Source: Acidimicrobiia bacterium (GTDB lineage Bacteria; Actinomycetota; Acidimicrobiia; IMCC26256; JBMOIJ01). From it: a stretch of 64,000 nt of DNA. The notes under the pieces were generated by a model. That model searched no databases. It saw nothing but the letters and a program-made list of their open reading frames with translations, and had not been told where the DNA came from. Numbering within the stretch: the first letter of the stretch is position 1; each line of letters opens with the position of its first letter. The stretch covers positions 45,591-109,590 of the forward strand of contig JBMOIJ010000004.1 of the NCBI GenBank assembly GCA_049317385.1, given 5' to 3'. Made by a program: the position numbers and the translations under genes. This document shows, piece by piece, positions 1 to 64,000 of the stretch.

Positions 1-70
1 GCGGCCCGAGAAGCCCGACCTCGAATCGATGATCGCCGATGCGTGGAAGTTCATGGAGTCGGTGCAGTGA
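1..70 (+). CDS. 3' end of an upstream gene (partial, product unknown)
   Basis: Frame 2 reads ...RPEKPDLESMIADAWKFMESVQ* with TGA at 68-70. This stop overlaps the GTG at 67 of the next gene (GTGA coupling). The tail loosely resembles NAD-epimerase/dehydratase C-termini, but that is weak. Confidence 0.4.
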   Translation, partial: RPEKPDLESMIADAWKFMESVQ

Positions 71-1722
71 ATGGTGACGTGGGCGACTGGCAGTTGCGCC
101 GCGTCGACCCCGCGCTCACCGCGCGCTACGTCGCGGACGGGTACTGGACCAACGAGAGTCTGGGGCAGTTCCTCAGCCGCAACCTGGCCGGGCGGACCGA
201 CTTGGTGTTCAGCGCGCGCTCGGCGGTGCGGCCGTGGCGCGGTTCGTTTGCCGATGTCGACGAACTTGCGCGCCGAATCGCAGCCGCGCTGCGGGCGCGG
301 GGTGTCGGGCCCGGCGATCGGGTTGCGTTCCAGACTCCGAACTGGGCGGAAGGTGCGGCCACGTTTTATGCGGCCTGTTACCTCGGCGCCGTGGTGGTGC
401 CCATCGTGCACTTCTACGGCCCGAAGGAGGTGGAGTACATCCTGGCCCGATCGGGAGTGAAGGTGTTCGTCACCGCGGACCGGTTCGGATCGCAGGACTT
501 CATCGCCAATCGTGAACAGTGGCGTGATGCGGCGCACACCGTGGAGTGCACGGTGGTGATCGGCGAGCGCGCCAACGTGCCCGACGACTGCATCTGCTTC
601 GACGATTTCGTTGATGTGGAGCCCATTGCCGGCCCCGAGCCGGTCGACCCGGATACGCCTGCGCTCATTGCGTACACGTCGGGCACCACGTCGAACCCGA
701 AGGGTGTGGTGCATTCGCATCGCACCATCACCGCCGAGATCCGCCAACTCGCGCCGTTGCAGCTTCCCAAGGACCTGGGCGGCCTGCCGGCGCTGACCGG
801 CGCGCCGATCGGCCACGCCATCGGCATGCTCGCGGCGTTGTTGGTGCCGGTGCAGCGCGAGGAGCACATCTTCCTCATCGACGTATGGGACCCGGCGCAG
901 GTGCTCGCCGCCATGCTCGAAGACAACGTGTATGCCGGATCGGGTTCCACGTACTTCGTGCTGTCGCTCATCGATCACCCTGACTTCGGGCCGGAGCATC
1001 TGGCCAAGATGAAGGTGATCGGACTGGGTGGTGCCGCAGTACCGGCCGCGGTCGCTGAGCGACTCGACGCGATGGGGATCGGTGTGTTCCGGTCGTTCGG
1101 CGCAACTGAACAGCCGTCGATTACCGGTTGCAGCCATGCCGACGCGCGCGACAAACGGTTGTACACCGACGGCGCGCCGATGGCGGGCGTCGAAGTGCGG
1201 CTGGTCGACGACGACGGGCGCGACGTTGCGCTGGGTGAGCCCGGTGAGATCTGGAGCCGTGGACCCGAGTTGTTCCTCGGCTACACCGATCCGTCACTCA
1301 ATGCTGATGCGTTCTGCGACGGTTGGTACAAGACCGGCGACGTCGGTGTGCTCGACGGCGACGGGTTCCTTACCATCACCGACCGCAAGAAGGACGTGAT
1401 CATTCGCGGCGGCGAGAACGTGAGCCCCCAGGAGGTCGAAGAGCTCATCGTGCGCATGCCGGGAGCGGCCGAAGTGGCGGTGGTGGCCAAACCCCATCCC
1501 ACCCTCGGTGAGGTTGGCTGCGCGTTCGTGCGCGCGCTTCCCGGGGCTGACGAGTTCACCATCGCCGACATGCAGCAGCAGCTCGTCGCGGCGGGGATCG
1601 CAAAGCAGAAGTGGCCCGAAGACTTGCGATTCGTGGCCGACTTCCCGCGCACGCCGAGCGGCAAGGTGCAGAAGTTCAAGCTGCGCGAACAGTTGCGCGC
1701 CGAAGCACGCACCACCGACTGA
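67..1722 (+). CDS. AMP-dependent synthetase/ligase (acyl-CoA synthetase family)
   Basis: ORF 43-1722. It has the AMP-binding motif YTSGTTSNPKGV, the GYWKTGD-like motif WYKTGD, and a C-terminal PRTPSGKVQKFKLR. The start is probably GTG 67 (overlapping the upstream stop) or GTG 79. Confidence 0.9.
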   Translation: MNGDVGDWQLRRVDPALTARYVADGYWTNESLGQFLSRNLAGRTDLVFSARSAVRPWRGSFADVDELARRIAAALRARGVGPGDRVAFQTPNWAEGAATFYAACYLGAVVVPIVHFYGPKEVEYILARSGVKVFVTADRFGSQDFIANREQWRDAAHTVECTVVIGERANVPDDCICFDDFVDVEPIAGPEPVDPDTPALIAYTSGTTSNPKGVVHSHRTITAEIRQLAPLQLPKDLGGLPALTGAPIGHAIGMLAALLVPVQREEHIFLIDVWDPAQVLAAMLEDNVYAGSGSTYFVLSLIDHPDFGPEHLAKMKVIGLGGAAVPAAVAERLDAMGIGVFRSFGATEQPSITGCSHADARDKRLYTDGAPMAGVEVRLVDDDGRDVALGEPGEIWSRGPELFLGYTDPSLNADAFCDGWYKTGDVGVLDGDGFLTITDRKKDVIIRGGENVSPQEVEELIVRMPGAAEVAVVAKPHPTLGEVGCAFVRALPGADEFTIADMQQQLVAAGIAKQKWPEDLRFVADFPRTPSGKVQKFKLREQLRAEARTTD

Positions 1723-2622
1723 TCAGCCGTCGTGGGCCGGCGCGTCGGTGAGCGCGCGCAGGATTTCGGTGGCATGTGTAGCCACGAACAGGTGGCCGGC
1801 CCCTTCGCATTCGATGATGGTGGCGTCGTCGAGTTGGTCAGCGATTGCGGTGGCCATCCACGGTGCAACCAGCGGGTCATCGGTCCCCTGCCAGAGCGTG
1901 ATGGGCATCGTGATGTCGGCGAGTTCGAAACCCCATGGACGTTCGAGCGCGAGGTAGTCGTCGTACACACCTGCGCTGGTGGGTTCGAACGCCGCGCGCA
2001 GGTAGTTCGGCGCGCCAAGGCGGGGAATCTGTTCCACCACTTCGCGGTCGGATCGCATCAGCGAGCGCAGGAAGGTCTTGGTGGCAAAGCGCGGGGCGGA
2101 GTGGAGCCACCAGCGCGCGTTGGCGAACGCGAGGCGCAGGATGGGGCGGGCGCGCCGACCGAGTCGGAACAGCTGGCGGTCGGTGCGGGCGAAACCGGTC
2201 AGCCAGTTGGAACTGTCGGGGGGAGCAACGCAGCCCGCAACTGCAACGCGGCCGAGCCGCTCGGGCGCGCGTGCGGCAAGACCGAGCGCGTGTGGCCCGC
2301 CCCCGGACCAGCCGAAGACTGCCGGTCGCTCGAGCGCGAGCGCGTCGATGAGCCCGATGATGTCCGCAGCACCGTCGACCACCCGGTGGCCCTTGTGGCG
2401 TGTGGACGCGCCGTACCCCGGGCGGTCAGGCGCAATGACACGAAGGCCGAGGCGCTCGGCCGGCCCGTGCAGGAATTGCATCGCAACGCTGCAGCCGGGG
2501 GTGCCGTGGAGTGCAAGGAGCGGCGCGCCATCGGGGGCGCCGTACGTGGCGTAGCCGAGCGCGCGCCCGTCGGGCAGCTGAATGGTCGTCCCGGCGGTCG
2601 TCACTGGGTCATTGTGCCGCAC
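1723..2622 (-). CDS. alpha/beta-fold hydrolase
   Basis: 299-aa ORF with an HGTPGCS oxyanion region, the nucleophile elbow GWSGGG, and a C-terminal GAGH catalytic-His region. Confidence 0.85.
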   Translation of the reverse strand: MRHNDPVTTAGTTIQLPDGRALGYATYGAPDGAPLLALHGTPGCSVAMQFLHGPAERLGLRVIAPDRPGYGASTRHKGHRVVDGAADIIGLIDALALERPAVFGWSGGGPHALGLAARAPERLGRVAVAGCVAPPDSSNWLTGFARTDRQLFRLGRRARPILRLAFANARWWLHSAPRFATKTFLRSLMRSDREVVEQIPRLGAPNYLRAAFEPTSAGVYDDYLALERPWGFELADITMPITLWQGTDDPLVAPWMATAIADQLDDATIIECEGAGHLFVATHATEILRALTDAPAHDG

Positions 2623-2675
2623 CGGTATTGCAGTGGTGCTGCCTCATGGATTCGTGCGGGACGGGTCGACGCCCG

Positions 2676-2706
2676 CTGACCAAGGGGTTTTCCGAGCCGC
2701 TATAGT
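2676..2706 (+). promoter_or_regulatory. candidate promoter of the tRNA gene (-35 CTGACC, -10 TATAGT)
   Basis: TATAGT lies at 2701-2706, 15 nt upstream of the mature tRNA 5' end. A CTGACC element at 2676-2681 gives a 19-nt spacer. This is pattern matching only. Confidence 0.4.
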
Positions 2707-2721
2707 GTTGTCTCCACTCGC

Positions 2722-2798
<77 letters not shown>

Positions 2799-2804
2799 AC
2801 GAAC

Positions 2805-2826
2805 AGGCCGCCCTTCGGGGCGGCCT
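2805..2826. terminator. GC-rich hairpin downstream of the tRNA
   Basis: aggccgccc-ttcg-gggcggcct forms a perfect 9-bp stem with a tetraloop. It sits between the tRNA (+) and the converging Cys-rich gene (-). Confidence 0.6.
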
Positions 2827-2891
2827 TCGTGCATTCCGGGCTCGGGGTGAGTGGTCGTCGCGGCGGCCCCGCCGGAAGGGCGCCCGTTGCG

Positions 2892-3140
2892 CTACGTAGC
2901 GAGGACGCTCGCCCGGTCACGCACGTTGGCGCCGGTTTCGGATCGCGCACAGTGCGCGCCGCAGAACAGCCGTTCGTCCACTTCCACGCCGTGGCCCACG
3001 ATCCGGCAGCCGCAGTTCGTGCATGCGGGGGCCATGCGGTGAATCGCGCATTCGAAGCAGTCGAATGTGTGTCGTTCGCCGTTCATGACTACGTCGAACG
3101 TCTTGTCGTAGTGGTTGCCGCACATCTCGCAGGTGGCCAT
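2892..3140 (-). CDS. small cysteine-rich, probably metal-binding protein (82 aa)
   Basis: 9 Cys arranged CxxC...CxxC...CxxCxC...CxxxC, plus His residues. There is a strong RBS (GGGAGGA) upstream of ATG 3140. I recognise it as a conserved actinobacterial small-protein type. Confidence 0.8.
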   Translation of the reverse strand: MATCEMCGNHYDKTFDVVMNGERHTFDCFECAIHRMAPACTNCGCRIVGHGVEVDERLFCGAHCARSETGANVRDRASVLAT

Positions 3141-3253
3141 GACGGTTCCTCCCTCTCGTTCGTTAATGCGTGAGGGAGTGGTACCCGAACGGCCCGGGCA
3201 CTACACGTTCGTAGTTGGTTGCGCGCGCTGCGTGTGGAGCGGGAGCGAGTGGC

Positions 3254-3553
3254 TCAGGTGGTGGTGGAGTCGTCCGAAGAGAGGCGCAGACGTTCGGCAC
3301 TCAAGCCGATGTTCACTCCTGAGCCGTAGGCGCTCACACCGGAGAGCACGCTGGCGAGCAGCGTGCCGAGGACGAGGCTGAGGCCTTGCTCGGTATCGAT
3401 GTCGCCGGTGATCCACAGGCTGGTGAAGATGACCATGCCGACCACCCCCACCGCGGCCACGAACCATCCCAGTCCGCGCAGGACGCGCGCAACGCGGTGT
3501 GCGTACTGCACGCGTTCGGTGATCGGGAGCGCAGAGTCGTTCAGCCGTGCCAT
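3254..3553 (-). CDS. small membrane protein (hypothetical, 99 aa)
   Basis: Two hydrophobic helices and a GGAGG RBS. It starts 16 nt downstream of the ABC-2 permease stop, so it is probably in the same operon. Confidence 0.65.
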   Translation of the reverse strand: MARLNDSALPITERVQYAHRVARVLRGLGWFVAAVGVVGMVIFTSLWITGDIDTEQGLSLVLGTLLASVLSGVSAYGSGVNIGLSAERLRLSSDDSTTT

Positions 3554-3568
3554 CGGATGCCTCCGGAC

Positions 3569-4387
3569 TTATGCGTCGCGGCGAACCAGAATCACTGCGC
3601 CGATGGCGAGCACCCCCACTGCGTAGAGCGTGAAGATCAAGAACCCCATGCCCGGCGACAACGTGTTGGTGTTCACGCGTTCATTCAGGGTGAACATGGC
3701 GCCGCCGACCGCGCTGGGCAAGTACTTGTTGATCGTTGCTCCGGCCGTGCCGGGAATGAACGCTGCGAGCACGGGAAGTACCAGCAGGATCCCCACCACG
3801 ATGGTGATGGCGGCAGCGGTTCGGCGCACGATGAATCCGACGCCCAACGCGACGGCGCCGATTCCAGCGAGGTAGGCCCCGGCGCCGAATATGGCCCGCA
3901 GCACGTTGGGTTCGCCGAGCCCGACTGCGAGGTCCTTGCTGGCCGCGATCGGCTGTGACACTGCATAGGCCAAGAAACACGCCGCGGTGCCCACGACGAA
4001 CGCCACCGCAATGAACGTCAGCGCCTTGGCGACCAACATGGTGACGCGTTGCGGGGTGGCGCTGAGGGTTGCGCGGATCTGGCCGGTGCCGTACTCCGAA
4101 GTGACCACGAGCGCACCGAGCACGCCAATTGCGAGCTGCGCCAGGATCAATCCGCCAAGTGCCGTTTGCACGGGGGAGAAGTCGGCCTTGGCCCGAGGTG
4201 ACAGGTTGTCGAACTGCGAAACGCCGGCCAGGGTGATCAGCGCGCCGAGCCCCACGACCAACACCACCATGACGCCCAGTGTCCACATGGTGGATCGCAC
4301 GGTGCGCATCTTGGTGAACTCGGCGCGCACATTGCGGGCCACCACGGCGACAAACGAAGGTCGGGGTTGAGTGGACGTCGGAGTCAT
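3569..4387 (-). CDS. ABC-2 type transporter permease
   Basis: Six predicted TM segments. Start ATG 4387 overlaps the ATPase stop (ATGA). The 37-codon N-terminal extension in the ORF track is R/P-rich and I rejected it. Confidence 0.85.
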   Translation of the reverse strand: MTPTSTQPRPSFVAVVARNVRAEFTKMRTVRSTMWTLGVMVVLVVGLGALITLAGVSQFDNLSPRAKADFSPVQTALGGLILAQLAIGVLGALVVTSEYGTGQIRATLSATPQRVTMLVAKALTFIAVAFVVGTAACFLAYAVSQPIAASKDLAVGLGEPNVLRAIFGAGAYLAGIGAVALGVGFIVRRTAAAITIVVGILLVLPVLAAFIPGTAGATINKYLPSAVGGAMFTLNERVNTNTLSPGMGFLIFTLYAVGVLAIGAVILVRRDA

Positions 4388-5319
4388 TGCGCCCCGCCTT
4401 GCGCGTCGTTGAGGAACTGGGTGGAGTACTCGGCGCTCTCGTGGGTGAGCTCCATGAACGCTTCTTCGAGCGATGCGTTCTGGTCGGCGAGTTCCCACAG
4501 CGTGATGCCGTTGTCGCCAGCGAGTTGCCCGACGCCCTTGCGGTCGATGCCTTGCACGAGCACCGTGTCGCGGTCGTCGCCGTCGCTCACGGTGGCTCCC
4601 TTGGCTTCCAGCTCACTCCGGAGATTGGCGACGTTCGGCGAGCTCACTCGGACTGCGTTGCGCGAGCTCTCCGAGATGACCGTCGCGGTTGGTGCGTCAG
4701 CAATGAGCTTGCCGCGCCCGATCACCACCAGGTGGTCGGCGGTGAGTGCCATCTCGCTCATCAGGTGACTCGACACGAACACCGCGCGTCCCTCTGACGC
4801 GAGGTACTTCAAGAATTGCCGAACCCAGAGGATGCCTTCGGGGTCGAGGCCGTTGACCGGTTCGTCGAGCATGAGCGTGGCCGGATCGCCCAACATGGCG
4901 GCGGCGATACCGAGGCGTTGGCCCATACCGAGCGAGAACTTGCCGACCCGCTTCTTGGCCACGCTTTCGAGGCCCACCATGGCGACCACTTCGTCGACGC
5001 GGCTGCGGGGGATGCCGTTGGAGTCGGCGAGCCAGCGCAAATGGTTGCGAGCGCTGCGCCCGGGGTGGATGGCACGGGCTTCGAGCAGCGCGCCCACTTC
5101 GTGTAGTGGGAAGCGGTGGCGGTCGAAGGCTGTGCCATCGACTTTCACCGATCCACCCGACGGGCGATCGAGCCCGAGGATCATGCGCATCGTGGTGGAC
5201 TTACCCGAACCGTTCGGTCCGAGGAAGCCCGTGACGCGTCCGGGTTGGATGCTGAACGACAACTGGTCGACGGCCAGGGTGGAGCCGTAGCGCTTCGAGA
5301 GGTTCTCGATCTCGATCAT
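4384..5319 (-). CDS. ABC transporter ATP-binding protein
   Basis: Walker A GPNGSGKST, a signature-like FSLGMGQRL, Walker B LMLDEP, and an extra C-terminal domain typical of ABC-2 exporters. Confidence 0.92.
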   Translation of the reverse strand: MIEIENLSKRYGSTLAVDQLSFSIQPGRVTGFLGPNGSGKSTTMRMILGLDRPSGGSVKVDGTAFDRHRFPLHEVGALLEARAIHPGRSARNHLRWLADSNGIPRSRVDEVVAMVGLESVAKKRVGKFSLGMGQRLGIAAAMLGDPATLMLDEPVNGLDPEGILWVRQFLKYLASEGRAVFVSSHLMSEMALTADHLVVIGRGKLIADAPTATVISESSRNAVRVSSPNVANLRSELEAKGATVSDGDDRDTVLVQGIDRKGVGQLAGDNGITLWELADQNASLEEAFMELTHESAEYSTQFLNDAQGGAQ

Positions 5320-5434
5320 GCGGTCCTTGGAGTCCAGGGGGGAATCAGCGGTCGCTGGGGCTGGTCGGTGCGTGATCGTAGGGCGTGCGAGCAGCGCGGA
5401 AATCCAAAAACGGGGCCGCCGCTAGGGTCGGGGC

Positions 5435-6520
5435 GTGGCACTCAGTATTGGAATTGTCGGTCTTCCCAACGTCGGGAAATCAACCCTGTTCAACGCGTTG
5501 ACGCGAGCCGAGGTGCTCGCCGCGAACTATCCGTTCGCCACCATCGAACCGAACGTGGGGGTGGTGCCGCTGCCCGACCCGCGCTTGGCGACACTCGCCG
5601 AGATCTTCACGAGCGAGCGCATCGTGCCGGCCACGGTGTCGTTCGTCGACATTGCCGGCATCGTGAAGGGCGCAAGCGAGGGTGAAGGGCTGGGGAACAA
5701 GTTCCTTGCCAACATTCGTGACGCCGACGCCATCTGTCAGGTGGTGCGCGCCTTTGCTGACGACGACGTGGTGCACGTAGCCGGTCAAGTCGATCCGGCC
5801 GACGACATCGAGACCATCCACACCGAACTTGCGCTCGCCGATTTGCAAACGCTCGAGAAGGCAATTCCGCGGCTCGAGAAAGAGGTGAAGCGCAAAGAGG
5901 TCGACAAGGCGGTTCTCGACGCAGCGTTGGCCGCGCAGAAGTTGTTGGAAGACGGCACGATGCTCACCGCGGGCGCAGCCGAGGCCGGGCTCGATCTCGC
6001 ATTGGTCCGCGAACTGCACCTCATGACGGCCAAGCCGTTCATCTACGTGTTCAATGTCGACGAGGCCGGCCTCACCGACGATTCGTTGCACACGAAGATG
6101 CGCGAGTTGGTGGCGCCGTCGGAAGCGATCTTCTTGAACGCGAAGCTCGAAGCCGAGTTGTTGGACTTGAGCGACGAAGACGCAGCTGAGTTGTTGGAGA
6201 GTGTGGGCCAAACTGAACCAGGGCTCGACCAGTTGGCCCGCGTGGGGTTCTGCACCTTGGGGCTGCAGACCTATCTGACGGCGGGGCCGAAAGAAGCGCG
6301 CGCGTGGACCATCCGCCAGGGTTGGACGGCACCACAAGCGGCGGGGGTCATCCACACCGACTTCGAACGTGGGTTCATCAAGGCCGAGATCGTTAGCTTC
6401 GATGACTTGGTTGACGCCGGTTCGATCGCAGAAGCCAAAGCGCGCGGTCGTTTGCGGCTCGAAGGCAAGGACTACGTGATGGCCGATGGAGATGTAGTGG
6501 AGTTCCGCTTCAACGTGTGA
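5435..6520 (+). CDS. ychF: redox-regulated ribosome-binding ATPase YchF
   Basis: N-terminus MALSIGIVGLPNVGKSTLFNALT, a TGS-like C-terminus, and the typical length of 361 aa. Confidence 0.95.
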   Translation: MALSIGIVGLPNVGKSTLFNALTRAEVLAANYPFATIEPNVGVVPLPDPRLATLAEIFTSERIVPATVSFVDIAGIVKGASEGEGLGNKFLANIRDADAICQVVRAFADDDVVHVAGQVDPADDIETIHTELALADLQTLEKAIPRLEKEVKRKEVDKAVLDAALAAQKLLEDGTMLTAGAAEAGLDLALVRELHLMTAKPFIYVFNVDEAGLTDDSLHTKMRELVAPSEAIFLNAKLEAELLDLSDEDAAELLESVGQTEPGLDQLARVGFCTLGLQTYLTAGPKEARAWTIRQGWTAPQAAGVIHTDFERGFIKAEIVSFDDLVDAGSIAEAKARGRLRLEGKDYVMADGDVVEFRFNV

Positions 6521-6662
6521 CGCGCTCGGGGGCCCTCGGGCGCGTCGCCCCGCCGCTTTCGGTCCACGCAAGCCGCGCTGAGCGCCGCATTGGTGGACCG
6601 AAACGGGCAATGACTCAGTGATGGCCGATGGAGACGTAGTGGAGTTCCGCTTCATCGGGTGA
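6476..6662. repeat. direct repeat: last 45 nt of ychF (6476-6520) duplicated at 6618-6662
   Basis: 42/45 identical, including the stop codon, with 142-bp spacing. The 97-bp spacer carries hairpins at 6521-6544 and 6557-6603 (11-bp perfect arms tttcggtccac/gtggaccgaaa). Confidence 0.85.
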
Positions 6663-6672
6663 AGCGCTTCCG

Positions 6673-8685
6673 TCAGCGGTTCTGGGCGGCCCGGTTGTCG
6701 CGGGCTGCGGAGACCAACAACGGCAACGTCTGGCGGGCCAACCATTGACCGCCGTCGCGCGAGAAATGAAAACCGTCGGGCCGAACGATCACATCGCCGA
6801 CGATCCGGGTGCAGTTGGCATCGGGGCACAGGAATCCATCGAGGTCCATGAGGCCGACCTTGGGCTGTTCGGACTGCACCGCAACGTGGACCTGATTCAC
6901 ACACTCCACGCGCCGGTTCGCCGTCGTTGCGTTGCGTGCGGGCGTCACGTGCGGGAACGTGCCGAGGAGCACTTTGGCGCCCCCACGACCCAATTGGTCG
7001 AACGCCGGTGGGAGCACGGAGCGATACCAGTCCGCCCACGTGGGGCTGCACGAGTCCACCCAATCACCGCCGATCTGCCATTCCGAGAGCGGTGCCCGTC
7101 CGCCTAACAACAGGACGACGAGGTCGGGATCGAATTTGGTGAGGATGGTCGCCCAGTCCGTGTCGCACGCGTCGGGTGCGAACACCGACCGCGATCCGTC
7201 GAAGTTGGGTGAGCGCAAGCTGTCGAGGCCGGTGGTGAGCACGCATCCCACGCGTGAGGCGTTGAGTACTTCGGCGCCGAACTCGCCGGCCACGTCTTCC
7301 ATGCCGACGCCGAGCGACCAGGCAACCGAATCTCCGACCAACAAGATGCGTGGGGGCCGAGCAGCGGCCGCGATGCGCGCGTCTTCGAGGACCTTCAGTC
7401 GCTGCTGGGTCTCGGCCGCCGAAGTTGCGCCGTCTTTGGGCAATGAAACGCTTTCGGCGTTGGCCCGGGCAGGGGAGCCGGCCGTGGTGGTGACCAACAC
7501 CATCACCGCCACCACCACGAACGCCACGCCAGGAGTTGCGACGCGCGCTACCCAACCGTGCAACGCGCCGTGGCGAATGGGGCTCTCGATCAAGAAATAG
7601 CTCGCCAACGCCAAGATGAGGCTCGCGCCGATGCGCACTGCAGTGAGGCCCCACCCGTCGAAGCCCATGCGGCTTTCGGTGAGTACTGCGTACACGGGCC
7701 AGTGCCACAGGTAGAGGCCGTACGAGATCAGGCCGAGACCCACCAACGGCGGAATGGCTAGGGCGCGAGCCAGGGGACCGCGCTCGGGGTGAGCGATTGC
7801 CAGGATGACGAGGCCGACCAACAGTCCCAGGCCTGCGAGCGCAGCATCGGAGTAGAGGGCGCGCGTCGAGAATTCCACCACGGACCACGAGGCGGCGAGT
7901 GTGACGATGGCGATGATTGCTAGCACTTCGATCGTGATACGTGCCTTTTGCGATGGCACATGGCCCCGCCATGCCACCCAGGCCGCCAACGCAGCACCCA
8001 TCAACAACGCGGGGGCGCGCGTGTCGGTCCCGTAGTAGAGGCGGTCGGTCGTTGCGCCGCTCCGGGCCAGGAACACTGTCCATGCGATTGCGACCAACGC
8101 GGCGCCGGCACAGGACCAGAAAACCGTCCGAGCGGCATGCAGTTTCCGGCGCAGCGCAACGGCCGCAATTCCGAACACCATGAGCGGCCAGAGCATGTAG
8201 AACTGTTCTTCGATCGCCAACGACCATGTGTGTTGCAACGGCGACGGTGCGCTGAACAGATCGCTATAGGAACTCGAAGTGAAGATCGAGTGCCAGTTCG
8301 CAACGTAGGCGACTGTGGCGAAGGCGTCGCCACGGATGCGTGTCATCTCGCTGCGCTCGGCGAAGATGTAGGCGTACGCCGCCGCGCCGAGGATCACCAA
8401 GAAGAGTGCCGGTAACAGTCGACGCGCCCGGCGCGCCCAGAACGCACCCAACGCCACGCCACCGGTTCGGCTGACTTCAGCGAGCAAGAGCCCCGTGATG
8501 AGGAAGCCCGAGAGCACGAAGAACGCGTCGACGCCCAGGTACCCACCGGCGAGATTGCCGGAGTGGAACAGCAAGACGCCCAGAACGGCCAGCCCCCGCA
8601 GCCCATCGAGGGCCGTGATCCGTCTGGTGGTGTCGTGTTGCAATGCCGGCTCCTGAACTGGGCCGCAGTATTCGGTGCCGATCAT
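6673..8685 (-). CDS. acyltransferase family 3 (OafA-like) with C-terminal SGNH/GDSL domain
   Basis: ALDGLRGLAVLGVLLFH acyltransferase_3 N-terminus, about 10 TM segments, and C-terminal LLVGDSVAWSLG (GDS motif). ATG 8685 overlaps the upstream stop (ATGA). The 164-codon extension in the track was rejected. Confidence 0.88.
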   Translation of the reverse strand: MIGTEYCGPVQEPALQHDTTRRITALDGLRGLAVLGVLLFHSGNLAGGYLGVDAFFVLSGFLITGLLLAEVSRTGGVALGAFWARRARRLLPALFLVILGAAAYAYIFAERSEMTRIRGDAFATVAYVANWHSIFTSSSYSDLFSAPSPLQHTWSLAIEEQFYMLWPLMVFGIAAVALRRKLHAARTVFWSCAGAALVAIAWTVFLARSGATTDRLYYGTDTRAPALLMGAALAAWVAWRGHVPSQKARITIEVLAIIAIVTLAASWSVVEFSTRALYSDAALAGLGLLVGLVILAIAHPERGPLARALAIPPLVGLGLISYGLYLWHWPVYAVLTESRMGFDGWGLTAVRIGASLILALASYFLIESPIRHGALHGWVARVATPGVAFVVVAVMVLVTTTAGSPARANAESVSLPKDGATSAAETQQRLKVLEDARIAAAARPPRILLVGDSVAWSLGVGMEDVAGEFGAEVLNASRVGCVLTTGLDSLRSPNFDGSRSVFAPDACDTDWATILTKFDPDLVVLLLGGRAPLSEWQIGGDWVDSCSPTWADWYRSVLPPAFDQLGRGGAKVLLGTFPHVTPARNATTANRRVECVNQVHVAVQSEQPKVGLMDLDGFLCPDANCTRIVGDVIVRPDGFHFSRDGGQWLARQTLPLLVSAARDNRAAQNR

Positions 8686-10055
8686 CTCGGCGGACTCATC
8701 GCTCCAGTGAAGCCGAACTGCCCGCTTCTTAGTCGTCGGCTCAACGCCACTGCTCCGGTGGCGGCTGCCACCAGGAGCGCCGGCTCGGCCGCCACCCGCA
8801 AACGGGTGGAGCCATACGAGATGATCGTCACCAGCGTGACGAGGACGGCCACCGAGCACAAGGGCCAGATTGCCCGTCGCTGACGGCGTAGCGCCACCAG
8901 ACCAGGCCCGGCGAGCAGCACGAAGCCGAAGAACATGACGTAGCCGACCGACTGCCAGAACCGATCGCGACCTTCTTTGGCATCGAATGCCACTTGGTTG
9001 CGGGGATCCCACAGCCCCCAGGTGCGCGCGAGCCGGACGGCAACGACGCGTGGCAACTCGCCCTTGTGGTCGGAGATGTAATCGGTGCCCACCTTCGACC
9101 ACCGGCGGTAGGCCTGGGCCTCGCTGGTGCCGCTGCCGATACTCGAGTCGGTGAGCGCGGCCGCCACCAAGATGCACTCGAAGCTCCAGCTCCCGAGATC
9201 CTTGCCGCCGAAGTACGTGCGGTCACAGTTGGAGCCCGGCATCACCGAGCCGGCGTTGTTCGAAACCGGGATCACCTGATGAAAGGTGACCCAGTTCCGA
9301 ATGGTCCACGGAGTGATGACCAGCGCCGCGGTCACGATGAGTGCCGCCGCGTTGCGCCACCGGTTGGCGCGCACGACGATCAGCGTCGGGAGCCCGATGA
9401 GCAATGCCAACAACATCGCTTCCTGGCGCGTGAGCGCTGCGAGTCCGATGCACGCGCCGATCATGGCGAAGCGCCACCACTTCGGGTTGTCGAGCGCGCA
9501 GTACGTGGTCCACAACGCACTTGCGATGAGAAGCACGTACAACGACTCGGCCATGAACGCGCCATCGATCTGGAACAACAACGGATAGACGGCTGCGAAC
9601 GCTGCGGCCACGATGCCCACGGCGTTGCCCGCAACTCGTCGGCCCAACATGCCGATCACGAACACGGCCGTGGCCCCGATGCCGCACAGAATCGTGGCCT
9701 GGGTGATGCGCGCCTCGACGCCCAGGCGCGCCAGGAGCGACACGATCAATGGCAGGAGCGGTGGGAACTCCGCCGTGGCGATGCGGTCCGGGGGAAACGG
9801 CGGAATCTGCGGTGGACGGACGTACCCCAACCCCGTCGCCAGGTTGTTCCCTAGCCAGTGGTACGTGAGGCCGTCGCCGACACCGAACAGGTGTGGAGCC
9901 ACCAACCGTGCGAAGGCAATGCGGATCGCGAGGCCAACGAGCGCAATGACCCCGATGATGACCACTGCCCGCCGGCTCGACGCACCGTCCGCCGAGACAG
10001 TGTTGCTCGGCGATGGAGTCGGGGCGGTCGCAGCGGGGGCCGCCGTGGTCGTCAT
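8682..10055 (-). CDS. GT-C fold glycosyltransferase (ArnT/PMT-like, family 39/83 type)
   Basis: Multi-pass membrane protein with an N-terminal loop FGVGDGLTYHWLGNNLATGLGY. It is translationally coupled to the AT3 gene. The start was taken at ATG 10055. Confidence 0.8.
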   Translation of the reverse strand: MTTTAAPAATAPTPSPSNTVSADGASSRRAVVIIGVIALVGLAIRIAFARLVAPHLFGVGDGLTYHWLGNNLATGLGYVRPPQIPPFPPDRIATAEFPPLLPLIVSLLARLGVEARITQATILCGIGATAVFVIGMLGRRVAGNAVGIVAAAFAAVYPLLFQIDGAFMAESLYVLLIASALWTTYCALDNPKWWRFAMIGACIGLAALTRQEAMLLALLIGLPTLIVVRANRWRNAAALIVTAALVITPWTIRNWVTFHQVIPVSNNAGSVMPGSNCDRTYFGGKDLGSWSFECILVAAALTDSSIGSGTSEAQAYRRWSKVGTDYISDHKGELPRVVAVRLARTWGLWDPRNQVAFDAKEGRDRFWQSVGYVMFFGFVLLAGPGLVALRRQRRAIWPLCSVAVLVTLVTIISYGSTRLRVAAEPALLVAAATGAVALSRRLRSGQFGFTGAMSPPR

Positions 10056-10197
10056 GGCGATCGACGGTACCGGAGCAGGCCCAGACCGTGCCCGTGGTCG
10101 CAATTCCGTGCGCCCATGACTGGCCTGGGGGCACCCACGGGTCCGGTGAGCGGGTGTACGTTCGCCGCACACCTACGACTCACCCAAAGGGGCTCTT

Positions 10198-10740
10198 GTG
10201 ACTCGCAGTCATCGTCTTGTGTTGTTCGTCCTCGGTGCTGTGCTCTCGCTGTTCGTGCTGGGCGCGTGTTCGAGCTCCTCGAAGTCGGCGAGCACCACCA
10301 CGACTGCAGCAAGTTCGTCATCGACCACGGCGGCCAAGGAATCCTCCACTACCTCGGCCTCCAAGACGACGGCGCCAGCGGGTGCGGTAGCGGGCGTCGA
10401 GTGCCCGCCGAGTGGAGCAACCAAGATCGGCACCCGCGCCCTCGGAAACGGTGGAACCGAGACCGATTACAGCATCAGCTCCGAGTACCAGACCGTGCTC
10501 TCGGCCTGTCAGACCGCGTTTCAGAAGGCAGGCTGGGCCGTACGCGGGGGCGGCGGTGGTGGTTGGGGCAACAGCGGTGGCGGCGGGTTCGGAGCCACCA
10601 AAGCCGCTGCGCACGTGCAGGTCGAAGTGGGCAGCAACGGCGGTCCCACGTACGTCAACGTGTGCTCCTGGCCTGGACCGCAGTCGAACGACAGCTGTGG
10701 CGACCAGGACAACGACGGTCAGAACGACAACAACGACTGA
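10198..10740 (+). CDS. lipoprotein, hypothetical
   Basis: Signal peptide with lipobox LGAC, a Ser/Thr-rich linker, and Gly-rich and acidic C-terminal tracts. There is an RBS before GTG 10198. Confidence 0.75.
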   Translation: MTRSHRLVLFVLGAVLSLFVLGACSSSSKSASTTTTAASSSSTTAAKESSTTSASKTTAPAGAVAGVECPPSGATKIGTRALGNGGTETDYSISSEYQTVLSACQTAFQKAGWAVRGGGGGGWGNSGGGGFGATKAAAHVQVEVGSNGGPTYVNVCSWPGPQSNDSCGDQDNDGQNDNND

Positions 10741-10752
10741 TCCAGAACCGCT

Positions 10753-10790
10753 GCTGACGGTTGCGGCGCGCGGAGCGCCGCGCCGTCAGC
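10753..10790. terminator. bidirectional hairpin between convergent genes
   Basis: gctgacgg-tt-gcggcgc-gcgga-gcgccgc-g-ccgtcagc forms 8+7 bp stems. It overlaps the stop codon of the minus-strand gene. Confidence 0.5.
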
Positions 10791-12807
10791 GGACGGTGCC
10801 GGCCTTCGCGTTGGCGACGCGAGCGGTGGGTTCGACCACTGCTGGAACCGACGGAACGTCCACGCCGCCAGCGCGTGCAACCAATGCCTCGGGCGTGCTG
10901 CCCAACGCGTCCGTGACGTAGTCGATGGTGGTGGTGTCGGGGCCGATGACCTCGAGCGCAGCCCAGTCGGCGGCGCGAATTCCCGCCGCCCACGCGACTG
11001 TGGCCACCGACTGACGACCGCGCGCGGCACGAAGCGCGGCGCCGAGTGCGGATTGTGCGACGCCCGCGCGCGCCAACAGGCCGACAGCCACGTCGGAACT
11101 GACGTTGCCACCCAACAGGAACGAGTGGGCGGCGAGTTCCTGGAGCACGTCGGTCGCGTAGAGGTCCTTGACGGTCGCGTCGTTCATGGCGTCGCGGACT
11201 CGGCGCGCCACGATGTCGGCGGCATCCTGGTCGAACGTGAACGCGCTGCGAGCCCGCAGCTGTCGAGCAACGAGCTTGTGGTCGGCCTTGGCGAGATGTC
11301 GGGCCAAACGCAGCACCGAGTCGCGATCCGCCGGTTGGTTCGCCACCAGAGCGTCCCAAACCGCAGGGTCGATTCCGGATTCCTCGCACCACGCGGCTCC
11401 GGACCTACCGGAGTCTTCTGCGAGCGCCTGGAGCGTGAAGCTCAGCACGCTACGAAGGTCGAGCACGTCGCGTCCGGTGAGCTCCAAGGCTGCCGTCAGT
11501 GCAGATCGTTCGTCTGCCGGTGCGATCTCGGTTGACGCGACTGCTGCCGCCGATGCGGCGAGGTGACGTTCACTCGCGCGTGGTTCGTACGGTCGTCCAT
11601 CGAGAACACCCTGGATTTCTGCAACCGTGAGGTCATAGGCGTCGGTGATCGTTGCGGCGTACTCGAGTGCGCGCGATCGTAGGCCGGTCGTCTCGATGTG
11701 ATCGATCTCGATGAGCGCGTCGGTGAGCGTTCGATAGAAGCCGTTTTCGTAGAGCCGTCCGGCGACAAATTCTCGGCTTTGGCTGCGCCTCTCGCGCACC
11801 TGGCGAAGCCGTCCTCCGAGTTCGATGCGCTTGTCTTCGCTGTGCGCCATCCCTCGCAGCGCGTGCGCAACTTCCCGCAGCTTTGTCGAGGCGTTCCGCG
11901 CCTCGGGATGCTGGTCGAACGTCTCGGCGGTGAGGCGACGGGCTTCGGCAACCGACAGGTCATAGGCCCGCAGCAGCGAGAAGGCTCGCGTGCGCAGGCG
12001 CTCATTCGGCGCACCGGATTCGATGGAGTGCAGTCGGTGCGCAGCGTGGTCGAAGGAGAATGCGTCGTCACTCGCCACCATCCGTCGAATGACGTCGAGT
12101 TCGGTGATTCCGCCGGCGGTGCGCAACTCGTGGAGCTTCTTCCCCAGTGTGATGCGCGCGGCACGAATGTCGCTGATGTCGAACAGCTCTTGTTGAAGTG
12201 CGTCGGATTCAGGCGTCTCTTCGATCCAGGGAACGTCTATTCCCCGCGTCAGTGTGAGCCCCGTTTGCAGGAGCACCGTTGCACCGATCTCATCCGCGCG
12301 ATGGGGCGTGATGTCGAGTGCGGCAATCAGCGCAGCCGCGGATTGCGTTCCGTTCCACGTGAGGTTGGGGTTGGTGCCGCGCAGGGCGTTTGCGAGGGCG
12401 GCACTCAGTGCTGCGTGGCCGGTGAGCCGCGCGAGTGATACCGCCTCCTCGAACGCGCCGGCGTTCGGGTGCTCGGCGTACATGCGTTCCACGAGTGCCG
12501 GGTTCTCGCGCGTCACCTCGACGAGGAAGCTCATGGTGTCGCGCGCTTCGGGCGAGTCGGCTGCGAGCACGCCGGTGACCAAGTCGATGAGCGACTCGGC
12601 ATCGACCGTGCATCGGCGGGCTTTCTCCGGGGAGCTGCGCTTGAGCAGCTTGTTGCGGCGGGTTTCATGGATTGCGGTAACGCACTCGTCGATTGGCATC
12701 CGCCCGTCGGTGGTGCCAGCGCCGAAGTCACCGTCTTCGAGTAGTACGTCGAGGAAGGCCGCAATTTGGTGGCGGCGCAGTCCCTGCGCCCGGGGAGATC
12801 CGTCCAT
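10786..12807 (-). CDS. large hypothetical protein with four XRE/Cro-like helix-turn-helix modules
   Basis: 673 aa. Four LGxxLRxxR...(S/T)xxxxA...I..(I/L)E-type segments recur: LGKKLHELRTAGGITELDV, LGGRLRQVRERRSQSREFVA, LQALAEDSGRSGAAWCEESGI and LGAALRAARGRQSVATVAWAAGI. The N-terminal ~200 aa are unassigned. Confidence 0.72.
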   Translation of the reverse strand: MDGSPRAQGLRRHQIAAFLDVLLEDGDFGAGTTDGRMPIDECVTAIHETRRNKLLKRSSPEKARRCTVDAESLIDLVTGVLAADSPEARDTMSFLVEVTRENPALVERMYAEHPNAGAFEEAVSLARLTGHAALSAALANALRGTNPNLTWNGTQSAAALIAALDITPHRADEIGATVLLQTGLTLTRGIDVPWIEETPESDALQQELFDISDIRAARITLGKKLHELRTAGGITELDVIRRMVASDDAFSFDHAAHRLHSIESGAPNERLRTRAFSLLRAYDLSVAEARRLTAETFDQHPEARNASTKLREVAHALRGMAHSEDKRIELGGRLRQVRERRSQSREFVAGRLYENGFYRTLTDALIEIDHIETTGLRSRALEYAATITDAYDLTVAEIQGVLDGRPYEPRASERHLAASAAAVASTEIAPADERSALTAALELTGRDVLDLRSVLSFTLQALAEDSGRSGAAWCEESGIDPAVWDALVANQPADRDSVLRLARHLAKADHKLVARQLRARSAFTFDQDAADIVARRVRDAMNDATVKDLYATDVLQELAAHSFLLGGNVSSDVAVGLLARAGVAQSALGAALRAARGRQSVATVAWAAGIRAADWAALEVIGPDTTTIDYVTDALGSTPEALVARAGGVDVPSVPAVVEPTARVANAKAGTVR

Positions 12808-12925
12808 TGGGACGAGAGTAATGAGAACGGTGGAATCTGGGCAAACCGCTTAGAGGGCGACCAGATGGGCGCGGACCCGGCGGCGGTGTGTGCGGCGTAT
12901 CCAACCGCTACGCCAGAATTCGCCC

Positions 12926-13420
12926 ATGGCCGACACCACCGAACTCGTCATCCAGCGCAAGCTCGCGTCACTGAACAGCTTCGCCATCCAAGCCCCCGAT
13001 GGCAGTGCCGCGTTCGACGTGAAGTTCCACCTCGGGTTGGGCAAGGAGAGTTGGACGTTCTCCGACCCGTCCGGCGCCGAGGTCGGTTCACTCGTACGGC
13101 CGCCGATGCACGTGCACCCCACGTTCGAACTCGACCGACCGGGCGAACCGCACGTCACCATCAGCAAGGCCAACTTCATGCCAGTCCACGAGACCTGGCG
13201 CATCGCCGGCACCGAACACGGCGACCTCGATGTGAACGGCGACGTGGCCGACCACGAGTTCACCGTCAACGATGGATCGGGCGCCGCAGTTGCGCAGGCG
13301 TCGCGTGCGTGGGTGACCGTGCACCAGACCTACGCCGTGCGCTGCAACGGCCTCGACCCAGTCGTCGCCGCAGCCACAGCAATTGCAATCGACGTCACCG
13401 AACACCCGCGCAACGTCTGA
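12926..13420 (+). CDS. LURP-one-related / DUF567-like (tubby-scramblase fold) protein
   Basis: 164 aa with a beta-rich pattern that I recognise as the LOR family. The family assignment is moderate. The start was taken at ATG 12926. Confidence 0.65.
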   Translation: MADTTELVIQRKLASLNSFAIQAPDGSAAFDVKFHLGLGKESWTFSDPSGAEVGSLVRPPMHVHPTFELDRPGEPHVTISKANFMPVHETWRIAGTEHGDLDVNGDVADHEFTVNDGSGAAVAQASRAWVTVHQTYAVRCNGLDPVVAAATAIAIDVTEHPRNV

Positions 13421-13461
13421 CGCCTGCGCGGGTCGCACCGCACTGGTTGGCGTTCACCCGA

Positions 13462-14073
13462 TCAGCCGTCGAGGCCGCGGATGAAGGCGGCGAGCTCCGG
13501 GAATTCGGTGATGCCGGCTTCGCCGTTGATGTGTTGGGCGCCGCGCAGCACGACGAAATCGGCGAGTAGCTGATCAGCAAGGTCGCGGTTCGCGGCCTCG
13601 GGAACATAGGGGTCGTCAGTGCCGTGCCAAGCCCGGATGACGCCTCCTCGAGCGCGCGCGGTGGCCCAGTCGCAGGGGCCTTCGACGATGGTGGCGTTGA
13701 TTGGGTCGACGTCGGGGTCGTCGAGGAGCGTCATGAACCCGCACACGAGCGCAGTTGCGACGACGTGTGGTCCATCGGTGGGGGCGCGACGTTCGAGGAC
13801 TCGGACGAGGAACCCTGCACCGATGCTGTGGCCGACGAGGATGTCCGACGCGCGTAGTGGTGCGACCTGTTCGTCGAACACGGCGAGCCAGGACGTGAGG
13901 TTTTGGTTTTCAGGGGTGGGGAAGCGCGGAGTGACCACGTCGTATTCATCGCCGAGCTCGGTACGGAGCCACGGAAACCAGTTGATCTCCGGCGACCCGA
14001 ACGCGCCGTGAACGACAATGACTCGGCGGCGTTCCGGTGGCGAATCGGGGTTCGGCGACGACTCGTTGATCAA
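13462..14073 (-). CDS. serine hydrolase (YdeN/RBBP9-type alpha/beta hydrolase)
   Basis: [12 protein letters not shown]-terminus and nucleophile elbow GHSIGAG. The TTG start overlaps the aldolase stop (TTGA). Confidence 0.8.
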
Positions 14074-14957
14074 GTGTTGGACGCGGCGTAGATGCTCTGG
14101 ATGGCTGCGTCGAGCATGGTGTTGAACTCGTCGTCGCTCTGCTGCGCACTCAGGCCTTCGGTGAGGGCACGCGAGAACGACGCGATCATCCCGTGGTTGC
14201 GCGCCAGCTTGGCGTTGGCATCTTCCCGGCTGTAACCACCCGACAACGCGACCACCCGCACGACGCGAGGGTGCGCAATGAGTTCGGCGTAGAAGTCGTC
14301 GACGCTCGGGATGGTGAGCTTCAGCATCACGTCTTGCGTGTCGTTCAGTGCGTTCAGCTGTTCGAGGATGGAGGCTCGCAGCATCGTCTCGGCTTCGGCC
14401 TTCGACGGGCTGTTGATGTCGACTTCGGGCTCGATGATGGGCACCAAACCGCCGGCGATGATCTGGCGACCGATCTCGAACTGCTGGTCGACGACACCCT
14501 TCACGCCGGTTTCGTCGGCGAGCTTGATGACCGAACGCATCTTCGTGCCGAACACGCCCTTGCTCACCGCGCGAGCGAGAAGCTCGTCGAGGCCAGGCAT
14601 CGGCTTCATCATCTGCGCGCCGTCGGCTTCGTCGGCGAGGCCCTTGTCGACCTTCAAGAACGGCACCACGTGCTTGACGTTCCAGAGGTAATCGGCCGTG
14701 CCGCGACCCTCGACCTCGCGGTCCATGGTCTGCTCGAAGAGGATCGCACCCATGATGCGCTCGCCGTTGAACGCCGGGCTCGTCATGATGCGCGAGCGCA
14801 TGGTGTGCATGAGGTCGAACATCTCGGTGTCGTTCGAGTATTCCGACTCTTCGATGCCGTAGAGGTGCAACGCCTTGGGCGTGCTGCCCCCGCTCTGGTC
14901 GAGTGCGGCGATGAAGCCCTTGCCGGTCTTGGCTTGGTCGAACATTTCCTGGTTCAT
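14070..14957 (-). CDS. class I fructose-bisphosphate aldolase
   Basis: The N-terminus contains [19 protein letters not shown], typical of bacterial class I FBA, and the length is 296 aa. There is a GGGAG RBS before ATG 14957. Confidence 0.9.
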
Positions 14958-15050
14958 CGCGTCACTCCCTGAGACGGTCAGCAAACCGCCAGTGGCTCGC
15001 CGGACGATTCGACGCTACCAACGACGCGCCGATTGGGTCAGGGGCGCTGG

Positions 15051-15713
15051 TCAGACGAATGCCGCCGCCGGAAGCTCGGCCGTGCCGGACGCGATGCCGT
15101 CGATGATGCGCGCCGCCACTGCGGTGGGCGCGAGGCCCTCGGGGAACCTGGGGGCCGTGCCGAACATCGGCCGTGTCGCGAGGCCGGTCTCAGTGTGGGG
15201 TGGACGGGCGTCCATCACCAACACGCCGTGACGGCGCACCTCGCGGGCCATTGCGCCGAAGCCGCTCGACACCGCGGCCTTTGCTGCGCAGTAGGCGGCC
15301 AGGTTCGCGATCGGTGCCTCGGCGACGACACCGCTGATGTTCACCAGGAACCCGCAGGTTTCGATGAGCGCCGGCAGTACCGCTTGCGCGAGCCACAACG
15401 GGCCGAGGGCATCGACGAGGAACAGTTCTTCGAGGGCAGCCGGATCGGTGTCGGCCAGCGCGCCGAACCCCACGCGTCCACTTGCGATCACGACACCGTC
15501 GAGCAATCCGAACCGTTGCCGGGCGGCGTCGACGATCACGGACCCGGCCTCGGGGTCGCGCACGTCGACCGCACAGTCGCCACTCGTGTGGCCGACGCGC
15601 AACACCTGCGCGCCGCGTGCCTCGAGATCGGAGCACAGCGCATGGCCCAAGCCGCCGCTCGCGCCGACTACGGCAACCGCGGCATCGGTGAGGGAACGCG
15701 GTGATGCGGGCAC
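15051..15713 (-). CDS. short-chain dehydrogenase/reductase (SDR)
   Basis: VVGASGGLG dinucleotide-binding motif and a YCAAK catalytic YxxxK. The start is uncertain (GTG 15713, or 15752 as in the track). Confidence 0.8.
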   Translation of the reverse strand: MPASPRSLTDAAVAVVGASGGLGHALCSDLEARGAQVLRVGHTSGDCAVDVRDPEAGSVIVDAARQRFGLLDGVVIASGRVGFGALADTDPAALEELFLVDALGPLWLAQAVLPALIETCGFLVNISGVVAEAPIANLAAYCAAKAAVSSGFGAMAREVRRHGVLVMDARPPHTETGLATRPMFGTAPRFPEGLAPTAVAARIIDGIASGTAELPAAAFV

Positions 15714-15720
15714 GGTAGCT

Positions 15721-17337
15721 CTACGACTCCGACGCCGCACCCGGATCAGCACCGCCGGCGGCTGCGTACTCGGCCAAGAGTTGTCGTTCCTCGTTCGCCT
15801 TGGGGAAGACGAAGAAGACCAGTGCGGCGCCGATGATCACTGCGATGATGCCGGCCAGGTACGCCCAGTCCTGCCCGTCGACGAAGGCCTGGCGCGCACC
15901 GGCGACGATCTGATCGGCGTACTGGGGATACTGCTGGGCGAGGTTCGCGGCGCTCGAGAACGACTTGGTGAGTGCGCTCTGGGTGCTCTCTGTGATTTGC
16001 GTTGCGTTGGGGGCGCCCGCGAGTTGCGTGGTCACCGCATGGGCGTACCCGGCAGTGAGCAGCGCGCCCAGAATCGACTGCATGATGGCGCCGCCGAGGT
16101 CGCGTTGGAGATCGGCGGTTCCCGATGCCATTCCCGCGCGTTGCACGGGCACGGCGCCGGTGAGCGAGTGCGACGCCGGCGTGCCGGCCAACCCGACACC
16201 GGCGCCCACGAACGCGTAGCCGAGGGCAACGACGCCGTACGACGACCCGGGGTGCCAGAGCGTGAGCATCGTCACGAACCCGAGCAACACGCATACGTAT
16301 CCGCACAGAAGCGTGAAGCGTGCGCCGCGTCGGTCGGTGAGCTTGGCCGAAAGGGGCGCGAGCACCACCATGAACAACGCTGACGGCAAGATGGCGGCGC
16401 CGGCCTCGATGGTGGAGTAGCCCAACACGTTCTGTAGGAACTGTTGGCCGATGAACATCGCACCCATCAGCGAACCGAAGACGATGATGCCGGCGACCGC
16501 CGCGACCCAGAAGATGCGTCGTGATGCAACCGAAAGGTCGTAGAGCGGGTTCGGCGCGCGGCGTTGGCGCAACAAGAACCCGCCCAGTGCGCCGACGCCG
16601 ATGATCGCAAGACCGAGGGCCAATGTTCCCGAGTTCGGGACGACCGCAAAGTTGATGGCCAAGATGGTGGCGCCAACCAAGACAACCGAAAGCATGCCAC
16701 CCAGGTTGTCGACCGGTTCGGTTTCTTCGTTCACGTGCGCCGGCACGAACTTCGGCGCCAAGATCAACCCGAGCACTGCGAGGGGCAGCGTGACGAGGAA
16801 CACCGAACCCCACCAGTAGTGACGCAGCAACGTCCCCGACACCAACGGCCCGATCGCGCCGATCGCGCCACCACTCGCCGACCACAACGCAATGGCGCGC
16901 GTGCGCGGTGGGCCGCTCCACAACGCCGTGATGAGTGAGAGCGTGGTGGGAAAGGCCATCCCGGCCGCGACGCCGCCAAGGATGCGTGCCACGATGAGCA
17001 CCTCGACGCTGGGCGCCCACGCCGCCACCAACCCGGTGGGGATCGACAGGGCAACCCCGGTGAGCATCAGCGCTTTGCGGCCGTAGCGGTCTCCCACTGC
17101 GCCGAGCCAGAGGACCGACGCCGCCAATCCGAGCGAATAGCCCACCGCAACGAGGTTCAACTGGGTCTGGGACGCGTCGAAGTAGCGACCGATGTCGGGC
17201 AACGCAACGTTGGCGACGGCCAGGGGAAGGTTCGCGATCGCCGAAACGAGAATGAGCGTGGCGAGTACGACGCCCGCGCGTGCAGGCGCCGCCGATGGCG
17301 TCTCGGCCGGAGCGGGTGGGGAAGCGTCAGTCGCCAT
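15721..17337 (-). CDS. MFS transporter, DHA2 (EmrB/QacA, 14-TMS) type
   Basis: About 14 TM segments and the motif GAVGDRYGRK. The start was taken at ATG 17337. Confidence 0.88.
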   Translation of the reverse strand: MATDASPPAPAETPSAAPARAGVVLATLILVSAIANLPLAVANVALPDIGRYFDASQTQLNLVAVGYSLGLAASVLWLGAVGDRYGRKALMLTGVALSIPTGLVAAWAPSVEVLIVARILGGVAAGMAFPTTLSLITALWSGPPRTRAIALWSASGGAIGAIGPLVSGTLLRHYWWGSVFLVTLPLAVLGLILAPKFVPAHVNEETEPVDNLGGMLSVVLVGATILAINFAVVPNSGTLALGLAIIGVGALGGFLLRQRRAPNPLYDLSVASRRIFWVAAVAGIIVFGSLMGAMFIGQQFLQNVLGYSTIEAGAAILPSALFMVVLAPLSAKLTDRRGARFTLLCGYVCVLLGFVTMLTLWHPGSSYGVVALGYAFVGAGVGLAGTPASHSLTGAVPVQRAGMASGTADLQRDLGGAIMQSILGALLTAGYAHAVTTQLAGAPNATQITESTQSALTKSFSSAANLAQQYPQYADQIVAGARQAFVDGQDWAYLAGIIAVIIGAALVFFVFPKANEERQLLAEYAAAGGADPGAASES

Positions 17338-17390
17338 GCGGAGCCTTGTCAGTGGTCGGTGCGGCGGTGGCATCGTGGCAAACTCCGCGC

Positions 17391-18320
17391 ATGGGCGCCT
17401 TCGTCACCGATGCCGGCCCGCACGAGTGGCCAACCCTCACGTTCGCGGGGGTCATGTCCTTCGGGCGCGCACCGTACAGCCGTCAGGCCGCCGATGCCGA
17501 CATCGCCATCTTGGGTGTCCCGCTCGACCTTGCCACCACCAACCGCTCCGGCGCGCGTGAAGGCCCCAACGCGATCCGCCCCATGTCGGCGGCGCTCAGC
17601 GAGTTGAAGAACTTCCCGTTCGGGTTCGACCCCGTGAAGGAACGCCGCATCATCGACTGCGGCGACGTGTACTTCGATGCCAACCGCGCCGACTCGTTCG
17701 TTCCTGCCGTTGAAACGGCCGCGTCCGAGATCATCGCGACCGGAACTCGAGTGCTCGCCCTCGGCGGTGACCATTTTATTTCGTATCCGTTGGTACGCGC
17801 CGCAGCTCGGGCGGCGGGCGAGTCGCTTTCGCTCGTGCATTTCGACGCGCACACCGACACGTGGGAAGACGACGGCGTGCGGCTCGATCATGGAACTCAG
17901 TTCCGTCGCCTGGTGAACGAAGGGCTCATTGATCCGGCGACTTCGATTCAGATCGGCATCCGTACCTGGAACGACGACACAATGGGCTTCGACATCTTGG
18001 ATGCCCCGTGGGTGCATGAACACGGCAACTCGGCCACCATCGAGCGCGCGCTTGCCCGGGTCGGCAATCGCCCGACGTATCTCACGTTCGACATCGACTG
18101 CATCGACCCGGCGTTCGCGCCCGGCACGGGAACGCCGGTTGCCGGCGGGCTCTCCACTGCGCAGGCCCTCGAACTCTGGCGCGGTATCGCACCGCACCTC
18201 GATCTGCGCGGCGCCGACGTAGTGGAGGTAGCGCCCGCGTATGACACTGCAGGGGTCACCGCACTGGCCGCGGCCACCTTGGCCCATGACCTGTGTTGCA
18301 TGTGGCGCTTGGACTCCTGA
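17391..18320 (+). CDS. ureohydrolase (agmatinase / guanidinobutyrase family)
   Basis: Arginase-family Mn ligand motifs HFDAHTD, GGDH and DIDCIDPAFAPGTGTP. Confidence 0.9.
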   Translation: MGAFVTDAGPHEWPTLTFAGVMSFGRAPYSRQAADADIAILGVPLDLATTNRSGAREGPNAIRPMSAALSELKNFPFGFDPVKERRIIDCGDVYFDANRADSFVPAVETAASEIIATGTRVLALGGDHFISYPLVRAAARAAGESLSLVHFDAHTDTWEDDGVRLDHGTQFRRLVNEGLIDPATSIQIGIRTWNDDTMGFDILDAPWVHEHGNSATIERALARVGNRPTYLTFDIDCIDPAFAPGTGTPVAGGLSTAQALELWRGIAPHLDLRGADVVEVAPAYDTAGVTALAAATLAHDLCCMWRLDS

Positions 18321-18344
18321 CCGCGTGAACGAAACGATCAGCAA

Positions 18345-19394
18345 ATGACGACGAATGACGCCGACGCCATCGTGCAACCGAAGCGACGAATCGCGCTTGC
18401 TCTTGGGAGCGGTGGCGCGCGCGGGTACGCGCACATCGGCGTCATCGAGACGCTTCAGGGACGCAACTATGAAGTCGCGTGCCTCTCCGGGTCGTCAATG
18501 GGTGCACTTGTGGGTGCGCTCTACTCCGCTGGCCATCTACCTGAGTACGTGGAATGGGTGTTGGGGCTCAGTCAGTTCGACGTGGTGCGTCTGCTCGACC
18601 CCTCCATTGGCTCTCCGGGCGCAGTGCGCGCCGACAAGGTGTTTGGTCGAGTACGCGAGTTGCTGCACGGCGAGCGCATCGAAGACTTCCCGTTGCCGTT
18701 CACTGCGGTCACCACTGATCTGCGGGCGCGCAAAGAGGTGTGGTTCCAATCGGGTTTGGCGTTCCCAGCTGTGCGCGCGTCCGTTGCGATTCCCGGTTTT
18801 TTCGCGCCCGTGAAGATCGACGGTCGGCTCTATGTCGATGGCGGCATCATGGATCCCGTCCCGGTCGCGCCGCTGGCGGCGGCGGTCGTCGACGCAACCA
18901 TTGCCGTCGATCTCGGCGGCGACCGGACCCACCCCGATACCGACGGCGAAGACGCCGGTGATGTTCGGACGTTTGACGAATGGGCGGAACGGTTCCGCCG
19001 CGGGGCCGCTCAGCTCTTCGACCGCAACATGATCCGCGGCCTCACCAACCGGTTCGGAGGGCGCGACGACCACCACGCGGGTGGCCACATCGACGAGGAC
19101 GACGAAGCGGTCCCACCGGTCGACCCCGACGAGCCGTTCGAGCCACTCCCGCGCGACCTCAGCAAGTTCAACGTGATGAACCAGTCGCTCGAAGCGATGC
19201 AATACGTGCTCACCCGGTATCGCTTGGCCGGCCACCGTCCCGATGTCGTGATCACCGTGCCAAAGGACGCGTGTCGCACTGTCGATTTCCACCGAGCCGC
19301 CGAGATGATCGACCTCGGCCGAAAGTTGGCGGGCGAAGCGCTCGATCGCTTTGAGGCCGGCACCGTGGACGCGCAGGAGCAGCCCGCTCCGTAG
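18345..19394 (+). CDS. patatin-like phospholipase
   Basis: GSGGARG oxyanion motif, GSSMG (GxSxG) and a DGG catalytic Asp motif. Confidence 0.88.
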   Translation: MTTNDADAIVQPKRRIALALGSGGARGYAHIGVIETLQGRNYEVACLSGSSMGALVGALYSAGHLPEYVEWVLGLSQFDVVRLLDPSIGSPGAVRADKVFGRVRELLHGERIEDFPLPFTAVTTDLRARKEVWFQSGLAFPAVRASVAIPGFFAPVKIDGRLYVDGGIMDPVPVAPLAAAVVDATIAVDLGGDRTHPDTDGEDAGDVRTFDEWAERFRRGAAQLFDRNMIRGLTNRFGGRDDHHAGGHIDEDDEAVPPVDPDEPFEPLPRDLSKFNVMNQSLEAMQYVLTRYRLAGHRPDVVITVPKDACRTVDFHRAAEMIDLGRKLAGEALDRFEAGTVDAQEQPAP

Positions 19395-19403
19395 GATCGC
19401 GTC

Positions 19404-20639
19404 ATGGCATCGCACCTGGCTGACGTGTGGTTCTCGGTAACCGACCTTCCGGTCGTTTCCGGCTCGGGTTGCTGGGTCACCACTGTCGACGGTGATCGCT
19501 ACCTCGACTTCACCTCCGGTATTGCCGTCACGTCCACCGGTCACGCGCACCCGCATGTGGTGGCGGCGATTCAACGGCAGGCCGAACGCTTCATCCACGC
19601 GCAAGTGAACGTGTATCGACACGATCTGCTCGAACCTTTGGCGACCCGACTCGCCGAACTCGCACCGCCATCAATCGACACGTTCTTCTTCGCGAACTCG
19701 GGGGCCGAGATCACCGAAGCGGCGGTGAAGTTGGCGAAACAGGCCACCGGGCGACCGAACGTCATCGTGTTCTCCGGCAGCTTCCACGGTCGCACCCATC
19801 TCGGTATGGCGATGACCACGTCGAAGACGGTGTACCGCGCCGGTCATGCACCGCTGCCCGCCGGCATCCATGTGGCACCGTTCCCGATTCCGCTTGCGGC
19901 TGACGAAGACGTCGAAATCGATCGGTGTCTCGACGCGTTCGACCTGCTGTTGAAGTCCACCACGGCGCCGAGCGAGACCGCGGCGGCCATCATTGAGCCC
20001 GTGCTCGGTGAGGGCGGTTATGTGCCGGCGCCGCCGCGCTTCTTGCAAGGGATTGTGGAGCGCTGTCGCGCGCACGGCATTTTGTTCATCGCCGACGAAG
20101 TGCAGAGCGGCTTCGCTCGCACCGGGCGCATGTTTGCGGTCGAGCACTACGGCATCGAGCCCGACATCATCTGCATGGCGAAAGGCATTGCGTCGGGGTT
20201 CCCGTTCGCAGCGCTCGGGGCGTCACACGAACTCATGAGTCGCTGGCCCAAGGGCAGCCACGGCGGCACGTACGGCGGCAACCCCATCGGGTGCGCCGCA
20301 GCGCTCGCCACCATCGACGTGCTCACCGCGCCGCGCTTTCTCGACAACGTGAATGCGCGGGGTGAGCAACTGCGCGCCGGTTTACACGCGCTGCAGTCCG
20401 AACATCCGTCGCTGATCGACGTGCGTGGCCCGGGGCTCATGGTGGCGTCAGAGTTCGTCGACGGGGCGGCCGCAGAAGCGGCTCGGGCTGCCGCTGCCGA
20501 GAACCATTTGTTGCTCATGACCGCAGGCACGACGGGTGCAGCATTGCGGTGGATGCCACCGCTAGTGGTCACCGAAGACGAGATGAGCCAGGCGCTCGCC
20601 GCGTTCGGGGCCGGCCTCGCCGCCTGCGCGCGCGGCTGA
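19404..20639 (+). CDS. class III aminotransferase (4-aminobutyrate aminotransferase-like)
   Basis: DEVQSGFARTG motif and the PLP-Lys region ICMAKGIASG; 411 aa. Confidence 0.9.
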   Translation: MASHLADVWFSVTDLPVVSGSGCWVTTVDGDRYLDFTSGIAVTSTGHAHPHVVAAIQRQAERFIHAQVNVYRHDLLEPLATRLAELAPPSIDTFFFANSGAEITEAAVKLAKQATGRPNVIVFSGSFHGRTHLGMAMTTSKTVYRAGHAPLPAGIHVAPFPIPLAADEDVEIDRCLDAFDLLLKSTTAPSETAAAIIEPVLGEGGYVPAPPRFLQGIVERCRAHGILFIADEVQSGFARTGRMFAVEHYGIEPDIICMAKGIASGFPFAALGASHELMSRWPKGSHGGTYGGNPIGCAAALATIDVLTAPRFLDNVNARGEQLRAGLHALQSEHPSLIDVRGPGLMVASEFVDGAAAEAARAAAAENHLLLMTAGTTGAALRWMPPLVVTEDEMSQALAAFGAGLAACARG

Positions 20640-20653
20640 GCGAGACGACCAGC

Positions 20654-22087
20654 ATGCGCATCGCGATCCTGGGCGCCGGTGCCGGAGGAATCGCGGCCGC
20701 CATCAAGCTGAAGCAAGCGGGCTACCGCAACCTTGCGATCTTCGAGAAGCGCGATGGTTTCGGTGGCACCTGGCGCGACAACTCGTATCCCGGTGCGGCC
20801 TGCGACGTGCCGTCACACCTCTACTCGTACTCCTTCGAGCTCAACCCGAACTGGAGTGCGACCTACGCGTCGCAACCCGAGATCCTGAGGTACCTCGAAC
20901 GGTGCGCCACCAAGTACGGATTGCGACCGCACCTGCATGCGAACACCGCCATTGTCGAGGCTCGTTGGAGCGACGCCGAGTCGCACTGGGAACTCACCGC
21001 CGAATCCGGTGAGCGCTTCGTTGCCGACGTGCTCATCAGCGGGCTGGGCATGCTCAACGTTCCCTCCGTTCCTGACATCCCAGGGCGGGAACGCTTTGCC
21101 GGCCCCATGTTCCACTCGGCGCGTTGGAACCATGACGTCGACCTGGCTGGCAAACGCGTGGCCGCGGTCGGAACTGGCGCCAGTGCGATCCAGTTCGTGC
21201 CCGCCATCGTTGACACGGTCGGCGCGCTCACGGTGTTCCAACGCTCGCCGGTGTGGGTGAGCCCGCGGTTCGAGCAACCCTTCACCGCCGATGAACAACG
21301 AGTATTTGCCCGTCGCCCGTGGAAGATGCGCCGGCTGCGCTGGAAGACGTGGTGGACCTACGAGCGCGCGTCGTTCCGTGCCGATTCCAAGACCACGGAA
21401 CTGCAGACGGCATTCGCTGCGTCGTACCTGGAACGCAAGGTTGCTGACCCCGAGCTGCGCGCGAAGCTCACGCCGGACCATCCGGTCGGCTGCAAGCGGC
21501 CGCTCACGTCGCGTACGTGGTACCCCGCGCTGCAACGTCGGAATGCCCGCGTCGTCACCGAGGCCATCACCGAGATGACCGAGTCGGGCGTGGTCACTGC
21601 CGACGGCACAACTCACGACGTCGACGTCATCATCTGGGGTACGGGCTTCCATGCCAGCGAGTACCTGTCGGCCATCGACATCTATGGGCGCAACGGCCGC
21701 CGCTTGCACGACGACTGGCAGGACGGTGCCGAGGCCTACCTCGGCACGAGCGTGACTGGATACCCGAACCTCTTCGTGCTGTACGGGCCGAACACCAACG
21801 GGTTCAACTCGGTGCTGTTCGTGCACGAGGCCCAAGCCCACTTCATCGTTCGGGCGTTGCGGTCGTTGCGGCGGCACCGCAAGCGATCACTTGACGTGAA
21901 GTCGTCGACGCAACGGCGGTACAACCGCCGGCTGCAGCACGCCATGCGGGGCACCGTCTGGCTGGCCGGTTGCCACAACTACTTCGCAGCACCCAACGGC
22001 AAGATCGTCACCCAGATGCCCTTCAGCGGTGGCAAGTTCTGGCTGCTCACCCGCCGCTTTCCGCGCTGGCGCTACCGCATGCGGTGA
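20654..22087 (+). CDS. flavin-dependent (Baeyer-Villiger type) monooxygenase
   Basis: GAGAGG FAD motif, BVMO fingerprint FAGPMFHSARW (FxGxxxHxxxW), and a second GTGASA NADPH motif. The start is ATG 20654. Confidence 0.88.
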   Translation: MRIAILGAGAGGIAAAIKLKQAGYRNLAIFEKRDGFGGTWRDNSYPGAACDVPSHLYSYSFELNPNWSATYASQPEILRYLERCATKYGLRPHLHANTAIVEARWSDAESHWELTAESGERFVADVLISGLGMLNVPSVPDIPGRERFAGPMFHSARWNHDVDLAGKRVAAVGTGASAIQFVPAIVDTVGALTVFQRSPVWVSPRFEQPFTADEQRVFARRPWKMRRLRWKTWWTYERASFRADSKTTELQTAFAASYLERKVADPELRAKLTPDHPVGCKRPLTSRTWYPALQRRNARVVTEAITEMTESGVVTADGTTHDVDVIIWGTGFHASEYLSAIDIYGRNGRRLHDDWQDGAEAYLGTSVTGYPNLFVLYGPNTNGFNSVLFVHEAQAHFIVRALRSLRRHRKRSLDVKSSTQRRYNRRLQHAMRGTVWLAGCHNYFAAPNGKIVTQMPFSGGKFWLLTRRFPRWRYRMR

Positions 22088-22179
22088 CTCACGGTGACCC
22101 AGGGAGCGGGGGGAGCGGCCCGCGCCCCTGGGCCGCAGCTTTTGAGCGAAACGGACAAATACCCCTACCCTCGGGCGGC

Positions 22180-22836
22180 ATGGAGCACACCGAGAACGCG
22201 GATGAGTACCAGTGGGTCCAGCAGCACCTCGACGGCGATGACGCCGTGGCCGACCTCGTGGTTGCGGCGATTCACGACGCCGTCAACCAACGGGTGCGGA
22301 CGGCGCTGGCGGGCATCGACCCGGCGGCCCGAGTCGACGAGGCCGAGCTCGACAACTCCGAGGACGTCCTGGCGCGAGTAGGCAGCCTCGTCATCACCGC
22401 CAGGACCGAGGTCGAGGGGGACTGGGTCTCGAACGCGCAGCTCGAACTGGCGCGCCTCGAAGACGTACGCAACCTCGTTGAAGCCGGCGATCGCGGTGAC
22501 CTGGCGCACACGGTCGCGGCCGCCGCCGAACTGCTCGAGAGCGACTCGCCGCTGGCGGTCCGCGTCGGTGCCGCGGCAATGCTCGCGCTCAACGACGGCG
22601 ACGACATCGACGCCAACGTGGTCATCTTTGCCGCCATCGCGGCCCAGCAAGGGCTCACACTCGTGGCCGAGCGGTCGTACCAGGAACTCGGCCGCCCGGT
22701 GCCGGCCGCGGTGCGCAAGAGCCTCGACTTGTCGCGACAGGTTTCGTACGCGCTGAGCACGGTGCAGACCGTCGGTGAATCCCTGATCGAAGGAATGCTC
22801 CGCAAGGGCGGGATCAGTCGCGGTATCGACGACTGA
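22180..22836 (+). CDS. hypothetical acidic protein (218 aa)
   Basis: Coding-like composition after ATG 22180 with no motif recognised. The upstream part of the track ORF overlaps the BVMO gene and was rejected. Confidence 0.55.
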   Translation: MEHTENADEYQWVQQHLDGDDAVADLVVAAIHDAVNQRVRTALAGIDPAARVDEAELDNSEDVLARVGSLVITARTEVEGDWVSNAQLELARLEDVRNLVEAGDRGDLAHTVAAAAELLESDSPLAVRVGAAAMLALNDGDDIDANVVIFAAIAAQQGLTLVAERSYQELGRPVPAAVRKSLDLSRQVSYALSTVQTVGESLIEGMLRKGGISRGIDD

Positions 22837-22897
22837 GCGCGTTTTCCTCGACCCCGCCACTGTGCGAACCTGAGTGCAGCATTTCAGGGGAGGACCA

Positions 22898-24298
22898 GTG
22901 GCCGACATCGCCGGACTGTTCAGCGACATCGTGGGGACCGAGCACGTGCTCACCGGCGACGCGGTCAGCGACGACTACGCGCACGATGAAGCGCTGACCG
23001 CCGAGTGGCGTCAACCCGGCGTGGTGGTGCGGCCGGCCAACACTGCAGAAGTGGCGCGCATCGTTGCCGTGGCCAACGAGCACCACATTCCCCTCACGGC
23101 GCGTGGCTCGGGCACCGGCCTTTCTGGTGCGTGCATCCCGGTTCCCGGTGGCGTCGTGGTGTCGTTCGAGCGCATGAACGCCATTCTCGAAATCGACACC
23201 GAGAACCACGTGGCCGTGGTGCAACCGGGCGTCACGTTGCGCGAGCTCGACGAAGTCACCCGCGCGCACGGACTGGTGTACCCGGTGTTCCCCGGTGAGT
23301 CCTCTGCCAGCTTGGGTGGCAACGTCAACACGAACGCCGGTGGCATGCGCGCCGTGAAGTACGGCGTGACGCGTCATCAAGTGCTCGGACTCGAAGCGGT
23401 GCTCGGCACCGGCGAGATCATCCGCTCGGGTGGCAAGTTCGTGAAGGCCACCACCGGGTACGACCTCACGCAACTCATCACCGGGAGCGAAGGCACGCTC
23501 GCGCTCGTCACCGAGGCGACGCTGAAGCTCTACCCGCGACCGGCGCACGCCACCACGGTGTTGGCGCCCTACGCCACCCTCGCCGAAGTGGCACACGCGG
23601 TGCCGCGCATCGTGGCCAGCGGCATCGGGCCGCTGTTGGTGGAATACATCGACATGCTCACCATGGGCACCCTCGTGGCGAACAACCCGCTCGAACTCGG
23701 CGTTGCCGAGAACATCAAGGAACAGGCGCTCGCCTACTTGGTGGTCGTGCTCGAAGACCGGCGCGCGGATCGGTTGGAAGAAGACGGGGTGGAGCTTGCC
23801 CAAATGTGCGCGGAACTCGGTGCGCTCGACGTGTACGTGTTGCCACCGCAAGCCGGCGAGCAACTCATTGCCGCACGCGAGCATGCGTTTTGGGCGGCGA
23901 AGGCTGCGGGCGCCAACGATTTGATCGACATGGTCGTACCGCGCGCGTCCATCACCGCGTACATGGAGAAGGTGGCCGAGATCGCGCAGGCCAGCGCGTC
24001 GTTCGTGGCCGGATGTGGCCACGCCGGCGACGGCAACGTGCACCTCTCGGTCTTCCAACCCGACCCCGACGTGCGCGCCAAGTTGATCCACGACATTCTC
24101 GAGTTCGGTATGAGCTTGGGGGGCGCCATCAGCGGTGAGCACGGCATCGGCACCGAGAAACGCCAGTACGTGGCCGACCTGGTGAACCCGGCGTCCATCG
24201 AACTCATGCGCCGCATCAAGACCGCGTTCGACCCGAACCGCATCCTCAACCCGGGCAAGATCTTCGAGCTCGACGACGCGCAAGGAGCCAATCAGTGA
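22898..24298 (+). CDS. FAD-linked oxidase (GlcD / D-2-hydroxyacid dehydrogenase family)
   Basis: FAD_binding_4-type N-terminus (ARGSGTGLSG) and a C-terminal GGAISGEHGIG motif. There is an AGGGGAGGA RBS before GTG 22898. Confidence 0.9.
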   Translation: MADIAGLFSDIVGTEHVLTGDAVSDDYAHDEALTAEWRQPGVVVRPANTAEVARIVAVANEHHIPLTARGSGTGLSGACIPVPGGVVVSFERMNAILEIDTENHVAVVQPGVTLRELDEVTRAHGLVYPVFPGESSASLGGNVNTNAGGMRAVKYGVTRHQVLGLEAVLGTGEIIRSGGKFVKATTGYDLTQLITGSEGTLALVTEATLKLYPRPAHATTVLAPYATLAEVAHAVPRIVASGIGPLLVEYIDMLTMGTLVANNPLELGVAENIKEQALAYLVVVLEDRRADRLEEDGVELAQMCAELGALDVYVLPPQAGEQLIAAREHAFWAAKAAGANDLIDMVVPRASITAYMEKVAEIAQASASFVAGCGHAGDGNVHLSVFQPDPDVRAKLIHDILEFGMSLGGAISGEHGIGTEKRQYVADLVNPASIELMRRIKTAFDPNRILNPGKIFELDDAQGANQ

Positions 24299-25848
24299 AC
24301 GGTGCGCAGGCCCTCATCCGCACCCTCGTCGACAGTGGGGTCGACACGTGCTTCATGAACCCCGGCACCAGCGAGATGCACTTCGTGGCGGCTCTCGACG
24401 ACGTGCCCCAGATGCGCGGTGTGCTCACCCTCTTCGAAGGGGTGGCCACTGGTGCGGCCGACGGATACGCGCGCATGGCCGGCAAACCTGCGGCCACGCT
24501 GCTGCACCTGGGGCCCGGGTTGGGCAACGGGCTCGCCAACCTGCACAACGCGCGCAAGGCCTACACGCCCGTGGTGAACATCGTGGGCGACCACGCCACG
24601 TACCACAAGCAGTACGACGCGCAGCTCGAGAGCGACATCGAAACCGTTGCGAACAACGTGAGCGCGTTCATCCGCTGGTCGCAGAAAGCCGACGAAGTGG
24701 GGCGCGACGCGGCCGAAACCGTGGCGGCGGCATTCGGCCCGCCGGGCCAAGTGGCCACCCAGGTGCTCGCGGCCGATGCGGCATGGAGCGGCGGCGGCGT
24801 TGCGCACGCGCCGATCGCGGTTCCGGCCGGCGCGGTCGTCGATGATGCGACCGTCGACTACGTCGCGTCAGTCCTCCATTCGGGCGAACCGACGGCAATT
24901 CTCATTGGCGGTCGCGCCTGCCTCGCCGATTCGCTCACCACGGTTGCCGCGATCGCCGCCAAGACCGGTGCGAAGTTGCTGTGCGAAACGTTCCCGGCTC
25001 GTTTGGCGCGCGGCGCGGGCTGTCCGCCCGTGGAACGCATCGCTTACCTGGCCGAGTTCGCGGCCATGCAGCTCGACGGCCTGAAGCATCTGGTGCTCAT
25101 CGACGCGAAGTCGCCGGTGTCGTTCTTCGCGTATCCCGACAAGGCGAGCGACCTCGTGCCCGACGGGTGTCACGTACACCAACTGGTGGGGCCTGCCGAC
25201 CAGTTGTCGGCAATTGACGCGCTGGCGCGAGTGGTGGGGGCATCGGCCGCCGACGCGCCGCGCCAAGCTGCGGCCCGGCCCGAACTCCCAACGGGTGAAC
25301 TCAACGCGTCGGCCGTGTGTCAAACCATCGGCGCGCTCTTGCCGGCCAACGCGATCGTCAGCGACGAAGGCAATACGTCAGGGTTGTTCGCAGCCGGCTT
25401 CACAGCCGGTGCGCCGGCGCACGACTGGCTCACGCTCACCGGTGGTGCCATTGGGCAAGGTCTCCCGGTCGCCGTGGGCGCAGCCATCGCCTGCCCCGAC
25501 CGCAAGGTGATCGCGCTCGAAGCCGACGGGTCGGCCATGTACACGTTGCAGTCGCTGTGGACCATGGCGCGTGAACAGCTCGACATTGTGACCGTCGTGT
25601 TCAACAACCACTCGTATGCAGTGTTGAACATGGAACTCGACCGGGTGGGTGCCACTGCCGGCGGTGCGAAGGCCAAGGCGATGCTCGATCTCCATCACCC
25701 GGAAATCGACTTCGTTTCTCTTGCGCAGGGAATGGGAGTGCGCGCCACGTGCGCCACGACCGCAGAGGAGTTCAACGAGCAGTTCGCGGCTGCAGTCGCG
25801 CAATCGGGGCCGACCCTCATCGACGCCCGAGTCCCATCGATCCTCTAA
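24295..25848 (+). CDS. thiamine-pyrophosphate-dependent enzyme (acetolactate synthase / benzoylformate decarboxylase-like)
   Basis: N-terminus NGAQALIRTLVDSGVDTCF and a TPP motif EADGSAMY...VVFNN. The GTG start overlaps the upstream stop (GTGA). Confidence 0.88.
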   Translation: MNGAQALIRTLVDSGVDTCFMNPGTSEMHFVAALDDVPQMRGVLTLFEGVATGAADGYARMAGKPAATLLHLGPGLGNGLANLHNARKAYTPVVNIVGDHATYHKQYDAQLESDIETVANNVSAFIRWSQKADEVGRDAAETVAAAFGPPGQVATQVLAADAAWSGGGVAHAPIAVPAGAVVDDATVDYVASVLHSGEPTAILIGGRACLADSLTTVAAIAAKTGAKLLCETFPARLARGAGCPPVERIAYLAEFAAMQLDGLKHLVLIDAKSPVSFFAYPDKASDLVPDGCHVHQLVGPADQLSAIDALARVVGASAADAPRQAAARPELPTGELNASAVCQTIGALLPANAIVSDEGNTSGLFAAGFTAGAPAHDWLTLTGGAIGQGLPVAVGAAIACPDRKVIALEADGSAMYTLQSLWTMAREQLDIVTVVFNNHSYAVLNMELDRVGATAGGAKAKAMLDLHHPEIDFVSLAQGMGVRATCATTAEEFNEQFAAAVAQSGPTLIDARVPSIL

Positions 25849-25905
25849 CCCGAAATCTCGTATGAATTTGTCGGTCGGCGACCGTTGCGTGCGAGATCTC
25901 GAGGG

Positions 25906-27444
<1,539 letters not shown>

Positions 27445-27485
27445 TTAGTACGCCGGGTTGGGCCCCTCCCGAGGCCACGCACTTC

Positions 27486-28583
27486 TCAGGCGAGCAGCTC
27501 GGCCGTGTCGACGGGCCGACGCTCGACGGCACTGCGGTACGCCGCTTCGACCATCGCGTGTGCGTTGAGCGCGTCGTCGATGTTGGGGCTCGGTGCCTCG
27601 CCGCGAAGCAGTGCCGTGGCGAACGCGTGGTGTGCGAAGTACTGATACACCCACACTTGTCGTTCCGGGTCGAATCCGTCGGCCCGGAACTGCTCGGCGA
27701 TGATTTCACTCGGTTCGTACACGACCGCGTGTTCGTCGTCGCCGGAGTGCACGAGGAAGGAATCCTCGGGCGCGCCGATCAGAAAGTCACTCGTCATCTC
27801 GACCGTTGCGCGTTCGAAGAACACTTCGAGTCGTCGTTCCTCTCGATGTTGCACCCCGTTGAACACCGAGATGAGCGTGCCGACCACACCGCTTTCGTGT
27901 TCGACGGTGAGCGCGGCAACGTCTTCGACGTCGTAACCGAACATGCTGCGCGTGCTTGCGTACACGCGAGTTGCCGGACCGAAGCACCATGACAACACGT
28001 CGCACGAGTGAATGGAGTGTTCCAGGAGCGCACCGCCGCCCGCTTCGCTGCGCTGTGACCGCCATTCGCTGTGCCCGGGCACGATGGCCGGCGCCGGCCA
28101 GAACTGGTCGTCGCGCAACATGTACGCCATGGGCGCGCCCGCTGATCCGTCCTGCACCATTGAACGGATGCGTCGCACCAGCGGATGGAACCGTGATTGG
28201 AACCCCACCTGCGTGGGAATGCCGGCGGCGTGCACCGTGGCCACGACGTCGCGCACCACGTCGAACGTGGGGGCCAACGGCTTCTCGGTGAACACGGGTT
28301 TGCCCGCGACAGCGGCTGCGGCGATGTATTCGCGGTGGAATCGGGTGGGAGTGATGATCACAACCGCGTCCACGTTCGGGTCGTTGATGACCGCGTGCCC
28401 GTCGTCGGTTCGGTGCTCAATGGGCCCCACGATGGATGTCACCGTGTCGATTCCTGAAGAGTCAGGGTCGGCGGCTGCGACCACCCGCACGAGCCCGTCC
28501 TCGGCCACTGACCGCAGCGCGGCTGCGTGCGCCATGGCGATGCGGCCGCAGCCGATGAGTCCGAGGCGAATCGGTGTTTCCAT
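27486..28583 (-). CDS. Gfo/Idh/MocA family oxidoreductase
   Basis: N-terminal Rossmann motif RLGLIGCGRIA and the EKP motif (FTEKPLA). The start is ATG 28583. Confidence 0.88.
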   Translation of the reverse strand: METPIRLGLIGCGRIAMAHAAALRSVAEDGLVRVVAAADPDSSGIDTVTSIVGPIEHRTDDGHAVINDPNVDAVVIITPTRFHREYIAAAAVAGKPVFTEKPLAPTFDVVRDVVATVHAAGIPTQVGFQSRFHPLVRRIRSMVQDGSAGAPMAYMLRDDQFWPAPAIVPGHSEWRSQRSEAGGGALLEHSIHSCDVLSWCFGPATRVYASTRSMFGYDVEDVAALTVEHESGVVGTLISVFNGVQHREERRLEVFFERATVEMTSDFLIGAPEDSFLVHSGDDEHAVVYEPSEIIAEQFRADGFDPERQVWVYQYFAHHAFATALLRGEAPSPNIDDALNAHAMVEAAYRSAVERRPVDTAELLA

Positions 28584-28690
28584 GGGCCGAACCGTACGCG
28601 CTCTCCCATTCGCCCCTGGGCCGATCATCCCCGGCCCCCGCCCGGACCGCCCGTAGGCTCCCGCCGCCAATCCGAATGGGGGAGAGTCCA

Positions 28691-29266
28691 ATGACTGACG
28701 CATCGGCGTTGACCGCTGACGAGCGCACGGCCGTGAAAGCAATCACTGGCATGTGGTGGCTCTGGCTCGTCACCGGCGTGATCTGGTTACTGGTGTCACT
28801 CGTGGTGTTGCGCTTCTCGAACGCGTCTGTCACCACTGTCGGCGTCATCTTGGGCCTGGTGTTCTTGGGCGCTGCCATCAACGAAGCACTCACCGCGGCG
28901 TTCGACGAGAGCTGGCGGTGGCTCCACATCGTGATGGCCGTGATCTTCGCGGCGGGTTCGCTCTACTGCTTCATCCGCCCCACCAACGCGTTCTGGGCGC
29001 TCGCATCGGTGATCGGATTGCTGTTCGTGCTGAAGGGCACGTTCGACGTGATCCTCTCCGCGGCCACCAAGCACATGAACGACCTGTGGTGGTTGGGGCT
29101 CATCGCCGGCATCCTCGAAATCATCATCGGTTTCTGGGTCTCGCAGCGGAGCTACCCGGTCGGGGCTGCGTTGATCCTGCTGTGGGTGGGCTTCTGGGCC
29201 ATGTTCCGCGGGATCGCCGAGATCGTGATGGCGTTCCAGGTGAAGAAGGCCGGCGAACTCGTCTGA
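28691..29266 (+). CDS. HdeD/DUF308-type membrane protein
   Basis: Six hydrophobic helices with repeating W/G-rich DUF308-like spacing. There is an RBS before ATG 28691. Confidence 0.72.
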   Translation: MTDASALTADERTAVKAITGMWWLWLVTGVIWLLVSLVVLRFSNASVTTVGVILGLVFLGAAINEALTAAFDESWRWLHIVMAVIFAAGSLYCFIRPTNAFWALASVIGLLFVLKGTFDVILSAATKHMNDLWWLGLIAGILEIIIGFWVSQRSYPVGAALILLWVGFWAMFRGIAEIVMAFQVKKAGELV

Positions 29267-29292
29267 GTCGTACCCGCGCTGCGAGTTCGAGC

Positions 29293-29316
29293 GAGGCCCT
29301 CCTTCGGGAGGGCCTC
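29293..29316 (+). terminator. intrinsic-terminator-like hairpin
   Basis: gaggccctcc-ttcg-ggagggcctc forms a perfect 10-bp stem, 27 nt after the stop at 29266. Confidence 0.65.
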
Positions 29317-29399
29317 CTGCGTTACGGGGGGATTCATGCGGTTCTCAGGGGACGCCCAGAACCGCCGACGATGATGCAGTCATCAGAGGAGGAATCCCC

Positions 29400-29966
29400 A
29401 TGAAGACGCGAGTGATCGTTGGAGCGGCCATCGTGGCCGGTGTACTGGGACTGGTTTCCGCGGGAGTCGGTGCGTTCGTTGCGTCCGACCGCCACGGACG
29501 AGGCGAGCGGGCGGTTCGCGCCGCGGCCCACCAGGGGCAAGGAGGCCACGGGCCCGACGGCGCCGATCCAGGTGGCATGCGAGGCCGGGGTGGACCCGGA
29601 GGGATGCGCGCCCGCGGCGGTCCGGGGCTCGAGGCGGCGGCCACGGCGTTGGGAGTGAGCGAGTCGGACCTGCGCCAAGCTCTGGCAAACGGTCAAACGG
29701 TTGCCGACGTCGCCAAGTCGAAGAACGTCGACGTGCAGAAGGTGATCGACGCGGTGGTGGCCGATGCGAACAAGCGGATCGACCAAGCGGTGGCCGATGG
29801 TCGACTCACGCAGGACCAAGCGAACCAGCGCAAGTCCGAGGTGACCCAGCGCGTCACGGATTTCGTGAACGGGAAGCGGCCCACGAAGGCGCCGGGCACG
29901 GGTTCGGCGGATGGTCCCGCAATGGCACCTGAAGACGGCGGCCCACCGTCGGGGCCGATGAACTGA
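29400..29966 (+). CDS. signal-anchored hypothetical protein with a Gly/Arg-rich region
   Basis: N-terminal hydrophobic helix, a GGMRGRGGPGGMRARGGPG tract, and a helical C-terminal half. The RBS is GAGGAGGA. Confidence 0.65.
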   Translation: MKTRVIVGAAIVAGVLGLVSAGVGAFVASDRHGRGERAVRAAAHQGQGGHGPDGADPGGMRGRGGPGGMRARGGPGLEAAATALGVSESDLRQALANGQTVADVAKSKNVDVQKVIDAVVADANKRIDQAVADGRLTQDQANQRKSEVTQRVTDFVNGKRPTKAPGTGSADGPAMAPEDGGPPSGPMN

Positions 29967-29969
29967 CCT

Positions 29970-30815
29970 TCAGCTCGACAGGCTCGCAAGGAGCTCGGCC
30001 GTGCCGTTCTGAACGGCGGTGCCGAGCCGTTGCGCGTCGTCGGGGGTGAGCCCCGCGAGTGCAAGCCCGTGGCCGGCCGGCCAGTCGCGCGATTCGACTG
30101 CGTGATCCTCTGGCGGTCCCACGCAGAACGCCAGCTCTTCACCGGCGGCCAGTGCTCGCCGCAGCGGCGTCAGTTCGCCGGTACCGCCCGCGTGGTGTCG
30201 GGCAATGGCGTCCACGAACGGCTCGGGGAACTTCCATTCGGCAAGCACGCTTGCGGCAACCTCGGCGTGGTCGATGCCGAAGGTTGCGCGTTCCGCTTCG
30301 ATCAGGTCGACGTCACCGTTGATCACGCGTGTCACGAGCGCCCCGTAGGCCGAGGGTTCACAGCGGTACAAGAGCGCGCGCCCCACGTCGTGGAGGAGTC
30401 CCAACGTGAACGCCTCCGACGCGTTGGCGCCCACTTTCGGCGCTACCACTGAGGCCGCAACTGCAGCCGCAACCGAGTGCTCCCAGAACCCCATGGGCGT
30501 CGGCGCGCGATCGGCTCCAACGAGCCCGGTCGCCGTGCTCGCGGCCAGGGCGCGCGCCGTGCCGATCCCGATGACGGCTGCCGCTCGATTCGCACTTGCC
30601 ACCCGGTGGGTGAGCCCGTAGTAGGCGGAGTTCGCAAGCCGCATCACCTGCGCGCTCAACGACGGGTCGATCTCGATGAGTCGCCCCAGCGTCTCGGCTG
30701 ATGAGTTGGGGTCGTTTGCCGCCATGACGACTCGGAGCGCAACGGTCGGGCGCGTCGGTAGGGACTGCAACTCCGCCACCATGCGGTGGACCGAGACCGT
30801 CGTGGTCGTCACCAT
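29970..30815 (-). CDS. HDOD domain protein (stand-alone)
   Basis: SLPTRPTVALRVVMAANDPNSSAETLGRLIEIDPSLSAQVMRLANSAYYG is a typical HDOD N-terminus, followed by HD-like LLHDVG. There is a GGGAGAG RBS before ATG 30815. Confidence 0.8.
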   Translation of the reverse strand: MVTTTTVSVHRMVAELQSLPTRPTVALRVVMAANDPNSSAETLGRLIEIDPSLSAQVMRLANSAYYGLTHRVASANRAAAVIGIGTARALAASTATGLVGADRAPTPMGFWEHSVAAAVAASVVAPKVGANASEAFTLGLLHDVGRALLYRCEPSAYGALVTRVINGDVDLIEAERATFGIDHAEVAASVLAEWKFPEPFVDAIARHHAGGTGELTPLRRALAAGEELAFCVGPPEDHAVESRDWPAGHGLALAGLTPDDAQRLGTAVQNGTAELLASLSS

Positions 30816-30881
30816 TCGCTCTCCCTGCGGCGAAACCTCGGGGAGTTGTCGGCACATCGCGGCCCGAAAGTGAAGGGAAAT

Positions 30882-32114
30882 TCACTCCCCGCTTGGGGTG
30901 TTCGTCCGGATTCCCGATCGGTGCTGGCGCCAGCCCGCGGTCAGCAGCCCCAGGGCCAGGACGGCGGCCACGCTGCCCGAGATGATCAGCGGGAGCCGCC
31001 CGGTGCCATCCCAGGCCAGGCCGGCCCAGAGCCCGGCCACGAACACGGCGAGGCCGCTGCCGCCCTGGAACACGCCCTGCGCTTCCCCTTGTTGATCGGG
31101 GCCCACGAGCTTCGAGATCCATGCCTTGCCCACACCGTCGGTCAAGGCAGTGAACCCGCCGTAGACCAGGAACAGCACCCACACCCAACCCACACTCGTG
31201 ATCACGCCGAGACCAAAGTATGCGACCGCGAAGCACACGAGCCCGGTTCCCACCACCAGCGGCGGTGACAGTCGGTCGGAGATCGCGCCGGCGGGGTAAC
31301 TGAGCACTGTGTAGGACAAGTTGTAGGTGACGTACACGAGCACGATGCCGGGCAACTCGTAACCAAGTTCCTTTACGCGCAGCAGCAACAACGCGTCGGG
31401 AAAGTTCACGACGCCGAACGCGATTAACACCAGCGCGACCCGCCAGAACCGTTGGGGGAGCGGTGTGTGGTGCGGCGGATCGTTGGTCGCGTGTGGTGCT
31501 GCGTCGCTTTCTTCTGTGCGACGGGTCTCACGCACCGCGAACACGAGCGCAGTGCTCAGCACGGCGGGGATTGCCGCGAACCACAACACCGGTCGGATCT
31601 GCTGGTCCAGGAACTCGTAGGCCGCGAGACCGAGCAACGGTCCCACCACTGCGCCCGCAGTGTCGGCGGCGCGGTGGAAGCCGAACACGCGCCCCCGCGT
31701 GGTGGGGTCGCTGCCGTCGGCCAACAGCGCGTCGCGCGGCGCGCCGCGCACCCCTTTGCCGATGCGGTCGAGCACTCGGCCCGCGAGGACTACTGGCCAC
31801 ACCAACGCGGCCGCCACCACCACCTTGCCGACGGCGGCCAACCCGTACCCGAATGCGATGAACGGCCGCCGGCGGCGGCGATCGGACATGCGGCCCGCAA
31901 TGGGTTTCGACAGTGCCGCGGCGGCGTCGGCCGCGCCTTCGATGATGCCGACAACCGCAACCGGCGCACCGAGCGTGACCGTGAGGAAGATCGGCAGGAT
32001 CGGGTAGAGCAACTCGCTTGCGGCGTCTTGCAGGAAGCTGACCCCCGACAACGCCTTCAGGTTGTGGGTGAGCCACTGCGGGAGCTTCGATGCGCGCGCC
32101 GAAGGTTGCGTCAC
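30882..32114 (-). CDS. MFS transporter (12-TMS)
   Basis: 12 predicted TM segments and the motif GRMSDRRRRR. The GTG 32114 start overlaps the upstream stop (GTGA). Confidence 0.85.
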   Translation of the reverse strand: MTQPSARASKLPQWLTHNLKALSGVSFLQDAASELLYPILPIFLTVTLGAPVAVVGIIEGAADAAAALSKPIAGRMSDRRRRRPFIAFGYGLAAVGKVVVAAALVWPVVLAGRVLDRIGKGVRGAPRDALLADGSDPTTRGRVFGFHRAADTAGAVVGPLLGLAAYEFLDQQIRPVLWFAAIPAVLSTALVFAVRETRRTEESDAAPHATNDPPHHTPLPQRFWRVALVLIAFGVVNFPDALLLLRVKELGYELPGIVLVYVTYNLSYTVLSYPAGAISDRLSPPLVVGTGLVCFAVAYFGLGVITSVGWVWVLFLVYGGFTALTDGVGKAWISKLVGPDQQGEAQGVFQGGSGLAVFVAGLWAGLAWDGTGRLPLIISGSVAAVLALGLLTAGWRQHRSGIRTNTPSGE

Positions 32115-32935
32115 GCCGTGCTGCGGTCGAACAACGCGCGCGCCGTGCCGCCCAGGAATCGCTCCATCGCGTCGTCGTCGAGCGGCAGCTCCTTGGCCTC
32201 GGCCAGAGAGCGGGCTTGTGGGAACCACGGGTCGTCGCTGCCCCACAACACGCGTCCGCGATATGCGTTCGTGTTCATGAACTTCACCAAGTTGGGATCC
32301 ATGTACTTAGGGGCATACGCAGTGCAGCTCACGTAGAGCTGCGGCCACTTGCGCATGTAGTTCATGAGGAGCTCTTCGTAGGGATGGCCCATGTGCGCAA
32401 CCACCACCGTGAGTCGTGGGAAATCGATGAGCACGTCTTCGAGCAGATCGGGATGCTGCACCCGCGAGCGCACCTGGGGCCCCGGGATGCCGGCGTTGAT
32501 GGCCACCGGCAGACCGAGTTCTTCGCACACCGAGTACACGGGGTAGTGCTGCGGGTGGTTGATGGGGACCTGAGTTGCGAGCGGCATGACGCGCACCATG
32601 GCCGCCCGCGAGTGTTGCGCGAATTCGCGGATGCGGACTGCGTTCTTCGTGGGCTTGTGGGGCTGCACCACGCCGATAGCCACCAGGAATCGCCCCGGGT
32701 GTGCGTCGGAAATGGCCAACGCCTGCTCGACTCCGTCGCCGATGAGTCCGGGGGTGAGGATGCCGGTGGCCACGCCGTTCGCATCCATGCGGCGCAGGAC
32801 TTCGTCGACCGCCACGCCACCCGTACCGTCGCTGCCCAGATAATCGGGGATGGACTCGTACCCCTCTTGGCCCAAGAACTGCTCGGCAGATTTCGGGGTG
32901 ACGATGTTGACCCAGATGTCGACGATGTCGGTCAT
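32111..32935 (-). CDS. amidohydrolase family 2 (ACMSD-like) protein
   Basis: 275 aa beginning MTDIVDIWVN, with a metal-dependent hydrolase pattern (VVAHMGHP, WGSDDP). The longer track ORF start was rejected. Confidence 0.85.
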   Translation of the reverse strand: MTDIVDIWVNIVTPKSAEQFLGQEGYESIPDYLGSDGTGGVAVDEVLRRMDANGVATGILTPGLIGDGVEQALAISDAHPGRFLVAIGVVQPHKPTKNAVRIREFAQHSRAAMVRVMPLATQVPINHPQHYPVYSVCEELGLPVAINAGIPGPQVRSRVQHPDLLEDVLIDFPRLTVVVAHMGHPYEELLMNYMRKWPQLYVSCTAYAPKYMDPNLVKFMNTNAYRGRVLWGSDDPWFPQARSLAEAKELPLDDDAMERFLGGTARALFDRSTA

Positions 32936-32974
32936 GGGTCGGGACGGTAACGTCAGCGGTTGCGGAGGACAAGC

Positions 32975-34171
32975 ATGACGATCGTCGACGACCGCTACAC
33001 GATCATCTCGGCCGACTGCCACGCCGGCGCGTCCATCGAGACGTACGGCGAGTACCTCGACCCGGCCTACCGCGAAGCATTCGCGGAATGGCGCGGCGCG
33101 TACGTCAACCCGTTCCGTGACCTGCAGGGCGACTCGCGGACCCGTAACTGGGACGACGACCGTCGTATCGCCGACCTCGAAGCCGATGGGCAAGTGGGCG
33201 AGGTCGCGTTCCCCAATACCGTGCCACCGTTCTTCCCCACGGGCGCGTTGGTGGCGCGTCCACCGACGCGCGAAGACCTCGATGCACGTTGGGCCGGGTT
33301 GCACGCGCACAACCGGTGGTTGGTCGATTGGTGCGCCGGACAATCAGCGCGGCGGGCCGGCATTGCGCAGGTGTTCTTGAACGACCCGCAACGCGCGGTG
33401 CAGGAAGCCGAGTGGGTGAGTGAGCAGGGTCTGCGCGGCGGCATTCTCATCCCGGAACCGCCCGACGACACCGACATCGAACCGCTGTACTCGCCGGTCT
33501 ATGACGATCTGTGGCAGGTCTGCGAGGAACGCAAGATCGTCGTCAACCATCACGGTGGCACGGGGCATCCCGACTACGGCCCGTACCCGGCGGCGCCCAT
33601 GATGTGGGTGGCCGAAACCGCGTGGTACTCGCACCGCGTGTTGTGGCAGCTCCTCATGAGTGGGGTGTTCGAGCGGTTCCCGAAGCTCAAGTTCGTGCTC
33701 ACCGAAACCGGATGCAGTTGGATCCGGCCCACCCTTGCGCAGCTCGACATGTTCCATCACCAGGGCAAACTCACCGGCCGCGCCGGTGAGTTCAAACTCA
33801 ACGCAGATGCGATGCTCGAGCTGACACCCAGCGAGTACTTCCAACGCAACATCTGGGTCGGGGTGAGTTTCCCGAGCCCGTACGAAGCGAAGGCCATGCG
33901 CAAGCTCGGGCTGCACAAGGTGATGTGGGGGAGCGACTACCCGCACTTCGAGGGCACCACCCCGCATTCGCGCGAGTCGTTGCAGCGCTCGTTCCACGAA
34001 TGGACGCCCGAGGAACTCGACCAGGTCTTCTGCGGGAACGTGAGTGAGGTCTACGGCTTCGAACCGGCGGCGTTGGCCGATCGAGTGGCCGAATGTGGCT
34101 TCACGGTCGACGAGCTGAGCCAGCCGCTCGAAACCGTGCCGCACGGGGCGCGGAGTCCCGCGTTCTACTGA
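32975..34171 (+). CDS. amidohydrolase family 2 (ACMSD-like decarboxylase/hydrolase) protein
   Basis: IISADCHAG N-terminal metal site, HHGGTGHP, and WGSDYPHFEG. There is a GGAGGA RBS before ATG 32975. It is divergent from the paralogue, 39 bp away. Confidence 0.85.
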   Translation: MTIVDDRYTIISADCHAGASIETYGEYLDPAYREAFAEWRGAYVNPFRDLQGDSRTRNWDDDRRIADLEADGQVGEVAFPNTVPPFFPTGALVARPPTREDLDARWAGLHAHNRWLVDWCAGQSARRAGIAQVFLNDPQRAVQEAEWVSEQGLRGGILIPEPPDDTDIEPLYSPVYDDLWQVCEERKIVVNHHGGTGHPDYGPYPAAPMMWVAETAWYSHRVLWQLLMSGVFERFPKLKFVLTETGCSWIRPTLAQLDMFHHQGKLTGRAGEFKLNADAMLELTPSEYFQRNIWVGVSFPSPYEAKAMRKLGLHKVMWGSDYPHFEGTTPHSRESLQRSFHEWTPEELDQVFCGNVSEVYGFEPAALADRVAECGFTVDELSQPLETVPHGARSPAFY

Positions 34172-34257
34172 GTTCGCCACATTTCGCTGGATCCCAGCGC
34201 GTCTTCGGTCGATGAAAAAGGTCCTACGATTTGTGGGGGACCCTGTGGAGAGCGGCG

Positions 34258-35403
34258 ATGACGGTGACCATGACCGAACGCCCCGACGAACCGGCACCTC
34301 CCGGTTCCGGCGCGCCTTCGCTCTCGCACCCACTCGTGGTGGTCGCCGCAGCTGCTTCGGGCGCAGCCGGGTTGGTGCACGGTGCCGCGGCGGGAACTCA
34401 CCAGGGCGACACCACCCTCGTTCGGCTGTTTGCGTTCGCGGCGTTGGTGCAGATCGCTTGGGCCGTATGGGCGGTGGCGCGTCCCTCGCGCTCGGTCATG
34501 TTCTGGGGCGCGGCCATCAACGCAGCAATGGTGCTCGCCTGGGCGGCGTCGCGAACGTTCGGCCTGCCGCTCGTCGACGCGCTGAGTGAGGTCGAACCTG
34601 TTGGCACCCAAGACCTGTTGTGCGCGGTGCTCGGCGCGGGCGCGGCCTTGTTTGCAGGTGCAGCCGCGTTGGGGCTCCGACTGCCCCGTTGGTCGTTCAT
34701 GATGCCGGTCGCATTGCTCAGTGTGACGGCGTTGGCCTTTTTCGGCGCGGTGGCGCCCCATCAGCACTCGCACAGTCACGACCATGCGCACAGCGATGCG
34801 GCGGCGGCCAGCGACGGGCACACGCATTCACACGGCTCGGCGATGAGTACTGATCCGATCGTTTCGATCTCCGATCCGCGGCTCACGGCCACGCAGCGCG
34901 CCGCAGCGCAGAAGTTGCTCGACGAATCGCGGGCGGCGTTGCGGAAGTTCCCCGACCAATCGAGCATCGAAGCGGCCGGGTACCGATCGATTGGTGATTC
35001 GGTCACGGGCTTCGAGCACTTCGTGAATCCGCAGTACCTGGTGAACGCCGACGAACTCGACCCGAACCAGATCGAGTCGATCGTGATGCAGGTGAACCCT
35101 GACGGCACGAAGACCACGGCGTCGGCCATGTACATCCTTGCCCGAGGTAAGACGATGGCGGACGTGCCCGAGATCGCCGGGTCGCTCACCACCTTCCACG
35201 ACCATCAGAACCTGTGTTGGGATCCGAGCGGGTTGCGGGTGGTCGGGGTGGTCAATGCGAGCGGCCAGTGCTCCCGGGGGGTCTTCCGGCCGACGGCACC
35301 GATGCTCCACGTGTGGGCCACCGACACGCCGTGTGGGCCGTTCTCGGGGATCGAGGGCCACGGTGGCGACTGCAAGGCACACTCCCACGGCCCGGTGAAC
35401 TGA
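34258..35403 (+). CDS. membrane protein with a His-rich linker and a Cys/His-containing ectodomain (hypothetical)
   Basis: Four or five TM helices, then HQHSHSHDHAHSD...GHTHSHG, then a ~200-aa soluble domain ending GHGGDCKAHSHG. There is a GGAGAG RBS before ATG 34258. Confidence 0.7.
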   Translation: MTVTMTERPDEPAPPGSGAPSLSHPLVVVAAAASGAAGLVHGAAAGTHQGDTTLVRLFAFAALVQIAWAVWAVARPSRSVMFWGAAINAAMVLAWAASRTFGLPLVDALSEVEPVGTQDLLCAVLGAGAALFAGAAALGLRLPRWSFMMPVALLSVTALAFFGAVAPHQHSHSHDHAHSDAAAASDGHTHSHGSAMSTDPIVSISDPRLTATQRAAAQKLLDESRAALRKFPDQSSIEAAGYRSIGDSVTGFEHFVNPQYLVNADELDPNQIESIVMQVNPDGTKTTASAMYILARGKTMADVPEIAGSLTTFHDHQNLCWDPSGLRVVGVVNASGQCSRGVFRPTAPMLHVWATDTPCGPFSGIEGHGGDCKAHSHGPVN

Positions 35404-35431
35404 GCCTCCCGGCCCGGTGAACTGAGCCCCC
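35388..35431. repeat. 22-bp tandem duplication spanning a stop codon
   Basis: cggcccggtgaactgagcctcc followed by cggcccggtgaactgagccccc, 21/22 identical. The first copy contains the TGA stop (35401-35403) of the preceding gene. Confidence 0.85.
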
Positions 35432-35502
35432 GCGGCCTGCCCAACGTGTCACAGGTCACGCGCCGGCGGGCTTGCGCGCCCGCCGCCCCTCTGCATACTG
35501 AA

Positions 35503-35517
35503 ACGAAACCGTTTCGT
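35503..35517. promoter_or_regulatory. candidate TetR operator palindrome
   Basis: acgaaac-c-gtttcgt (7-1-7 perfect), flanked by atac/gtat. It lies 32 nt upstream of the MFS-TetR operon start in a locally AT-richer stretch. Confidence 0.4.
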
Positions 35518-35548
35518 ATTGCTGGTCCCCCCGACCATGGGAGTTTCC

Positions 35549-37210
35549 ATGACCGCCACCGAGCCCGACGCGGCTTGCGGCCCCCTCGCCGCCACTGGCA
35601 TCCCTGAGGGCGTCGACCCCGAGGTCCACCGCCGCCGTTGGACCACCCTCGCGGTGCTCTGTCTCAGCCTCATCATCATCGTGATGGACAACTCCATCTT
35701 GAACGTGGCGATCCCGTCGCTCGTGAAGGAGTTGGGCGCCACCACCAGTCAGCTGCAGTGGATCGTCGACGCGTACGTGTTGGTCTTCGCCGGTTTCTTG
35801 CTCACCGCCGGCACCATCGGCGACCGCTTCGGCCGCAAGGGCGCGTTGAGTTTCGGGCTCGTGATGTTCGCCTGCGGTTCGGTGGCCGCCGCGCTCTCGA
35901 GTTCGGCGAACCAGCTGATCGTGATGCGCGGGTTCATGGGCTTCGGTGCCGCGTTCATCATGCCGGCCACGCTCTCGATTCTCACCAACGTGTTCCGTGA
36001 TCCGAAGGAACGCGCGCAAGCCATTGCGATCTGGGCCGCGTTCGCCGGTGTCGGTGGCGTCATCGGCCCGATCGCTGGTGGCACGTTGTTGGCGCACTTC
36101 TCGTGGAGCTCGGTGTTCTGGATCAACCTTCCGGTCATTGCGATCGCGTTGGTGGTGGGTCGTTTCTTCGTGCCGACTTCGCGTGACGAGCATGCGCCGC
36201 GCATCGACTCTGTGGGCGCCGTGCTCTCGATCGCGGCCCTCATCACCATGCTCTACGCCATCATCGAGGCGCCGGGGCGCGGCTGGACGGCGCCCTTGAC
36301 GTTGGCGTCGTTCGTGGTTGGCAGCATCTTGGTTGCGGCGTTCGTGGCGTGGGAACTGCGGACCGAACACCCCATGCTCGACATCCGGTTCTTCAAGAGC
36401 CGTCGGTTCAGCGGTGGCAACCTCGCCATCACGCTCACGTTCTTCGCGATGTTCGGTTCGCTGTTCCTGCTCACGCAGTTCTTGCAGTTCGTCCTCGGGT
36501 ACTCGCCCCTTGAAGTGGGAATCAAGATGATCCCGATTGCCGTCACGATGTTCATCGTGGCGCCGCTCTCGGCGAAGGTCGTCGAGCGCATCGGCACCAC
36601 CGTGGTGGTGGTCACGGGCCTGGTGCTCGTGGCGGCCGGGCTCTTCGCGATGTCCACCATGTACGTGGGGATGCCGTACCTCGCGATCGTGCCCCGGCTG
36701 GTGTTGCTCGCGGCCGGCATGGGGTTGGTCATGGCGCCGGCGACCGAAGCGGTCATGGGGTCGTTGCCACCCGAGAAGGCCGGCATCGGTTCCGCCGTGA
36801 ACGACACCACGCGGGAAGTTGGTGGCGCACTGGGCGTTGCGGTCGTCGGTTCGTTGGCGGCGAGCTCGTACGTCAACGCCCTCGGACCGCTCCTCGCCAA
36901 GGTGCGCCTCGGCGGCCCCGAGGGGGAGCAGGCCGCGAAGTACATCACCGAAGGGTTGGGTCAGGCCCTGGCGGTGGCACAGCGAGCGGGCGACTTCGGG
37001 GCGGTCATCAAGGCCGATGCCGTGAGTGCGTTCACCGACTCCATGACGTCGGGCATGCGCATCGGCGCGGTGGTCACGTTGGCGGCCGCAGTGTTGGTGG
37101 CGCTGCTCCTGCCGAGCCGCGCGCACGACTACGAGGAGCCGTCGGATTCGATCGAACTCGACCTCGACGACCGGGCCGAAAACGACGAGTCGAGCCGTGC
37201 CGGTCGCTGA
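35549..37210 (+). CDS. MFS transporter, DHA2 (EmrB/QacA, 14-TMS) type
   Basis: MDNSILNVAIPSL motif, GTIGDRFGRK, and about 14 TM segments. The start is ATG 35549 (or 35537). Confidence 0.9.
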   Translation: MTATEPDAACGPLAATGIPEGVDPEVHRRRWTTLAVLCLSLIIIVMDNSILNVAIPSLVKELGATTSQLQWIVDAYVLVFAGFLLTAGTIGDRFGRKGALSFGLVMFACGSVAAALSSSANQLIVMRGFMGFGAAFIMPATLSILTNVFRDPKERAQAIAIWAAFAGVGGVIGPIAGGTLLAHFSWSSVFWINLPVIAIALVVGRFFVPTSRDEHAPRIDSVGAVLSIAALITMLYAIIEAPGRGWTAPLTLASFVVGSILVAAFVAWELRTEHPMLDIRFFKSRRFSGGNLAITLTFFAMFGSLFLLTQFLQFVLGYSPLEVGIKMIPIAVTMFIVAPLSAKVVERIGTTVVVVTGLVLVAAGLFAMSTMYVGMPYLAIVPRLVLLAAGMGLVMAPATEAVMGSLPPEKAGIGSAVNDTTREVGGALGVAVVGSLAASSYVNALGPLLAKVRLGGPEGEQAAKYITEGLGQALAVAQRAGDFGAVIKADAVSAFTDSMTSGMRIGAVVTLAAAVLVALLLPSRAHDYEEPSDSIELDLDDRAENDESSRAGR

Positions 37211-37829
37211 CGGTTCCACTGCGTCCGACGCAACTGCAATGCGCCGACCTGGTCGACCCCGCGATGCGCATGCCGATGAGGCGATTCTCGACGCTGCGCT
37301 CGCCGAGGTCACCGAACACGGGTGGGGCCGCACATGCATCGACTCGGTGGCGGCCCGGGCAGGCGTGAGCAAGGCCACCATCTACCGGCGCTGGCCCTCG
37401 AAGGAACGGTTGGTGTTCGACGCAATGTTGCGCGTCTCCGAACCCATCTTCGAACCGGCCGACACCGGGTCGCTGCGCGGCGACCTCATCGACCAGCTCG
37501 GACGGGTCGCCGAACTCGTGAATCAGCCCCCGGGCTGTGATCTGCTGCCACAGCTGCTGGCCGCGGCGCGGGTCGACCCCGAACTGCGCGAGCTTCATGA
37601 GCGCGCGTCGGCCCATCGGCGCCAGTTGGTGCGCGTGGCGTTCGTCCGCGCCATCGAGCGGGGTGAACTCGACGCCACCGTCGACGTCGACACGCTCATC
37701 GACCTGCTCGCCGGGCCGGTGTTCTTCCGGACGTTGTTCGGGCCGGGGTCTCCCGATCCCGAGTTCGTGCGAGTCACGGTCGATTCCGTGCTGGCGGCAG
37801 TGGGCGCGAGAGTCGTCACCGGCGCGTAG
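37197..37829 (+). CDS. TetR family transcriptional regulator
   Basis: HTH region SVAARAGVSKATIYRRWPSKERLV. It overlaps the MFS 3' end by 14 nt. Confidence 0.9.
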   Translation: MPVADGSTASDATAMRRPGRPRDAHADEAILDAALAEVTEHGWGRTCIDSVAARAGVSKATIYRRWPSKERLVFDAMLRVSEPIFEPADTGSLRGDLIDQLGRVAELVNQPPGCDLLPQLLAAARVDPELRELHERASAHRRQLVRVAFVRAIERGELDATVDVDTLIDLLAGPVFFRTLFGPGSPDPEFVRVTVDSVLAAVGARVVTGA

Positions 37830-37838
37830 GGTCGCGCC

Positions 37839-38924
37839 ATGCGCGCTTCCCTTCTTCGAGCAGCCAAGGCCGAGTCCACCGTCGAAGACGTCGAGCTGAA
37901 TCCGCCGGGTCCGGGCGAGGTGCGCGTGCGCATCGAAGCGACTGGTGTGTGTCACTCCGATCTGTCCATTCAGAACGGCAACATTCCGGGATTCTTCCCC
38001 ACGGTGCTCGGCCACGAAGGCGCGGGCGTCATCAGCGAAGTCGGTGACGGTGTCACGAATGTGGCCGTCGGTGATCACGTGATCATTGCGTGGATCCAGC
38101 CGTGTCGTGAGTGCTGGTTCTGCTTGCACGGCCGCGCGGCAAACTGTGTGAAGTCCACGGCGCGCGCGATCAGTGGTGCGTACGGCGCCTGCAACGGCGA
38201 GGCTGTCTATCCCGGCATGGGAACGGCCACATTCGCAGAGGAAACTGTCGTGCCGGCGCCGATGGCAGTGAAGATCAATCCCGAGTTCGACTTGCGGCTC
38301 GGCGCGCTCATCGGGTGCGGCGTCGCCACCGGCGTGGGGGCTGTGCGCAACGCGGCGCGGGTGCAGTCCGGCGAGAGCACCGTGGTCGTCGGGTGTGGTG
38401 GCGTGGGACTCGCAGCCATTCAGGGCGCACGCCTGGCCGGAGCCGCTCCGCTCGTTGCAATCGACGTGGTTCCCGCGAAACTCGAAATGGCGCGCCAAGC
38501 TGGCGCCACCGATGTCATCGATGCTCGCGACTCCGACGTGGCCAAAGCGGTACGCAAGCTCACCGGTGGGCGTGGCGCCGACCAGGTGCTCGAGGTGGTG
38601 GGGTCGTCGGCCACCATTCGTCAGGCATACGACCTCGCCCGTGTGGGTGGAACCGTCACCGTCGTGGGGGCCGGCCGCTTCGACGATCCGGTGCAGTTCA
38701 ACGCCATGGAACTCATGCTCGGCTCCAAACGGCTGCAGGGCACTGTCTATGGCGACACCGACCCCGCCCGCGACTTTCCCGAGCTGGTCGATCTCAGTCT
38801 GCGGGGCCTCCTCGATCTCGAGATGTTGGTGAGCCGCACTGGCACGCTCGCCGACATCGATGCCGCCTACGAGGCCATGCGCAACGGCGAGGTGGCGCGC
38901 ACCGTGGTGTTGCCGCACGCCTGA
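37839..38924 (+). CDS. zinc-dependent alcohol dehydrogenase, class III / mycothiol-formaldehyde-dehydrogenase-like
   Basis: GVCHSD...GHEGAGVISEVG Zn site, a structural-Zn Cys cluster (CRECWFCLHGRAANC), and GCGGVG NAD motif. It starts 10 nt after the TetR stop. Confidence 0.9.
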   Translation: MRASLLRAAKAESTVEDVELNPPGPGEVRVRIEATGVCHSDLSIQNGNIPGFFPTVLGHEGAGVISEVGDGVTNVAVGDHVIIAWIQPCRECWFCLHGRAANCVKSTARAISGAYGACNGEAVYPGMGTATFAEETVVPAPMAVKINPEFDLRLGALIGCGVATGVGAVRNAARVQSGESTVVVGCGGVGLAAIQGARLAGAAPLVAIDVVPAKLEMARQAGATDVIDARDSDVAKAVRKLTGGRGADQVLEVVGSSATIRQAYDLARVGGTVTVVGAGRFDDPVQFNAMELMLGSKRLQGTVYGDTDPARDFPELVDLSLRGLLDLEMLVSRTGTLADIDAAYEAMRNGEVARTVVLPHA

Positions 38925-38958
38925 CGGGCTCCGCGCACCTCCCGGAACTCGGGCCACG

Positions 38959-39005
38959 GGGAACGAGAGCGTTCCCGAACCCCTCTCCGGGTGACTACGG
39001 TCACC
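38959..39005. promoter_or_regulatory. two small hairpins/palindromes between ADH and P450
   Basis: gggaacg-agag-cgttccc at 38959-38976, and ggtgac-tacg-gtcacc at 38990-39005, 24 nt before the P450 ATG. Whether they act as terminator, attenuator or operator is not resolved. Confidence 0.3.
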
Positions 39006-39028
39006 GGCACCCGCTCGCAGGAGTAGTG

Positions 39029-40222
39029 ATGACCGAACCGACCGACGCCATCGACCCGCTCATGTTGCTCTTCGTCGACCCGGCGGCGGCCGACGACCCC
39101 ACCGAGGCGTACGAGACGCTGCGCACCCAGTGCCCTGTCGCACGCACGCCCGGGATGATGGGCGACGACATGTCGGTGTGGGTGAGCAACTACGAGTATG
39201 CGCTCTGGGCGCTCAAGCACCCCGAGGTGTTCTCGTCCGAAGGCGAGTCCATCAACATCGGTCAGCAGCACGACCTCATCCCGTTGCAGATCGACCCGCC
39301 GTTGCACACCAAGTACCGACGGTTCCTCGCCGAGTGGTTCAACACTCGGGCCATCAACCCGTTGGAACCCGAAGTTCGGCGGCTCGTGAACGAACTCATC
39401 GACGGGTTCGTCGACACGGGCGCGTGCGACTTCCACGAGGACTTCGCCACTCCGCTGCCGTCGGAAGTATTCCTCGCCATGATGGGGTTGCCGCAGAGCG
39501 ACCTTCCCATGTTCCTCAAGTGGCGCGACGACATCATTCGCCCGAAGGTCGACCTGGAAGACGCCGAGGCCGTGCGCGTGCAGACCGGCGCTGAGATCAC
39601 CGCATACTTCGACGCGCAGATCGAGGAACTGCGGGCGCATCCCCGTGAGGGCTTCTGGTCGGCGCTGGTGAACAGCAACGAGTTCGAAGGACGGGCTCTC
39701 ACCCGCGAGGAGCTCCTGGGCATGGCGTTCCTGCTCATCCTGGGGGGCCTCGACACGGTGACCGCCACGCTCGACTGCATGATCGAGTACCTGGCGTTGC
39801 ACCCCGACCATCGGCGCCAACTCATCGAGAACCCGGCCATCACCGCCGACGCGGCCGAAGAGATGCTGCGGGCCCTCACACCGGTGCAGGTGGTGCCGCG
39901 TCGGATCAAGGCCGACGCCGAGCTCGGTGGCATCGAGGTGAAGGCGGGCGACAGCGCCACCATCGTCTTGGGTGCGGCCAACCTCGACCCGGGCATGTTC
40001 CCGAACCCGAACGAAGTCGACTTCAACCGGCCGCGCACCATCAACTTCGCGTTCGGCGGTGGTCCCCACCTGTGTTTGGGCATCAACCTTGCCCGCCTCG
40101 AACTTCGGGTAGCGCTCGAGGAGTGGCACAAGCGCATCCCCGACTACCGGATCGCCGAGGGCGTGACCATCACGCACTCGCCCGGCATCCGCCAGGCCGA
40201 CTCGTTGCCGCTCGTCTGGTAG
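39029..40222 (+). CDS. cytochrome P450
   Basis: Heme loop FAFGGGPHLCLGINLA (FxxGxxxCxG) and ExxR (EEMLR); 397 aa. The 703-aa track ORF is an out-of-gene extension over the ADH gene. Confidence 0.93.
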   Translation: MTEPTDAIDPLMLLFVDPAAADDPTEAYETLRTQCPVARTPGMMGDDMSVWVSNYEYALWALKHPEVFSSEGESINIGQQHDLIPLQIDPPLHTKYRRFLAEWFNTRAINPLEPEVRRLVNELIDGFVDTGACDFHEDFATPLPSEVFLAMMGLPQSDLPMFLKWRDDIIRPKVDLEDAEAVRVQTGAEITAYFDAQIEELRAHPREGFWSALVNSNEFEGRALTREELLGMAFLLILGGLDTVTATLDCMIEYLALHPDHRRQLIENPAITADAAEEMLRALTPVQVVPRRIKADAELGGIEVKAGDSATIVLGAANLDPGMFPNPNEVDFNRPRTINFAFGGGPHLCLGINLARLELRVALEEWHKRIPDYRIAEGVTITHSPGIRQADSLPLVW

Positions 40223-40225
40223 TCG

Positions 40226-41050
40226 GTGGGCGATGATGGGAGCGTGCTGGCGCTCGCGACCATTGTCGACACCGAGGCCTATCCGCTGACCGACGCTGCA
40301 TCGCTGCGGCGCCACGACGTCGTTCTCGCGGCGCGAGCCGACTTGGTGCGCACCGGGGTCGCGGAACTGCCGAGGTTCGTGCACCCTGCTGCGCTGGCGC
40401 GCATGGTCACCGAGTGCGACGAGCTGGCGGCGCGTGCACATCACCAGGACGTCACGGGCACTCCGTATCTGGCCGTACCCGACGAGTCGGTCGCGCTGGG
40501 TCATCCGTTGCGCTACGAATCGCGTTCGGCGCTCACCGCCGTGGCCTACGACGAGTTCCCCGCCGATTCCGAACTCCGCGCGCTCTACGAGTCCGACACG
40601 TTGCTCGAGTTCGTGGCGGCGATCCTCGGCGAGGACCAGTTGTACCGGTACGCCGATCCGCTCGGGACGCTGAATGTGGCCGCCATGAATCAGGGCGACG
40701 AGTTGGGTTGGCACTTCGACCAGACCGACTTCGTGGTCTCGATCGCGCTGCAGTCGAGCGTTGGCGGTGGCGAGTTCGAGACGGTCTCGCAACTGCGGGC
40801 GGCGGGCGACGAGCGCTTCGATGCCGTGCGGGCGGTACTGGACGGTGATCGATCGTCGGTGGTGCAACTCCCCATGACGCCCGGCACGCTGTTGGTGTTC
40901 AAGGGGCGCTACTCGATGCACCGGGTCACGCGGGTCGAGGGCGCGCGCCCGAGGTACGTCGCGCTGTTGGCCTATGACACGAAACCCGGCACTGATTCGA
41001 GTGAACTGTTGAAGTTGGTTCGCTACGGGCGACTGCCGGAGGCTCGATGA
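40226..41050 (+). CDS. putative Fe(II)/2-oxoglutarate-dependent oxygenase
   Basis: HxD facial-triad candidate GWHFDQTD, distal His YSMHRV, and Arg a few residues later. It starts 3 nt after the P450 stop. The family call is by motif only. Confidence 0.68.
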   Translation: MGDDGSVLALATIVDTEAYPLTDAASLRRHDVVLAARADLVRTGVAELPRFVHPAALARMVTECDELAARAHHQDVTGTPYLAVPDESVALGHPLRYESRSALTAVAYDEFPADSELRALYESDTLLEFVAAILGEDQLYRYADPLGTLNVAAMNQGDELGWHFDQTDFVVSIALQSSVGGGEFETVSQLRAAGDERFDAVRAVLDGDRSSVVQLPMTPGTLLVFKGRYSMHRVTRVEGARPRYVALLAYDTKPGTDSSELLKLVRYGRLPEAR

Positions 41051-41547
41051 TCCAGATCGGTGAAGGGTTCAGGGGCGCCGGCGCCGAAGCCGCGCACGTG
41101 AACATCGTCCTGGGCGATCGCAACGGCCCCATGGCCAGCGCGTGGGCCACGGCGTTGGCGTCGCCCACGGCGGGTCACGCATCGTTCACCGTCGTGTTGC
41201 GGCCGGGCCTGGCGGTGCGGCCGTACACGGTGTTCGTGAACAAGGCCAGCATCGAGAGCGACGACCACGCGCGGCTCACGTGGGGTGCGGCCCAAGCCGG
41301 GGTGGCGTCGGGACTGACCGACGCGCTGGCCGACGAAATCATCGACGCGCGCCACGCCGATCACTCGTTGTGCATCGCTGCCGTATGGGTCGACCCACAG
41401 GCCGTCGACGAAGAGCTCGTGTACTCGAACAACCGGTGGGCCACACGCGAGGCCGTGCGGGTGGCCATGAAGGGCGGGCCTGCGCTGCCCGATCTCTTGG
41501 CGTTGCGCGACAAGCCGTCGAACCCGTTCTTCCGCCCCGAGCACTGA
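41047..41547 (+). CDS. fae: formaldehyde-activating enzyme (Fae) family protein
   Basis: 166 aa, collinear by eye with methylotroph Fae: IGEGFRGAGAEAAHVNIVLGDRNGP, GHASF.VVL.P, TVFVNK, AQAGVA...DALADEII. It has an ATGA overlap with the upstream gene. Confidence 0.82.
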   Translation: MIQIGEGFRGAGAEAAHVNIVLGDRNGPMASAWATALASPTAGHASFTVVLRPGLAVRPYTVFVNKASIESDDHARLTWGAAQAGVASGLTDALADEIIDARHADHSLCIAAVWVDPQAVDEELVYSNNRWATREAVRVAMKGGPALPDLLALRDKPSNPFFRPEH

Positions 41548-41619
41548 CTGTCACACCGTCCCCGTAGGGTCGGTTCTGCCTCCTCACCGTCCGGCTGCGC
41601 CCGGTGTTCGGAGGTACCA

Positions 41620-42033
41620 GTGCACGATCCCATTGCCCATCCCCACGCGCTCGAGACGTTCGACGACGCGGTCGAGCTCGCGTGCTGTCTCGCCGACGGC
41701 ATGGAGCCGCCGGCGCCGGCGTGCGTCGTGGTGCTCGACGACCGGCGACGCCCCACCGGCTCGGTATTGGTCGTCGACTGCGACGACGCGCTCGTTCCGC
41801 TGCTCGAACTCGCCGCCACGGTGGTCGGTCCGGTTGCGCCGCTCACGTTCCTCGTGGTCTCGATGCACGACGGCGGTTCGGCCTGCGATCCCGATGATGT
41901 CTTCGAGTGGGAAGAAGCGCACGGTGCCGTGGCCGCAGCGGGAGCCGAGCTGCTCGACTGGCTGGTGGTCACCGAGCGTTCGGTGTTCTCCAAGGCGCGC
42001 CACGCACCCACGCCGGGGCTGGTGCGTTGGTGA
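41620..42033 (+). CDS. hypothetical protein (137 aa)
   Basis: GGAGG RBS 6 nt before GTG 41620 and coding-like composition. It may be a degenerate RadC/JAB-like fold (weak). Confidence 0.6.
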   Translation: MHDPIAHPHALETFDDAVELACCLADGMEPPAPACVVVLDDRRRPTGSVLVVDCDDALVPLLELAATVVGPVAPLTFLVVSMHDGGSACDPDDVFEWEEAHGAVAAAGAELLDWLVVTERSVFSKARHAPTPGLVRW

Positions 42034-43368
42034 TCAGTGGCCCTGCACCAACGGCAGGATCACCGGTGCCAGTTGGAACGATGGGTCCAGCTTCTGGGCC
42101 ACGCCCTCACACATCATCACGGTCTTGAACAACAGGGCCAGCTCACGGGGCATGCGCAGATGGTTGCGCCGCACCACTTCCATCAGGTCGTCGAGCACCT
42201 CACTGAACTCGATGGTGCCCAAGGCCGCGTCGCGGTACTTCTGCAAGAAGTCATCCAGGTCACGCACCATCGCGGCATGGTCAGCGGCGCTCGTGGCCAC
42301 GCCCAGGTCGCCCAGTGCGTCGGCCAGCAGCGTCGCGTCGTGGGTGGCCACTGCCATCAGCACCTTGCCCATCCCGAGGCGCAGTTCGGGCGGCACCGTG
42401 CCCACCATGCCGTAGTCCAACAACGCCAACGTGCCGTCCGACTCCACCAGCACGTTCCCAGGGTGCGGGTCGGCGTGGAAGAACCCGGTGCGGAACACCA
42501 TGCCCAGGAACAGCAGCGCGAAGTCGCGGGCCACCGCGGGTCGGTCGATGCCGGCGGCGTCGAGCGCATCGACGTCGGTGATCTTGATCCCGAAGCAGCG
42601 CTCCATCGTCAACACGCCGTCACCGCACGCGGCCCAGTGGATCACGGGCACGTGCACGCGTGGCTGGTCGCGGAGTTCTTCACGAATGCGGTCGCAGTTC
42701 TGCCCCTCGCGTGCGTAGTCCAGTTCGTTCCGCAGCGTCACGCTGAACTCGGCGGCCAACGCTTCGGGGTCGTAGCGGTCGGCCAGTTCCCAGTTGCGCG
42801 CAGCCAGGGCGGCGCCACGCGCGATGAGCGCCAGATCCTCTTCGACGCGAGCCATGACTCCGGGGCGACGAATCTTCACGGCTACGGGCGACCCGTCGGG
42901 CAGGGTTGCGCCGTGCACCTGTCCGATCGACGCCGCGGCGATCGGATGGCGTTCGAACGATGCGAACACCTCGCGTGGGTCGTGTCCCAGCCCGCGGTGC
43001 AACGCGGTGTCGATGGCGGCGAACGGCACCGTGGGCGCGCAGTCCTGGAGTCGTGCGAGTTCGGTCTCGAATTCAGGTGGCACCAGGTCGGGGCGGGTCG
43101 AGAGGATCTGCCCCAACTTCATGAAGGTGGGACCCAGCTCCTCGCACGCGGCGCGGACGTGCGCCGGCGCAACGTCGGCGTGCCGATGGCGGCCGCGGCC
43201 GCCGAGCCCGGACACGTCGAGTACCACGAACAGCCCGTGTTTGGTGAGGACGGCCGCAATCTCGGCGGCACGGGCAACGGTGCTCAATGCATGCTCAGGT
43301 GCTGATCCGACGGGCCAGGGCGTTGATGCGAACGTAGTCGAGGACGTGGTCAGGAATCGCGCGCACAA
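42034..43368 (-). CDS. ABC1/UbiB family atypical kinase
   Basis: ELGPTFMKLGQILSTRPDLVP, AAASIGQVHGA and HADPHPGN motifs. The start may instead be TTG 43287, just after the upstream stop. Confidence 0.88.
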   Translation of the reverse strand: MCARFLTTSSTTFASTPWPVGSAPEHALSTVARAAEIAAVLTKHGLFVVLDVSGLGGRGRHRHADVAPAHVRAACEELGPTFMKLGQILSTRPDLVPPEFETELARLQDCAPTVPFAAIDTALHRGLGHDPREVFASFERHPIAAASIGQVHGATLPDGSPVAVKIRRPGVMARVEEDLALIARGAALAARNWELADRYDPEALAAEFSVTLRNELDYAREGQNCDRIREELRDQPRVHVPVIHWAACGDGVLTMERCFGIKITDVDALDAAGIDRPAVARDFALLFLGMVFRTGFFHADPHPGNVLVESDGTLALLDYGMVGTVPPELRLGMGKVLMAVATHDATLLADALGDLGVATSAADHAAMVRDLDDFLQKYRDAALGTIEFSEVLDDLMEVVRRNHLRMPRELALLFKTVMMCEGVAQKLDPSFQLAPVILPLVQGH

Positions 43369-43935
43369 CCGCGCGCACGATTTCGTCGCCCTCGGAGGGG
43401 CTGCATCGGTTGAGCAGCGATCCGAGGATCACCGTGCGGAGCCACTGGTCGGGGGCAGCGTCGTCAGTGAAAGGTGTGGGTGCCGGCTCCAGCCAGCAGT
43501 CGTCGACGGTCCAGCCCGCCGCCGTGAGCGCAGCCACGGTGCCGTCGACGGTGGCGAAGTACTTGTCGTCGTGCCACTCCACGCCACGCGCGTCCAATAC
43601 GTCGGTGACCCGTTTGATGTTGCCGGCGCCGCCCCATTGCGCGCAGAACATCCCGTCGGGGGCAGTGACCGACGCAAGGTTGCGGAACAAGCGGTGGTGG
43701 TCGGTGATCCAGTGGAACGTGGCCGTCGAAAAGATCGCGTCGACTGGTTGCGAGATCGGCAACGGTTCGCGGAGATCTGCGTGCACGGAGTCGACCCGGC
43801 CGTCGTAGGCGCGCAACCGGCGTCGAGTACGCGCGCGTCCGGTTTTGGGGCGAAGCGGGTGAGGACGACCCGCCCCCAGTCCTCTTGGGGTGTGGCGATG
43901 CGGTCGTAGGTGGTGCCATCCCATTCTCGTGCCAT
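43295..43935 (-). pseudogene. class I SAM-dependent methyltransferase, disrupted (internal deletion plus frameshift)
   Basis: The N-terminus MAREWDGTTYDRIATPQEDWGRVVLTRFAPKPDARVLDAGC (frame of ORF 43429-44340) breaks at about 43808-43822. The remainder (VDSVHADLREPLPISQPVDAIFSTATFHWI...) continues in the frame of ORF 43295-43924. The Gly-rich SAM loop and roughly 35 residues are missing. Confidence 0.55.
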
Positions 43936-43993
43936 GCGGGCATTGTGGCCGCGCGGCGCCGAGATTGCGGTTCGAGTTCTTGCGCGAGCTCGA

Positions 43994-44683
43994 TCAGGCG
44001 AACCAGTTCCATTCCCACGGCGTGATGGTTTCGAAGGGTCCGGAGAAGATGCGACCGTCGGCGGGCTGACCCACCAGGTCGGCCAGCGCGTCACCGACGG
44101 CGAGCGGGTCGTCGTCGAGGTACCAGACGCGGATACGAAGATCGTTGGTGTTCCACGGGTGATCGGCGTACTCGGCCTGGTTCCCTGCGAAGGCCCAGGT
44201 GCCCGCAACTCCGGGAAGCGCCAGTGCCGCGTCGACGTCGACGGCCACGTCGAGCGCGTCGACCGTGACCCACAGGCCGCGTGTCGGTCGCCACGGAACG
44301 GCTTCGTCCGACACGAGCACCCGCGGCGCGGCGTGGGCATCGACCACGTCGAAGGGACCCGACAGATGTGAGGTGCGCGCGTGATGGAACCGGCCCCGCT
44401 CGTGGAGTTCCCGACCCAGTGCCATGAACTCGAAGAGCGTCTCGTCGACGGGCTCGGTCATCAGGTAGGTGGTGACGTAGTGAATGGGGTCGAGTCGCGA
44501 TTCACTCACGCGGCGCGCATCACGACACGCGGGCGTGCTCACCCACCGTTCGCCACCGACGATGCCGCGCAGCGGGAACTGCTCGGGCATGTGATCCAGC
44601 ATGTGCCACTCGTTGTACGAGTGGTGCGCGGCCGGGTCGGTGATCTCGGTGAACGAGAAGAACCCGACTTTCACCTTGTTCAT
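43994..44683 (-). CDS. hypothetical protein (230 aa)
   Basis: Begins MNKVKVGFFSFTEITDPAAHHSYNEWH. Composition is coding-like and no family was recognised. The upstream 260 codons of the track ORF are antisense to pgi and were rejected. Confidence 0.7.
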   Translation of the reverse strand: MNKVKVGFFSFTEITDPAAHHSYNEWHMLDHMPEQFPLRGIVGGERWVSTPACRDARRVSESRLDPIHYVTTYLMTEPVDETLFEFMALGRELHERGRFHHARTSHLSGPFDVVDAHAAPRVLVSDEAVPWRPTRGLWVTVDALDVAVDVDAALALPGVAGTWAFAGNQAEYADHPWNTNDLRIRVWYLDDDPLAVGDALADLVGQPADGRIFSGPFETITPWEWNWFA

Positions 44684-44761
44684 GCGGGCCTCGATGGGGG
44701 AGGGGGCGGCGCGGCCGTCCGTCTTGGACGGCACCGTACTGCCCCCATCTAACGTGCCTCT

Positions 44762-46393
<1,632 letters not shown>

Positions 46394-46490
46394 GGGTCCG
46401 TTCCGGGCGACCGGATTCGGGCCGGTGCCCCATCCCGGGCATCGGTCCCAATCGGGCCGTGTTGTCCCTTGGACCACGTGACCTGGGAGA

Positions 46491-48425
46491 ATGTTGGCCT
46501 TGCTGGTCGACGCCCGGGCTCCCGAACACGACGAAGCTCCTCCGCGCCCTGCCCCCCAGGGCAGTGGGGCCCCGCGCGTCCGCTACATGCCGGGGCTCGA
46601 CGGCCTCCGCGCCATTGCGGTCATCGCCGTCATCCTCTACCACTGCCAGATCGCGTTCTTCGAAGGCGGATTCCTCGGGGTCGAGGTCTTCTTCGTCATC
46701 AGCGGTTACCTCATCACTGCGTTGCTCATCGCGGAACGGCGCAACAAGGGGCGCATCAACCTCAAGCAGTTCTGGGTGCGACGGGCGCGTCGGTTGCTGC
46801 CGGCATTGTTCGCCGTACTGATCGCAGTGGCGGTCTACGCATCGTTCTTCTTGCGTGACGATCTGTCGCGCTTGCGTGGCGACATTCTGGCTGCGCTCAC
46901 GTACTCCACCAACTGGTGGTTGATCTTCGGGCAGCGGAGTTACTTCGAAACCATCGGCGCGCCACCGTTGCTGAAGCACCTGTGGTCGCTGGCAATCGAG
47001 GAGCAGTTCTACCTGCTGTGGCCGTTCATCTTCACCGGCCTCATGTTCCTCACCGACGGCAATCGCAAGCGCGTGCTCGCCATTCTGGGCGCCGGCAGCG
47101 TGGCGTCAGTCGTCAGCATGTGGTTGTTCGCGAACCCTGATCACCCCGACCGCGTGTACATGGGCACTGACACGCGTGCGTCTTCCTTGTTACTGGGTGC
47201 GATGTTGGCGTTCGTCTGGTCGCCGTGGCTGCTTTCCAAGAAGGTGAAGCGGCAGGCGTCCACCGTGCTCGATATCTCGGGGGTCGCGGCCCTGGCGGTG
47301 ATCGTGGTGTGCTTCCACTTCATGAGCCAGACCACGGCGTTCCTCTATCCCGGAGGCTTCTTGATCACGTCGTTGGCCACGTGCGTGGCCATCGCCGTCG
47401 TGGTGCATCCGGCGTCACGGATCGTGCGGCCTCTCGTCGGCTTGGCCCCCTTGCGCTGGGTGGGCGTGCGCTCCTACGGCCTCTATCTCTGGAACTGGCC
47501 CATCGTCGCGATCACCGACACGCAACGGGGTTTCCCGTTCACCGGGGTCACGCAGTTCGTCATTCGGGTGGTGCTCACGGTGGCGTTCGCCGAGGTGTCG
47601 TACCGATTCCTCGAGCAGCCCATCCGTACTGGATCCTGGCGCACCACGTTGGCTTCGGTGCGTGCCCAGCTGTCGAACGCGAAGCCCGAGCGGGCCAAGC
47701 GGGCACGTCGCAGCATCGCGATTACCTCGGTGGTGGTCGGGTGCGTGCTCGTGTTCACTGCAGTGAGCCTCGTCACGGCCAAGGGCGGCGAGAGTGCGCT
47801 CGAGCGGCAGGTCCTCAACGGGCGAAGCTCCATCGCGCTACGCGCCACCACCACGGTGGCCCCCGATGCCGTCGCCGCGTCCACCACTCCGGCGGTTCCA
47901 CCCCCACCGCGCGTCACCGCCATCGGTGATTCCGTGATGTTGGGTGCCGCCGATGCGTTGCTCGCCGACCTGGGCGACGTCTACGTCGACGCGAAGAAGA
48001 GCCGCCAGTTCAACGAAGTGTTTGGCATCGTCGAGGGTCTGCGCGCCGAGCAGAAACTCTCTCCGGTGGTCGTGGTGCACCTCGGCACGAACGGTCGGAT
48101 CACCCCGGACGCGTTCGACAAGCTCATGCAGGAACTCTCCGACCGCGAGTCGGTGATTGTGGTCACCACGCGAGTACCGCGCTCGTGGGAGGGCCCGAAC
48201 AACGACATCATCGTAAGCGAGGCGGCGAAGTTCAAGAACGTCACGGTGCTCGACTGGCACGGGTACGGCAACAGCCGGGGCGACCTCTTCTACCAAGACG
48301 CCATTCACCTGCGGCAGCCGGATGGTGCGAACTATTACGCCGGGCTGATCCGCGACAAGGTTCCGCCGCCACCGCCGCCCACCACCACGGCGCCGCCCAC
48401 CACGGCGAAGTCCGCCAAGCGCTGA
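46491..48425 (+). CDS. acyltransferase family 3 (OafA-like) with C-terminal SGNH/GDSL domain (paralogue of 6673-8685)
   Basis: GLDGLRAIAVIAVILYH N-terminus, about 10 TM segments, C-terminal AIGDSVMLGAA, and a Pro-rich tail. The start may instead be ATG 46587. Confidence 0.88.
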   Translation: MLALLVDARAPEHDEAPPRPAPQGSGAPRVRYMPGLDGLRAIAVIAVILYHCQIAFFEGGFLGVEVFFVISGYLITALLIAERRNKGRINLKQFWVRRARRLLPALFAVLIAVAVYASFFLRDDLSRLRGDILAALTYSTNWWLIFGQRSYFETIGAPPLLKHLWSLAIEEQFYLLWPFIFTGLMFLTDGNRKRVLAILGAGSVASVVSMWLFANPDHPDRVYMGTDTRASSLLLGAMLAFVWSPWLLSKKVKRQASTVLDISGVAALAVIVVCFHFMSQTTAFLYPGGFLITSLATCVAIAVVVHPASRIVRPLVGLAPLRWVGVRSYGLYLWNWPIVAITDTQRGFPFTGVTQFVIRVVLTVAFAEVSYRFLEQPIRTGSWRTTLASVRAQLSNAKPERAKRARRSIAITSVVVGCVLVFTAVSLVTAKGGESALERQVLNGRSSIALRATTTVAPDAVAASTTPAVPPPPRVTAIGDSVMLGAADALLADLGDVYVDAKKSRQFNEVFGIVEGLRAEQKLSPVVVVHLGTNGRITPDAFDKLMQELSDRESVIVVTTRVPRSWEGPNNDIIVSEAAKFKNVTVLDWHGYGNSRGDLFYQDAIHLRQPDGANYYAGLIRDKVPPPPPPTTTAPPTTAKSAKR

Positions 48426-48440
48426 GTCGACCGCACGGGT

Positions 48441-48456
48441 CGACCGGGCCCGGTCG
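48441..48456. terminator. short palindrome between convergent genes
   Basis: cgaccgggcccggtcg, a 16-nt perfect palindrome, lies in the 45-bp gap between the stops at 48425 (+) and 48471 (-). Confidence 0.3.
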
Positions 48457-48470
48457 CCGCAGCTCGCTCG

Positions 48471-49973
48471 TTACTTGCGCACGTAGAAGGTGATCCCGTC
48501 CACGGTGGTCTCGTAGCGGTACTGCTTGGCCACGACGCGGGCGAATTCGGGGTACTTCGAAATGGGGCTCACCGCGGCTTCACGGGCGCCGTTGGTGGAC
48601 GTGTCCACGATGTAGCGCGGTGGCCGTTCCCGGAGGTCGTCGAGGAACAACGTCCAGGTCTGGGGTGATGGCGGCGGTGCCGACGTGTCGCCGGGAGCGC
48701 GGCTGGCGGCCCACACGTTGTCGAGGAAGTGGGTGTTCAGGATGCGGGTGGCAGGGAGCCGACCCGAAGCCCAGTAGATCTCGGGCATCGCACCCCAGAC
48801 CAACACGCGGTCGTTCGGTCCGGTCTTCGCTTCAATGTACCGAGCGGCGCGCGCGTAGGTGACCGGCTCGTTGAAGGGCTTCGCGACGAACGCGAGCGTG
48901 GTGCAGGTCACGGCAACGGTCGCGCTGAGCGCAATCGCCCCGATGACCACCCGGCGCGACATGTGCGCGAGGGCAGAACCCGCCAACAGGGCGAGCGGGG
49001 GAAGCAGCTGGAGGTAGTAGTGCCCGAAGAACCGCAACCCCACCAGGATCGAGACCAGCGCGGACGCCGCCCACCACCACAAGTCGGCATCGGCGGCCAG
49101 GCGGGTCTTCCATGCCCGCCACAGCGGCACGGTGATGGGCAGGTTGAGCGCGGCGAACGCGGCCGTCATCACCACGAACATTGCGATCGCGTACCAGATG
49201 CTCTGGCCGAGCGACAGGTATGAGCCGTTGCCCAACAGCATCCAATAGACGAAGTCGCTCACGCCGAAGAACGCGGCGGCAATGAGCAACGGAAGCGCGA
49301 ATCCCAGCAAGACGCGCATGATGCTGCGTTCGCCGCGGTTCCGACGCGCGTCGAAGAGCACCGGCAACAGTGTGGCGGCTCCCGTTTGCTTCGTGAGTGT
49401 GGCCACGGCCACGGCGACGCCAGCCGACGCGAACTTGCGCCGCGCCGCCAGCACGACCCCCAACGTCATGGGGAGCAGCATGAACACTTCGAAGTTCGCG
49501 GCCTGCCCGTCTTGCGGCGCGAACGCGACCGACGCCAGTGTGAACAGCGCGCCCGCGATCACTCCGGCACGAGTGGACCACCGGCGCCGCGCTTCGAGCG
49601 CGAGCACGACGGCGGTGAGGCCGACACAGAGCGCGGCGAGCATGCGCACGGGTGCGAGCTCACGTGATCCGGTGAGGGCGAATGTCGTTGCGTACAGGTA
49701 CGGAACGATTGGTGGCTTGCGGTCTGCGGCCTGTTGGTAGAGCTGCCCGCCGTCGAGCACCACGTTCGCCTGGGTGGCGATGAACGTCTCGTCGGAGTTG
49801 AACTCGCTCACGAAGAACGCCGGGATGCGCACTGCGATGGCCACGAGGACGAACGCGACGAGCCACCATCGCATCGACGATCGTTCGACGACGGGGGCAT
49901 CGGCCTCGATGGAGATGGAGTCGACGTCGGTGGCGGCCGACGTGATGCCGGTCGACGTCGTCACGCCCGTCAT
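48471..49973 (-). CDS. GT-C fold glycosyltransferase (ArnT/PMT-like; paralogue type of 8682-10055)
   Basis: Multi-pass membrane protein whose first loop is FNSDETFIATQANVVLDGGQLY...RKPP. The start was taken at ATG 49973. Confidence 0.8.
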   Translation of the reverse strand: MTGVTTSTGITSAATDVDSISIEADAPVVERSSMRWWLVAFVLVAIAVRIPAFFVSEFNSDETFIATQANVVLDGGQLYQQAADRKPPIVPYLYATTFALTGSRELAPVRMLAALCVGLTAVVLALEARRRWSTRAGVIAGALFTLASVAFAPQDGQAANFEVFMLLPMTLGVVLAARRKFASAGVAVAVATLTKQTGAATLLPVLFDARRNRGERSIMRVLLGFALPLLIAAAFFGVSDFVYWMLLGNGSYLSLGQSIWYAIAMFVVMTAAFAALNLPITVPLWRAWKTRLAADADLWWWAASALVSILVGLRFFGHYYLQLLPPLALLAGSALAHMSRRVVIGAIALSATVAVTCTTLAFVAKPFNEPVTYARAARYIEAKTGPNDRVLVWGAMPEIYWASGRLPATRILNTHFLDNVWAASRAPGDTSAPPPSPQTWTLFLDDLRERPPRYIVDTSTNGAREAAVSPISKYPEFARVVAKQYRYETTVDGITFYVRK

Positions 49974-50127
49974 GGTGGTGGTGTCCCCTCGCCCCGCACG
50001 GTCGAGCGACCGCGGTTCCGCCAATTGTTCCCGATGGGGGCCCGGTGATGCCGTCGTCGGTCACGATCGGCACCCGCTGGCCCCATCACCGCCGGGCCGG
50101 GTGGCACACTCGGCGGCCGTGACCCGC

Positions 50128-52371
50128 ATGGCCCGCTTCCTGGTGGCGGCGACGGCGGCCGTCGGAGGACTGGCCGTCGGAGCTGGCCTCGTGGTCCCGC
50201 CGGCCGGCGCAACGCCCTCGGCACGGCCGGCTCGGGTGCTGGTCGTCATGGCGCCCACGCTCACGGCCGCCGACCTGCGCTCGCCGGGCGCATCGAACCT
50301 GCGGCGCTTCTTCGATGCTGCGGCGGTCGCCGCGTGCTCCACCCGAGTGGTCGACCTCACGACCACTGCGGGCGACGGCTACGTCGCCCTGGGTGCCGGG
50401 GCGCGGGCGCGCGCACGCGCGGCAACGGCGGGAACCAACGTCGATGCGAGTGAGTTCGTCGACGGCCCCACGGGGGCGGCGGCGTTCGCGGCGCGCACTG
50501 GTCGCACGCTTCCGGACGACGGGGTCGGGGTGCTGGCGATCGACACGATTCGGCGGCAAAACGACGCGTTGCCCTATGACAGCGAGGTCGGCGCACTCGC
50601 AGGCGCGCTCGAACGGAGTGGCTATTCGAGCGCGGTGGTCGCGAACGCCGACGACACTCGCGACGCGCCGCGTCATCGTGAAGCCGCGCTCGCGTTCATG
50701 AACTCAGGTGGCGTGGCGCGTGGCACCGTGAGTGACGCCCTCTTGCGTGTAGAGCCCGCTGCGCCCTTCGGTCTCACGCTCGATTCGCAAGCCGCGCTCA
50801 CGTCGTTCGACGCGGCGTGGCGTGATCGGGCGGTAGTCGGTGTCGAACTCTCCGACTTGGCGCGTGCAGCACGCGCTCGGCAAGGACAAGCCGACGCGCT
50901 GGCGCGATCCGACGCGCTGTTCGCGTTGCTCATGACTCGTGTCGATCTCAGTCGCGATCTCGTTGTTCTGGTGGGGTCGTACCCGCCTCCGGGTGATCCT
51001 CAGCTCACGGTGGTCGCGCTCCAGGGTCCGGGGGTCACCCCGGGCTGGCTGGTATCGGCCACCACGCGCCGGGCCGGGTACGTGGCGCTCACGGACGTGG
51101 CGCCCACCGTGCTCGACCGCCTCGGGGTGGCGCGGCCGACGGCGATGGAAGGCCGCCCGATGCGCGTCGAGCCCAGCACCGATACGGCCGCGGCTCGCCT
51201 CGACCTGTTGGTGCGTGCGAACGCACAGGCCCAGTTCCGTGATCGCACCATCGGACCGGCCACCGACACGTTGTGGATTCTCACCTTGCTGGTCGCGATC
51301 GCCGCGGCGATCTGGCTGCCGACGCGCAGTGCGCCGCGCCGTGCCGTGGCCGTGGGCGCGCTCACCATCCCGGGTGCGCTGTTGGGCACCTACCTTGCGA
51401 TGCTGTTTCCGGTCGAGCGATGGGGCGCGGTGTCGTACTGGGTGATCGTGGCCGTGGTCGCGCTGGCGTTCACTGGGATCATCGAACTCGCAGCCCAGGG
51501 CGATCCCTGGAAACGCACGCTCATCGCATTCGGGGCGCTCGGCGGGTTCCACCTCATGAATCAATTCATCGGTGGACCACTCGAGATCAACGCGGTGTTC
51601 GGGTACAACGCCACCGTTGGTGTGCGCGTGCAAGGGCTCGGCAACCAGTCGTTCTCGCAACTCGCACCGTGCGCGTTGGTGGTGGCCACCATGGTGTTGG
51701 TGCGGCCGGGTGGACGCGCCGGGCGCGCGTTGGCGTGGGCGGCATTGTTGGTCACGGTGGTGGTGAACGGCGCGCCGTGGTGGGGCGCCGACTTCGGTGG
51801 CGTGCTCGCCGAAGTCATTGCGTTCGGTTGTTTCGCGTGGATGGTGACCGGCCGTCGCATCAAGGTTCGCACGGTCGTGTTCGCTGGGATCGGTGCGGCG
51901 TTGCTCGGCGTGGCGCTCGGACTGCTCGACCTGGCGCGGCCGGCGGGCCAGCGCACGCACATCGGCCGGTTGTTCGAGCGGGTGCACGACGACGGCGTCG
52001 GCGGGTTCGCCACGGTCATCGGCCGCAAGGCCGAACTCATGCTCGCCACGTTCTCCAACCTCGTGTACGTGTCCACCTTGGTGGTCGTCATCGTGGTGTT
52101 GGTGGTGCTGTGGCGCCGCCAGCCGAGTTACGGCCGTGCGCTGGAGGCTGCGTACCCGCCCATGCGCGCGCTGCTCGTGGGGCTCGCGCTGCTCGGGTTC
52201 TTCGGGATGGTGCTCAATGATTCGGGGGCGTCGATTCCGGGAATGATGGCTATGGTGGTGATTGCGGCGATTGCCACGATGGCGCCTCGGGAACTCGACG
52301 GCGATGCCGATCGTTCATCCGAGCGGACGGATGCATCCGAAGAGGGAAACGATGTTCTTCTTCCGCAGTGA
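50128..52371 (+). CDS. large membrane protein: N-terminal secreted domain plus ~10-TM C-terminal half (hypothetical)
   Basis: 747 aa. It has a signal peptide and an ectodomain ending in the alkaline-phosphatase-superfamily-like motif [15 protein letters not shown], followed by many TM helices. It is divergent from the GT-C gene. Confidence 0.75.
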
Positions 52372-53005
52372 CAAGGCGAAGATGGTCGAGCCAGTCGACG
52401 CGCTGCCCGGACGCGCCGAACCAATTCCGGTGCCGGCAGCGCACGCGGTGCTGGGGCATCCGCTCACGCCGCCGTTCCCTGACGGGTTCGAATCCGCCGT
52501 GTTCGGCATGGGGTGCTTCTGGGGGGCGGAGCGCAAGTTCTGGAACGCGCCTGGAGTGTGGACCACGGCCGTGGGGTACTCAAGCGGGTACACCCCGAAC
52601 CCCACCTACCAAGAGGTGTGCAGCGGTCAGACCGGCCACTCGGAAACGGTGCTCGTGGCCTGGGACCCTGCGCTCGCGTCGTACGACGACATGCTGCGCA
52701 TCTTCTGGGAGAGCCACGACCCCACCCAGGGCATGCGCCAGGGGAACGACGCGGGCACGCAGTACCGGTCGGTGATCGAGTACGCGAACGACGAGCAGCG
52801 CTCCGCCGCCGAATCATCGCGCGCCATGTTCCAGGCGAAGCTCGCGGCGGCGGGCTACGGACCCATCACCACCGAGATCGTGCCCCGTGGCGAGTTCTAT
52901 TACGCCGAGGACTACCACCAGCAGTACCTGCACAAGAACCCGAACGGGTACTGCGGCTTGGGCGGCACCGGGGTGAGTTGTCCCATCGGCCTCACCGGCG
53001 CTTGA
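52352..53005 (+). CDS. msrA: peptide-methionine (S)-S-oxide reductase
   Basis: GMGCFWGAE catalytic motif. The N-terminus aligns with E. coli MsrA (..[10 protein letters not shown]..). It overlaps the upstream gene by 20 nt. Confidence 0.93.
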
Positions 53006-53008
53006 TCG

Positions 53009-54439
53009 TCACCAGTCGAGCGCCACGTACTTCGTCTCGGTGAACTCGAGGATGCCTTCGTGGCCCCCCTCGCGACCGATACCGCTCTGCTTCGCCCCAC
53101 CGAAGGGCGCCGCCGGGTCGCTGACCACGCCGCGGTTCACGCCGACCATGCCGGTCTCGAACGCCTCGGCGAAGCGCAGCGCACGCGACAGGTCCTGGCT
53201 GTACACGTAGGCGACCAGTCCGCGGGTGGTGTCGTTGGCCATGGCGATGGCGTCGTCGTCGGTGCCGAAGCGCACGATGGGCGCAACGGGTCCGAAGATC
53301 TCGTCGTCAAGGATCGCGGCGTCGGGCGCCACGTCGTCGATCACTACTGCGGGGAAGAAGGAGCCCGGCAGATCGGGGGTGTCGCCGCGGCCCCATTCGC
53401 GTGCGCCACCGGCCAACGCCGAGTCCAAGAGCGCGCCCACCTTCTGCACGGCGGCGTGGTCGATGAGCGGTCCGAGTTCGGTGGTGGGGTCGATGCCCGG
53501 ACCGGTACGTAGCCCCGTCATGCGCGCGGTGAGGCGCGCGGCGAAGTCGTCGGCCACTCGGTCGTGCACGTAGAAGCGGTTGGCGGCGGTACAGGTCTGC
53601 GCGTTGTGGCGCATCTTCGCCAGCATTGCGCCTTCGACCGCGGCGTCGAGGTCGGCGTCGTCGCACACCACGAACGGCGCGTTGCCGCCCAGTTCCATGG
53701 ACGACCTCAGTACGCGATCGGCGGCCAAGGCCAAGAGTTCGCGTCCCACTTCGGTGGAACCGGTGAAGCTGATCTTGCGCACCGCGGGGTGTTCAAGGAC
53801 GGCGCGCGTGAACGGCGCGGGGTCGTCGGTGGGTACCACGTTCACCACGCCGGGCGGCACACCCGCTTCCGACAACAGCTCCGCGAGTCGCAGTGCGGTG
53901 AGCGGCGTCTGTTCCGCGGGCTTGAGCACCACGCTGCACCCCGCAGCGAGCGCCGGAGCCAGCTTGCGCGTGGCCATGGCCGCCGGAAAGTTCCACGGCG
54001 TGATGGCGAGTGCCACGCCGATGGCCTGGTGCAACACCATGATGCGGTTCGCGCCGTTGGGTGCGCGCACGAGCTGACCGTCGAGGCGCACCGCTTCCTC
54101 CGCGAACCAGCGGAAGAACTCCGCGCCATACGCCACTTCGCCACGCGCTTCGGCGATGGGCTTGCCGTTCTCGCGGGTGATGAGTTCCGCGAGTTCGTCG
54201 GTGTGCGTGATCATCAGTTCAAAGGCGCGGCGCAGCACTTCAGAGCGCGTGCGAGGTGGTGCTGCGGCCCACGCAGGCCGGGCGGACGCGGCCGCGTTCA
54301 CGGCTGCCAGCGCGTCGTCGGGTGACGCGTTCTGCACCGTCGCGATCTCATCAGTTGAGGCCGGGTCGTGGACTGCGAACGCCGGGCGACTTCCCGCACG
54401 CCATTCGCCGTCGATGAAGAGCTGGGTCGGTGTTTGCAC
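53009..54439 (-). CDS. NAD(P)-dependent aldehyde dehydrogenase (succinate-semialdehyde dehydrogenase-like)
   Basis: ELGGNAP catalytic Glu and the Cys region NAQTCTAANR; 477 aa from GTG 54439. Confidence 0.92.
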   Translation of the reverse strand: MQTPTQLFIDGEWRAGSRPAFAVHDPASTDEIATVQNASPDDALAAVNAAASARPAWAAAPPRTRSEVLRRAFELMITHTDELAELITRENGKPIAEARGEVAYGAEFFRWFAEEAVRLDGQLVRAPNGANRIMVLHQAIGVALAITPWNFPAAMATRKLAPALAAGCSVVLKPAEQTPLTALRLAELLSEAGVPPGVVNVVPTDDPAPFTRAVLEHPAVRKISFTGSTEVGRELLALAADRVLRSSMELGGNAPFVVCDDADLDAAVEGAMLAKMRHNAQTCTAANRFYVHDRVADDFAARLTARMTGLRTGPGIDPTTELGPLIDHAAVQKVGALLDSALAGGAREWGRGDTPDLPGSFFPAVVIDDVAPDAAILDDEIFGPVAPIVRFGTDDDAIAMANDTTRGLVAYVYSQDLSRALRFAEAFETGMVGVNRGVVSDPAAPFGGAKQSGIGREGGHEGILEFTETKYVALDW

Positions 54440-54464
54440 GCTTCGATGCTCGCGCAGATCAGCC

Positions 54465-56099
54465 CTAGTCGCCGGCGAACGACACGGCGCGCAACAGCTC
54501 GGGTTCGCGACCGGCCAACCGGTGATCGGCCGCGGTGATGCCGAGCCACGCGATGAACACGCCCCACGCCACGGCGAGTGGGAGTGCAACGACTGCGGCG
54601 AGGGGTGACCACAACGCGACCGTCGTCGCAATCATCGACGGCACCCCGAGCAGGATGCCGGCGCCGATTGCTGCGAGGTTCACGATGCCCGAGAGGCAGC
54701 CACGGCCGGCATCCTGGGCCGTCCACGCGTTCGTGGGCTCTTCGGGAAGTGGTGAGGGCACCAGCGCCGCGGCGTAGGCGAATCCGCCGGTGGCGGCGAG
54801 GAAGACGCCGAACGAACCCACGAGTGCGAACGGGACCAACGCAAGCTGGCCCGAGACGGCGCCCACGACCACCGCCACCACCGGGAGGGCCCCGACGGCA
54901 ACAGTTCCTACCGCCGCCACGTGGCCCACGATCACCGTCTTGGGGCGGATGCCCGCGCTGATGTCGGTCCAGAGCGACGCGCCGTCGATGCCGAAGAGGT
55001 TCTGGGTGGCGGAGGCCACGAATGCCGCCGGCAGACTGAGCAACACCACGACGGCAACGCGCGACGGCTGGCTGGTGGCAATGGCGGCCGCGATGATCAT
55101 GCCCGGGAGGCACTGCAACAGCAGGGCGACTCGACGACGCGGGTTGCGTGCGTACTCGCGCAGGACCCGGGATGCCACGGCAGCCCACGGGCGCGTGGGG
55201 AAGAAGTCGATCACGGCGGGTGGGTGCTTCCAGTCGTGGGTGCGCGTCGCAGTTCTGGTCCGGCCGGCCGATTCCGCGGTGGTGAGCGCGCGACTGACGC
55301 CGGCATTCCAGATCCACGCCAGGGCGCCCACGGTTGCCGCGGCCAGGAGTAGGCGTCCCAGCGCGCCGGCGGCCTCGCCGCGCGCTGCGGCCGCCACGGC
55401 GCCCGGGGCGAATCCGAACGGTGTCCAACTCACGACATCCGCGACCGGGCCGAGATGCGCGGCGATCCAATCCCCGTACGCGCGTGGCACCACGTAGATC
55501 GCCACGATCATGAGCAGCGTCACCAACGCGGCAACCTCGCTCACGTGACGCGAGCGCAACAGCAACGACAGTCCTGTGGTCACGGCACGCGCGGCGGTCA
55601 CCGCAACCAGAACGGCGAGAGGAAACGCGACGACCGCGATCATGATCGCGGGAGGCGAACCACCAGTGCTACGGGCCACGGCAACGCCGGTGATCACCAC
55701 ACCCGCGATCGGCCACGGCCCCACCAACGCCGCGGCGATCGATCCGGCGATCACCGACGACGAACGGATGGGAAGCAGCGCGAGTTTCGCTGGAGCGATG
55801 GTGTCGTCGATGCCCGCGCCTGCGATCGGTGCGACCACGCCGAACAGCGCCACCAGAGCAACGGCGAGCACACCCACGTCGGCCGCTGTTCCGTTCGTCG
55901 GACGAAGCGTGAGCAGCGCCTGGACGAACACGAGCGTGACCACCGCGGCGGCAGTGCTCGAGATCACCAGGCCGAGTACCCCGAGTACTCCGGCCCGAGC
56001 CAAGGTGCGGCGCGTGAGTCGGGCCTTCAACCCGGCGAAGATGCGGGCCGCGCGGATCGGCCCCACCCCGGCCGGGCGCCGAGTGGTGGCGAACGTCAT
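54465..56099 (-). CDS. putative ABC exporter permease (544 aa, ~12 TM)
   Basis: Very hydrophobic multi-pass protein with an ATGA overlap to the upstream ATPase gene. Confidence 0.75.
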   Translation of the reverse strand: MTFATTRRPAGVGPIRAARIFAGLKARLTRRTLARAGVLGVLGLVISSTAAAVVTLVFVQALLTLRPTNGTAADVGVLAVALVALFGVVAPIAGAGIDDTIAPAKLALLPIRSSSVIAGSIAAALVGPWPIAGVVITGVAVARSTGGSPPAIMIAVVAFPLAVLVAVTAARAVTTGLSLLLRSRHVSEVAALVTLLMIVAIYVVPRAYGDWIAAHLGPVADVVSWTPFGFAPGAVAAAARGEAAGALGRLLLAAATVGALAWIWNAGVSRALTTAESAGRTRTATRTHDWKHPPAVIDFFPTRPWAAVASRVLREYARNPRRRVALLLQCLPGMIIAAAIATSQPSRVAVVVLLSLPAAFVASATQNLFGIDGASLWTDISAGIRPKTVIVGHVAAVGTVAVGALPVVAVVVGAVSGQLALVPFALVGSFGVFLAATGGFAYAAALVPSPLPEEPTNAWTAQDAGRGCLSGIVNLAAIGAGILLGVPSMIATTVALWSPLAAVVALPLAVAWGVFIAWLGITAADHRLAGREPELLRAVSFAGD

Positions 56100-56872
56100 G
56101 CGTCCTCGTCGGCGCGGTCGAGCCAGTCGAGGGCCGCCGCGTTGTGCTCGGCACCGATCAAGGTGAGGAACCGGTCCTCCAACGGGACGCCGTCCTTCAC
56201 GTCCTCAATGAGCCCGTGCGCAAGCACCTGTCCGTCGGCGACGACGGCCACGTGTTCGACGAGGCGGTCCACGACCTCCATCACGTGGCTCGAGAAGACG
56301 ACGGTGCGCCCACCGGACACGAAGCGTTCGAGCACTTCGCGGAGTGCACGAACGGATACCGGATCCACTGCTTCGAAGGGCTCGTCGAGAAACAGCACGC
56401 TCGGACGATGCAGCAGCGCGCATGCGACCGAGATCTTCTTGCGCATGCCGCGGCTGTAGTCGGCGACGAGGGTGGCCTGGGCGTCCAGCAGGCCGAGCAC
56501 GTCGAGCAGCTCTTCGCTGCGTTCTTGAATCGTCCTCGGCGCCATGCCGCGCAGGACGCCGTGATACGAGAGCAGCTCCGGGCCGGTCAGTCGTTCGAAC
56601 AGGCGTGGCTCGTCGGGTACCACGCCGATGATGGCCTTGGCTGCGGGTGGGTCGGCCCAGAGATCGAGGCCGTTGACGTGCACCGTTCCCGAGTCCGGTC
56701 GCAGCAACCCGGTGCACATGCGCAACGTGGTGGTCTTGCCCGCGCCGTTGGGGCCCACGATTCCGAAGAACGATCCGGCGGGCACTTCGAGGTCGATTCC
56801 GCTCACGGCCACCGTGTCGCCGAACCGTTTGGTGAGCCCATGGAGGGTCACGGCAGCGCCGGCGTCGACCAT
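56096..56872 (-). CDS. ABC transporter ATP-binding protein
   Basis: Walker A GPNGAGKTT, signature-like YSRGMRKK, and Walker B LFLDEP. Confidence 0.92.
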   Translation of the reverse strand: MVDAGAAVTLHGLTKRFGDTVAVSGIDLEVPAGSFFGIVGPNGAGKTTTLRMCTGLLRPDSGTVHVNGLDLWADPPAAKAIIGVVPDEPRLFERLTGPELLSYHGVLRGMAPRTIQERSEELLDVLGLLDAQATLVADYSRGMRKKISVACALLHRPSVLFLDEPFEAVDPVSVRALREVLERFVSGGRTVVFSSHVMEVVDRLVEHVAVVADGQVLAHGLIEDVKDGVPLEDRFLTLIGAEHNAAALDWLDRADEDA

Positions 56873-56990
56873 GAAGGGTCACGGTACTGCGTTGGGAACG
56901 GGCCGCTGACCAGCAACTTCCCCATGCCTGGCCGAGCTTCTACACGGTGCGTTACCTCGATGCAATCCCGAGGGTGAGGAAACGGCAACC

Positions 56991-57051
56991 GCGAAAAACA
57001 GCGAAAAAACCCGAGAAAATCCGTGTTCCGGCAATGCACCAGGCATACGAT
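56991..57051 (+). promoter_or_regulatory. phased A-tracts (UP-element-like) plus candidate -10 upstream of the HU gene
   Basis: gcgaaaaaca|gcgaaaaaac|ccgagaaaat gives A-tracts at an exact 10-bp period (56991-57020). TACGAT (TANNNT) lies at 57046-57051, 44 nt upstream of the GTG start. Confidence 0.4.
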
Positions 57052-57094
57052 GCCGCCTCGTTCCAAAGAACAAACACCTGTGTTGGAGGACCAC

Positions 57095-57589
57095 GTGACG
57101 GTTACCCGAAGCCAGCTGGTGCGCGAAATCGCCGAGCGCGCCGACATCGACCGCAAGGCAGCAGACGAAGCCCTGCGTCATTTCGAGCAGGTCGTGAAGG
57201 AGAACGTGAACAAGGGTGAGAACGTGGTTCTCTCCGGGTTCCTGAAGTTCTCGCGGCGTGCCACCCCGGCCCGTCCGGCTCGCAAGGGCGTCAACCCGTT
57301 CACGGGCGAGATGACGACCTTCAAGGCGAAGCCCGCTTCGAAGGCTCCGCGTGTCACCGCGTTGAAGGCGTTCAAGGACACCATCTCGTCGGGCAAGGTG
57401 CCGAAGCTCGCCGCCAAGCCGGCTGCGAAGAAGACCGCTAAGAAGGCGGCGGCCAAGAAGACGGCGAAGAAGGCCACCGCCAAGCGTGCGGCCAAGAAGA
57501 CCACCGCCAAGCGCGCGCCGGCTCGCAAGGTTGCGGCCAAGCGTCCCGCCGCCAAGAAGACGGCGAAGAAGGCCACGCGTCGTCGTTGA
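57095..57589 (+). CDS. hupB: HU/histone-like DNA-binding protein with Lys/Ala-rich C-terminal tail
   Basis: HU fold (VVLSGFLKFSRRATPARPARKGVNPFTGE) followed by AAKKTAKKA repeats. There is a GGAGGA RBS before GTG 57095. Confidence 0.9.
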   Translation: MTVTRSQLVREIAERADIDRKAADEALRHFEQVVKENVNKGENVVLSGFLKFSRRATPARPARKGVNPFTGEMTTFKAKPASKAPRVTALKAFKDTISSGKVPKLAAKPAAKKTAKKAAAKKTAKKATAKRAAKKTTAKRAPARKVAAKRPAAKKTAKKATRRR

Positions 57590-57617
57590 GTCTTCACGTC
57601 TGCTGAAGTTGGTGTTC

Positions 57618-57641
57618 GGGCCCCTGCACGTGCAGGGGCCC
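57618..57641 (+). terminator. intrinsic-terminator-like hairpin after the HU gene
   Basis: gggcccctgcac/gtgcaggggccc is a 24-nt perfect palindrome, followed by gttcggttt. Confidence 0.7.
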
Positions 57642-57667
57642 GTTCGGTTTCCGGGAGTGAGTTGGCC

Positions 57668-58630
57668 ATGTCGACATCGGTGTTCGTGACCCGCGAACTG
57701 GCGGCCCCCGGCGTGGCGCCCCTGTTCGAGGCCGGTTGTGCGGTCCGCCAACATCCGTCGGCCGACGTGGCCCCGACCCGTGCCGAGTTGTTGGCCGGCG
57801 CCGCCGGGTGCGACGCGTTGATCACGTTGCTCACTGACCGCATCGACGCCGAGGTGATGGACAGCGCGCCCCACCTGCGGATCGTGGCGAACTACGCCGT
57901 GGGCTACGACAACGTCGACCTCGACGCGGCTCGTGAGCGCAACATCGTCGTCACGAACACGCCCGACGTGCTCACCGACGCCACTGCCGACATGACGTGG
58001 GCGCTGTTGCTGGCCGCAGCCCGTCACGTGGGCGCGGGTGAACGAATGGTCCGTACCGGCGCGTGGGCGGGATGGAGCCCCACGCAATTGCTCGGACCAG
58101 GGTTGCCCGGCAAGACGTTGGGCATCTTCGGCATGGGCAAGATCGGCGCAGCGGTGGCGCGACGCGCACGGGGCTTCGACATGCGCGTCGTGTACACGAA
58201 CCGCAGCGCGAATTCGGAACTCGAGTCGGCGCTCGGCGCGCAACAGGTGTCGTTCGACGACCTGTTGACCCAGTCGGACTTCATTGCGATCAACGCGCCG
58301 TTGAACGCGCAGTCGCGCCATCGGTTCGATGCGGCGGCGTTCGCTCGCATGAAACCAACGGCGGTGTTGGTGAACGCCGGCCGTGGCCCCATTGTCGACG
58401 AGGCGGCGTTGGCCGTGGCGTTGCAGACGGGCCAGATCGCGGCGGCCGGGCTCGACGTCTACGAGCGCGAACCGGCCATCGAGGCCGGGCTCTTCGAGTG
58501 CGAGAATGCCGTGTTGGTGCCGCACCTGGGATCGGCCACGGTGGAAGCGCGGGCCGGGATGGCGGAACTCTGTTGCCAAAATGTGTTGGCGGTCGTAGGG
58601 GGATTGGCGCCGCTCACGCCGGTCAGCTGA
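57668..58630 (+). CDS. D-isomer-specific 2-hydroxyacid dehydrogenase (glyoxylate/hydroxypyruvate reductase-like)
   Basis: GIFGMGKIGAAVARRA NAD motif, VNAGRGPIVDE, and PHLGSAT. Confidence 0.9.
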   Translation: MSTSVFVTRELAAPGVAPLFEAGCAVRQHPSADVAPTRAELLAGAAGCDALITLLTDRIDAEVMDSAPHLRIVANYAVGYDNVDLDAARERNIVVTNTPDVLTDATADMTWALLLAAARHVGAGERMVRTGAWAGWSPTQLLGPGLPGKTLGIFGMGKIGAAVARRARGFDMRVVYTNRSANSELESALGAQQVSFDDLLTQSDFIAINAPLNAQSRHRFDAAAFARMKPTAVLVNAGRGPIVDEAALAVALQTGQIAAAGLDVYEREPAIEAGLFECENAVLVPHLGSATVEARAGMAELCCQNVLAVVGGLAPLTPVS

Positions 58631-58814
58631 GCGAGCGCAGTGGGGCGTGGACCGCCCTGACCAGCCCCGACGAAAAATCTTGGCGATTGGGGCCGCCGGG
58701 ATGCTTGCCAGCGCAAGCACTGCGCTAGGATTCATTACCAGAAAGTAACTTCAGGCGTGCGATTTGGCGTCCGAGGGAAGAGTCCCCCATATCGTGCAAA
58801 TCAAGGAGAGCGCT

Positions 58815-60029
58815 GTGACGGACTTCTCGCTCGAGCTGAACGAGGACCAGCTCCAGATCACCAAGTGGGTCCATGACTTCGCAGAGGACATTGTGCGGCC
58901 GGCCGCGCACGAATGGGACGAGCGGGAAGAGACGCCATGGCCCATCATCGAAGAGGCCGCCAAGATCGGTCTCTATTCGTGGGACTTCCTGGCGCAGGCG
59001 TTCGCCGACCCCACCGGACTGATGCTCGCGCTCGTGAGCGAAGAGTTGTTCTGGGGTGACGCTGGCATTGGTCTCTCCATCTTCGGGAGCGCGCTGGCCG
59101 TCACCGGCATCGTGGGCAACGGCACGCCCGAACAGGTGGGCGAGTGGGTGCCGCAGTGTTACGGCACCCCCGACAAGGTGCAGCTCGGCGCGTTCTGTGT
59201 GAGCGAACCCGACGCCGGCTCCGACGTGTCGTCGTTGCGCACGCGCGCGGTCTACGACGAAACGAAAGACGAGTGGGTGCTGAACGGCACCAAGACCTGG
59301 ATCACCAACGGTGGTATCGCCGACGTACACGTCGTGGTCGCCGCCGTCGACCCCGAACTGAAGTCACGCGGTCACGCGAGCTTCGTAGTTCCGCCGAACA
59401 CGCCGGGCCTGTCACAGGGCCAGAAGTTCAAGAAGATGGGCATTCGCGCGTCGCACACCGCCGAAGTGGTACTCGACGACGTGCGCGTACCTGGTTCGTG
59501 TCTGCTCGGTGGCAAAGAGAAGCTCGACGAGCGTCTCGCCCGCGTGCGCGAGGGCAAGAGTTCCAAGACGCAGGCGGCGATGAGTACGTTCGAGGCGTCC
59601 CGTCCACTGGTGGGCGCGCAGGCCGTCGGCATTGCGCGTGCGGCGTACGAGTACGCGCTCGAGTACGCGAAGGAACGGCGCGCGTTCGGTCGGGCCATCA
59701 TCGAGAACCAGGGCATCAGCTTCAAGCTCGCCGACATGCGCATGGAGATCGACGCTGCTCGCCTGCTCGTGTGGCGGGCGTGTTGGATGGCGCGCACCGG
59801 GAAGAAGTTCGAAGCCGGTGAAGGTTCGATGAGTAAGCTGAAGGCCGGCGAAGTGGCCATGAAGGTCACCGAGGAAGCGATCCAGATCCTCGGTGGGTAC
59901 GGCTACGTGCGCGAGTACCCGGTGGAACGCTGGCACCGCGACGCGAAGATCTACACGATCTTCGAAGGCACCTCCGAGATCCAGCGGCTCGTGGTCGCCC
60001 GTGCGGTGAGCGGCCTCCACCTGCCGTAA
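58815..60029 (+). CDS. acyl-CoA dehydrogenase
   Basis: ACAD layout ([31 protein letters not shown]). There is an AAGGAGAG RBS before GTG 58815. Confidence 0.92.
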
Positions 60030-60042
60030 CCCCTCCACCCTT

Positions 60043-60096
60043 CCCTTTTGGCGCGCGATGGGGTGCGTTCCTGCCCCCGTCCGCGCGCCAAAAGGG
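60043..60096. terminator. 15-bp perfect inverted repeat with a 24-nt spacer
   Basis: cccttttggcgcgcg (60043-60057) and cgcgcgccaaaaggg (60082-60096), starting 14 nt after the ACAD stop. The function (terminator or protein-binding site) is unresolved. Confidence 0.45.
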
Positions 60097-60267
60097 CAGG
60101 TGAAGGTAACGAACGGGCGAACGGCGGGCAGCCGGTCGTGGCCCGGTCGAACAAGTCGTGAACCGGTACGGGTGTTCTCGGCGAACTCGGGTGCACGGCG
60201 CACAAGTCTTGGTCACGATGCCTCCGTGGGGCGGCGCGGGAGTGCTCTGGACGGCGATGTCGTCGCA

Positions 60268-62931
60268 ATGGGCGACGACGGCAATTTCGACCGCGTGCAG
60301 CGTTGGTGGTTCGCGCAGCGTGAACTTCGCCCGGGCAAGCTGATCAGCGCCGTCGTGGCCGCTGCCAGGCGGGGAGTGGTCATCGCCGCGCCCTTCATGC
60401 AACGGCGCGAACTCGACGTACTGCTCCGGGCGGTCGACCCGTCGGTACGGGTCAGTGTCATCACCAACTGGAACGAAGCGGCGCTGCGCAATGGTGCCAC
60501 CGATCCCACGGTGTACGAGCTGTTGCGCAACCGTCCGAACACGACACTCGCGCACAACCCGTGGCTGCACGCGAAGTACTACCGCGGTGACGGTGTGGTC
60601 GCGACCGGCTCGGCCAACCTCACCCGTGCCGGTTTCGGCAGTGGTTTTGGAACCGACAACCTCGAGTCCATCGTTCCCATCTCGTTCGATACGCCGTACG
60701 CGCAGCAACTCGAAGCAGCCGTGCATTTCGCTGCCCCAATCTCCGAGGAGCAGTACCAATGGGCGCTTGCGACATTTCGTGAGCACGCGCTCGAAGCTGG
60801 TACCGCGCCCCTCGACCCGAGCCTGGTTTCCATCTGGGATCACCAGAAAGAAGCGCTGGATGCGCTCGAAGCCACGCGCCTCTTCGGGCAGGACCGCGGG
60901 TTGGTGGTCATGGCGACCGGCACCGGCAAGACCTACACCGCCGCGCTCGATGCGGCGCGGGTTGCAGGCGACGGTCGGGTGCTCTTCATCGCGCACCAGC
61001 GCGAGATCCTCGAGCAGGCGGCAACGACCTTTGCGGCCGCGCTCGACGATCCGTCGGTCGCCTGGTTCGTCGGTCGGCGGAGTGCGGAGGGGATCGAATC
61101 GGCGCAGGTCGTGTTCGCAACGTGGGGCCGCTTCGAGGCGTTCCGACGGAAGTTCGGCCACGAGCCGTTTGCGCCCGACGCGTTCGACTACGTGGTGGTT
61201 GACGAAGCGCACCACGCACCGGCGCCCACGCACGCGCGCACGATCGAAGGACTCGATCCGCGCTTCATGCTCGCGCTCACCGCCACGCCCGACCGGCTCG
61301 ACGATGGCGGCGTCGAGCGAAGTGGCGACGGCAAGGTCGAATCACTCTTCGGCGCCCCGGTGTACGAGCTGGCGCTCGAGGACGCGCTGGCGCGCGGGAT
61401 CCTCGCGCCCGTCGACTACCGGCTCATCGCCGACGACCTCGACGCGCAGCTCGCCGAGATGGCCATCACCGAACAGTGGTCGAAGGAGCGCCTGAACCGC
61501 GACCTCTTCGTGCCGCGTCACGATGCCGAGGTTGCACGGATCATCGGAGATCATGCGCAGGAACTCGGAAACCCGCGCAGCATCGTCTTCTGTTCGTCGA
61601 TCGACCATGCCAACGCAATGGCGGCGCAGCTGCCGGGCGCAGAGGCGTTGCACTCGATGCTTCCCAAGCGCGTCCGCGAGGACATAGTCGACCGATTCCG
61701 GTCGGGCGAGTTGGCGACCGTCGTCACGATCGACCTCTTCAATGAAGGTATCGACGTGCCCGAGGTCGACCTCGTGGTGTTCCTGCGGTCCACTGCGTCG
61801 AAACGCATCTGGCTCCAACAGCTCGGTCGTGGGCTGCGCAAGACCGACCACAAGGCGGGCGTGCGGGTACTCGATTTCACGGCCAGCGTGGAGCGCATCC
61901 GGGAAGTGGATGCCGTTCGCCGGAATTTCGCAACCGCGCGCCAGCGCGCTGGGTCCGAACCCGAACGCCGCGCGACCTTGCGCCTCGACACGAGCCGCAT
62001 CGAGTTCACGGAACACGCGTTGGCAATCGTCGATGCGCTGCATCGCATGGAGACGGCGCGTCGCGAGCCGCGCGACTTGACCGAAGCGATTGCGGGTCTC
62101 TACGAATGGGCGCGCGAGCACCACATGGTCGATGGCCACCGTTACACCGACGCCGATCGAGAACGCTGGTATCCCTCGGCTGCGCATATCAGTGCCGCGT
62201 GCAACGCGGGGTACACGTGGGGTCCGCGTCGGTGGATCGCCGCAACGGGCGACCGCGGCATCGGTGGCGTGCACGATGCGCTTGGTCTAGCGCCTCGGCC
62301 CGAGCGACGCGACATCGAAACCATCGAAGACGCCGTCGAAGGGCTCTACGAATGGGCCGCGGAACACCTACTCATCGACAGTGTTCCATTCACTGATGCC
62401 GACCGTGCGCACTGGGCGCCAATGGCCCGGGAAGTGGCCGCCGCCAGCCGTGCCGGCTACACGTGGAGCCTGCCGAAGTGGTTCGGCGTGCTCGGCGACA
62501 CGGGTTTGGGAGCGTTGCACGCGGCTATTGGTGTTCGGCCGTCTCGGATCAAGACGATGACGCAGGCAGTCGAGGGGATCTACGAGTGGGCGGCGATGCA
62601 TGTGCGCATCGACGGCAAGGCGTTCAACGATGAGCACCGTCGCACGTGGTACCCAACGGTCCGCCACCTTGCGATGGCCAGCAGCGACCACATGACATGG
62701 AGTCCCACCTCGTGGTTCGCGCACACCGGTGACCAAGGCATCATGGGTGTGCACGCGGCGTTGGGACTTCCCGAGCTCGAGATCCGTCCCGGCCATCGGC
62801 GCATGAACGTGGAAGTGGTCGATGGTGACCGAACGGCCGACCGGTTGATGCAGCGGATGCAATCTGCCCGGTCGGACAATCGTTCGCTCAGCTCTCGGGA
62901 ATCTCGAAACTCACCTGGAGCTTGCCGGTGA
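60268..62931 (+). CDS. HKD (phospholipase-D-type) nuclease domain fused to an SF2 DEAH/ResIII helicase, with a C-terminal triple repeat
   Basis: HKD motif LHAKYYRGDGVVATGSANLT. Helicase motifs are I MATGTGKTYTA, II VVVDEAHHA, III LTATP and VI QQLGRGLR. The start was taken at ATG 60268 (the track ORF begins at 60058). Confidence 0.88.
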   Translation: MGDDGNFDRVQRWWFAQRELRPGKLISAVVAAARRGVVIAAPFMQRRELDVLLRAVDPSVRVSVITNWNEAALRNGATDPTVYELLRNRPNTTLAHNPWLHAKYYRGDGVVATGSANLTRAGFGSGFGTDNLESIVPISFDTPYAQQLEAAVHFAAPISEEQYQWALATFREHALEAGTAPLDPSLVSIWDHQKEALDALEATRLFGQDRGLVVMATGTGKTYTAALDAARVAGDGRVLFIAHQREILEQAATTFAAALDDPSVAWFVGRRSAEGIESAQVVFATWGRFEAFRRKFGHEPFAPDAFDYVVVDEAHHAPAPTHARTIEGLDPRFMLALTATPDRLDDGGVERSGDGKVESLFGAPVYELALEDALARGILAPVDYRLIADDLDAQLAEMAITEQWSKERLNRDLFVPRHDAEVARIIGDHAQELGNPRSIVFCSSIDHANAMAAQLPGAEALHSMLPKRVREDIVDRFRSGELATVVTIDLFNEGIDVPEVDLVVFLRSTASKRIWLQQLGRGLRKTDHKAGVRVLDFTASVERIREVDAVRRNFATARQRAGSEPERRATLRLDTSRIEFTEHALAIVDALHRMETARREPRDLTEAIAGLYEWAREHHMVDGHRYTDADRERWYPSAAHISAACNAGYTWGPRRWIAATGDRGIGGVHDALGLAPRPERRDIETIEDAVEGLYEWAAEHLLIDSVPFTDADRAHWAPMAREVAAASRAGYTWSLPKWFGVLGDTGLGALHAAIGVRPSRIKTMTQAVEGIYEWAAMHVRIDGKAFNDEHRRTWYPTVRHLAMASSDHMTWSPTSWFAHTGDQGIMGVHAALGLPELEIRPGHRRMNVEVVDGDRTADRLMQRMQSARSDNRSLSSRESRNSPGACR
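62083..62796 (+). repeat. three tandem in-frame ~78-82-codon repeats inside the helicase gene
   Basis: The (A/V)xG(L/I)YEWAxxH...D..(F/Y).D..R..W.P......A.....(Y/M)TW....W....GD.G(I/L).(G/A).H.A(L/I)G(L/V) unit starts at 62083, 62329 and 62563, giving periods of 246 and 234 nt. Confidence 0.8.
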
Positions 62932-63712
62932 CCATGGCGCCGAGGAATCCGCCGTCCACGTGAATGGCCTCGCCCGCGACGTACGTCATGTGCGGGCTGT
63001 TGAGGAACACCATCGGCCACGCTTGTTCTTCGGGCAGTGAACGCCGGCCGGACGGCCCAATGAACGCGTCGATGAGGTCCTTGCCGTTCTGCTCTTCGAA
63101 GTACGGCATCATCGCCGTGGTGGTGGGACCCGGGTTCGTGCAGTTGAGGCGAATGCCCTGCGCGATGAGATCGGTGCCCCGGGATGCGACGTACGCGTTG
63201 GTGCACTGCTTCGAAAACGCGTACGCGCTCGCCAACGCAATGGTCTCGGCGTTCGCTTCCACCCACGCCTGCCCTGATTCGAAGTCGGGCGTGTTCACCA
63301 ACGGCATGATGGCTTCGAGATTCTGCTGCCACCCGAGTCCGCCGTTGCTGGCCACGCACACGATGCCGCCACCCGGCGCCATCTTCGGCACCAGCGACTC
63401 GACCAAATGGCGCGCGCCGACGAAGTTGACCGTCATGGTGTCGAGGTCGGAGAACGGCGGCCCGGGCAGACCGGCCACGCTGAACACCGCTTGCACCGGC
63501 CCGTCGATCTTCGAAACCACGTCGTCGATGGAGGCCTTGTCGCGCAGGTCGATGATCATGGATGTGACGCCGGCGAGTTCGGTGGGCTTCACGTCGAGCG
63601 CAATGACGTTCGCGCCCACGTCCACGAGGATCTTCGCCGCCGCCTCGCCCATGCCTGATGCGGCTCCGGTGACCACCACGGTCTTGCCTTCGTAACCCAA
63701 CACGTTGTCCAC
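62888..63712 (-). CDS. short-chain dehydrogenase/reductase (SDR)
   Basis: VVVTGAASGMGEAAA motif and YAFSK (YxxxK). There is a GAGGAG RBS before GTG 63712. Its 3' end overlaps the helicase 3' end by 44 nt. Confidence 0.88.
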   Translation of the reverse strand: MDNVLGYEGKTVVVTGAASGMGEAAAKILVDVGANVIALDVKPTELAGVTSMIIDLRDKASIDDVVSKIDGPVQAVFSVAGLPGPPFSDLDTMTVNFVGARHLVESLVPKMAPGGGIVCVASNGGLGWQQNLEAIMPLVNTPDFESGQAWVEANAETIALASAYAFSKQCTNAYVASRGTDLIAQGIRLNCTNPGPTTTAMMPYFEEQNGKDLIDAFIGPSGRRSLPEEQAWPMVFLNSPHMTYVAGEAIHVDGGFLGAMVTGKLQVSFEIPES

Positions 63713-63774
63713 CGGTACTCCTCGTTGGTCGGTCGTTCGATCCGGGCGCAGTGTCACACCCGCATCAGGCGGTA

Positions 63775-64000
63775 TCAAGCACCAGCCCGGTTCCGGTCCT
63801 GGCGCGCCACCATCATGGCAAGGGCCAGACCGGTCGCGTTCACACTGAAGTGGAGCAGCGCCGGCGCCAGCAGACTCCCGGATCGGAGCCGCAACCAGCA
63901 CAGCAACACCCCGGCGGCACCAGTGGACAGCACCACGATGGCGATGGCAGCGATGCGGCCCCGAGTTCCACTCAGGGCGTCGACTGCGTGCGGGTTCGCC
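63775..64000 (-). CDS. CPBP family intramembrane protease, C-terminal fragment (gene continues beyond the window)
   Basis: The minus-strand frame reads ...LCWLRLRSGSLLAPALLHFSVNATGLALAMMVARQDRNRAGA*, with TGA at 63775-63777. The R..GS....H...N motif is typical of CAAX/CPBP proteases. Confidence 0.6.
   Translation of the reverse strand, partial: ANPHAVDALSGTRGRIAAIAIVVLSTGAAGVLLCWLRLRSGSLLAPALLHFSVNATGLALAMMVARQDRNRAGA

Follow-up and report, generated by a model that had tools for sequence, protein, structure and literature searches.

Comparative analysis points to a conserved 2OG oxygenase–Fae homologue pair within a modular six-gene stretch of a freshwater Acidimicrobiia genome

Introduction

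Six consecutive, co-directional genes in a freshwater Acidimicrobiia MAG encode an MFS transporter, a TetR regulator, a zinc-dependent alcohol dehydrogenase (Zn-ADH), a cytochrome P450, a 2-oxoglutarate (2OG) oxygenase and a homologue of the formaldehyde-activating enzyme (Fae). Do they belong to one system? The original prediction was that all six constitute a substrate-inducible oxidative demethylation system, in which TetR would sense the substrate, the P450 and 2OG oxygenase would demethylate it, the ADH would oxidise a thiol-formaldehyde adduct and the Fae homologue would capture formaldehyde. Here, we address this question within a 64-kb window, i.e., the whole stretch of DNA that was analysed, and in homologous loci from genomes and metagenomes.

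Results

Gene layout and assembly of the locus

All coordinates, overlaps and gaps in the original prediction were correct, as were its open reading frames and domains, and direct reading of the sequence confirmed the palindrome ahead of the MFS gene. The features are as follows.

35503-35517, no strand given: perfect 7-1-7 palindrome, ACGAAACcGTTTCGT, candidate TetR operator
35549-37210, + strand: MFS gene, start ATG at 35549 with GGGAG 5 nt before it
37197-37829, + strand: TetR gene, overlapping the MFS gene by 14 nt
37839-38924, + strand: Zn-ADH gene, beginning 10 nt past the last base of the TetR gene
38925-39028, + strand: intergenic gap of 104 nt with two short hairpins
39029-40222, + strand: P450 gene, GGAG 5 nt ahead of the start
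40226-41050, + strand: 2OG oxygenase gene, GTG start, second in-frame GTG at 40244
41047-41547, + strand: Fae homologue gene, ATGA overlap with the 2OG oxygenase stop, GGAGG 5 nt upstream

Other in-frame starts for the MFS gene were read directly at TTG 35519 and ATG 35537. The palindrome lies 32 nt ahead of the MFS gene's start codon and is the sole perfect copy within the 64-kb window, and we regard it as a candidate operator for the TetR protein. The locus was covered by contigs from two independent freshwater/lake metagenome studies. In one run (X1), single contigs crossed the ADH/P450 junction and the P450/2OG/Fae junctions, and the arrangement is thus not an assembly chimera. Two metatranscriptomes yielded zero RNA contigs on the locus.

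Spacing alone suggested two units, at 35549-38924 and 39029-41547. The two small hairpins predicted in the 104-nt gap between them are indeed present, but shuffled versions of the gap folded just as well (z = -0.31). Neither a T-tract terminator nor a consensus site resembling a terminator or promoter was found in it. A promoter or regulator site serving the P450 unit may lie there. Given that the P450 and 2OG oxygenase genes are only 3 nt apart, the P450 is very likely co-transcribed with the 2OG-Fae genes in this genome.

Conservation of the six-gene order and of the 2OG-Fae pair

The 2OG-Fae pair was found in 82 loci besides the window. The six-gene order occurred in none of these, so that the predicted co-conservation did not hold: the window ADH and TetR were each absent from all 82, the window MFS was never beside the pair, and a P450 was adjacent in one locus (L105), which was also the only one to have an MFS homologue, a distant one (28% identical). 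Likewise, amongst 80 genome loci chosen through their 2OG protein, none carried the window MFS, TetR or ADH, and three had a distant P450 (28-32% identical) at 2-8 kb. L105 is an unrelated metagenome contig with a TetR-HlyD(MFP)-P450-2OG-Fae operon and a divergent DHA2 MFS gene. Its P450 is 31% identical to that of the window, and its arrangement arose independently, in convergence with the window.

By these comparisons, the 2OG oxygenase and Fae genes appear as a strongly conserved, translationally coupled pair. Fae was directly adjacent in 44 of the 80 genome loci mentioned above, the pair being present in 40 of the 48 decidable Actinomycetota loci amongst them, and it occurs in Myxococcota as well. 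Conversely, a 2OG gene lay upstream of Fae in 36 of 63 decidable metagenome loci selected by Fae. Amongst 79 co-directional pairs, 58 allow a stop/start overlap of 1-20 nt (4 nt in 43 of these), while 14 have a gap of 0-30 nt. Fae adjacency required 6 changes when mapped onto a 2OG protein tree with 108 tips, compared with a shuffled mean of 28.

The genes flanking the pair are unrelated across loci and a common flanking gene is absent: 138 neighbours fell into 111 Pfam families with at most five members each, and no H4MPT-pathway family recurred amongst these 138 proteins. Several Acidimicrobiales loci (L009, L011, L014) resemble the window in having an ABC1 kinase gene downstream of the pair but differ from it on the upstream side. 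In clades of the 2OG protein that have no Fae partner, a Lyase_1 or SDR gene comes next after the 2OG gene, which fits partners acting on a hydroxylated product, not on formaldehyde. The pair is uncharacterised, and it is the sole deeply conserved unit of the stretch.

The MFS-TetR-ADH triad and the P450

The MFS protein matched Pfam MFS_1 (E = 2.9e-54) and scored 293.1 against TIGR00711, above the 230.2 cut-off for DHA2 efflux MFS membership. It is thus predicted to be a drug/H+ exporter of the DHA2 (EmrB/QacA-type) family, not an uptake system. The TetR protein has TetR_N and TetR_C_11 domains, and the ADH has ADH_N and ADH_zinc_N domains. Homologues of all three were found in the same order on three contigs (L172-L174) at 69-75% identity, with MFS homologues 69-72% identical and TetR homologues, 71-72% identical, lying between MFS and ADH; the triad is therefore conserved as a unit. 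The closest homologue of the ADH (75%) is on an MFS-TetR-ADH-methyltransferase contig. A methyltransferase gene lies downstream in the triad contigs, whereas the downstream gene in the window differs, and the closest relatives of the ADH sit in triads without a P450, 2OG or Fae gene.

The best NCBIfam matches of the ADH were to the mycothiol-dependent formaldehyde dehydrogenase (TIGR03451, 312.5 against a cut-off of 512.9), class III glutathione-dependent (TIGR02818, 267.9 against 543.95) and NDMA-ADH (TIGR03989, 304.8 against 440) families. All three fall far short of the curated thresholds, and the protein is accordingly a member of none of the three. The formaldehyde dehydrogenase lineage originally assigned to it survives in part: the ADH is best placed in a broad class-III-like Zn-ADH clade and not amongst curated formaldehyde dehydrogenases.

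The P450 scored 83.7 bits against Pfam p450 (PF00067; gathering cut-off 22.8). Its translation contains both the heme-thiolate loop FxxGxHxCxG (as FGGGPHLCLG) and the acid-alcohol pair of the I-helix (GGLDTV), and its best solved relatives are CYP101D5/P450cam, CYP125, CYP142 and CYP143. We assign it to the class-I type, nearest CYP101/CYP125. A simple motif scan found no Fe-S ferredoxin Cys motif anywhere in the 64-kb window, in agreement with the earlier statement that no redox partner for the P450 is encoded here. Orthologues at 72-76% identity are frequent in Acidimicrobiia, but in other contexts; their neighbours include ChsH2-OB and thiolase-like genes, and they do not adjoin an ADH. More distant homologues of the P450 (56-57%) and ADH (57-60%) were found on three contigs in TetR-Amidohydro_2-P450-ADH operons, where the ADH comes after the P450 with a 4-nt overlap. 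Of the proposed two-unit division, therefore, the triad is borne out, whereas the split at the 104-bp gap is at odds with this P450-ADH adjacency elsewhere.

The 2OG oxygenase

The oxygenase scored 47.8 against the Pfam HalD family (PF23169; gathering cut-off 26). Its AlphaFold model (pLDDT 95) gave HalB, HalD, BesD and the lysine hydroxylase 7JSD as top Foldseek matches, with TM scores of 0.62-0.68. The predicted Fe ligands are H163-x-D165...H232, with R243 binding 2OG; H163-F-D165 does not vary across 37 family members, and WHFD aligns opposite WHWG of HalB. Halogenases have an HxG/A...H Fe site without the carboxylate ligand, which the window protein does not share. Its HxD motif marks it as hydroxylase-type rather than as a halogenase, and we classify it as an Fe(II)/2-oxoglutarate hydroxylase with a BesD/HalD-type fold. 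Enzymes of the BesD family hydroxylate or halogenate side-chain carbons, and we know of no demethylase in that family. In a profile alignment, P82-R83 of HalB falls on P94-R95 of the window protein, which is positional evidence only, and R95 is nearly invariant across the family. HalB Arg83 binds the substrate alpha-carboxylate (PMC10041140), and R95 is a putative substrate-carboxylate-binding Arg.

The Fae homologue

The Fae homologue is 31% identical to Methylorubrum extorquens Fae and exceeded the cut-offs of both PF08714 (157.2 against 27) and the NCBIfam equivalog-domain model TIGR03126 (137.1 against 118.05). Its AlphaFold model (pLDDT 94.8) adopts the Fae alpha/beta fold, superposing on 1Y60 with a Foldseek TM score of 0.93 and an rmsd of 1.2 A, and only Fae folds were matched at E < 0.05. 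H17 and Q83 correspond to M. extorquens His22 and Gln88 and are invariant in alignments; the former is reportedly the acid catalyst, and the latter is said to be pterin-responsive. The protein belongs to a separate clade, most of whose occurrences are in Acidimicrobiia, with invariants of its own (N19, H44, H74, W79, W114); N19 replaces Asp24, and A84 replaces His89, of the M. extorquens enzyme. The polar residues amongst these invariants may reflect a changed substrate.

In other loci, the gene comes after an NDMA-ADH-like Zn-ADH gene, in keeping with an aldehyde theme, and these adjoining ADHs also miss the formaldehyde dehydrogenase cut-offs. In further contexts, a Fae gene of this clade precedes an enolase-superfamily (MR_MLE) gene and has aromatic-amino-acid-lyase-like, HIBADH-like and peptide ABC transporter genes for company. 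No H4MPT genes (mch, mtd, fhc) were seen in the annotated contexts examined. To our knowledge, H4MPT has not been described from Acidimicrobiia, and none of the papers searched links the two.

Discussion

A modular locus and a proposed role for the pair

It is very probable that the architecture of the locus is modular, with the 2OG-Fae pair as its true unit. The first module would be a DHA2 efflux pump, probably autoregulated by TetR, with a co-transcribed Zn-ADH; the second, 104 nt away, a class-I P450; and the third, a BesD/HalD-fold Fe(II)/2OG hydroxylase whose gene is translationally coupled to that of a Fae-fold enzyme. In the third module, R95 of the oxygenase would bind a small, carboxylate-bearing, amino-acid-like substrate, and a carbon adjoining nitrogen, e.g., an N-methyl group, would be hydroxylated. 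Collapse of the carbinolamine would release an aldehyde, formaldehyde being the simplest case. The Fae homologue, in which the acid catalyst His and pterin-contacting Gln are both retained, could then condense it with a reduced pterin as carrier (H4MPT where the organism produces it, otherwise one of folate type), trapping the aldehyde where it is formed. The P450 would be an accessory that this lineage and, independently, one other have recruited, while the ADH and efflux pump would stand outside any conserved formaldehyde system. Taken whole, a lineage-specific juxtaposition of three modules in which the pair traps an aldehyde is our best explanation, at somewhat short of an even chance. Aldehyde or formaldehyde capture by the pair is, by itself, a more tentative proposal; an oxygenase-linked form of it is plausible and unproven.

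Several readings compete with this one. The Fae-fold protein might have been neofunctionalised to act on the hydroxylated product of the oxygenase, with no trapping of free formaldehyde. It might, e.g., dehydrate or cyclise such a product when this is the carbinolamine or hemiaminal form of an amino-acid-like molecule, and the two enzymes would then carry out two successive steps of a modification or catabolic route that uses no pterin carrier. We consider this unlikely, though it deserves weight. The five clade-specific invariants are absent from M. extorquens Fae, no H4MPT genes lie near any member examined, product-processing Lyase_1 or SDR enzymes take the downstream position in Fae-less clades, and the MR_MLE, lyase-like, HIBADH-like and peptide ABC contexts suggest amino-acid-type metabolism. 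However, the protein exceeds the curated Fae equivalog-domain cut-off, keeps the catalytic His and pterin-contact Gln and has almost the backbone of Fae, and we know of no non-pterin enzyme with this fold.

The other readings concern the genes upstream. The MFS, TetR, ADH and P450 genes could form a block for the detoxification and catabolism of xenobiotics or lipids, with P450 hydroxylation followed by ADH oxidation and efflux, that abuts an unrelated housekeeping 2OG-Fae pair and is linked to it solely by read-through. The overlapping P450-ADH operons argue for such a block, Amidohydro_2 genes lie just upstream of the six genes in the window too, the ChsH2-OB and thiolase-like neighbours of P450 orthologues are in keeping with it, and so is the ABC1 kinase that follows the pair while upstream sides differ. 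The 3-nt P450-2OG spacing and the L105 operon, on the other hand, hint that the adjacency is not accidental, and the closest P450 orthologues have no ADH beside them; this reading is possible but doubtful. A single six-gene demethylation system could likewise draw on the co-directional, tight spacing, the co-transcription that the 3-nt gap makes likely and the convergent operon of L105. It is nevertheless improbable, given that its order recurs in no other pair locus and an adjacent P450 in only one, that the ADH is below both formaldehyde dehydrogenase equivalog cut-offs and has its nearest relatives in triads without the other enzymes and that the MFS belongs to an exporter family. What stays alive of the original prediction, owing to the strong 2OG-Fae coupling, is the link between an oxygenase and aldehyde or formaldehyde handling for these two genes; integration of all six is mostly unsupported.

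Comparison with known systems

M. extorquens Fae (PDB 1Y5Y/1Y60) resembles the window homologue in full-length collinearity, fold (TM 0.93) and the His22/Gln88 equivalents. It differs in the low identity (31%), in the Asp24 to Asn and His89 to Ala replacements and in the invariant His44, His74, Trp79 and Trp114 of the window clade. That clade occurs in Acidimicrobiia and Myxococcota, not beside mch, mtd or fhc; instead, it is coupled to a 2OG oxygenase, and elsewhere to a Zn-ADH or enolase-superfamily gene. The best structural matches of the oxygenase are the radical amino-acid halogenases BesD, HalA, HalB and HalD and a lysine hydroxylase homologue (6NIE, 7U6H-J, 7JSD), which share with it the 2-His Fe site, the 2OG Arg and, in HalB, an Arg83 aligned with R95. 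Unlike these, the window protein, at 16-18% identity, has HxD in place of the halogenase HxG/A, and the characterised members have no Fae homologue as partner.

Dimethylglycine oxidase, sarcosine oxidase and the TMAO demethylase Tdm load the formaldehyde that they release onto a folate carrier; their chemistry is flavin-based or of another kind, and a GcvT-type tetrahydrofolate domain is fused to the enzyme. By analogy, the proposed pair would couple oxidative N-demethylation to a C1-carrier sink for formaldehyde, although with an Fe/2OG oxidant and a separate Fae-fold sink, and the parallel is offered as a hypothesis. MscR and the glutathione class III formaldehyde dehydrogenases are amongst the best NCBIfam matches of the ADH, yet at scores far below cut-off. 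Finally, the upstream genes recall EmrB/QacA DHA2 pumps with a TetR repressor, in TIGR00711 membership, the overlapping TetR gene and the perfect upstream palindrome, from which the window unit differs in having a conserved third gene, the Zn-ADH.

Organization of the six-gene cluster

ORF calling on the window, which has a G+C content of 65–70%, returned six co-directional genes in exact agreement with the original prediction. By Pfam and NCBIfam searches, these were assigned as follows.

Genes of the cluster
35549–37210, plus strand, MFS transporter (MFS_1) of the DHA2 efflux type (TIGR00711, 293 against a cut-off of 230)
37197–37829, plus strand, TetR regulator (TetR_N and TetR_C_11)
37839–38924, plus strand, Zn-ADH, the third gene
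39029–40222, plus strand, cytochrome P450, the fourth gene
40226–41050, plus strand, HalD-type Fe/2OG oxygenase (PF23169, 47.8 against 26)
41047–41547, plus strand, Fae homologue (PF08714, 157 bits; TIGR03126, 137.1 against a cut-off of 118.05)

The spacings that had been described were likewise read off the sequence, i.e., a 14-nt overlap of MFS and TetR, an ADH start 10 nt beyond TetR, a gap of 104 nt ahead of the P450 gene, 3 nt between the P450 and 2OG genes and an ATGA overlap of the 2OG and Fae genes. A palindrome at 35503–35517 is perfect and present as a single copy within the window, and Shine-Dalgarno-like motifs precede the MFS, P450 and Fae starts. When the 104-nt gap was searched for a consensus terminator or promoter, neither was found. 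The hairpins proposed for this gap were dropped as a structured element, given that its predicted fold is no more stable than that of shuffled sequence (z = -0.31). Upstream of the cluster, a 22-bp direct tandem duplication (cccggtgaactgagcc...) at 35388–35431 lies across the stop codon of the gene for a 390-aa membrane protein (34231–35403, no Pfam match).

The locus is covered by DNA contigs from two independent freshwater/lake metagenome studies, with single contigs of one run (X1) spanning the ADH/P450 junction and the P450/2OG/Fae junctions. For P450, 2OG protein and Fae homologue alike, the closest relatives are proteins of Acidimicrobiia MAGs and, together with the lake and freshwater contigs on the locus, these identify the host as a freshwater Acidimicrobiia bacterium. 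The metatranscriptomes of the source study yielded zero contigs on the locus. One lake contig, from run X2, joins position 38597 to 39384, with 16 other letters in place of the 786 nt skipped, i.e., the 3' end of the ADH gene, the gap and the 5' end of the P450 gene. As the shorter side of this join is just 21 nt, it may come from a related strain or organism instead of a true deletion variant.

The cluster is a mosaic of separate parts

In order to determine whether the six genes are conserved together, 80 genome loci (a single one from each GTDB species) were chosen by a relative of the 2OG protein and searched with all six proteins. The MFS, TetR and ADH of the window were found in none of these loci, and a P450 in only three, where it was distant (28–32% identity) and 2–8 kb away. 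A Fae homologue, on the other hand, directly adjoined the 2OG gene in 44 of the 80. The six-gene order is thus not co-conserved, and what was predicted as a six-gene system is ordinary: the efflux/TetR/ADH triad, a P450 that is common in Acidimicrobiia and the conserved 2OG-Fae pair make up a mosaic. The original observation stands in full, and its interpretation is supported in part.

The MFS-TetR-ADH group recurs in its own right. The closest homologue of the ADH (75% identity) was found on three contigs, each time behind an MFS (69–72%) and a TetR (71–72%) gene that overlap as in the window, and this recurrence in the same arrangement establishes a genuine conserved triad. After the ADH, these contigs continue with a methyltransferase and a methylmalonyl-CoA-mutase-like gene and not with a P450. 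The MFS belongs to an exporter family, a better match for detoxification than for substrate uptake. The ADH had been placed in the class III / thiol-dependent formaldehyde dehydrogenase lineage; it falls below the curated cut-offs of both such families (mycothiol-dependent, 312.5 against 512.9; class III, 267.9 against 543.95), which rules out MscR and class III formaldehyde dehydrogenase, and its NDMA-ADH subfamily score is likewise too low (304.8, cut-off 440).

The P450 has many orthologues of 72–76% identity across Acidimicrobiia. Of those on three long contigs, two lie beside ChsH2-type OB-fold and thiolase-like genes and one lies between Amidohydro_2 genes; one of the former two also has an MFS (58%) and a TetR gene about 3 kb from the P450, and no 2OG or Fae gene is present on any of the three. 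The best NCBIfam match, to cyclodipeptide-synthase-associated P450s, was rejected because its score of 141.6 falls short of the 500 cut-off, and no CDPS gene is nearby. A scan of the window for ferredoxin-type Cys motifs was negative, in line with the redox partner having been noted as absent here.

The proposed two-unit architecture sets a boundary between ADH and P450. On three contigs, distant homologues of the P450 (56–57%) and the ADH (57–60%) overlap by 4 nt in that order, within operons of the order TetR-Amidohydro_2-(Amidohydro_3)-P450-ADH joined by 4-nt gene overlaps (L170:3244–9086 and L171:1853–6010, two related metagenome contigs, and a third contig of like gene order). Given that two Amidohydro_2 genes also lie just upstream of the six genes in the window, this gene order suggests that P450 and ADH may be functionally linked across the 104-nt gap. 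In the ORF calls for these two Amidohydro_2 genes (32111–34171, ACMSD-type), the minus-strand gene runs into the 5' end of its plus-strand neighbour, which leaves their exact starts uncertain, and a second MFS gene (30882–32246, minus strand) lies beside them.

A single metagenome contig, L105, from an unrelated lineage, shows a convergent arrangement. At L105:479–6431, a divergent DHA2-like MFS gene is followed by a tight operon of TetR, HlyD-type membrane-fusion protein (MFP), P450, 2OG and Fae genes with gaps of 2, 10, 13 and 8 nt. The pair on L105 belongs to a Myxococcota-type clade, the P450 is just 31% identical to that of the window and the TetR has a different C-terminal domain. Components of like kind were thus brought together independently on L105. 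As one of 82 pair-bearing loci, it is suggestive and does not demonstrate a general association.

The 2OG-Fae pair is a conserved, coupled module

Among the 2OG-selected genome loci, the pair was present in 40 of the 48 decidable Actinomycetota loci. Complete or near-complete genomes with the pair include records OY970363.1, OZ257157.1 and CAVTEI010000003.1. In the reverse test, 80 metagenome loci were chosen by the Fae homologue, 63 of which had sufficient upstream sequence, and a 2OG gene lay directly upstream of Fae in 36 of these 63. The two sets together gave 79 co-directional pairs. In 58, a start codon for Fae overlaps the 2OG stop by 1–20 nt, the overlap being 4 nt, as in the window, in 43 of them; a further 14 pairs have gaps of 0–30 nt. 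When Fae adjacency was mapped onto a maximum-likelihood tree of 108 2OG proteins, only 6 changes were required, compared with a shuffled mean of 28; the adjacency extends over Acidimicrobiia and Myxococcota.

No conserved partners were found around the pair: 138 flanking proteins fell into 111 Pfam families, each in at most five proteins, and no family of the tetrahydromethanopterin (H4MPT) pathway recurred among them. Since the pair is conserved and coupled while its flanking genes differ by lineage, the comparative data identify it as an autonomous, ancient and, by its gene overlaps, translationally coupled two-gene module, one that is robust, widespread and uncharacterised.

Downstream of the pair, the window carries an ABC1/UbiB-type kinase gene (42034–43368), which is also found 3–4 kb downstream in several Acidimicrobiales genomes (loci L009, L011, L014). 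The pair may therefore occupy an ancestral chromosomal position, with the upstream P450/ADH/TetR/MFS block being lineage-specific. Between Fae and the kinase gene lies a 137-aa ORF (41620–42033) with no Pfam match; it is present on a contig of the same population (L081), and no homologue of it follows Fae in L085.

The oxygenase has a hydroxylase triad

When the 2OG protein was modelled with AlphaFold on the basis of 37 family members (pLDDT 95), the top PDB matches were the radical amino-acid halogenases HalB, HalD, HalA and BesD and their lysine hydroxylase homologue (TM 0.62–0.68, 16–18% identity). The family-invariant residues include H163, D165, H232 and R243. In a profile alignment, WHWG of HalB aligns to WHFD of the window protein; the triad is therefore HxD, that of a hydroxylase, and the halogenase reading of the HalD match was ruled out. 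In this same alignment, P82-R83 of HalB aligns to P94-R95, and Arg83 of HalB binds the substrate alpha-carboxylate (PMC10041140). The protein is therefore best read as acting on a small, amino-acid-like molecule with a carboxylate, which it would hydroxylate.

This large family counts 1,657 50%-identity clusters at E < 1e-3. In its Fae-less clades, a Lyase_1 (fumarase/aspartase superfamily) or an SDR gene directly follows the 2OG gene. The Lyase_1 partner, often overlapping, was seen in deltaproteobacterial, Binatia and Myxococcota bins, and the SDR partner in one Acidimicrobiia clade (L027, L029, L035, L044, L049 etc.; L013, L021).

The Fae homologue belongs to a distinct clade

Fae is part of methylotroph and methanogen biochemistry and is tied to H4MPT. 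The window homologue is 31% identical to Methylorubrum extorquens Fae, and its model (pLDDT 94.8) superimposes on the structure of that enzyme (1Y60) with a TM of 0.93 and an rmsd of 1.2 Å. In alignments of its clade with M. extorquens Fae (A2, A3), neither the His22 nor the Gln88 equivalent varies; His22 is reportedly the proposed acid catalyst of Fae, and pterin binding is said to flip the side chain of Gln88. Further residues are invariant within the clade and differ from M. extorquens Fae, i.e., N19 (Asp in Fae), H44 (Phe), H74 (Gln), W79 (Phe) and W114 (Phe), and A84, which is His in Fae, is nearly so. Counting the catalytic H17 with H44 and H74, the clade has three invariant histidines.

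Members of this distinct clade are plentiful both in Acidimicrobiia, actinobacteria commonly met in freshwater and soil, and in Myxococcota. They are coupled in translation to an uncharacterised branch of the BesD/HalD amino-acid oxygenase fold, and C1-pathway genes are absent from their neighbourhood. Where the 2OG gene is missing, Fae was found in two contexts, behind a Zn-ADH closest to the NDMA-ADH subfamily and ahead of an enolase-superfamily (MR_MLE) gene (metagenome loci L107, L121, L124, L139, L147, L149; L119, L122, L146, L153, L156). The MR_MLE loci also carry HIBADH-like, Amidohydro_2, aromatic-amino-acid-lyase-like and peptide ABC transporter genes. Two gene orders recur, NDMA-ADH-like Zn-ADH, Fae, MR_MLE, Amidohydro_2 and, with peptide ABC transporter genes, aromatic-amino-acid-lyase-like, Fae, MR_MLE, HIBADH-like. 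Had the neighbouring ADHs been of the MscR type, Fae would have been a thiol-adduct-forming enzyme; this idea fell with the ADH scores, which are nearest to the NDMA-ADH subfamily, and under its cut-off too.

Proposed function of the pair

A demethylation with built-in formaldehyde capture had been predicted for the whole cluster, and we retain this idea for the conserved 2OG-Fae pair and not for the other four genes. What the analysis demonstrates is the gene anatomy, how the pair is conserved and coupled, and the fold and motif assignments; the mechanism is inferred, and we give it somewhat less than an even chance. The oxygenase would hydroxylate an N-adjacent carbon of a substrate that bears a carboxylate, the resulting carbinolamine would let go of an aldehyde, in the simplest case formaldehyde out of an N-methyl group, and the Fae homologue would condense this aldehyde with a reduced pterin.

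As the main alternative, the Fae-fold protein may have been neofunctionalised to process the hydroxylated product of the oxygenase. Residues invariant within its own clade, a neighbourhood lacking H4MPT genes and the product-processing partners in Fae-less 2OG clades all speak for this reading, which we rate slightly lower. A bolder version of the aldehyde-capture mechanism would make the pair an autonomous two-enzyme system, widespread in bacteria without an H4MPT C1 pathway. The Fe/2OG enzyme would N-demethylate a free, amino-acid-like metabolite and be wired to a dedicated Fae-fold aldehyde trap that uses a non-H4MPT carrier (such as tetrahydrofolate, or another amine or thiol). We regard this as rather unlikely; if true, it would mean a new cofactor specificity of the Fae fold and a new physiological role beyond methylotrophy.

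Solving the substrate and carrier would provide a function for more than 1,600 2OG-related 50%-identity clusters and about 1,800 Fae-related 90%-identity clusters, as well as a test of Fae-fold enzymes functioning without H4MPT, and could reveal a new route for N-compound demethylation and formaldehyde disposal in abundant environmental bacteria. For annotation, the data caution that tight co-directional gene clusters should not be equated with pathways, nor class-III-like Zn-ADHs with formaldehyde dehydrogenases. A full-text literature search found nothing on a pairing of Fae with a 2OG oxygenase, on Fae in gene clusters or on Fae/H4MPT in Acidimicrobiia, and Actinobacteria go unmentioned in one account (Chistoserdova, 2016).

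Compared with known systems, the window oxygenase shares the fold of the BesD/HalD family but lacks its halogenase-defining motif, and the Fae homologue agrees with the Fae family in sequence, fold and key residues. Some demethylases trap formaldehyde on a folate domain. The 2OG-Fae pair would be conceptually alike and, by this analogy, a new variant of their logic.

Follow-up and report, generated by a model that had tools for sequence, protein, structure and literature searches.

SauUSI-type enzymes, in which a phospholipase D (PLD)-type nuclease is joined to a helicase, form a major barrier against gene transfer; what they recognise is set by the C-terminal reader. In SauUSI itself, a type IV restriction enzyme that requires no cognate methyltransferase, an N-terminal single-HKD PLD nuclease is followed by an SF2 ATPase, a helical coupler of ~190 residues and a C-terminal DUF3427/SRA-like reader of 5-methylcytosine; its mechanism and domain order have been described (PMC7913695, PMC6765204), including a disordered acidic linker at residues 192–220 (PMC7913695). 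NgoAVII, CglI and BfiI also rely on a PLD-family nuclease that dimerises into an active site, and NgoAVII and CglI use an SF2 motor as well (PMC7913695). These enzymes are multi-subunit or motorless and have a B3-like reader: NgoAVII and CglI pair a PLD-B3 R subunit with a separate SF2 ATPase subunit, and BfiI consists of PLD and B3. RadD and XPB share the SF2 fold and motif set but have no fused PLD nuclease and carry other accessory domains. A further, functionally uncharacterised group of ResIII/Helicase_C proteins, found mostly in CPR/Parcubacteria metagenomes, lacks a nuclease and ends in tandem small modules (repeat-array helicases).

Here we describe a gene from an uncultured soil actinobacterium (class Acidimicrobiia), located within a 64,000-nucleotide stretch of DNA (the window), whose 887-aa product combines a PLD nuclease, an SF2 helicase and three C-terminal repeats (Table 1). 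Translation from the ATG at 60268 ends at a stop codon at 62929–62931. The open frame extends upstream to an ATG at 60058 (957 aa); because the segment 60058–60267 shows no codon periodicity, its GC being 0.71/0.67/0.66 at the three codon positions against 0.70/0.49/0.79 in the ORF body, the 887-aa start is reasonable, and an in-frame GTG at 60226 is a possible alternative. GC3 of the gene is 0.79, slightly under the 0.82–0.87 of its neighbours, and its last 44 bp (62888–62931) are shared with the 3′ end of the SDR gene, which runs convergently. An exact-product look-up of the 887-aa protein returned no contig on record.

Table 1. Features of the nuclease-helicase gene and its surroundings, in window coordinates.
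Feature	Residues	Position	Strand	Basis or properties
Whole gene, 887-aa PLD nuclease / SF2 helicase / triple-repeat protein		60268-62931	+	ORF, Pfam, codon periodicity
N-terminal single-HKD phospholipase-D-type nuclease domain	1-160	60268-60747	+	Pfam, alignment, Foldseek
HKD catalytic motif LHAKYYRGDGVVATGSANLT	100-119	60565-60624	+	H101-x-K103-x4-D108, G114-S-A-N117
Acidic, poorly conserved linker	161-188	60748-60831	+	pI 4.4
SF2 helicase-like ATPase core	189-540	60832-61887	+	Pfam, PDB match, motifs
Motif I ATGTGKT	216	60913-60933	+	
Motif II DEAH	312	61201-61212	+	
Motif III TATP	338	61279-61290	+	
Motif VI QQLGRGLR	517	61816-61839	+	
Short basic coupler	541-602	61888-62073	+	Two helices with disordered loop between, pI 11.2
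Repeat unit 1	603-685	62074-62322	+	Domain E 9e-27
Repeat unit 2	686-763	62323-62556	+	Domain E 6e-26
Repeat unit 3 (unit modelled)	764-842	62557-62793	+	Domain E 1e-29
Basic low-complexity C-terminal tail	843-887	62794-62928	+	pI 11.4, GC3 only 0.61
Acyl-CoA dehydrogenase (ACAD) gene		58815-60029		Flank
SDR gene		62888-63709	-	Flank
Stem-loop in 238-bp gap		60039-60100	+	Perfect 15-bp arms 60043-60057 / 60082-60096

Three Pfam families, PLDc_2, ResIII and Helicase_C, exceeded their cut-offs in the protein. PLDc_2 covered residues 31–150 (E 2e-7, 31.3 bits against a cut-off of 27), and the columns of the HKD motif line up with those holding H-x-K and GSSNLS in homologues; the relative on metagenomic contig L001 keeps the motif as LHSKFYRGDDVAVVGSANVT. 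A phmmer search of the PDB with the N-terminal 189 residues alone gave nothing meaningful, and in the AF2 model pLDDT fell below 50 at residues 103–115 and 124–138, around the HKD loop. The linker that follows, a counterpart of the acidic linker of SauUSI, is 21% identical to that of L001, with low model confidence at residues 178–185. The motor was modelled with a pLDDT of mostly 85–98 and matched ResIII at residues 189–343 (E 8e-31) and Helicase_C at residues 431–524 (E 4e-14), with K221, D312, E313, H315, T338, Q518, G520, R521 and R524 in invariant columns. The structure model comprised residues 1–602 and placed the coupler helices at 541–560 and 584–599; a full-length alignment was dropped since MAFFT misplaced the repeat proteins in the helicase.

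SauUSI (7CLG) was the best PDB match by sequence (E 2.3e-42), and its chain 7clg_B the best match by fold, spanning nuclease and motor (Foldseek E 1.7e-28, 560 of 602 columns). Residues 17–565 are collinear with PLD-helicase-DUF3427 proteins at 32–34% identity, and identity to the SauUSI type is only about 30–34%. The features held in common are an N-terminal single-HKD PLD domain with an intact motif, modelled at low confidence near that motif, an SF2 ATPase bearing motifs I, II, III and VI straight after the nuclease, and no requirement for a cognate methyltransferase. In contrast, the helical coupler of SauUSI is reduced here to about 60 residues (541–602), and three unrelated helical repeats take the place of the DUF3427/SRA-like domain. 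As this 5-methylcytosine reader is missing, the signal recognised by the protein is not predictable from SauUSI. The best PADLOC model was mREase_IV (E 1.3e-52), which matched over model positions 214–568 of 945 only, that is, over the motor, and not at near full length.

The motor is closer to the repeat-array helicase clade than to the SauUSI type. After the L001 orthologue, the closest cores were those of the nuclease-less helicases (39–45% identity), with which the protein shares an insertion, 'LNR.IF(V/I)P(R/K)RDEEIA', and a post-helicase coupler that aligns with the pattern 'L.L....IEF.E..L.I.D.L.R'. Both end in tandem small modules, but the modules of the repeat-array helicases are PHINT_rpt (PF14882), HNH_repeat (PF18780) and DUF4379 (PF14311), none of which is matched by the repeats described here. 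Across relatives in the family, the N-terminal nuclease may be replaced by Mrr_cat or, by a sub-threshold match, REase family MTES_1575, and the C-terminus carries DUF3427, HNH_repeat, PHINT_rpt or DUF4379. HIT domains also occur in relatives; in the one scanned, P0062, the HIT domain is N-terminal, ahead of PLD. One of the CPR repeat-array helicases is flanked by rpoD and rnc, in a housekeeping neighbourhood.

The architecture in the original prediction was recovered in full. It named a single-HKD PLD motif, a helicase core of the SF2 type with all its motifs and, at the C-terminus, three tandem repeats of ~80 aa: the first was recovered by the PLDc_2 match with H101, K103, D108 and GSxN, the second by ResIII, Helicase_C and motifs I, II, III and VI, and the third by units of 78–83 aa. 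Searching with Pfam and PADLOC, as had been suggested, returned PLDc_2, ResIII and Helicase_C and, for the motor only, mREase_IV; DUF3427 was not found. The description of the gene as an orphan does not hold in kind, since its chassis belongs to a widespread SauUSI-like PLD-helicase group according to 7CLG, Foldseek and mREase_IV. Likenesses that had been drawn to DISARM DrmC and Mokosh gained nothing from the best 25 PADLOC matches, which included no Mko or Drm model, or from the flanks, which held no partner; the likeness to NgoFVII/BfiI was likewise unsupported, with no RE_NgoFVII Pfam match.

Units 1 and 2 are each 45–46% identical to unit 3, and alignments across the repeats reached E values of 2e-11 and 3e-8. 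The repeat unit is a genuine helical domain: the AF2 model of unit 3, made up of five helices with a small hairpin, is confident (pLDDT 93.9, pTM 0.80). Each unit has four conserved Trp. The repeats are mildly acidic (pI 5.4–6.0), which is atypical for a non-specific DNA binder. We found no PF11907 or other Pfam match in residues 553–887 even at E ≤ 10 and, at the same threshold, none for any of 14 repeat units. Foldseek comparisons of the unit model with PDB and BFVD yielded no E value under 2.7, and TM-scores did not exceed 0.45. The repeats were matched by only 10 of 1.84 billion representative proteins and by nothing in phage or plasmid collections; scans of metagenome contigs with the C-terminal region and with the full protein found no relative, and no plasmid record spanned at least 80% of the protein. 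The C-terminal module is therefore undescribed, as had been proposed, and its role in targeting would follow by analogy. Two candidate origins were rejected by hhalign: a diverged PHINT_rpt (probability 1%) and descent from the first helical subdomain of the coupler in DUF3427-family proteins, an idea raised by how MAFFT had placed the repeats (0.4% against post-helicase segments from 88 family members). HNH_repeat units gave a probability of 64% over 28 columns, a weak profile similarity that we treat as a weak hint of kinship. The tail beyond the repeats runs partly into the SDR gene of the opposite strand and holds all five substitutions relative to a 97.7%-identical strain (L085).

Outside this gene, the repeat domain occurs as small proteins clustered by recA in Acidimicrobiia. 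In the recA-cinA slot of L090, four of five small ORFs are single-unit members, and L082 and two ENA contigs likewise have members in this slot. In a single case (P0125) the repeat domain is fused to a 'helicase-associated' (HA) domain. Together, the clustering beside recA and the HA fusion point to DNA, a DNA structure or a recombination protein as the ligand. It is possible, if on balance doubtful, that the Trp-rich 78-aa helical unit constitutes an undescribed Acidimicrobiia-specific family native to this recA-side paralogue cluster, and that the three copies described here form a new target-recognition module through which a SauUSI-type motor-nuclease would recognise, unlike known type IV enzymes, an unusual modification, a DNA structure or a complex of DNA with a recombination protein.

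The gene was seen on only three closely related metagenomic contigs: the window, L085 and L001. The L001 copy (about 59–61% amino-acid identity) was the sole relative obtained from 5.8 billion protein clusters and contains one in-frame TAA at L001 position 1673 (an apparent premature stop); L085, traced via the SDR gene, is a near-identical partial copy (97.7% nucleotide identity) that stays open over the 102 residues available. All three carriers are syntenic with the SDR gene always adjoining, and L001 has the identical 44-bp convergent overlap. We found the gene absent beside 80 ACAD orthologue and 3 SDR homologue loci of Acidimicrobiia, a weak test given that local synteny is unconserved at 70–86% identity. 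With three carriers only and absence at these loci, the gene does not behave as a conserved housekeeping gene. Relative to L001, dN was 0.36 for the gene against 0.044 for the SDR gene, a nonsynonymous rate ~8 times higher, and dS was 1.56 against 0.66. Within the gene, dS climbs from 0.9 close to the SDR gene to 1.4–2.3 farther upstream, a gradient that would predict an internal recombination breakpoint. All parts of the gene are under purifying selection, with dN/dS of 0.23 overall and 0.13–0.59 across every segment (motor 0.13, repeats 0.19–0.32, C-terminal tail 0.59). From these sequence comparisons the gene appears to be accessory and lineage-restricted.

The genomic context is housekeeping and not a defence island. 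Neighbouring genes encode MsrA, an ALDH, an ABC transporter, HU, a 2-hydroxyacid dehydrogenase, ACAD and SDR; the last two flank the gene as originally noted, and the absence of a methyltransferase held across the 18 ORFs scanned. This Pfam scan covered ORFs in 35–43.4 kb, 44.8–50 kb and 52.3–64 kb, and revealed no methyltransferase, integrase or defence gene; an ABC permease ORF and the ORF at 41548–42030 had no Pfam match. Around the gene there was no defence island and no nearby tRNA.

We consider the chances roughly even that the gene product is an accessory, lineage-restricted, ATP-dependent SauUSI-type DNA endonuclease-translocase, most likely providing restriction-like, single-gene, type IV-like defence without a methyltransferase. 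The molecular activity is the better supported half of this reading and the defence role the weaker. By analogy with SauUSI, single-HKD Nuc and BfiI, two protomers would dimerise via their PLD domains to create a composite active site, and the C-terminal array, by the same analogy, would act as the target-recognition module. Target binding might then trigger ATP hydrolysis, the motor would translocate on double-stranded DNA, and the PLD dimer would cleave away from the recognition site. For the earlier idea of a single-gene defence or repair factor, defence is plausible but only inferred, and the genomic context is housekeeping. Several observations run counter to the endonuclease-translocase reading: the SauUSI reader is absent and the coupler shrunk, PADLOC matches the motor only, the HKD loop is modelled without confidence, the N-terminal domain alone matches nothing in the PDB by sequence, and the repeats are mildly acidic; the closest helicase cores belong to nuclease-less helicases, one of them in a housekeeping context; and the locus is syntenic in all three carriers without a defence island.

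An alternative is a lineage-specific helicase-nuclease of repair or recombination, resembling RadD or the XPB-Bax1 helicase-nuclease pair in function, that would work on damaged or stalled host DNA, with the array docking to recombination intermediates or RecA. RadD and XPB were, beside restriction enzymes, the top NCBIfam similarities as well as strong fold matches, the nearest helicase cores lie in housekeeping neighbourhoods of CPR genomes, and recA has the stand-alone form of the repeat domain as a conserved neighbour; the housekeeping context and the synteny of the three carriers also fit. We nevertheless hold a repair function to be rather unlikely, since the NCBIfam scores are far under their cut-offs (105 bits against 720 for RadD, 60 against 610 for XPB), the distribution is extremely narrow, with the gene missing near the ACAD and SDR homologues examined, nonsynonymous change outpaces that of the SDR gene, the L001 copy is interrupted by an apparent early stop codon, and characterised PLD-helicase fusions are restriction enzymes (PMC3141236, PMC7913695). 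The array might instead sense protein or be autoinhibitory, so that a phage or host protein releases the nuclease-motor in the manner of an abortive-infection- or sensor-type effector, unlike a classical restriction enzyme. The acidity of the repeats and of the stand-alone units (pI about 5–6), their conserved Trp and their want of a recognisable DNA-binding fold would suit such a role, and the basic coupler and tail could make the DNA contacts; yet the protein partner is hypothetical, related helicases carry at the equivalent position modules generally held to bind nucleic acid (DUF3427/SRA, zinc ribbons, HNH_repeat), and the repeats themselves have a weak profile similarity to HNH_repeat, which makes this an improbable explanation. 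That the gene is a decaying, now functionless remnant of an old horizontal acquisition seems very improbable indeed: the TAA in L001, the singleton status in databases and the slightly low GC3 are what decay would leave, but the window copy has an intact 887-codon frame with all catalytic motifs, the L085 frame is open as far as it can be read, dN/dS is low overall and lowest in the motor, and the repeat unit folds confidently.

The nuclease-helicase chassis is one already known; if the endonuclease-translocase reading is right, the repeat array in the place of the SauUSI reader appears to be a new one. A reader swapped for a compact folded domain may confer a new modification- or structure-dependent nuclease specificity and could provide a reagent. 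The gene also offers a handle on an uncharacterised domain family kept beside recA in an abundant uncultured soil class, and further supports the view of this helicase clade as a chassis recombining freely with varied nucleases and repeat-type readers.

The gap upstream of the gene (60030–60267) measures 238 bp and contains the perfect 15-bp inverted repeat that had been noted there. Its arms can be extended imperfectly to 28 nt, and the predicted RNA fold (-55.6 kcal/mol, z = -7.35) was equalled in stability by none of 200 shuffles. No Rfam family matched the stem-loop, and a scan for T-tail terminators did not pick it up. The repeat begins 14 nt past the ACAD stop codon (60027–60029), and this distance together with the strength of the hairpin makes an ACAD terminator the simplest interpretation, in preference to a control site of the nuclease-helicase gene; the stem-loop is probably an ACAD transcription terminator or a transcript-stabilising hairpin. 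It is unique within the window and not dispersed, and is best assigned to the surroundings; it need not be part of the nuclease-helicase gene.

The predicted 887-aa open reading frame was confirmed in the window, and every motif quoted for it was found in the protein, together with the three tandem C-terminal repeats. Its frame extends open to an upstream in-frame ATG at 60058; the 887-aa start is reasonable because 60058-60267 lacks the codon-position GC periodicity that is present in the gene body. PLDc_2 scored 31.3 bits against a cut-off of 27, and the HKD motif (LHAKYYRGDGVVATGSANLT at residue 100) reads H101-x-K103-x4-D108, with GSxN at 114-117. Among proteins of solved structure, SauUSI (7CLG) was both the closest in sequence (E 2.3e-42 across the motor) and the top fold match (E 1.7e-28, 560 aligned columns over nuclease and motor) of an AlphaFold model of residues 1-602 built on a 38-sequence alignment (mean pLDDT 78; motor mostly 85-98); RadD, XPB and type I/ISP restriction motors came next. 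This model is of low confidence at residues 103-115 and 124-138, right around the HKD loop, and searching the PDB by sequence with the N-terminal domain alone found no relative. In BLASTP, many PLD-helicase-DUF3427 proteins are 32-34% identical and collinear to the protein over residues about 17-565, the best PADLOC model was the type IV enzyme mREase_IV (E 1.3e-52, confined to the motor), and NCBIfam similarities to RadD, EcoAI HsdR, a Dnd-associated restriction enzyme and XPB were all far sub-threshold. SauUSI is ordered as PLD nuclease, SF2 ATPase, helical coupler and SRA-like TRD (DUF3427), dimerises via its PLD domains, and is switched by 5mC recognition to ATP-driven translocation and cleavage (PMC7913695; PMC3141236; PMC6765204). 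These matches and this domain order thus identify the nuclease-motor chassis, as judged by sequence and model, as SauUSI-like and of a known kind. Unlike SauUSI, the protein has no DUF3427 in its last 335 residues, which matched no Pfam family even at E <= 10, and in place of the ~190-residue coupler of SauUSI it has a basic two-helix segment of about 60 residues. The original interpretation is partly supported: the module is indeed undescribed, and the chassis is SauUSI-like; the analogy drawn to Mokosh, DISARM and NgoFVII was not supported, as the best 25 PADLOC hits included no Mko or Drm model and Pfam gave no RE_NgoFVII hit.

Coordinates of the gene under study, its domains and motifs, and related loci
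Feature	Location	Position	Strand
Nuclease-helicase-repeat gene	window	60268-62931	+
SDR gene	window	62888-63709	-
Overlap of the two genes	window	62888-62931	
HU-family gene	window	57050-57589	+
tRNA-Met (CAT)	window	2722-2798	+
PLDc_2 (Pfam)	887-aa protein	31-150	
ResIII (Pfam)	887-aa protein	189-343	
Helicase_C (Pfam)	887-aa protein	431-524	
ATGTGKT	887-aa protein	216	
DEAH	887-aa protein	312	
TATP	887-aa protein	338	
QQLGRGLR	887-aa protein	517	
Repeat units 1, 2 and 3	887-aa protein	603-685, 686-763, 764-842	
Helicase gene, dS comparison	L001	2-2413	
SDR gene, dS comparison	L001	2373-3197	
In-frame TAA	L001	1673-1675	
Stand-alone repeat cluster	L090	5267-7351	
Stand-alone repeat cluster	L091	5276-7351	
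Stand-alone repeat cluster	L082	2219-2853	
Stand-alone repeat clusters	two ENA contigs		
Intein-bearing recA	L082	1-1976	-
Nuclease-less helicase relative	L083	8001-9950	

The helicase core and short coupler are nearest (39-45% identity) to a PLD-less helicase clade that differs in carrying C-terminal arrays of other small modules, namely PHINT_rpt, HNH_repeat and DUF4379 zinc ribbons. Among wider relatives the N-terminal nuclease is PLD or Mrr_cat and the C-terminal module is highly variable: P0041 has Mrr_cat (E 2e-16) in the place of PLD, in P0035 and P0076 the REase family MTES_1575 matches there below threshold and HNH_repeat follows, and HIT domains also occur, lying N-terminal to the PLD domain in P0062, the sole such protein scanned. 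Nuclease-motor-repeat looks like a recurrent architecture and, given these varied nucleases and C-terminal modules, the 887-aa protein combines the parts of a modular chassis in a new way: its nuclease is of the SauUSI family, its motor of the 'repeat-array' type and its repeat itself new. One nuclease-less, PHINT_rpt-bearing relative lies between rpoD and rnc on a 530-kb CPR contig (L083), with ruvA, a Mur ligase gene, a Fapy-DNA glycosylase (fpg-type) gene and polA in its vicinity; this neighbourhood is housekeeping rather than defence.

Unit 3 of the repeat array shares 45-46% identity with unit 1 and with unit 2, and aligning the repeats with one another gave significant matches (E 2e-11 and 3e-8). 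Of 1.84 billion representative proteins, only 10 matched a profile built from the three units (E <= 1e-3), including one with five units, one with two, several with a single unit (82-116 aa) and one HA-domain fusion. This fusion, P0125 (473 aa, from an Acidimicrobiia MAG), has four to five units and, at its N-terminus, an HA 'helicase-associated' domain (PF03457, sub-threshold at E 4e-5), and is a second, independent link of the repeat to a helicase-type protein. Repeat proteins are called 'hypothetical protein' wherever the source names them, and all three NCBI entries with a stated organism come from Acidimicrobiia MAGs. None of 14 repeat units matched Pfam, and a single unit modelled from a 14-sequence alignment (pLDDT 93.9, pTM 0.80; five helices and a small hairpin) had no significant fold match in the PDB or BFVD, bearing out the description of the module as new, with targeting as its proposed role. 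Profile-profile comparison hints weakly at a relationship to HNH_repeat (64% probability across 28 columns); kinship with PHINT_rpt or with the DUF3427-family coupler found no profile-profile support. The units are Trp-rich and mildly acidic, and no copies were found elsewhere in the window or in the phage and plasmid collections searched.

On four independent contigs, stand-alone units sit in clusters of 2-5 small ORFs that share one strand and diverge from recA; in the three contigs that reach the far side (L082 is too short), these clusters also converge with cinA. All of these ORFs, which belong to Acidimicrobiia-type genomes, are annotated 'hypothetical protein'; on L090, the repeat HMM picks up four of the five (E 1e-9 to 2e-32). 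The recA-side clusters, taken with the helicase and HA-domain fusions, therefore associate the repeat domain with DNA metabolism, a context that does not reveal its ligand. The recA gene next to the stand-alone repeat genes of L082, which comes from an Acidimicrobiia MAG, carries a LAGLIDADG intein (RecA_N - LAGLIDADG_2 - RecA_N - RecA_C).

The gene is very rare: its product forms a singleton cluster, and a search of 5.8 billion protein clusters yielded a single close relative, P0002, on JGI contig L001. Architecture there is the same (HKD motif, motor, three repeats and tail, then the same SDR gene), the repeats in both being three orthologous units. A single in-frame TAA in repeat 1 of L001, at a Cys position of the window protein and with the remaining frame open, reflects either real pseudogenisation or a mistake in the assembly. 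In a near-identical partial copy (L085, 97.7% DNA identity to the window) the last 102 codons are intact. No copy was found near any of 80 loci with orthologues of the upstream acyl-CoA dehydrogenase gene (ACAD) or 3 loci with SDR homologues (72% identity), which is weak evidence of absence as local gene order is likewise not kept in relatives this far apart. ACAD orthologues at 77-86% identity come almost exclusively from MAGs of Acidimicrobiia or of unclassified Actinomycetota, which places the source organism in the Acidimicrobiia. The helicases of the window and L001 are 59% identical and their SDRs 92%, with dN of 0.36 and 0.044 and dS of 1.56 overall and 0.66, respectively. Within the helicase gene, dS is about 1.4-2.3 in segments upstream of repeat 3 and about 0.9 in the SDR-adjacent repeat 3 and tail, a gradient that points to older alleles or to recombination with a breakpoint within the gene. 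Throughout, dN/dS stays under 1 (motor 0.13, repeats 0.19-0.32, coupler and tail about 0.6). From this pattern and the distribution data, the gene appears to be functional and constrained, and at the same time accessory, fast-evolving and occasionally lost, a combination that is typical, though not proof, of defence genes.

With its intact catalytic motifs, complete motor, folded triple domain and purifying selection, the protein is probably an ATP-dependent nuclease-translocase. By homology to SauUSI and single-HKD nucleases, PLD-mediated dimerisation would create the active site and the C-terminal array would recognise a target, possibly with help from the basic coupler and tail; recognition would then trigger ATP hydrolysis and translocation, leading to cleavage at a distance. 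A role in defence is plausible, if slightly short of an even chance, and we regard the activity and the defence role, combined in a single statement, as evenly balanced between right and wrong. A lineage-specific repair helicase-nuclease is a less likely reading, although in its favour are the housekeeping surroundings, the similarity to RadD and XPB, and the stand-alone units beside recA. We consider it rather improbable that the acidic repeats are protein-sensing or autoinhibitory, and the suggestion that the gene is a decaying relic, contradicted by the selection data, is very improbable.

The flanking genes, an ACAD and an SDR, are as originally described; the 3′ end of the convergent SDR overlaps the helicase gene by 44 bp, and the overlap is kept in L001. 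The 238-bp upstream gap does hold a perfect 15-bp inverted repeat, which occurs once in the window, starts 14 nt past the ACAD stop codon and as RNA forms a hairpin of -55.6 kcal/mol (z = -7.35) that matched no Rfam family and has no T-tail. Tail-less hairpin terminators are common in Actinomycetota. We infer that this element is an ACAD terminator or transcript-stabilising hairpin and not part of the logic of the helicase gene. More distant neighbours include genes for HU, 2-hydroxyacid dehydrogenase, an ABC transporter, ALDH, MsrA, PGI and P450, and the sole tRNA gene of the window is 57 kb away. The HU-family DNA-binding protein (Bac_DNA_binding, E 6e-19) has a long Lys/Ala-rich C-terminal tail and in this resembles the HupB-like proteins of actinobacteria.
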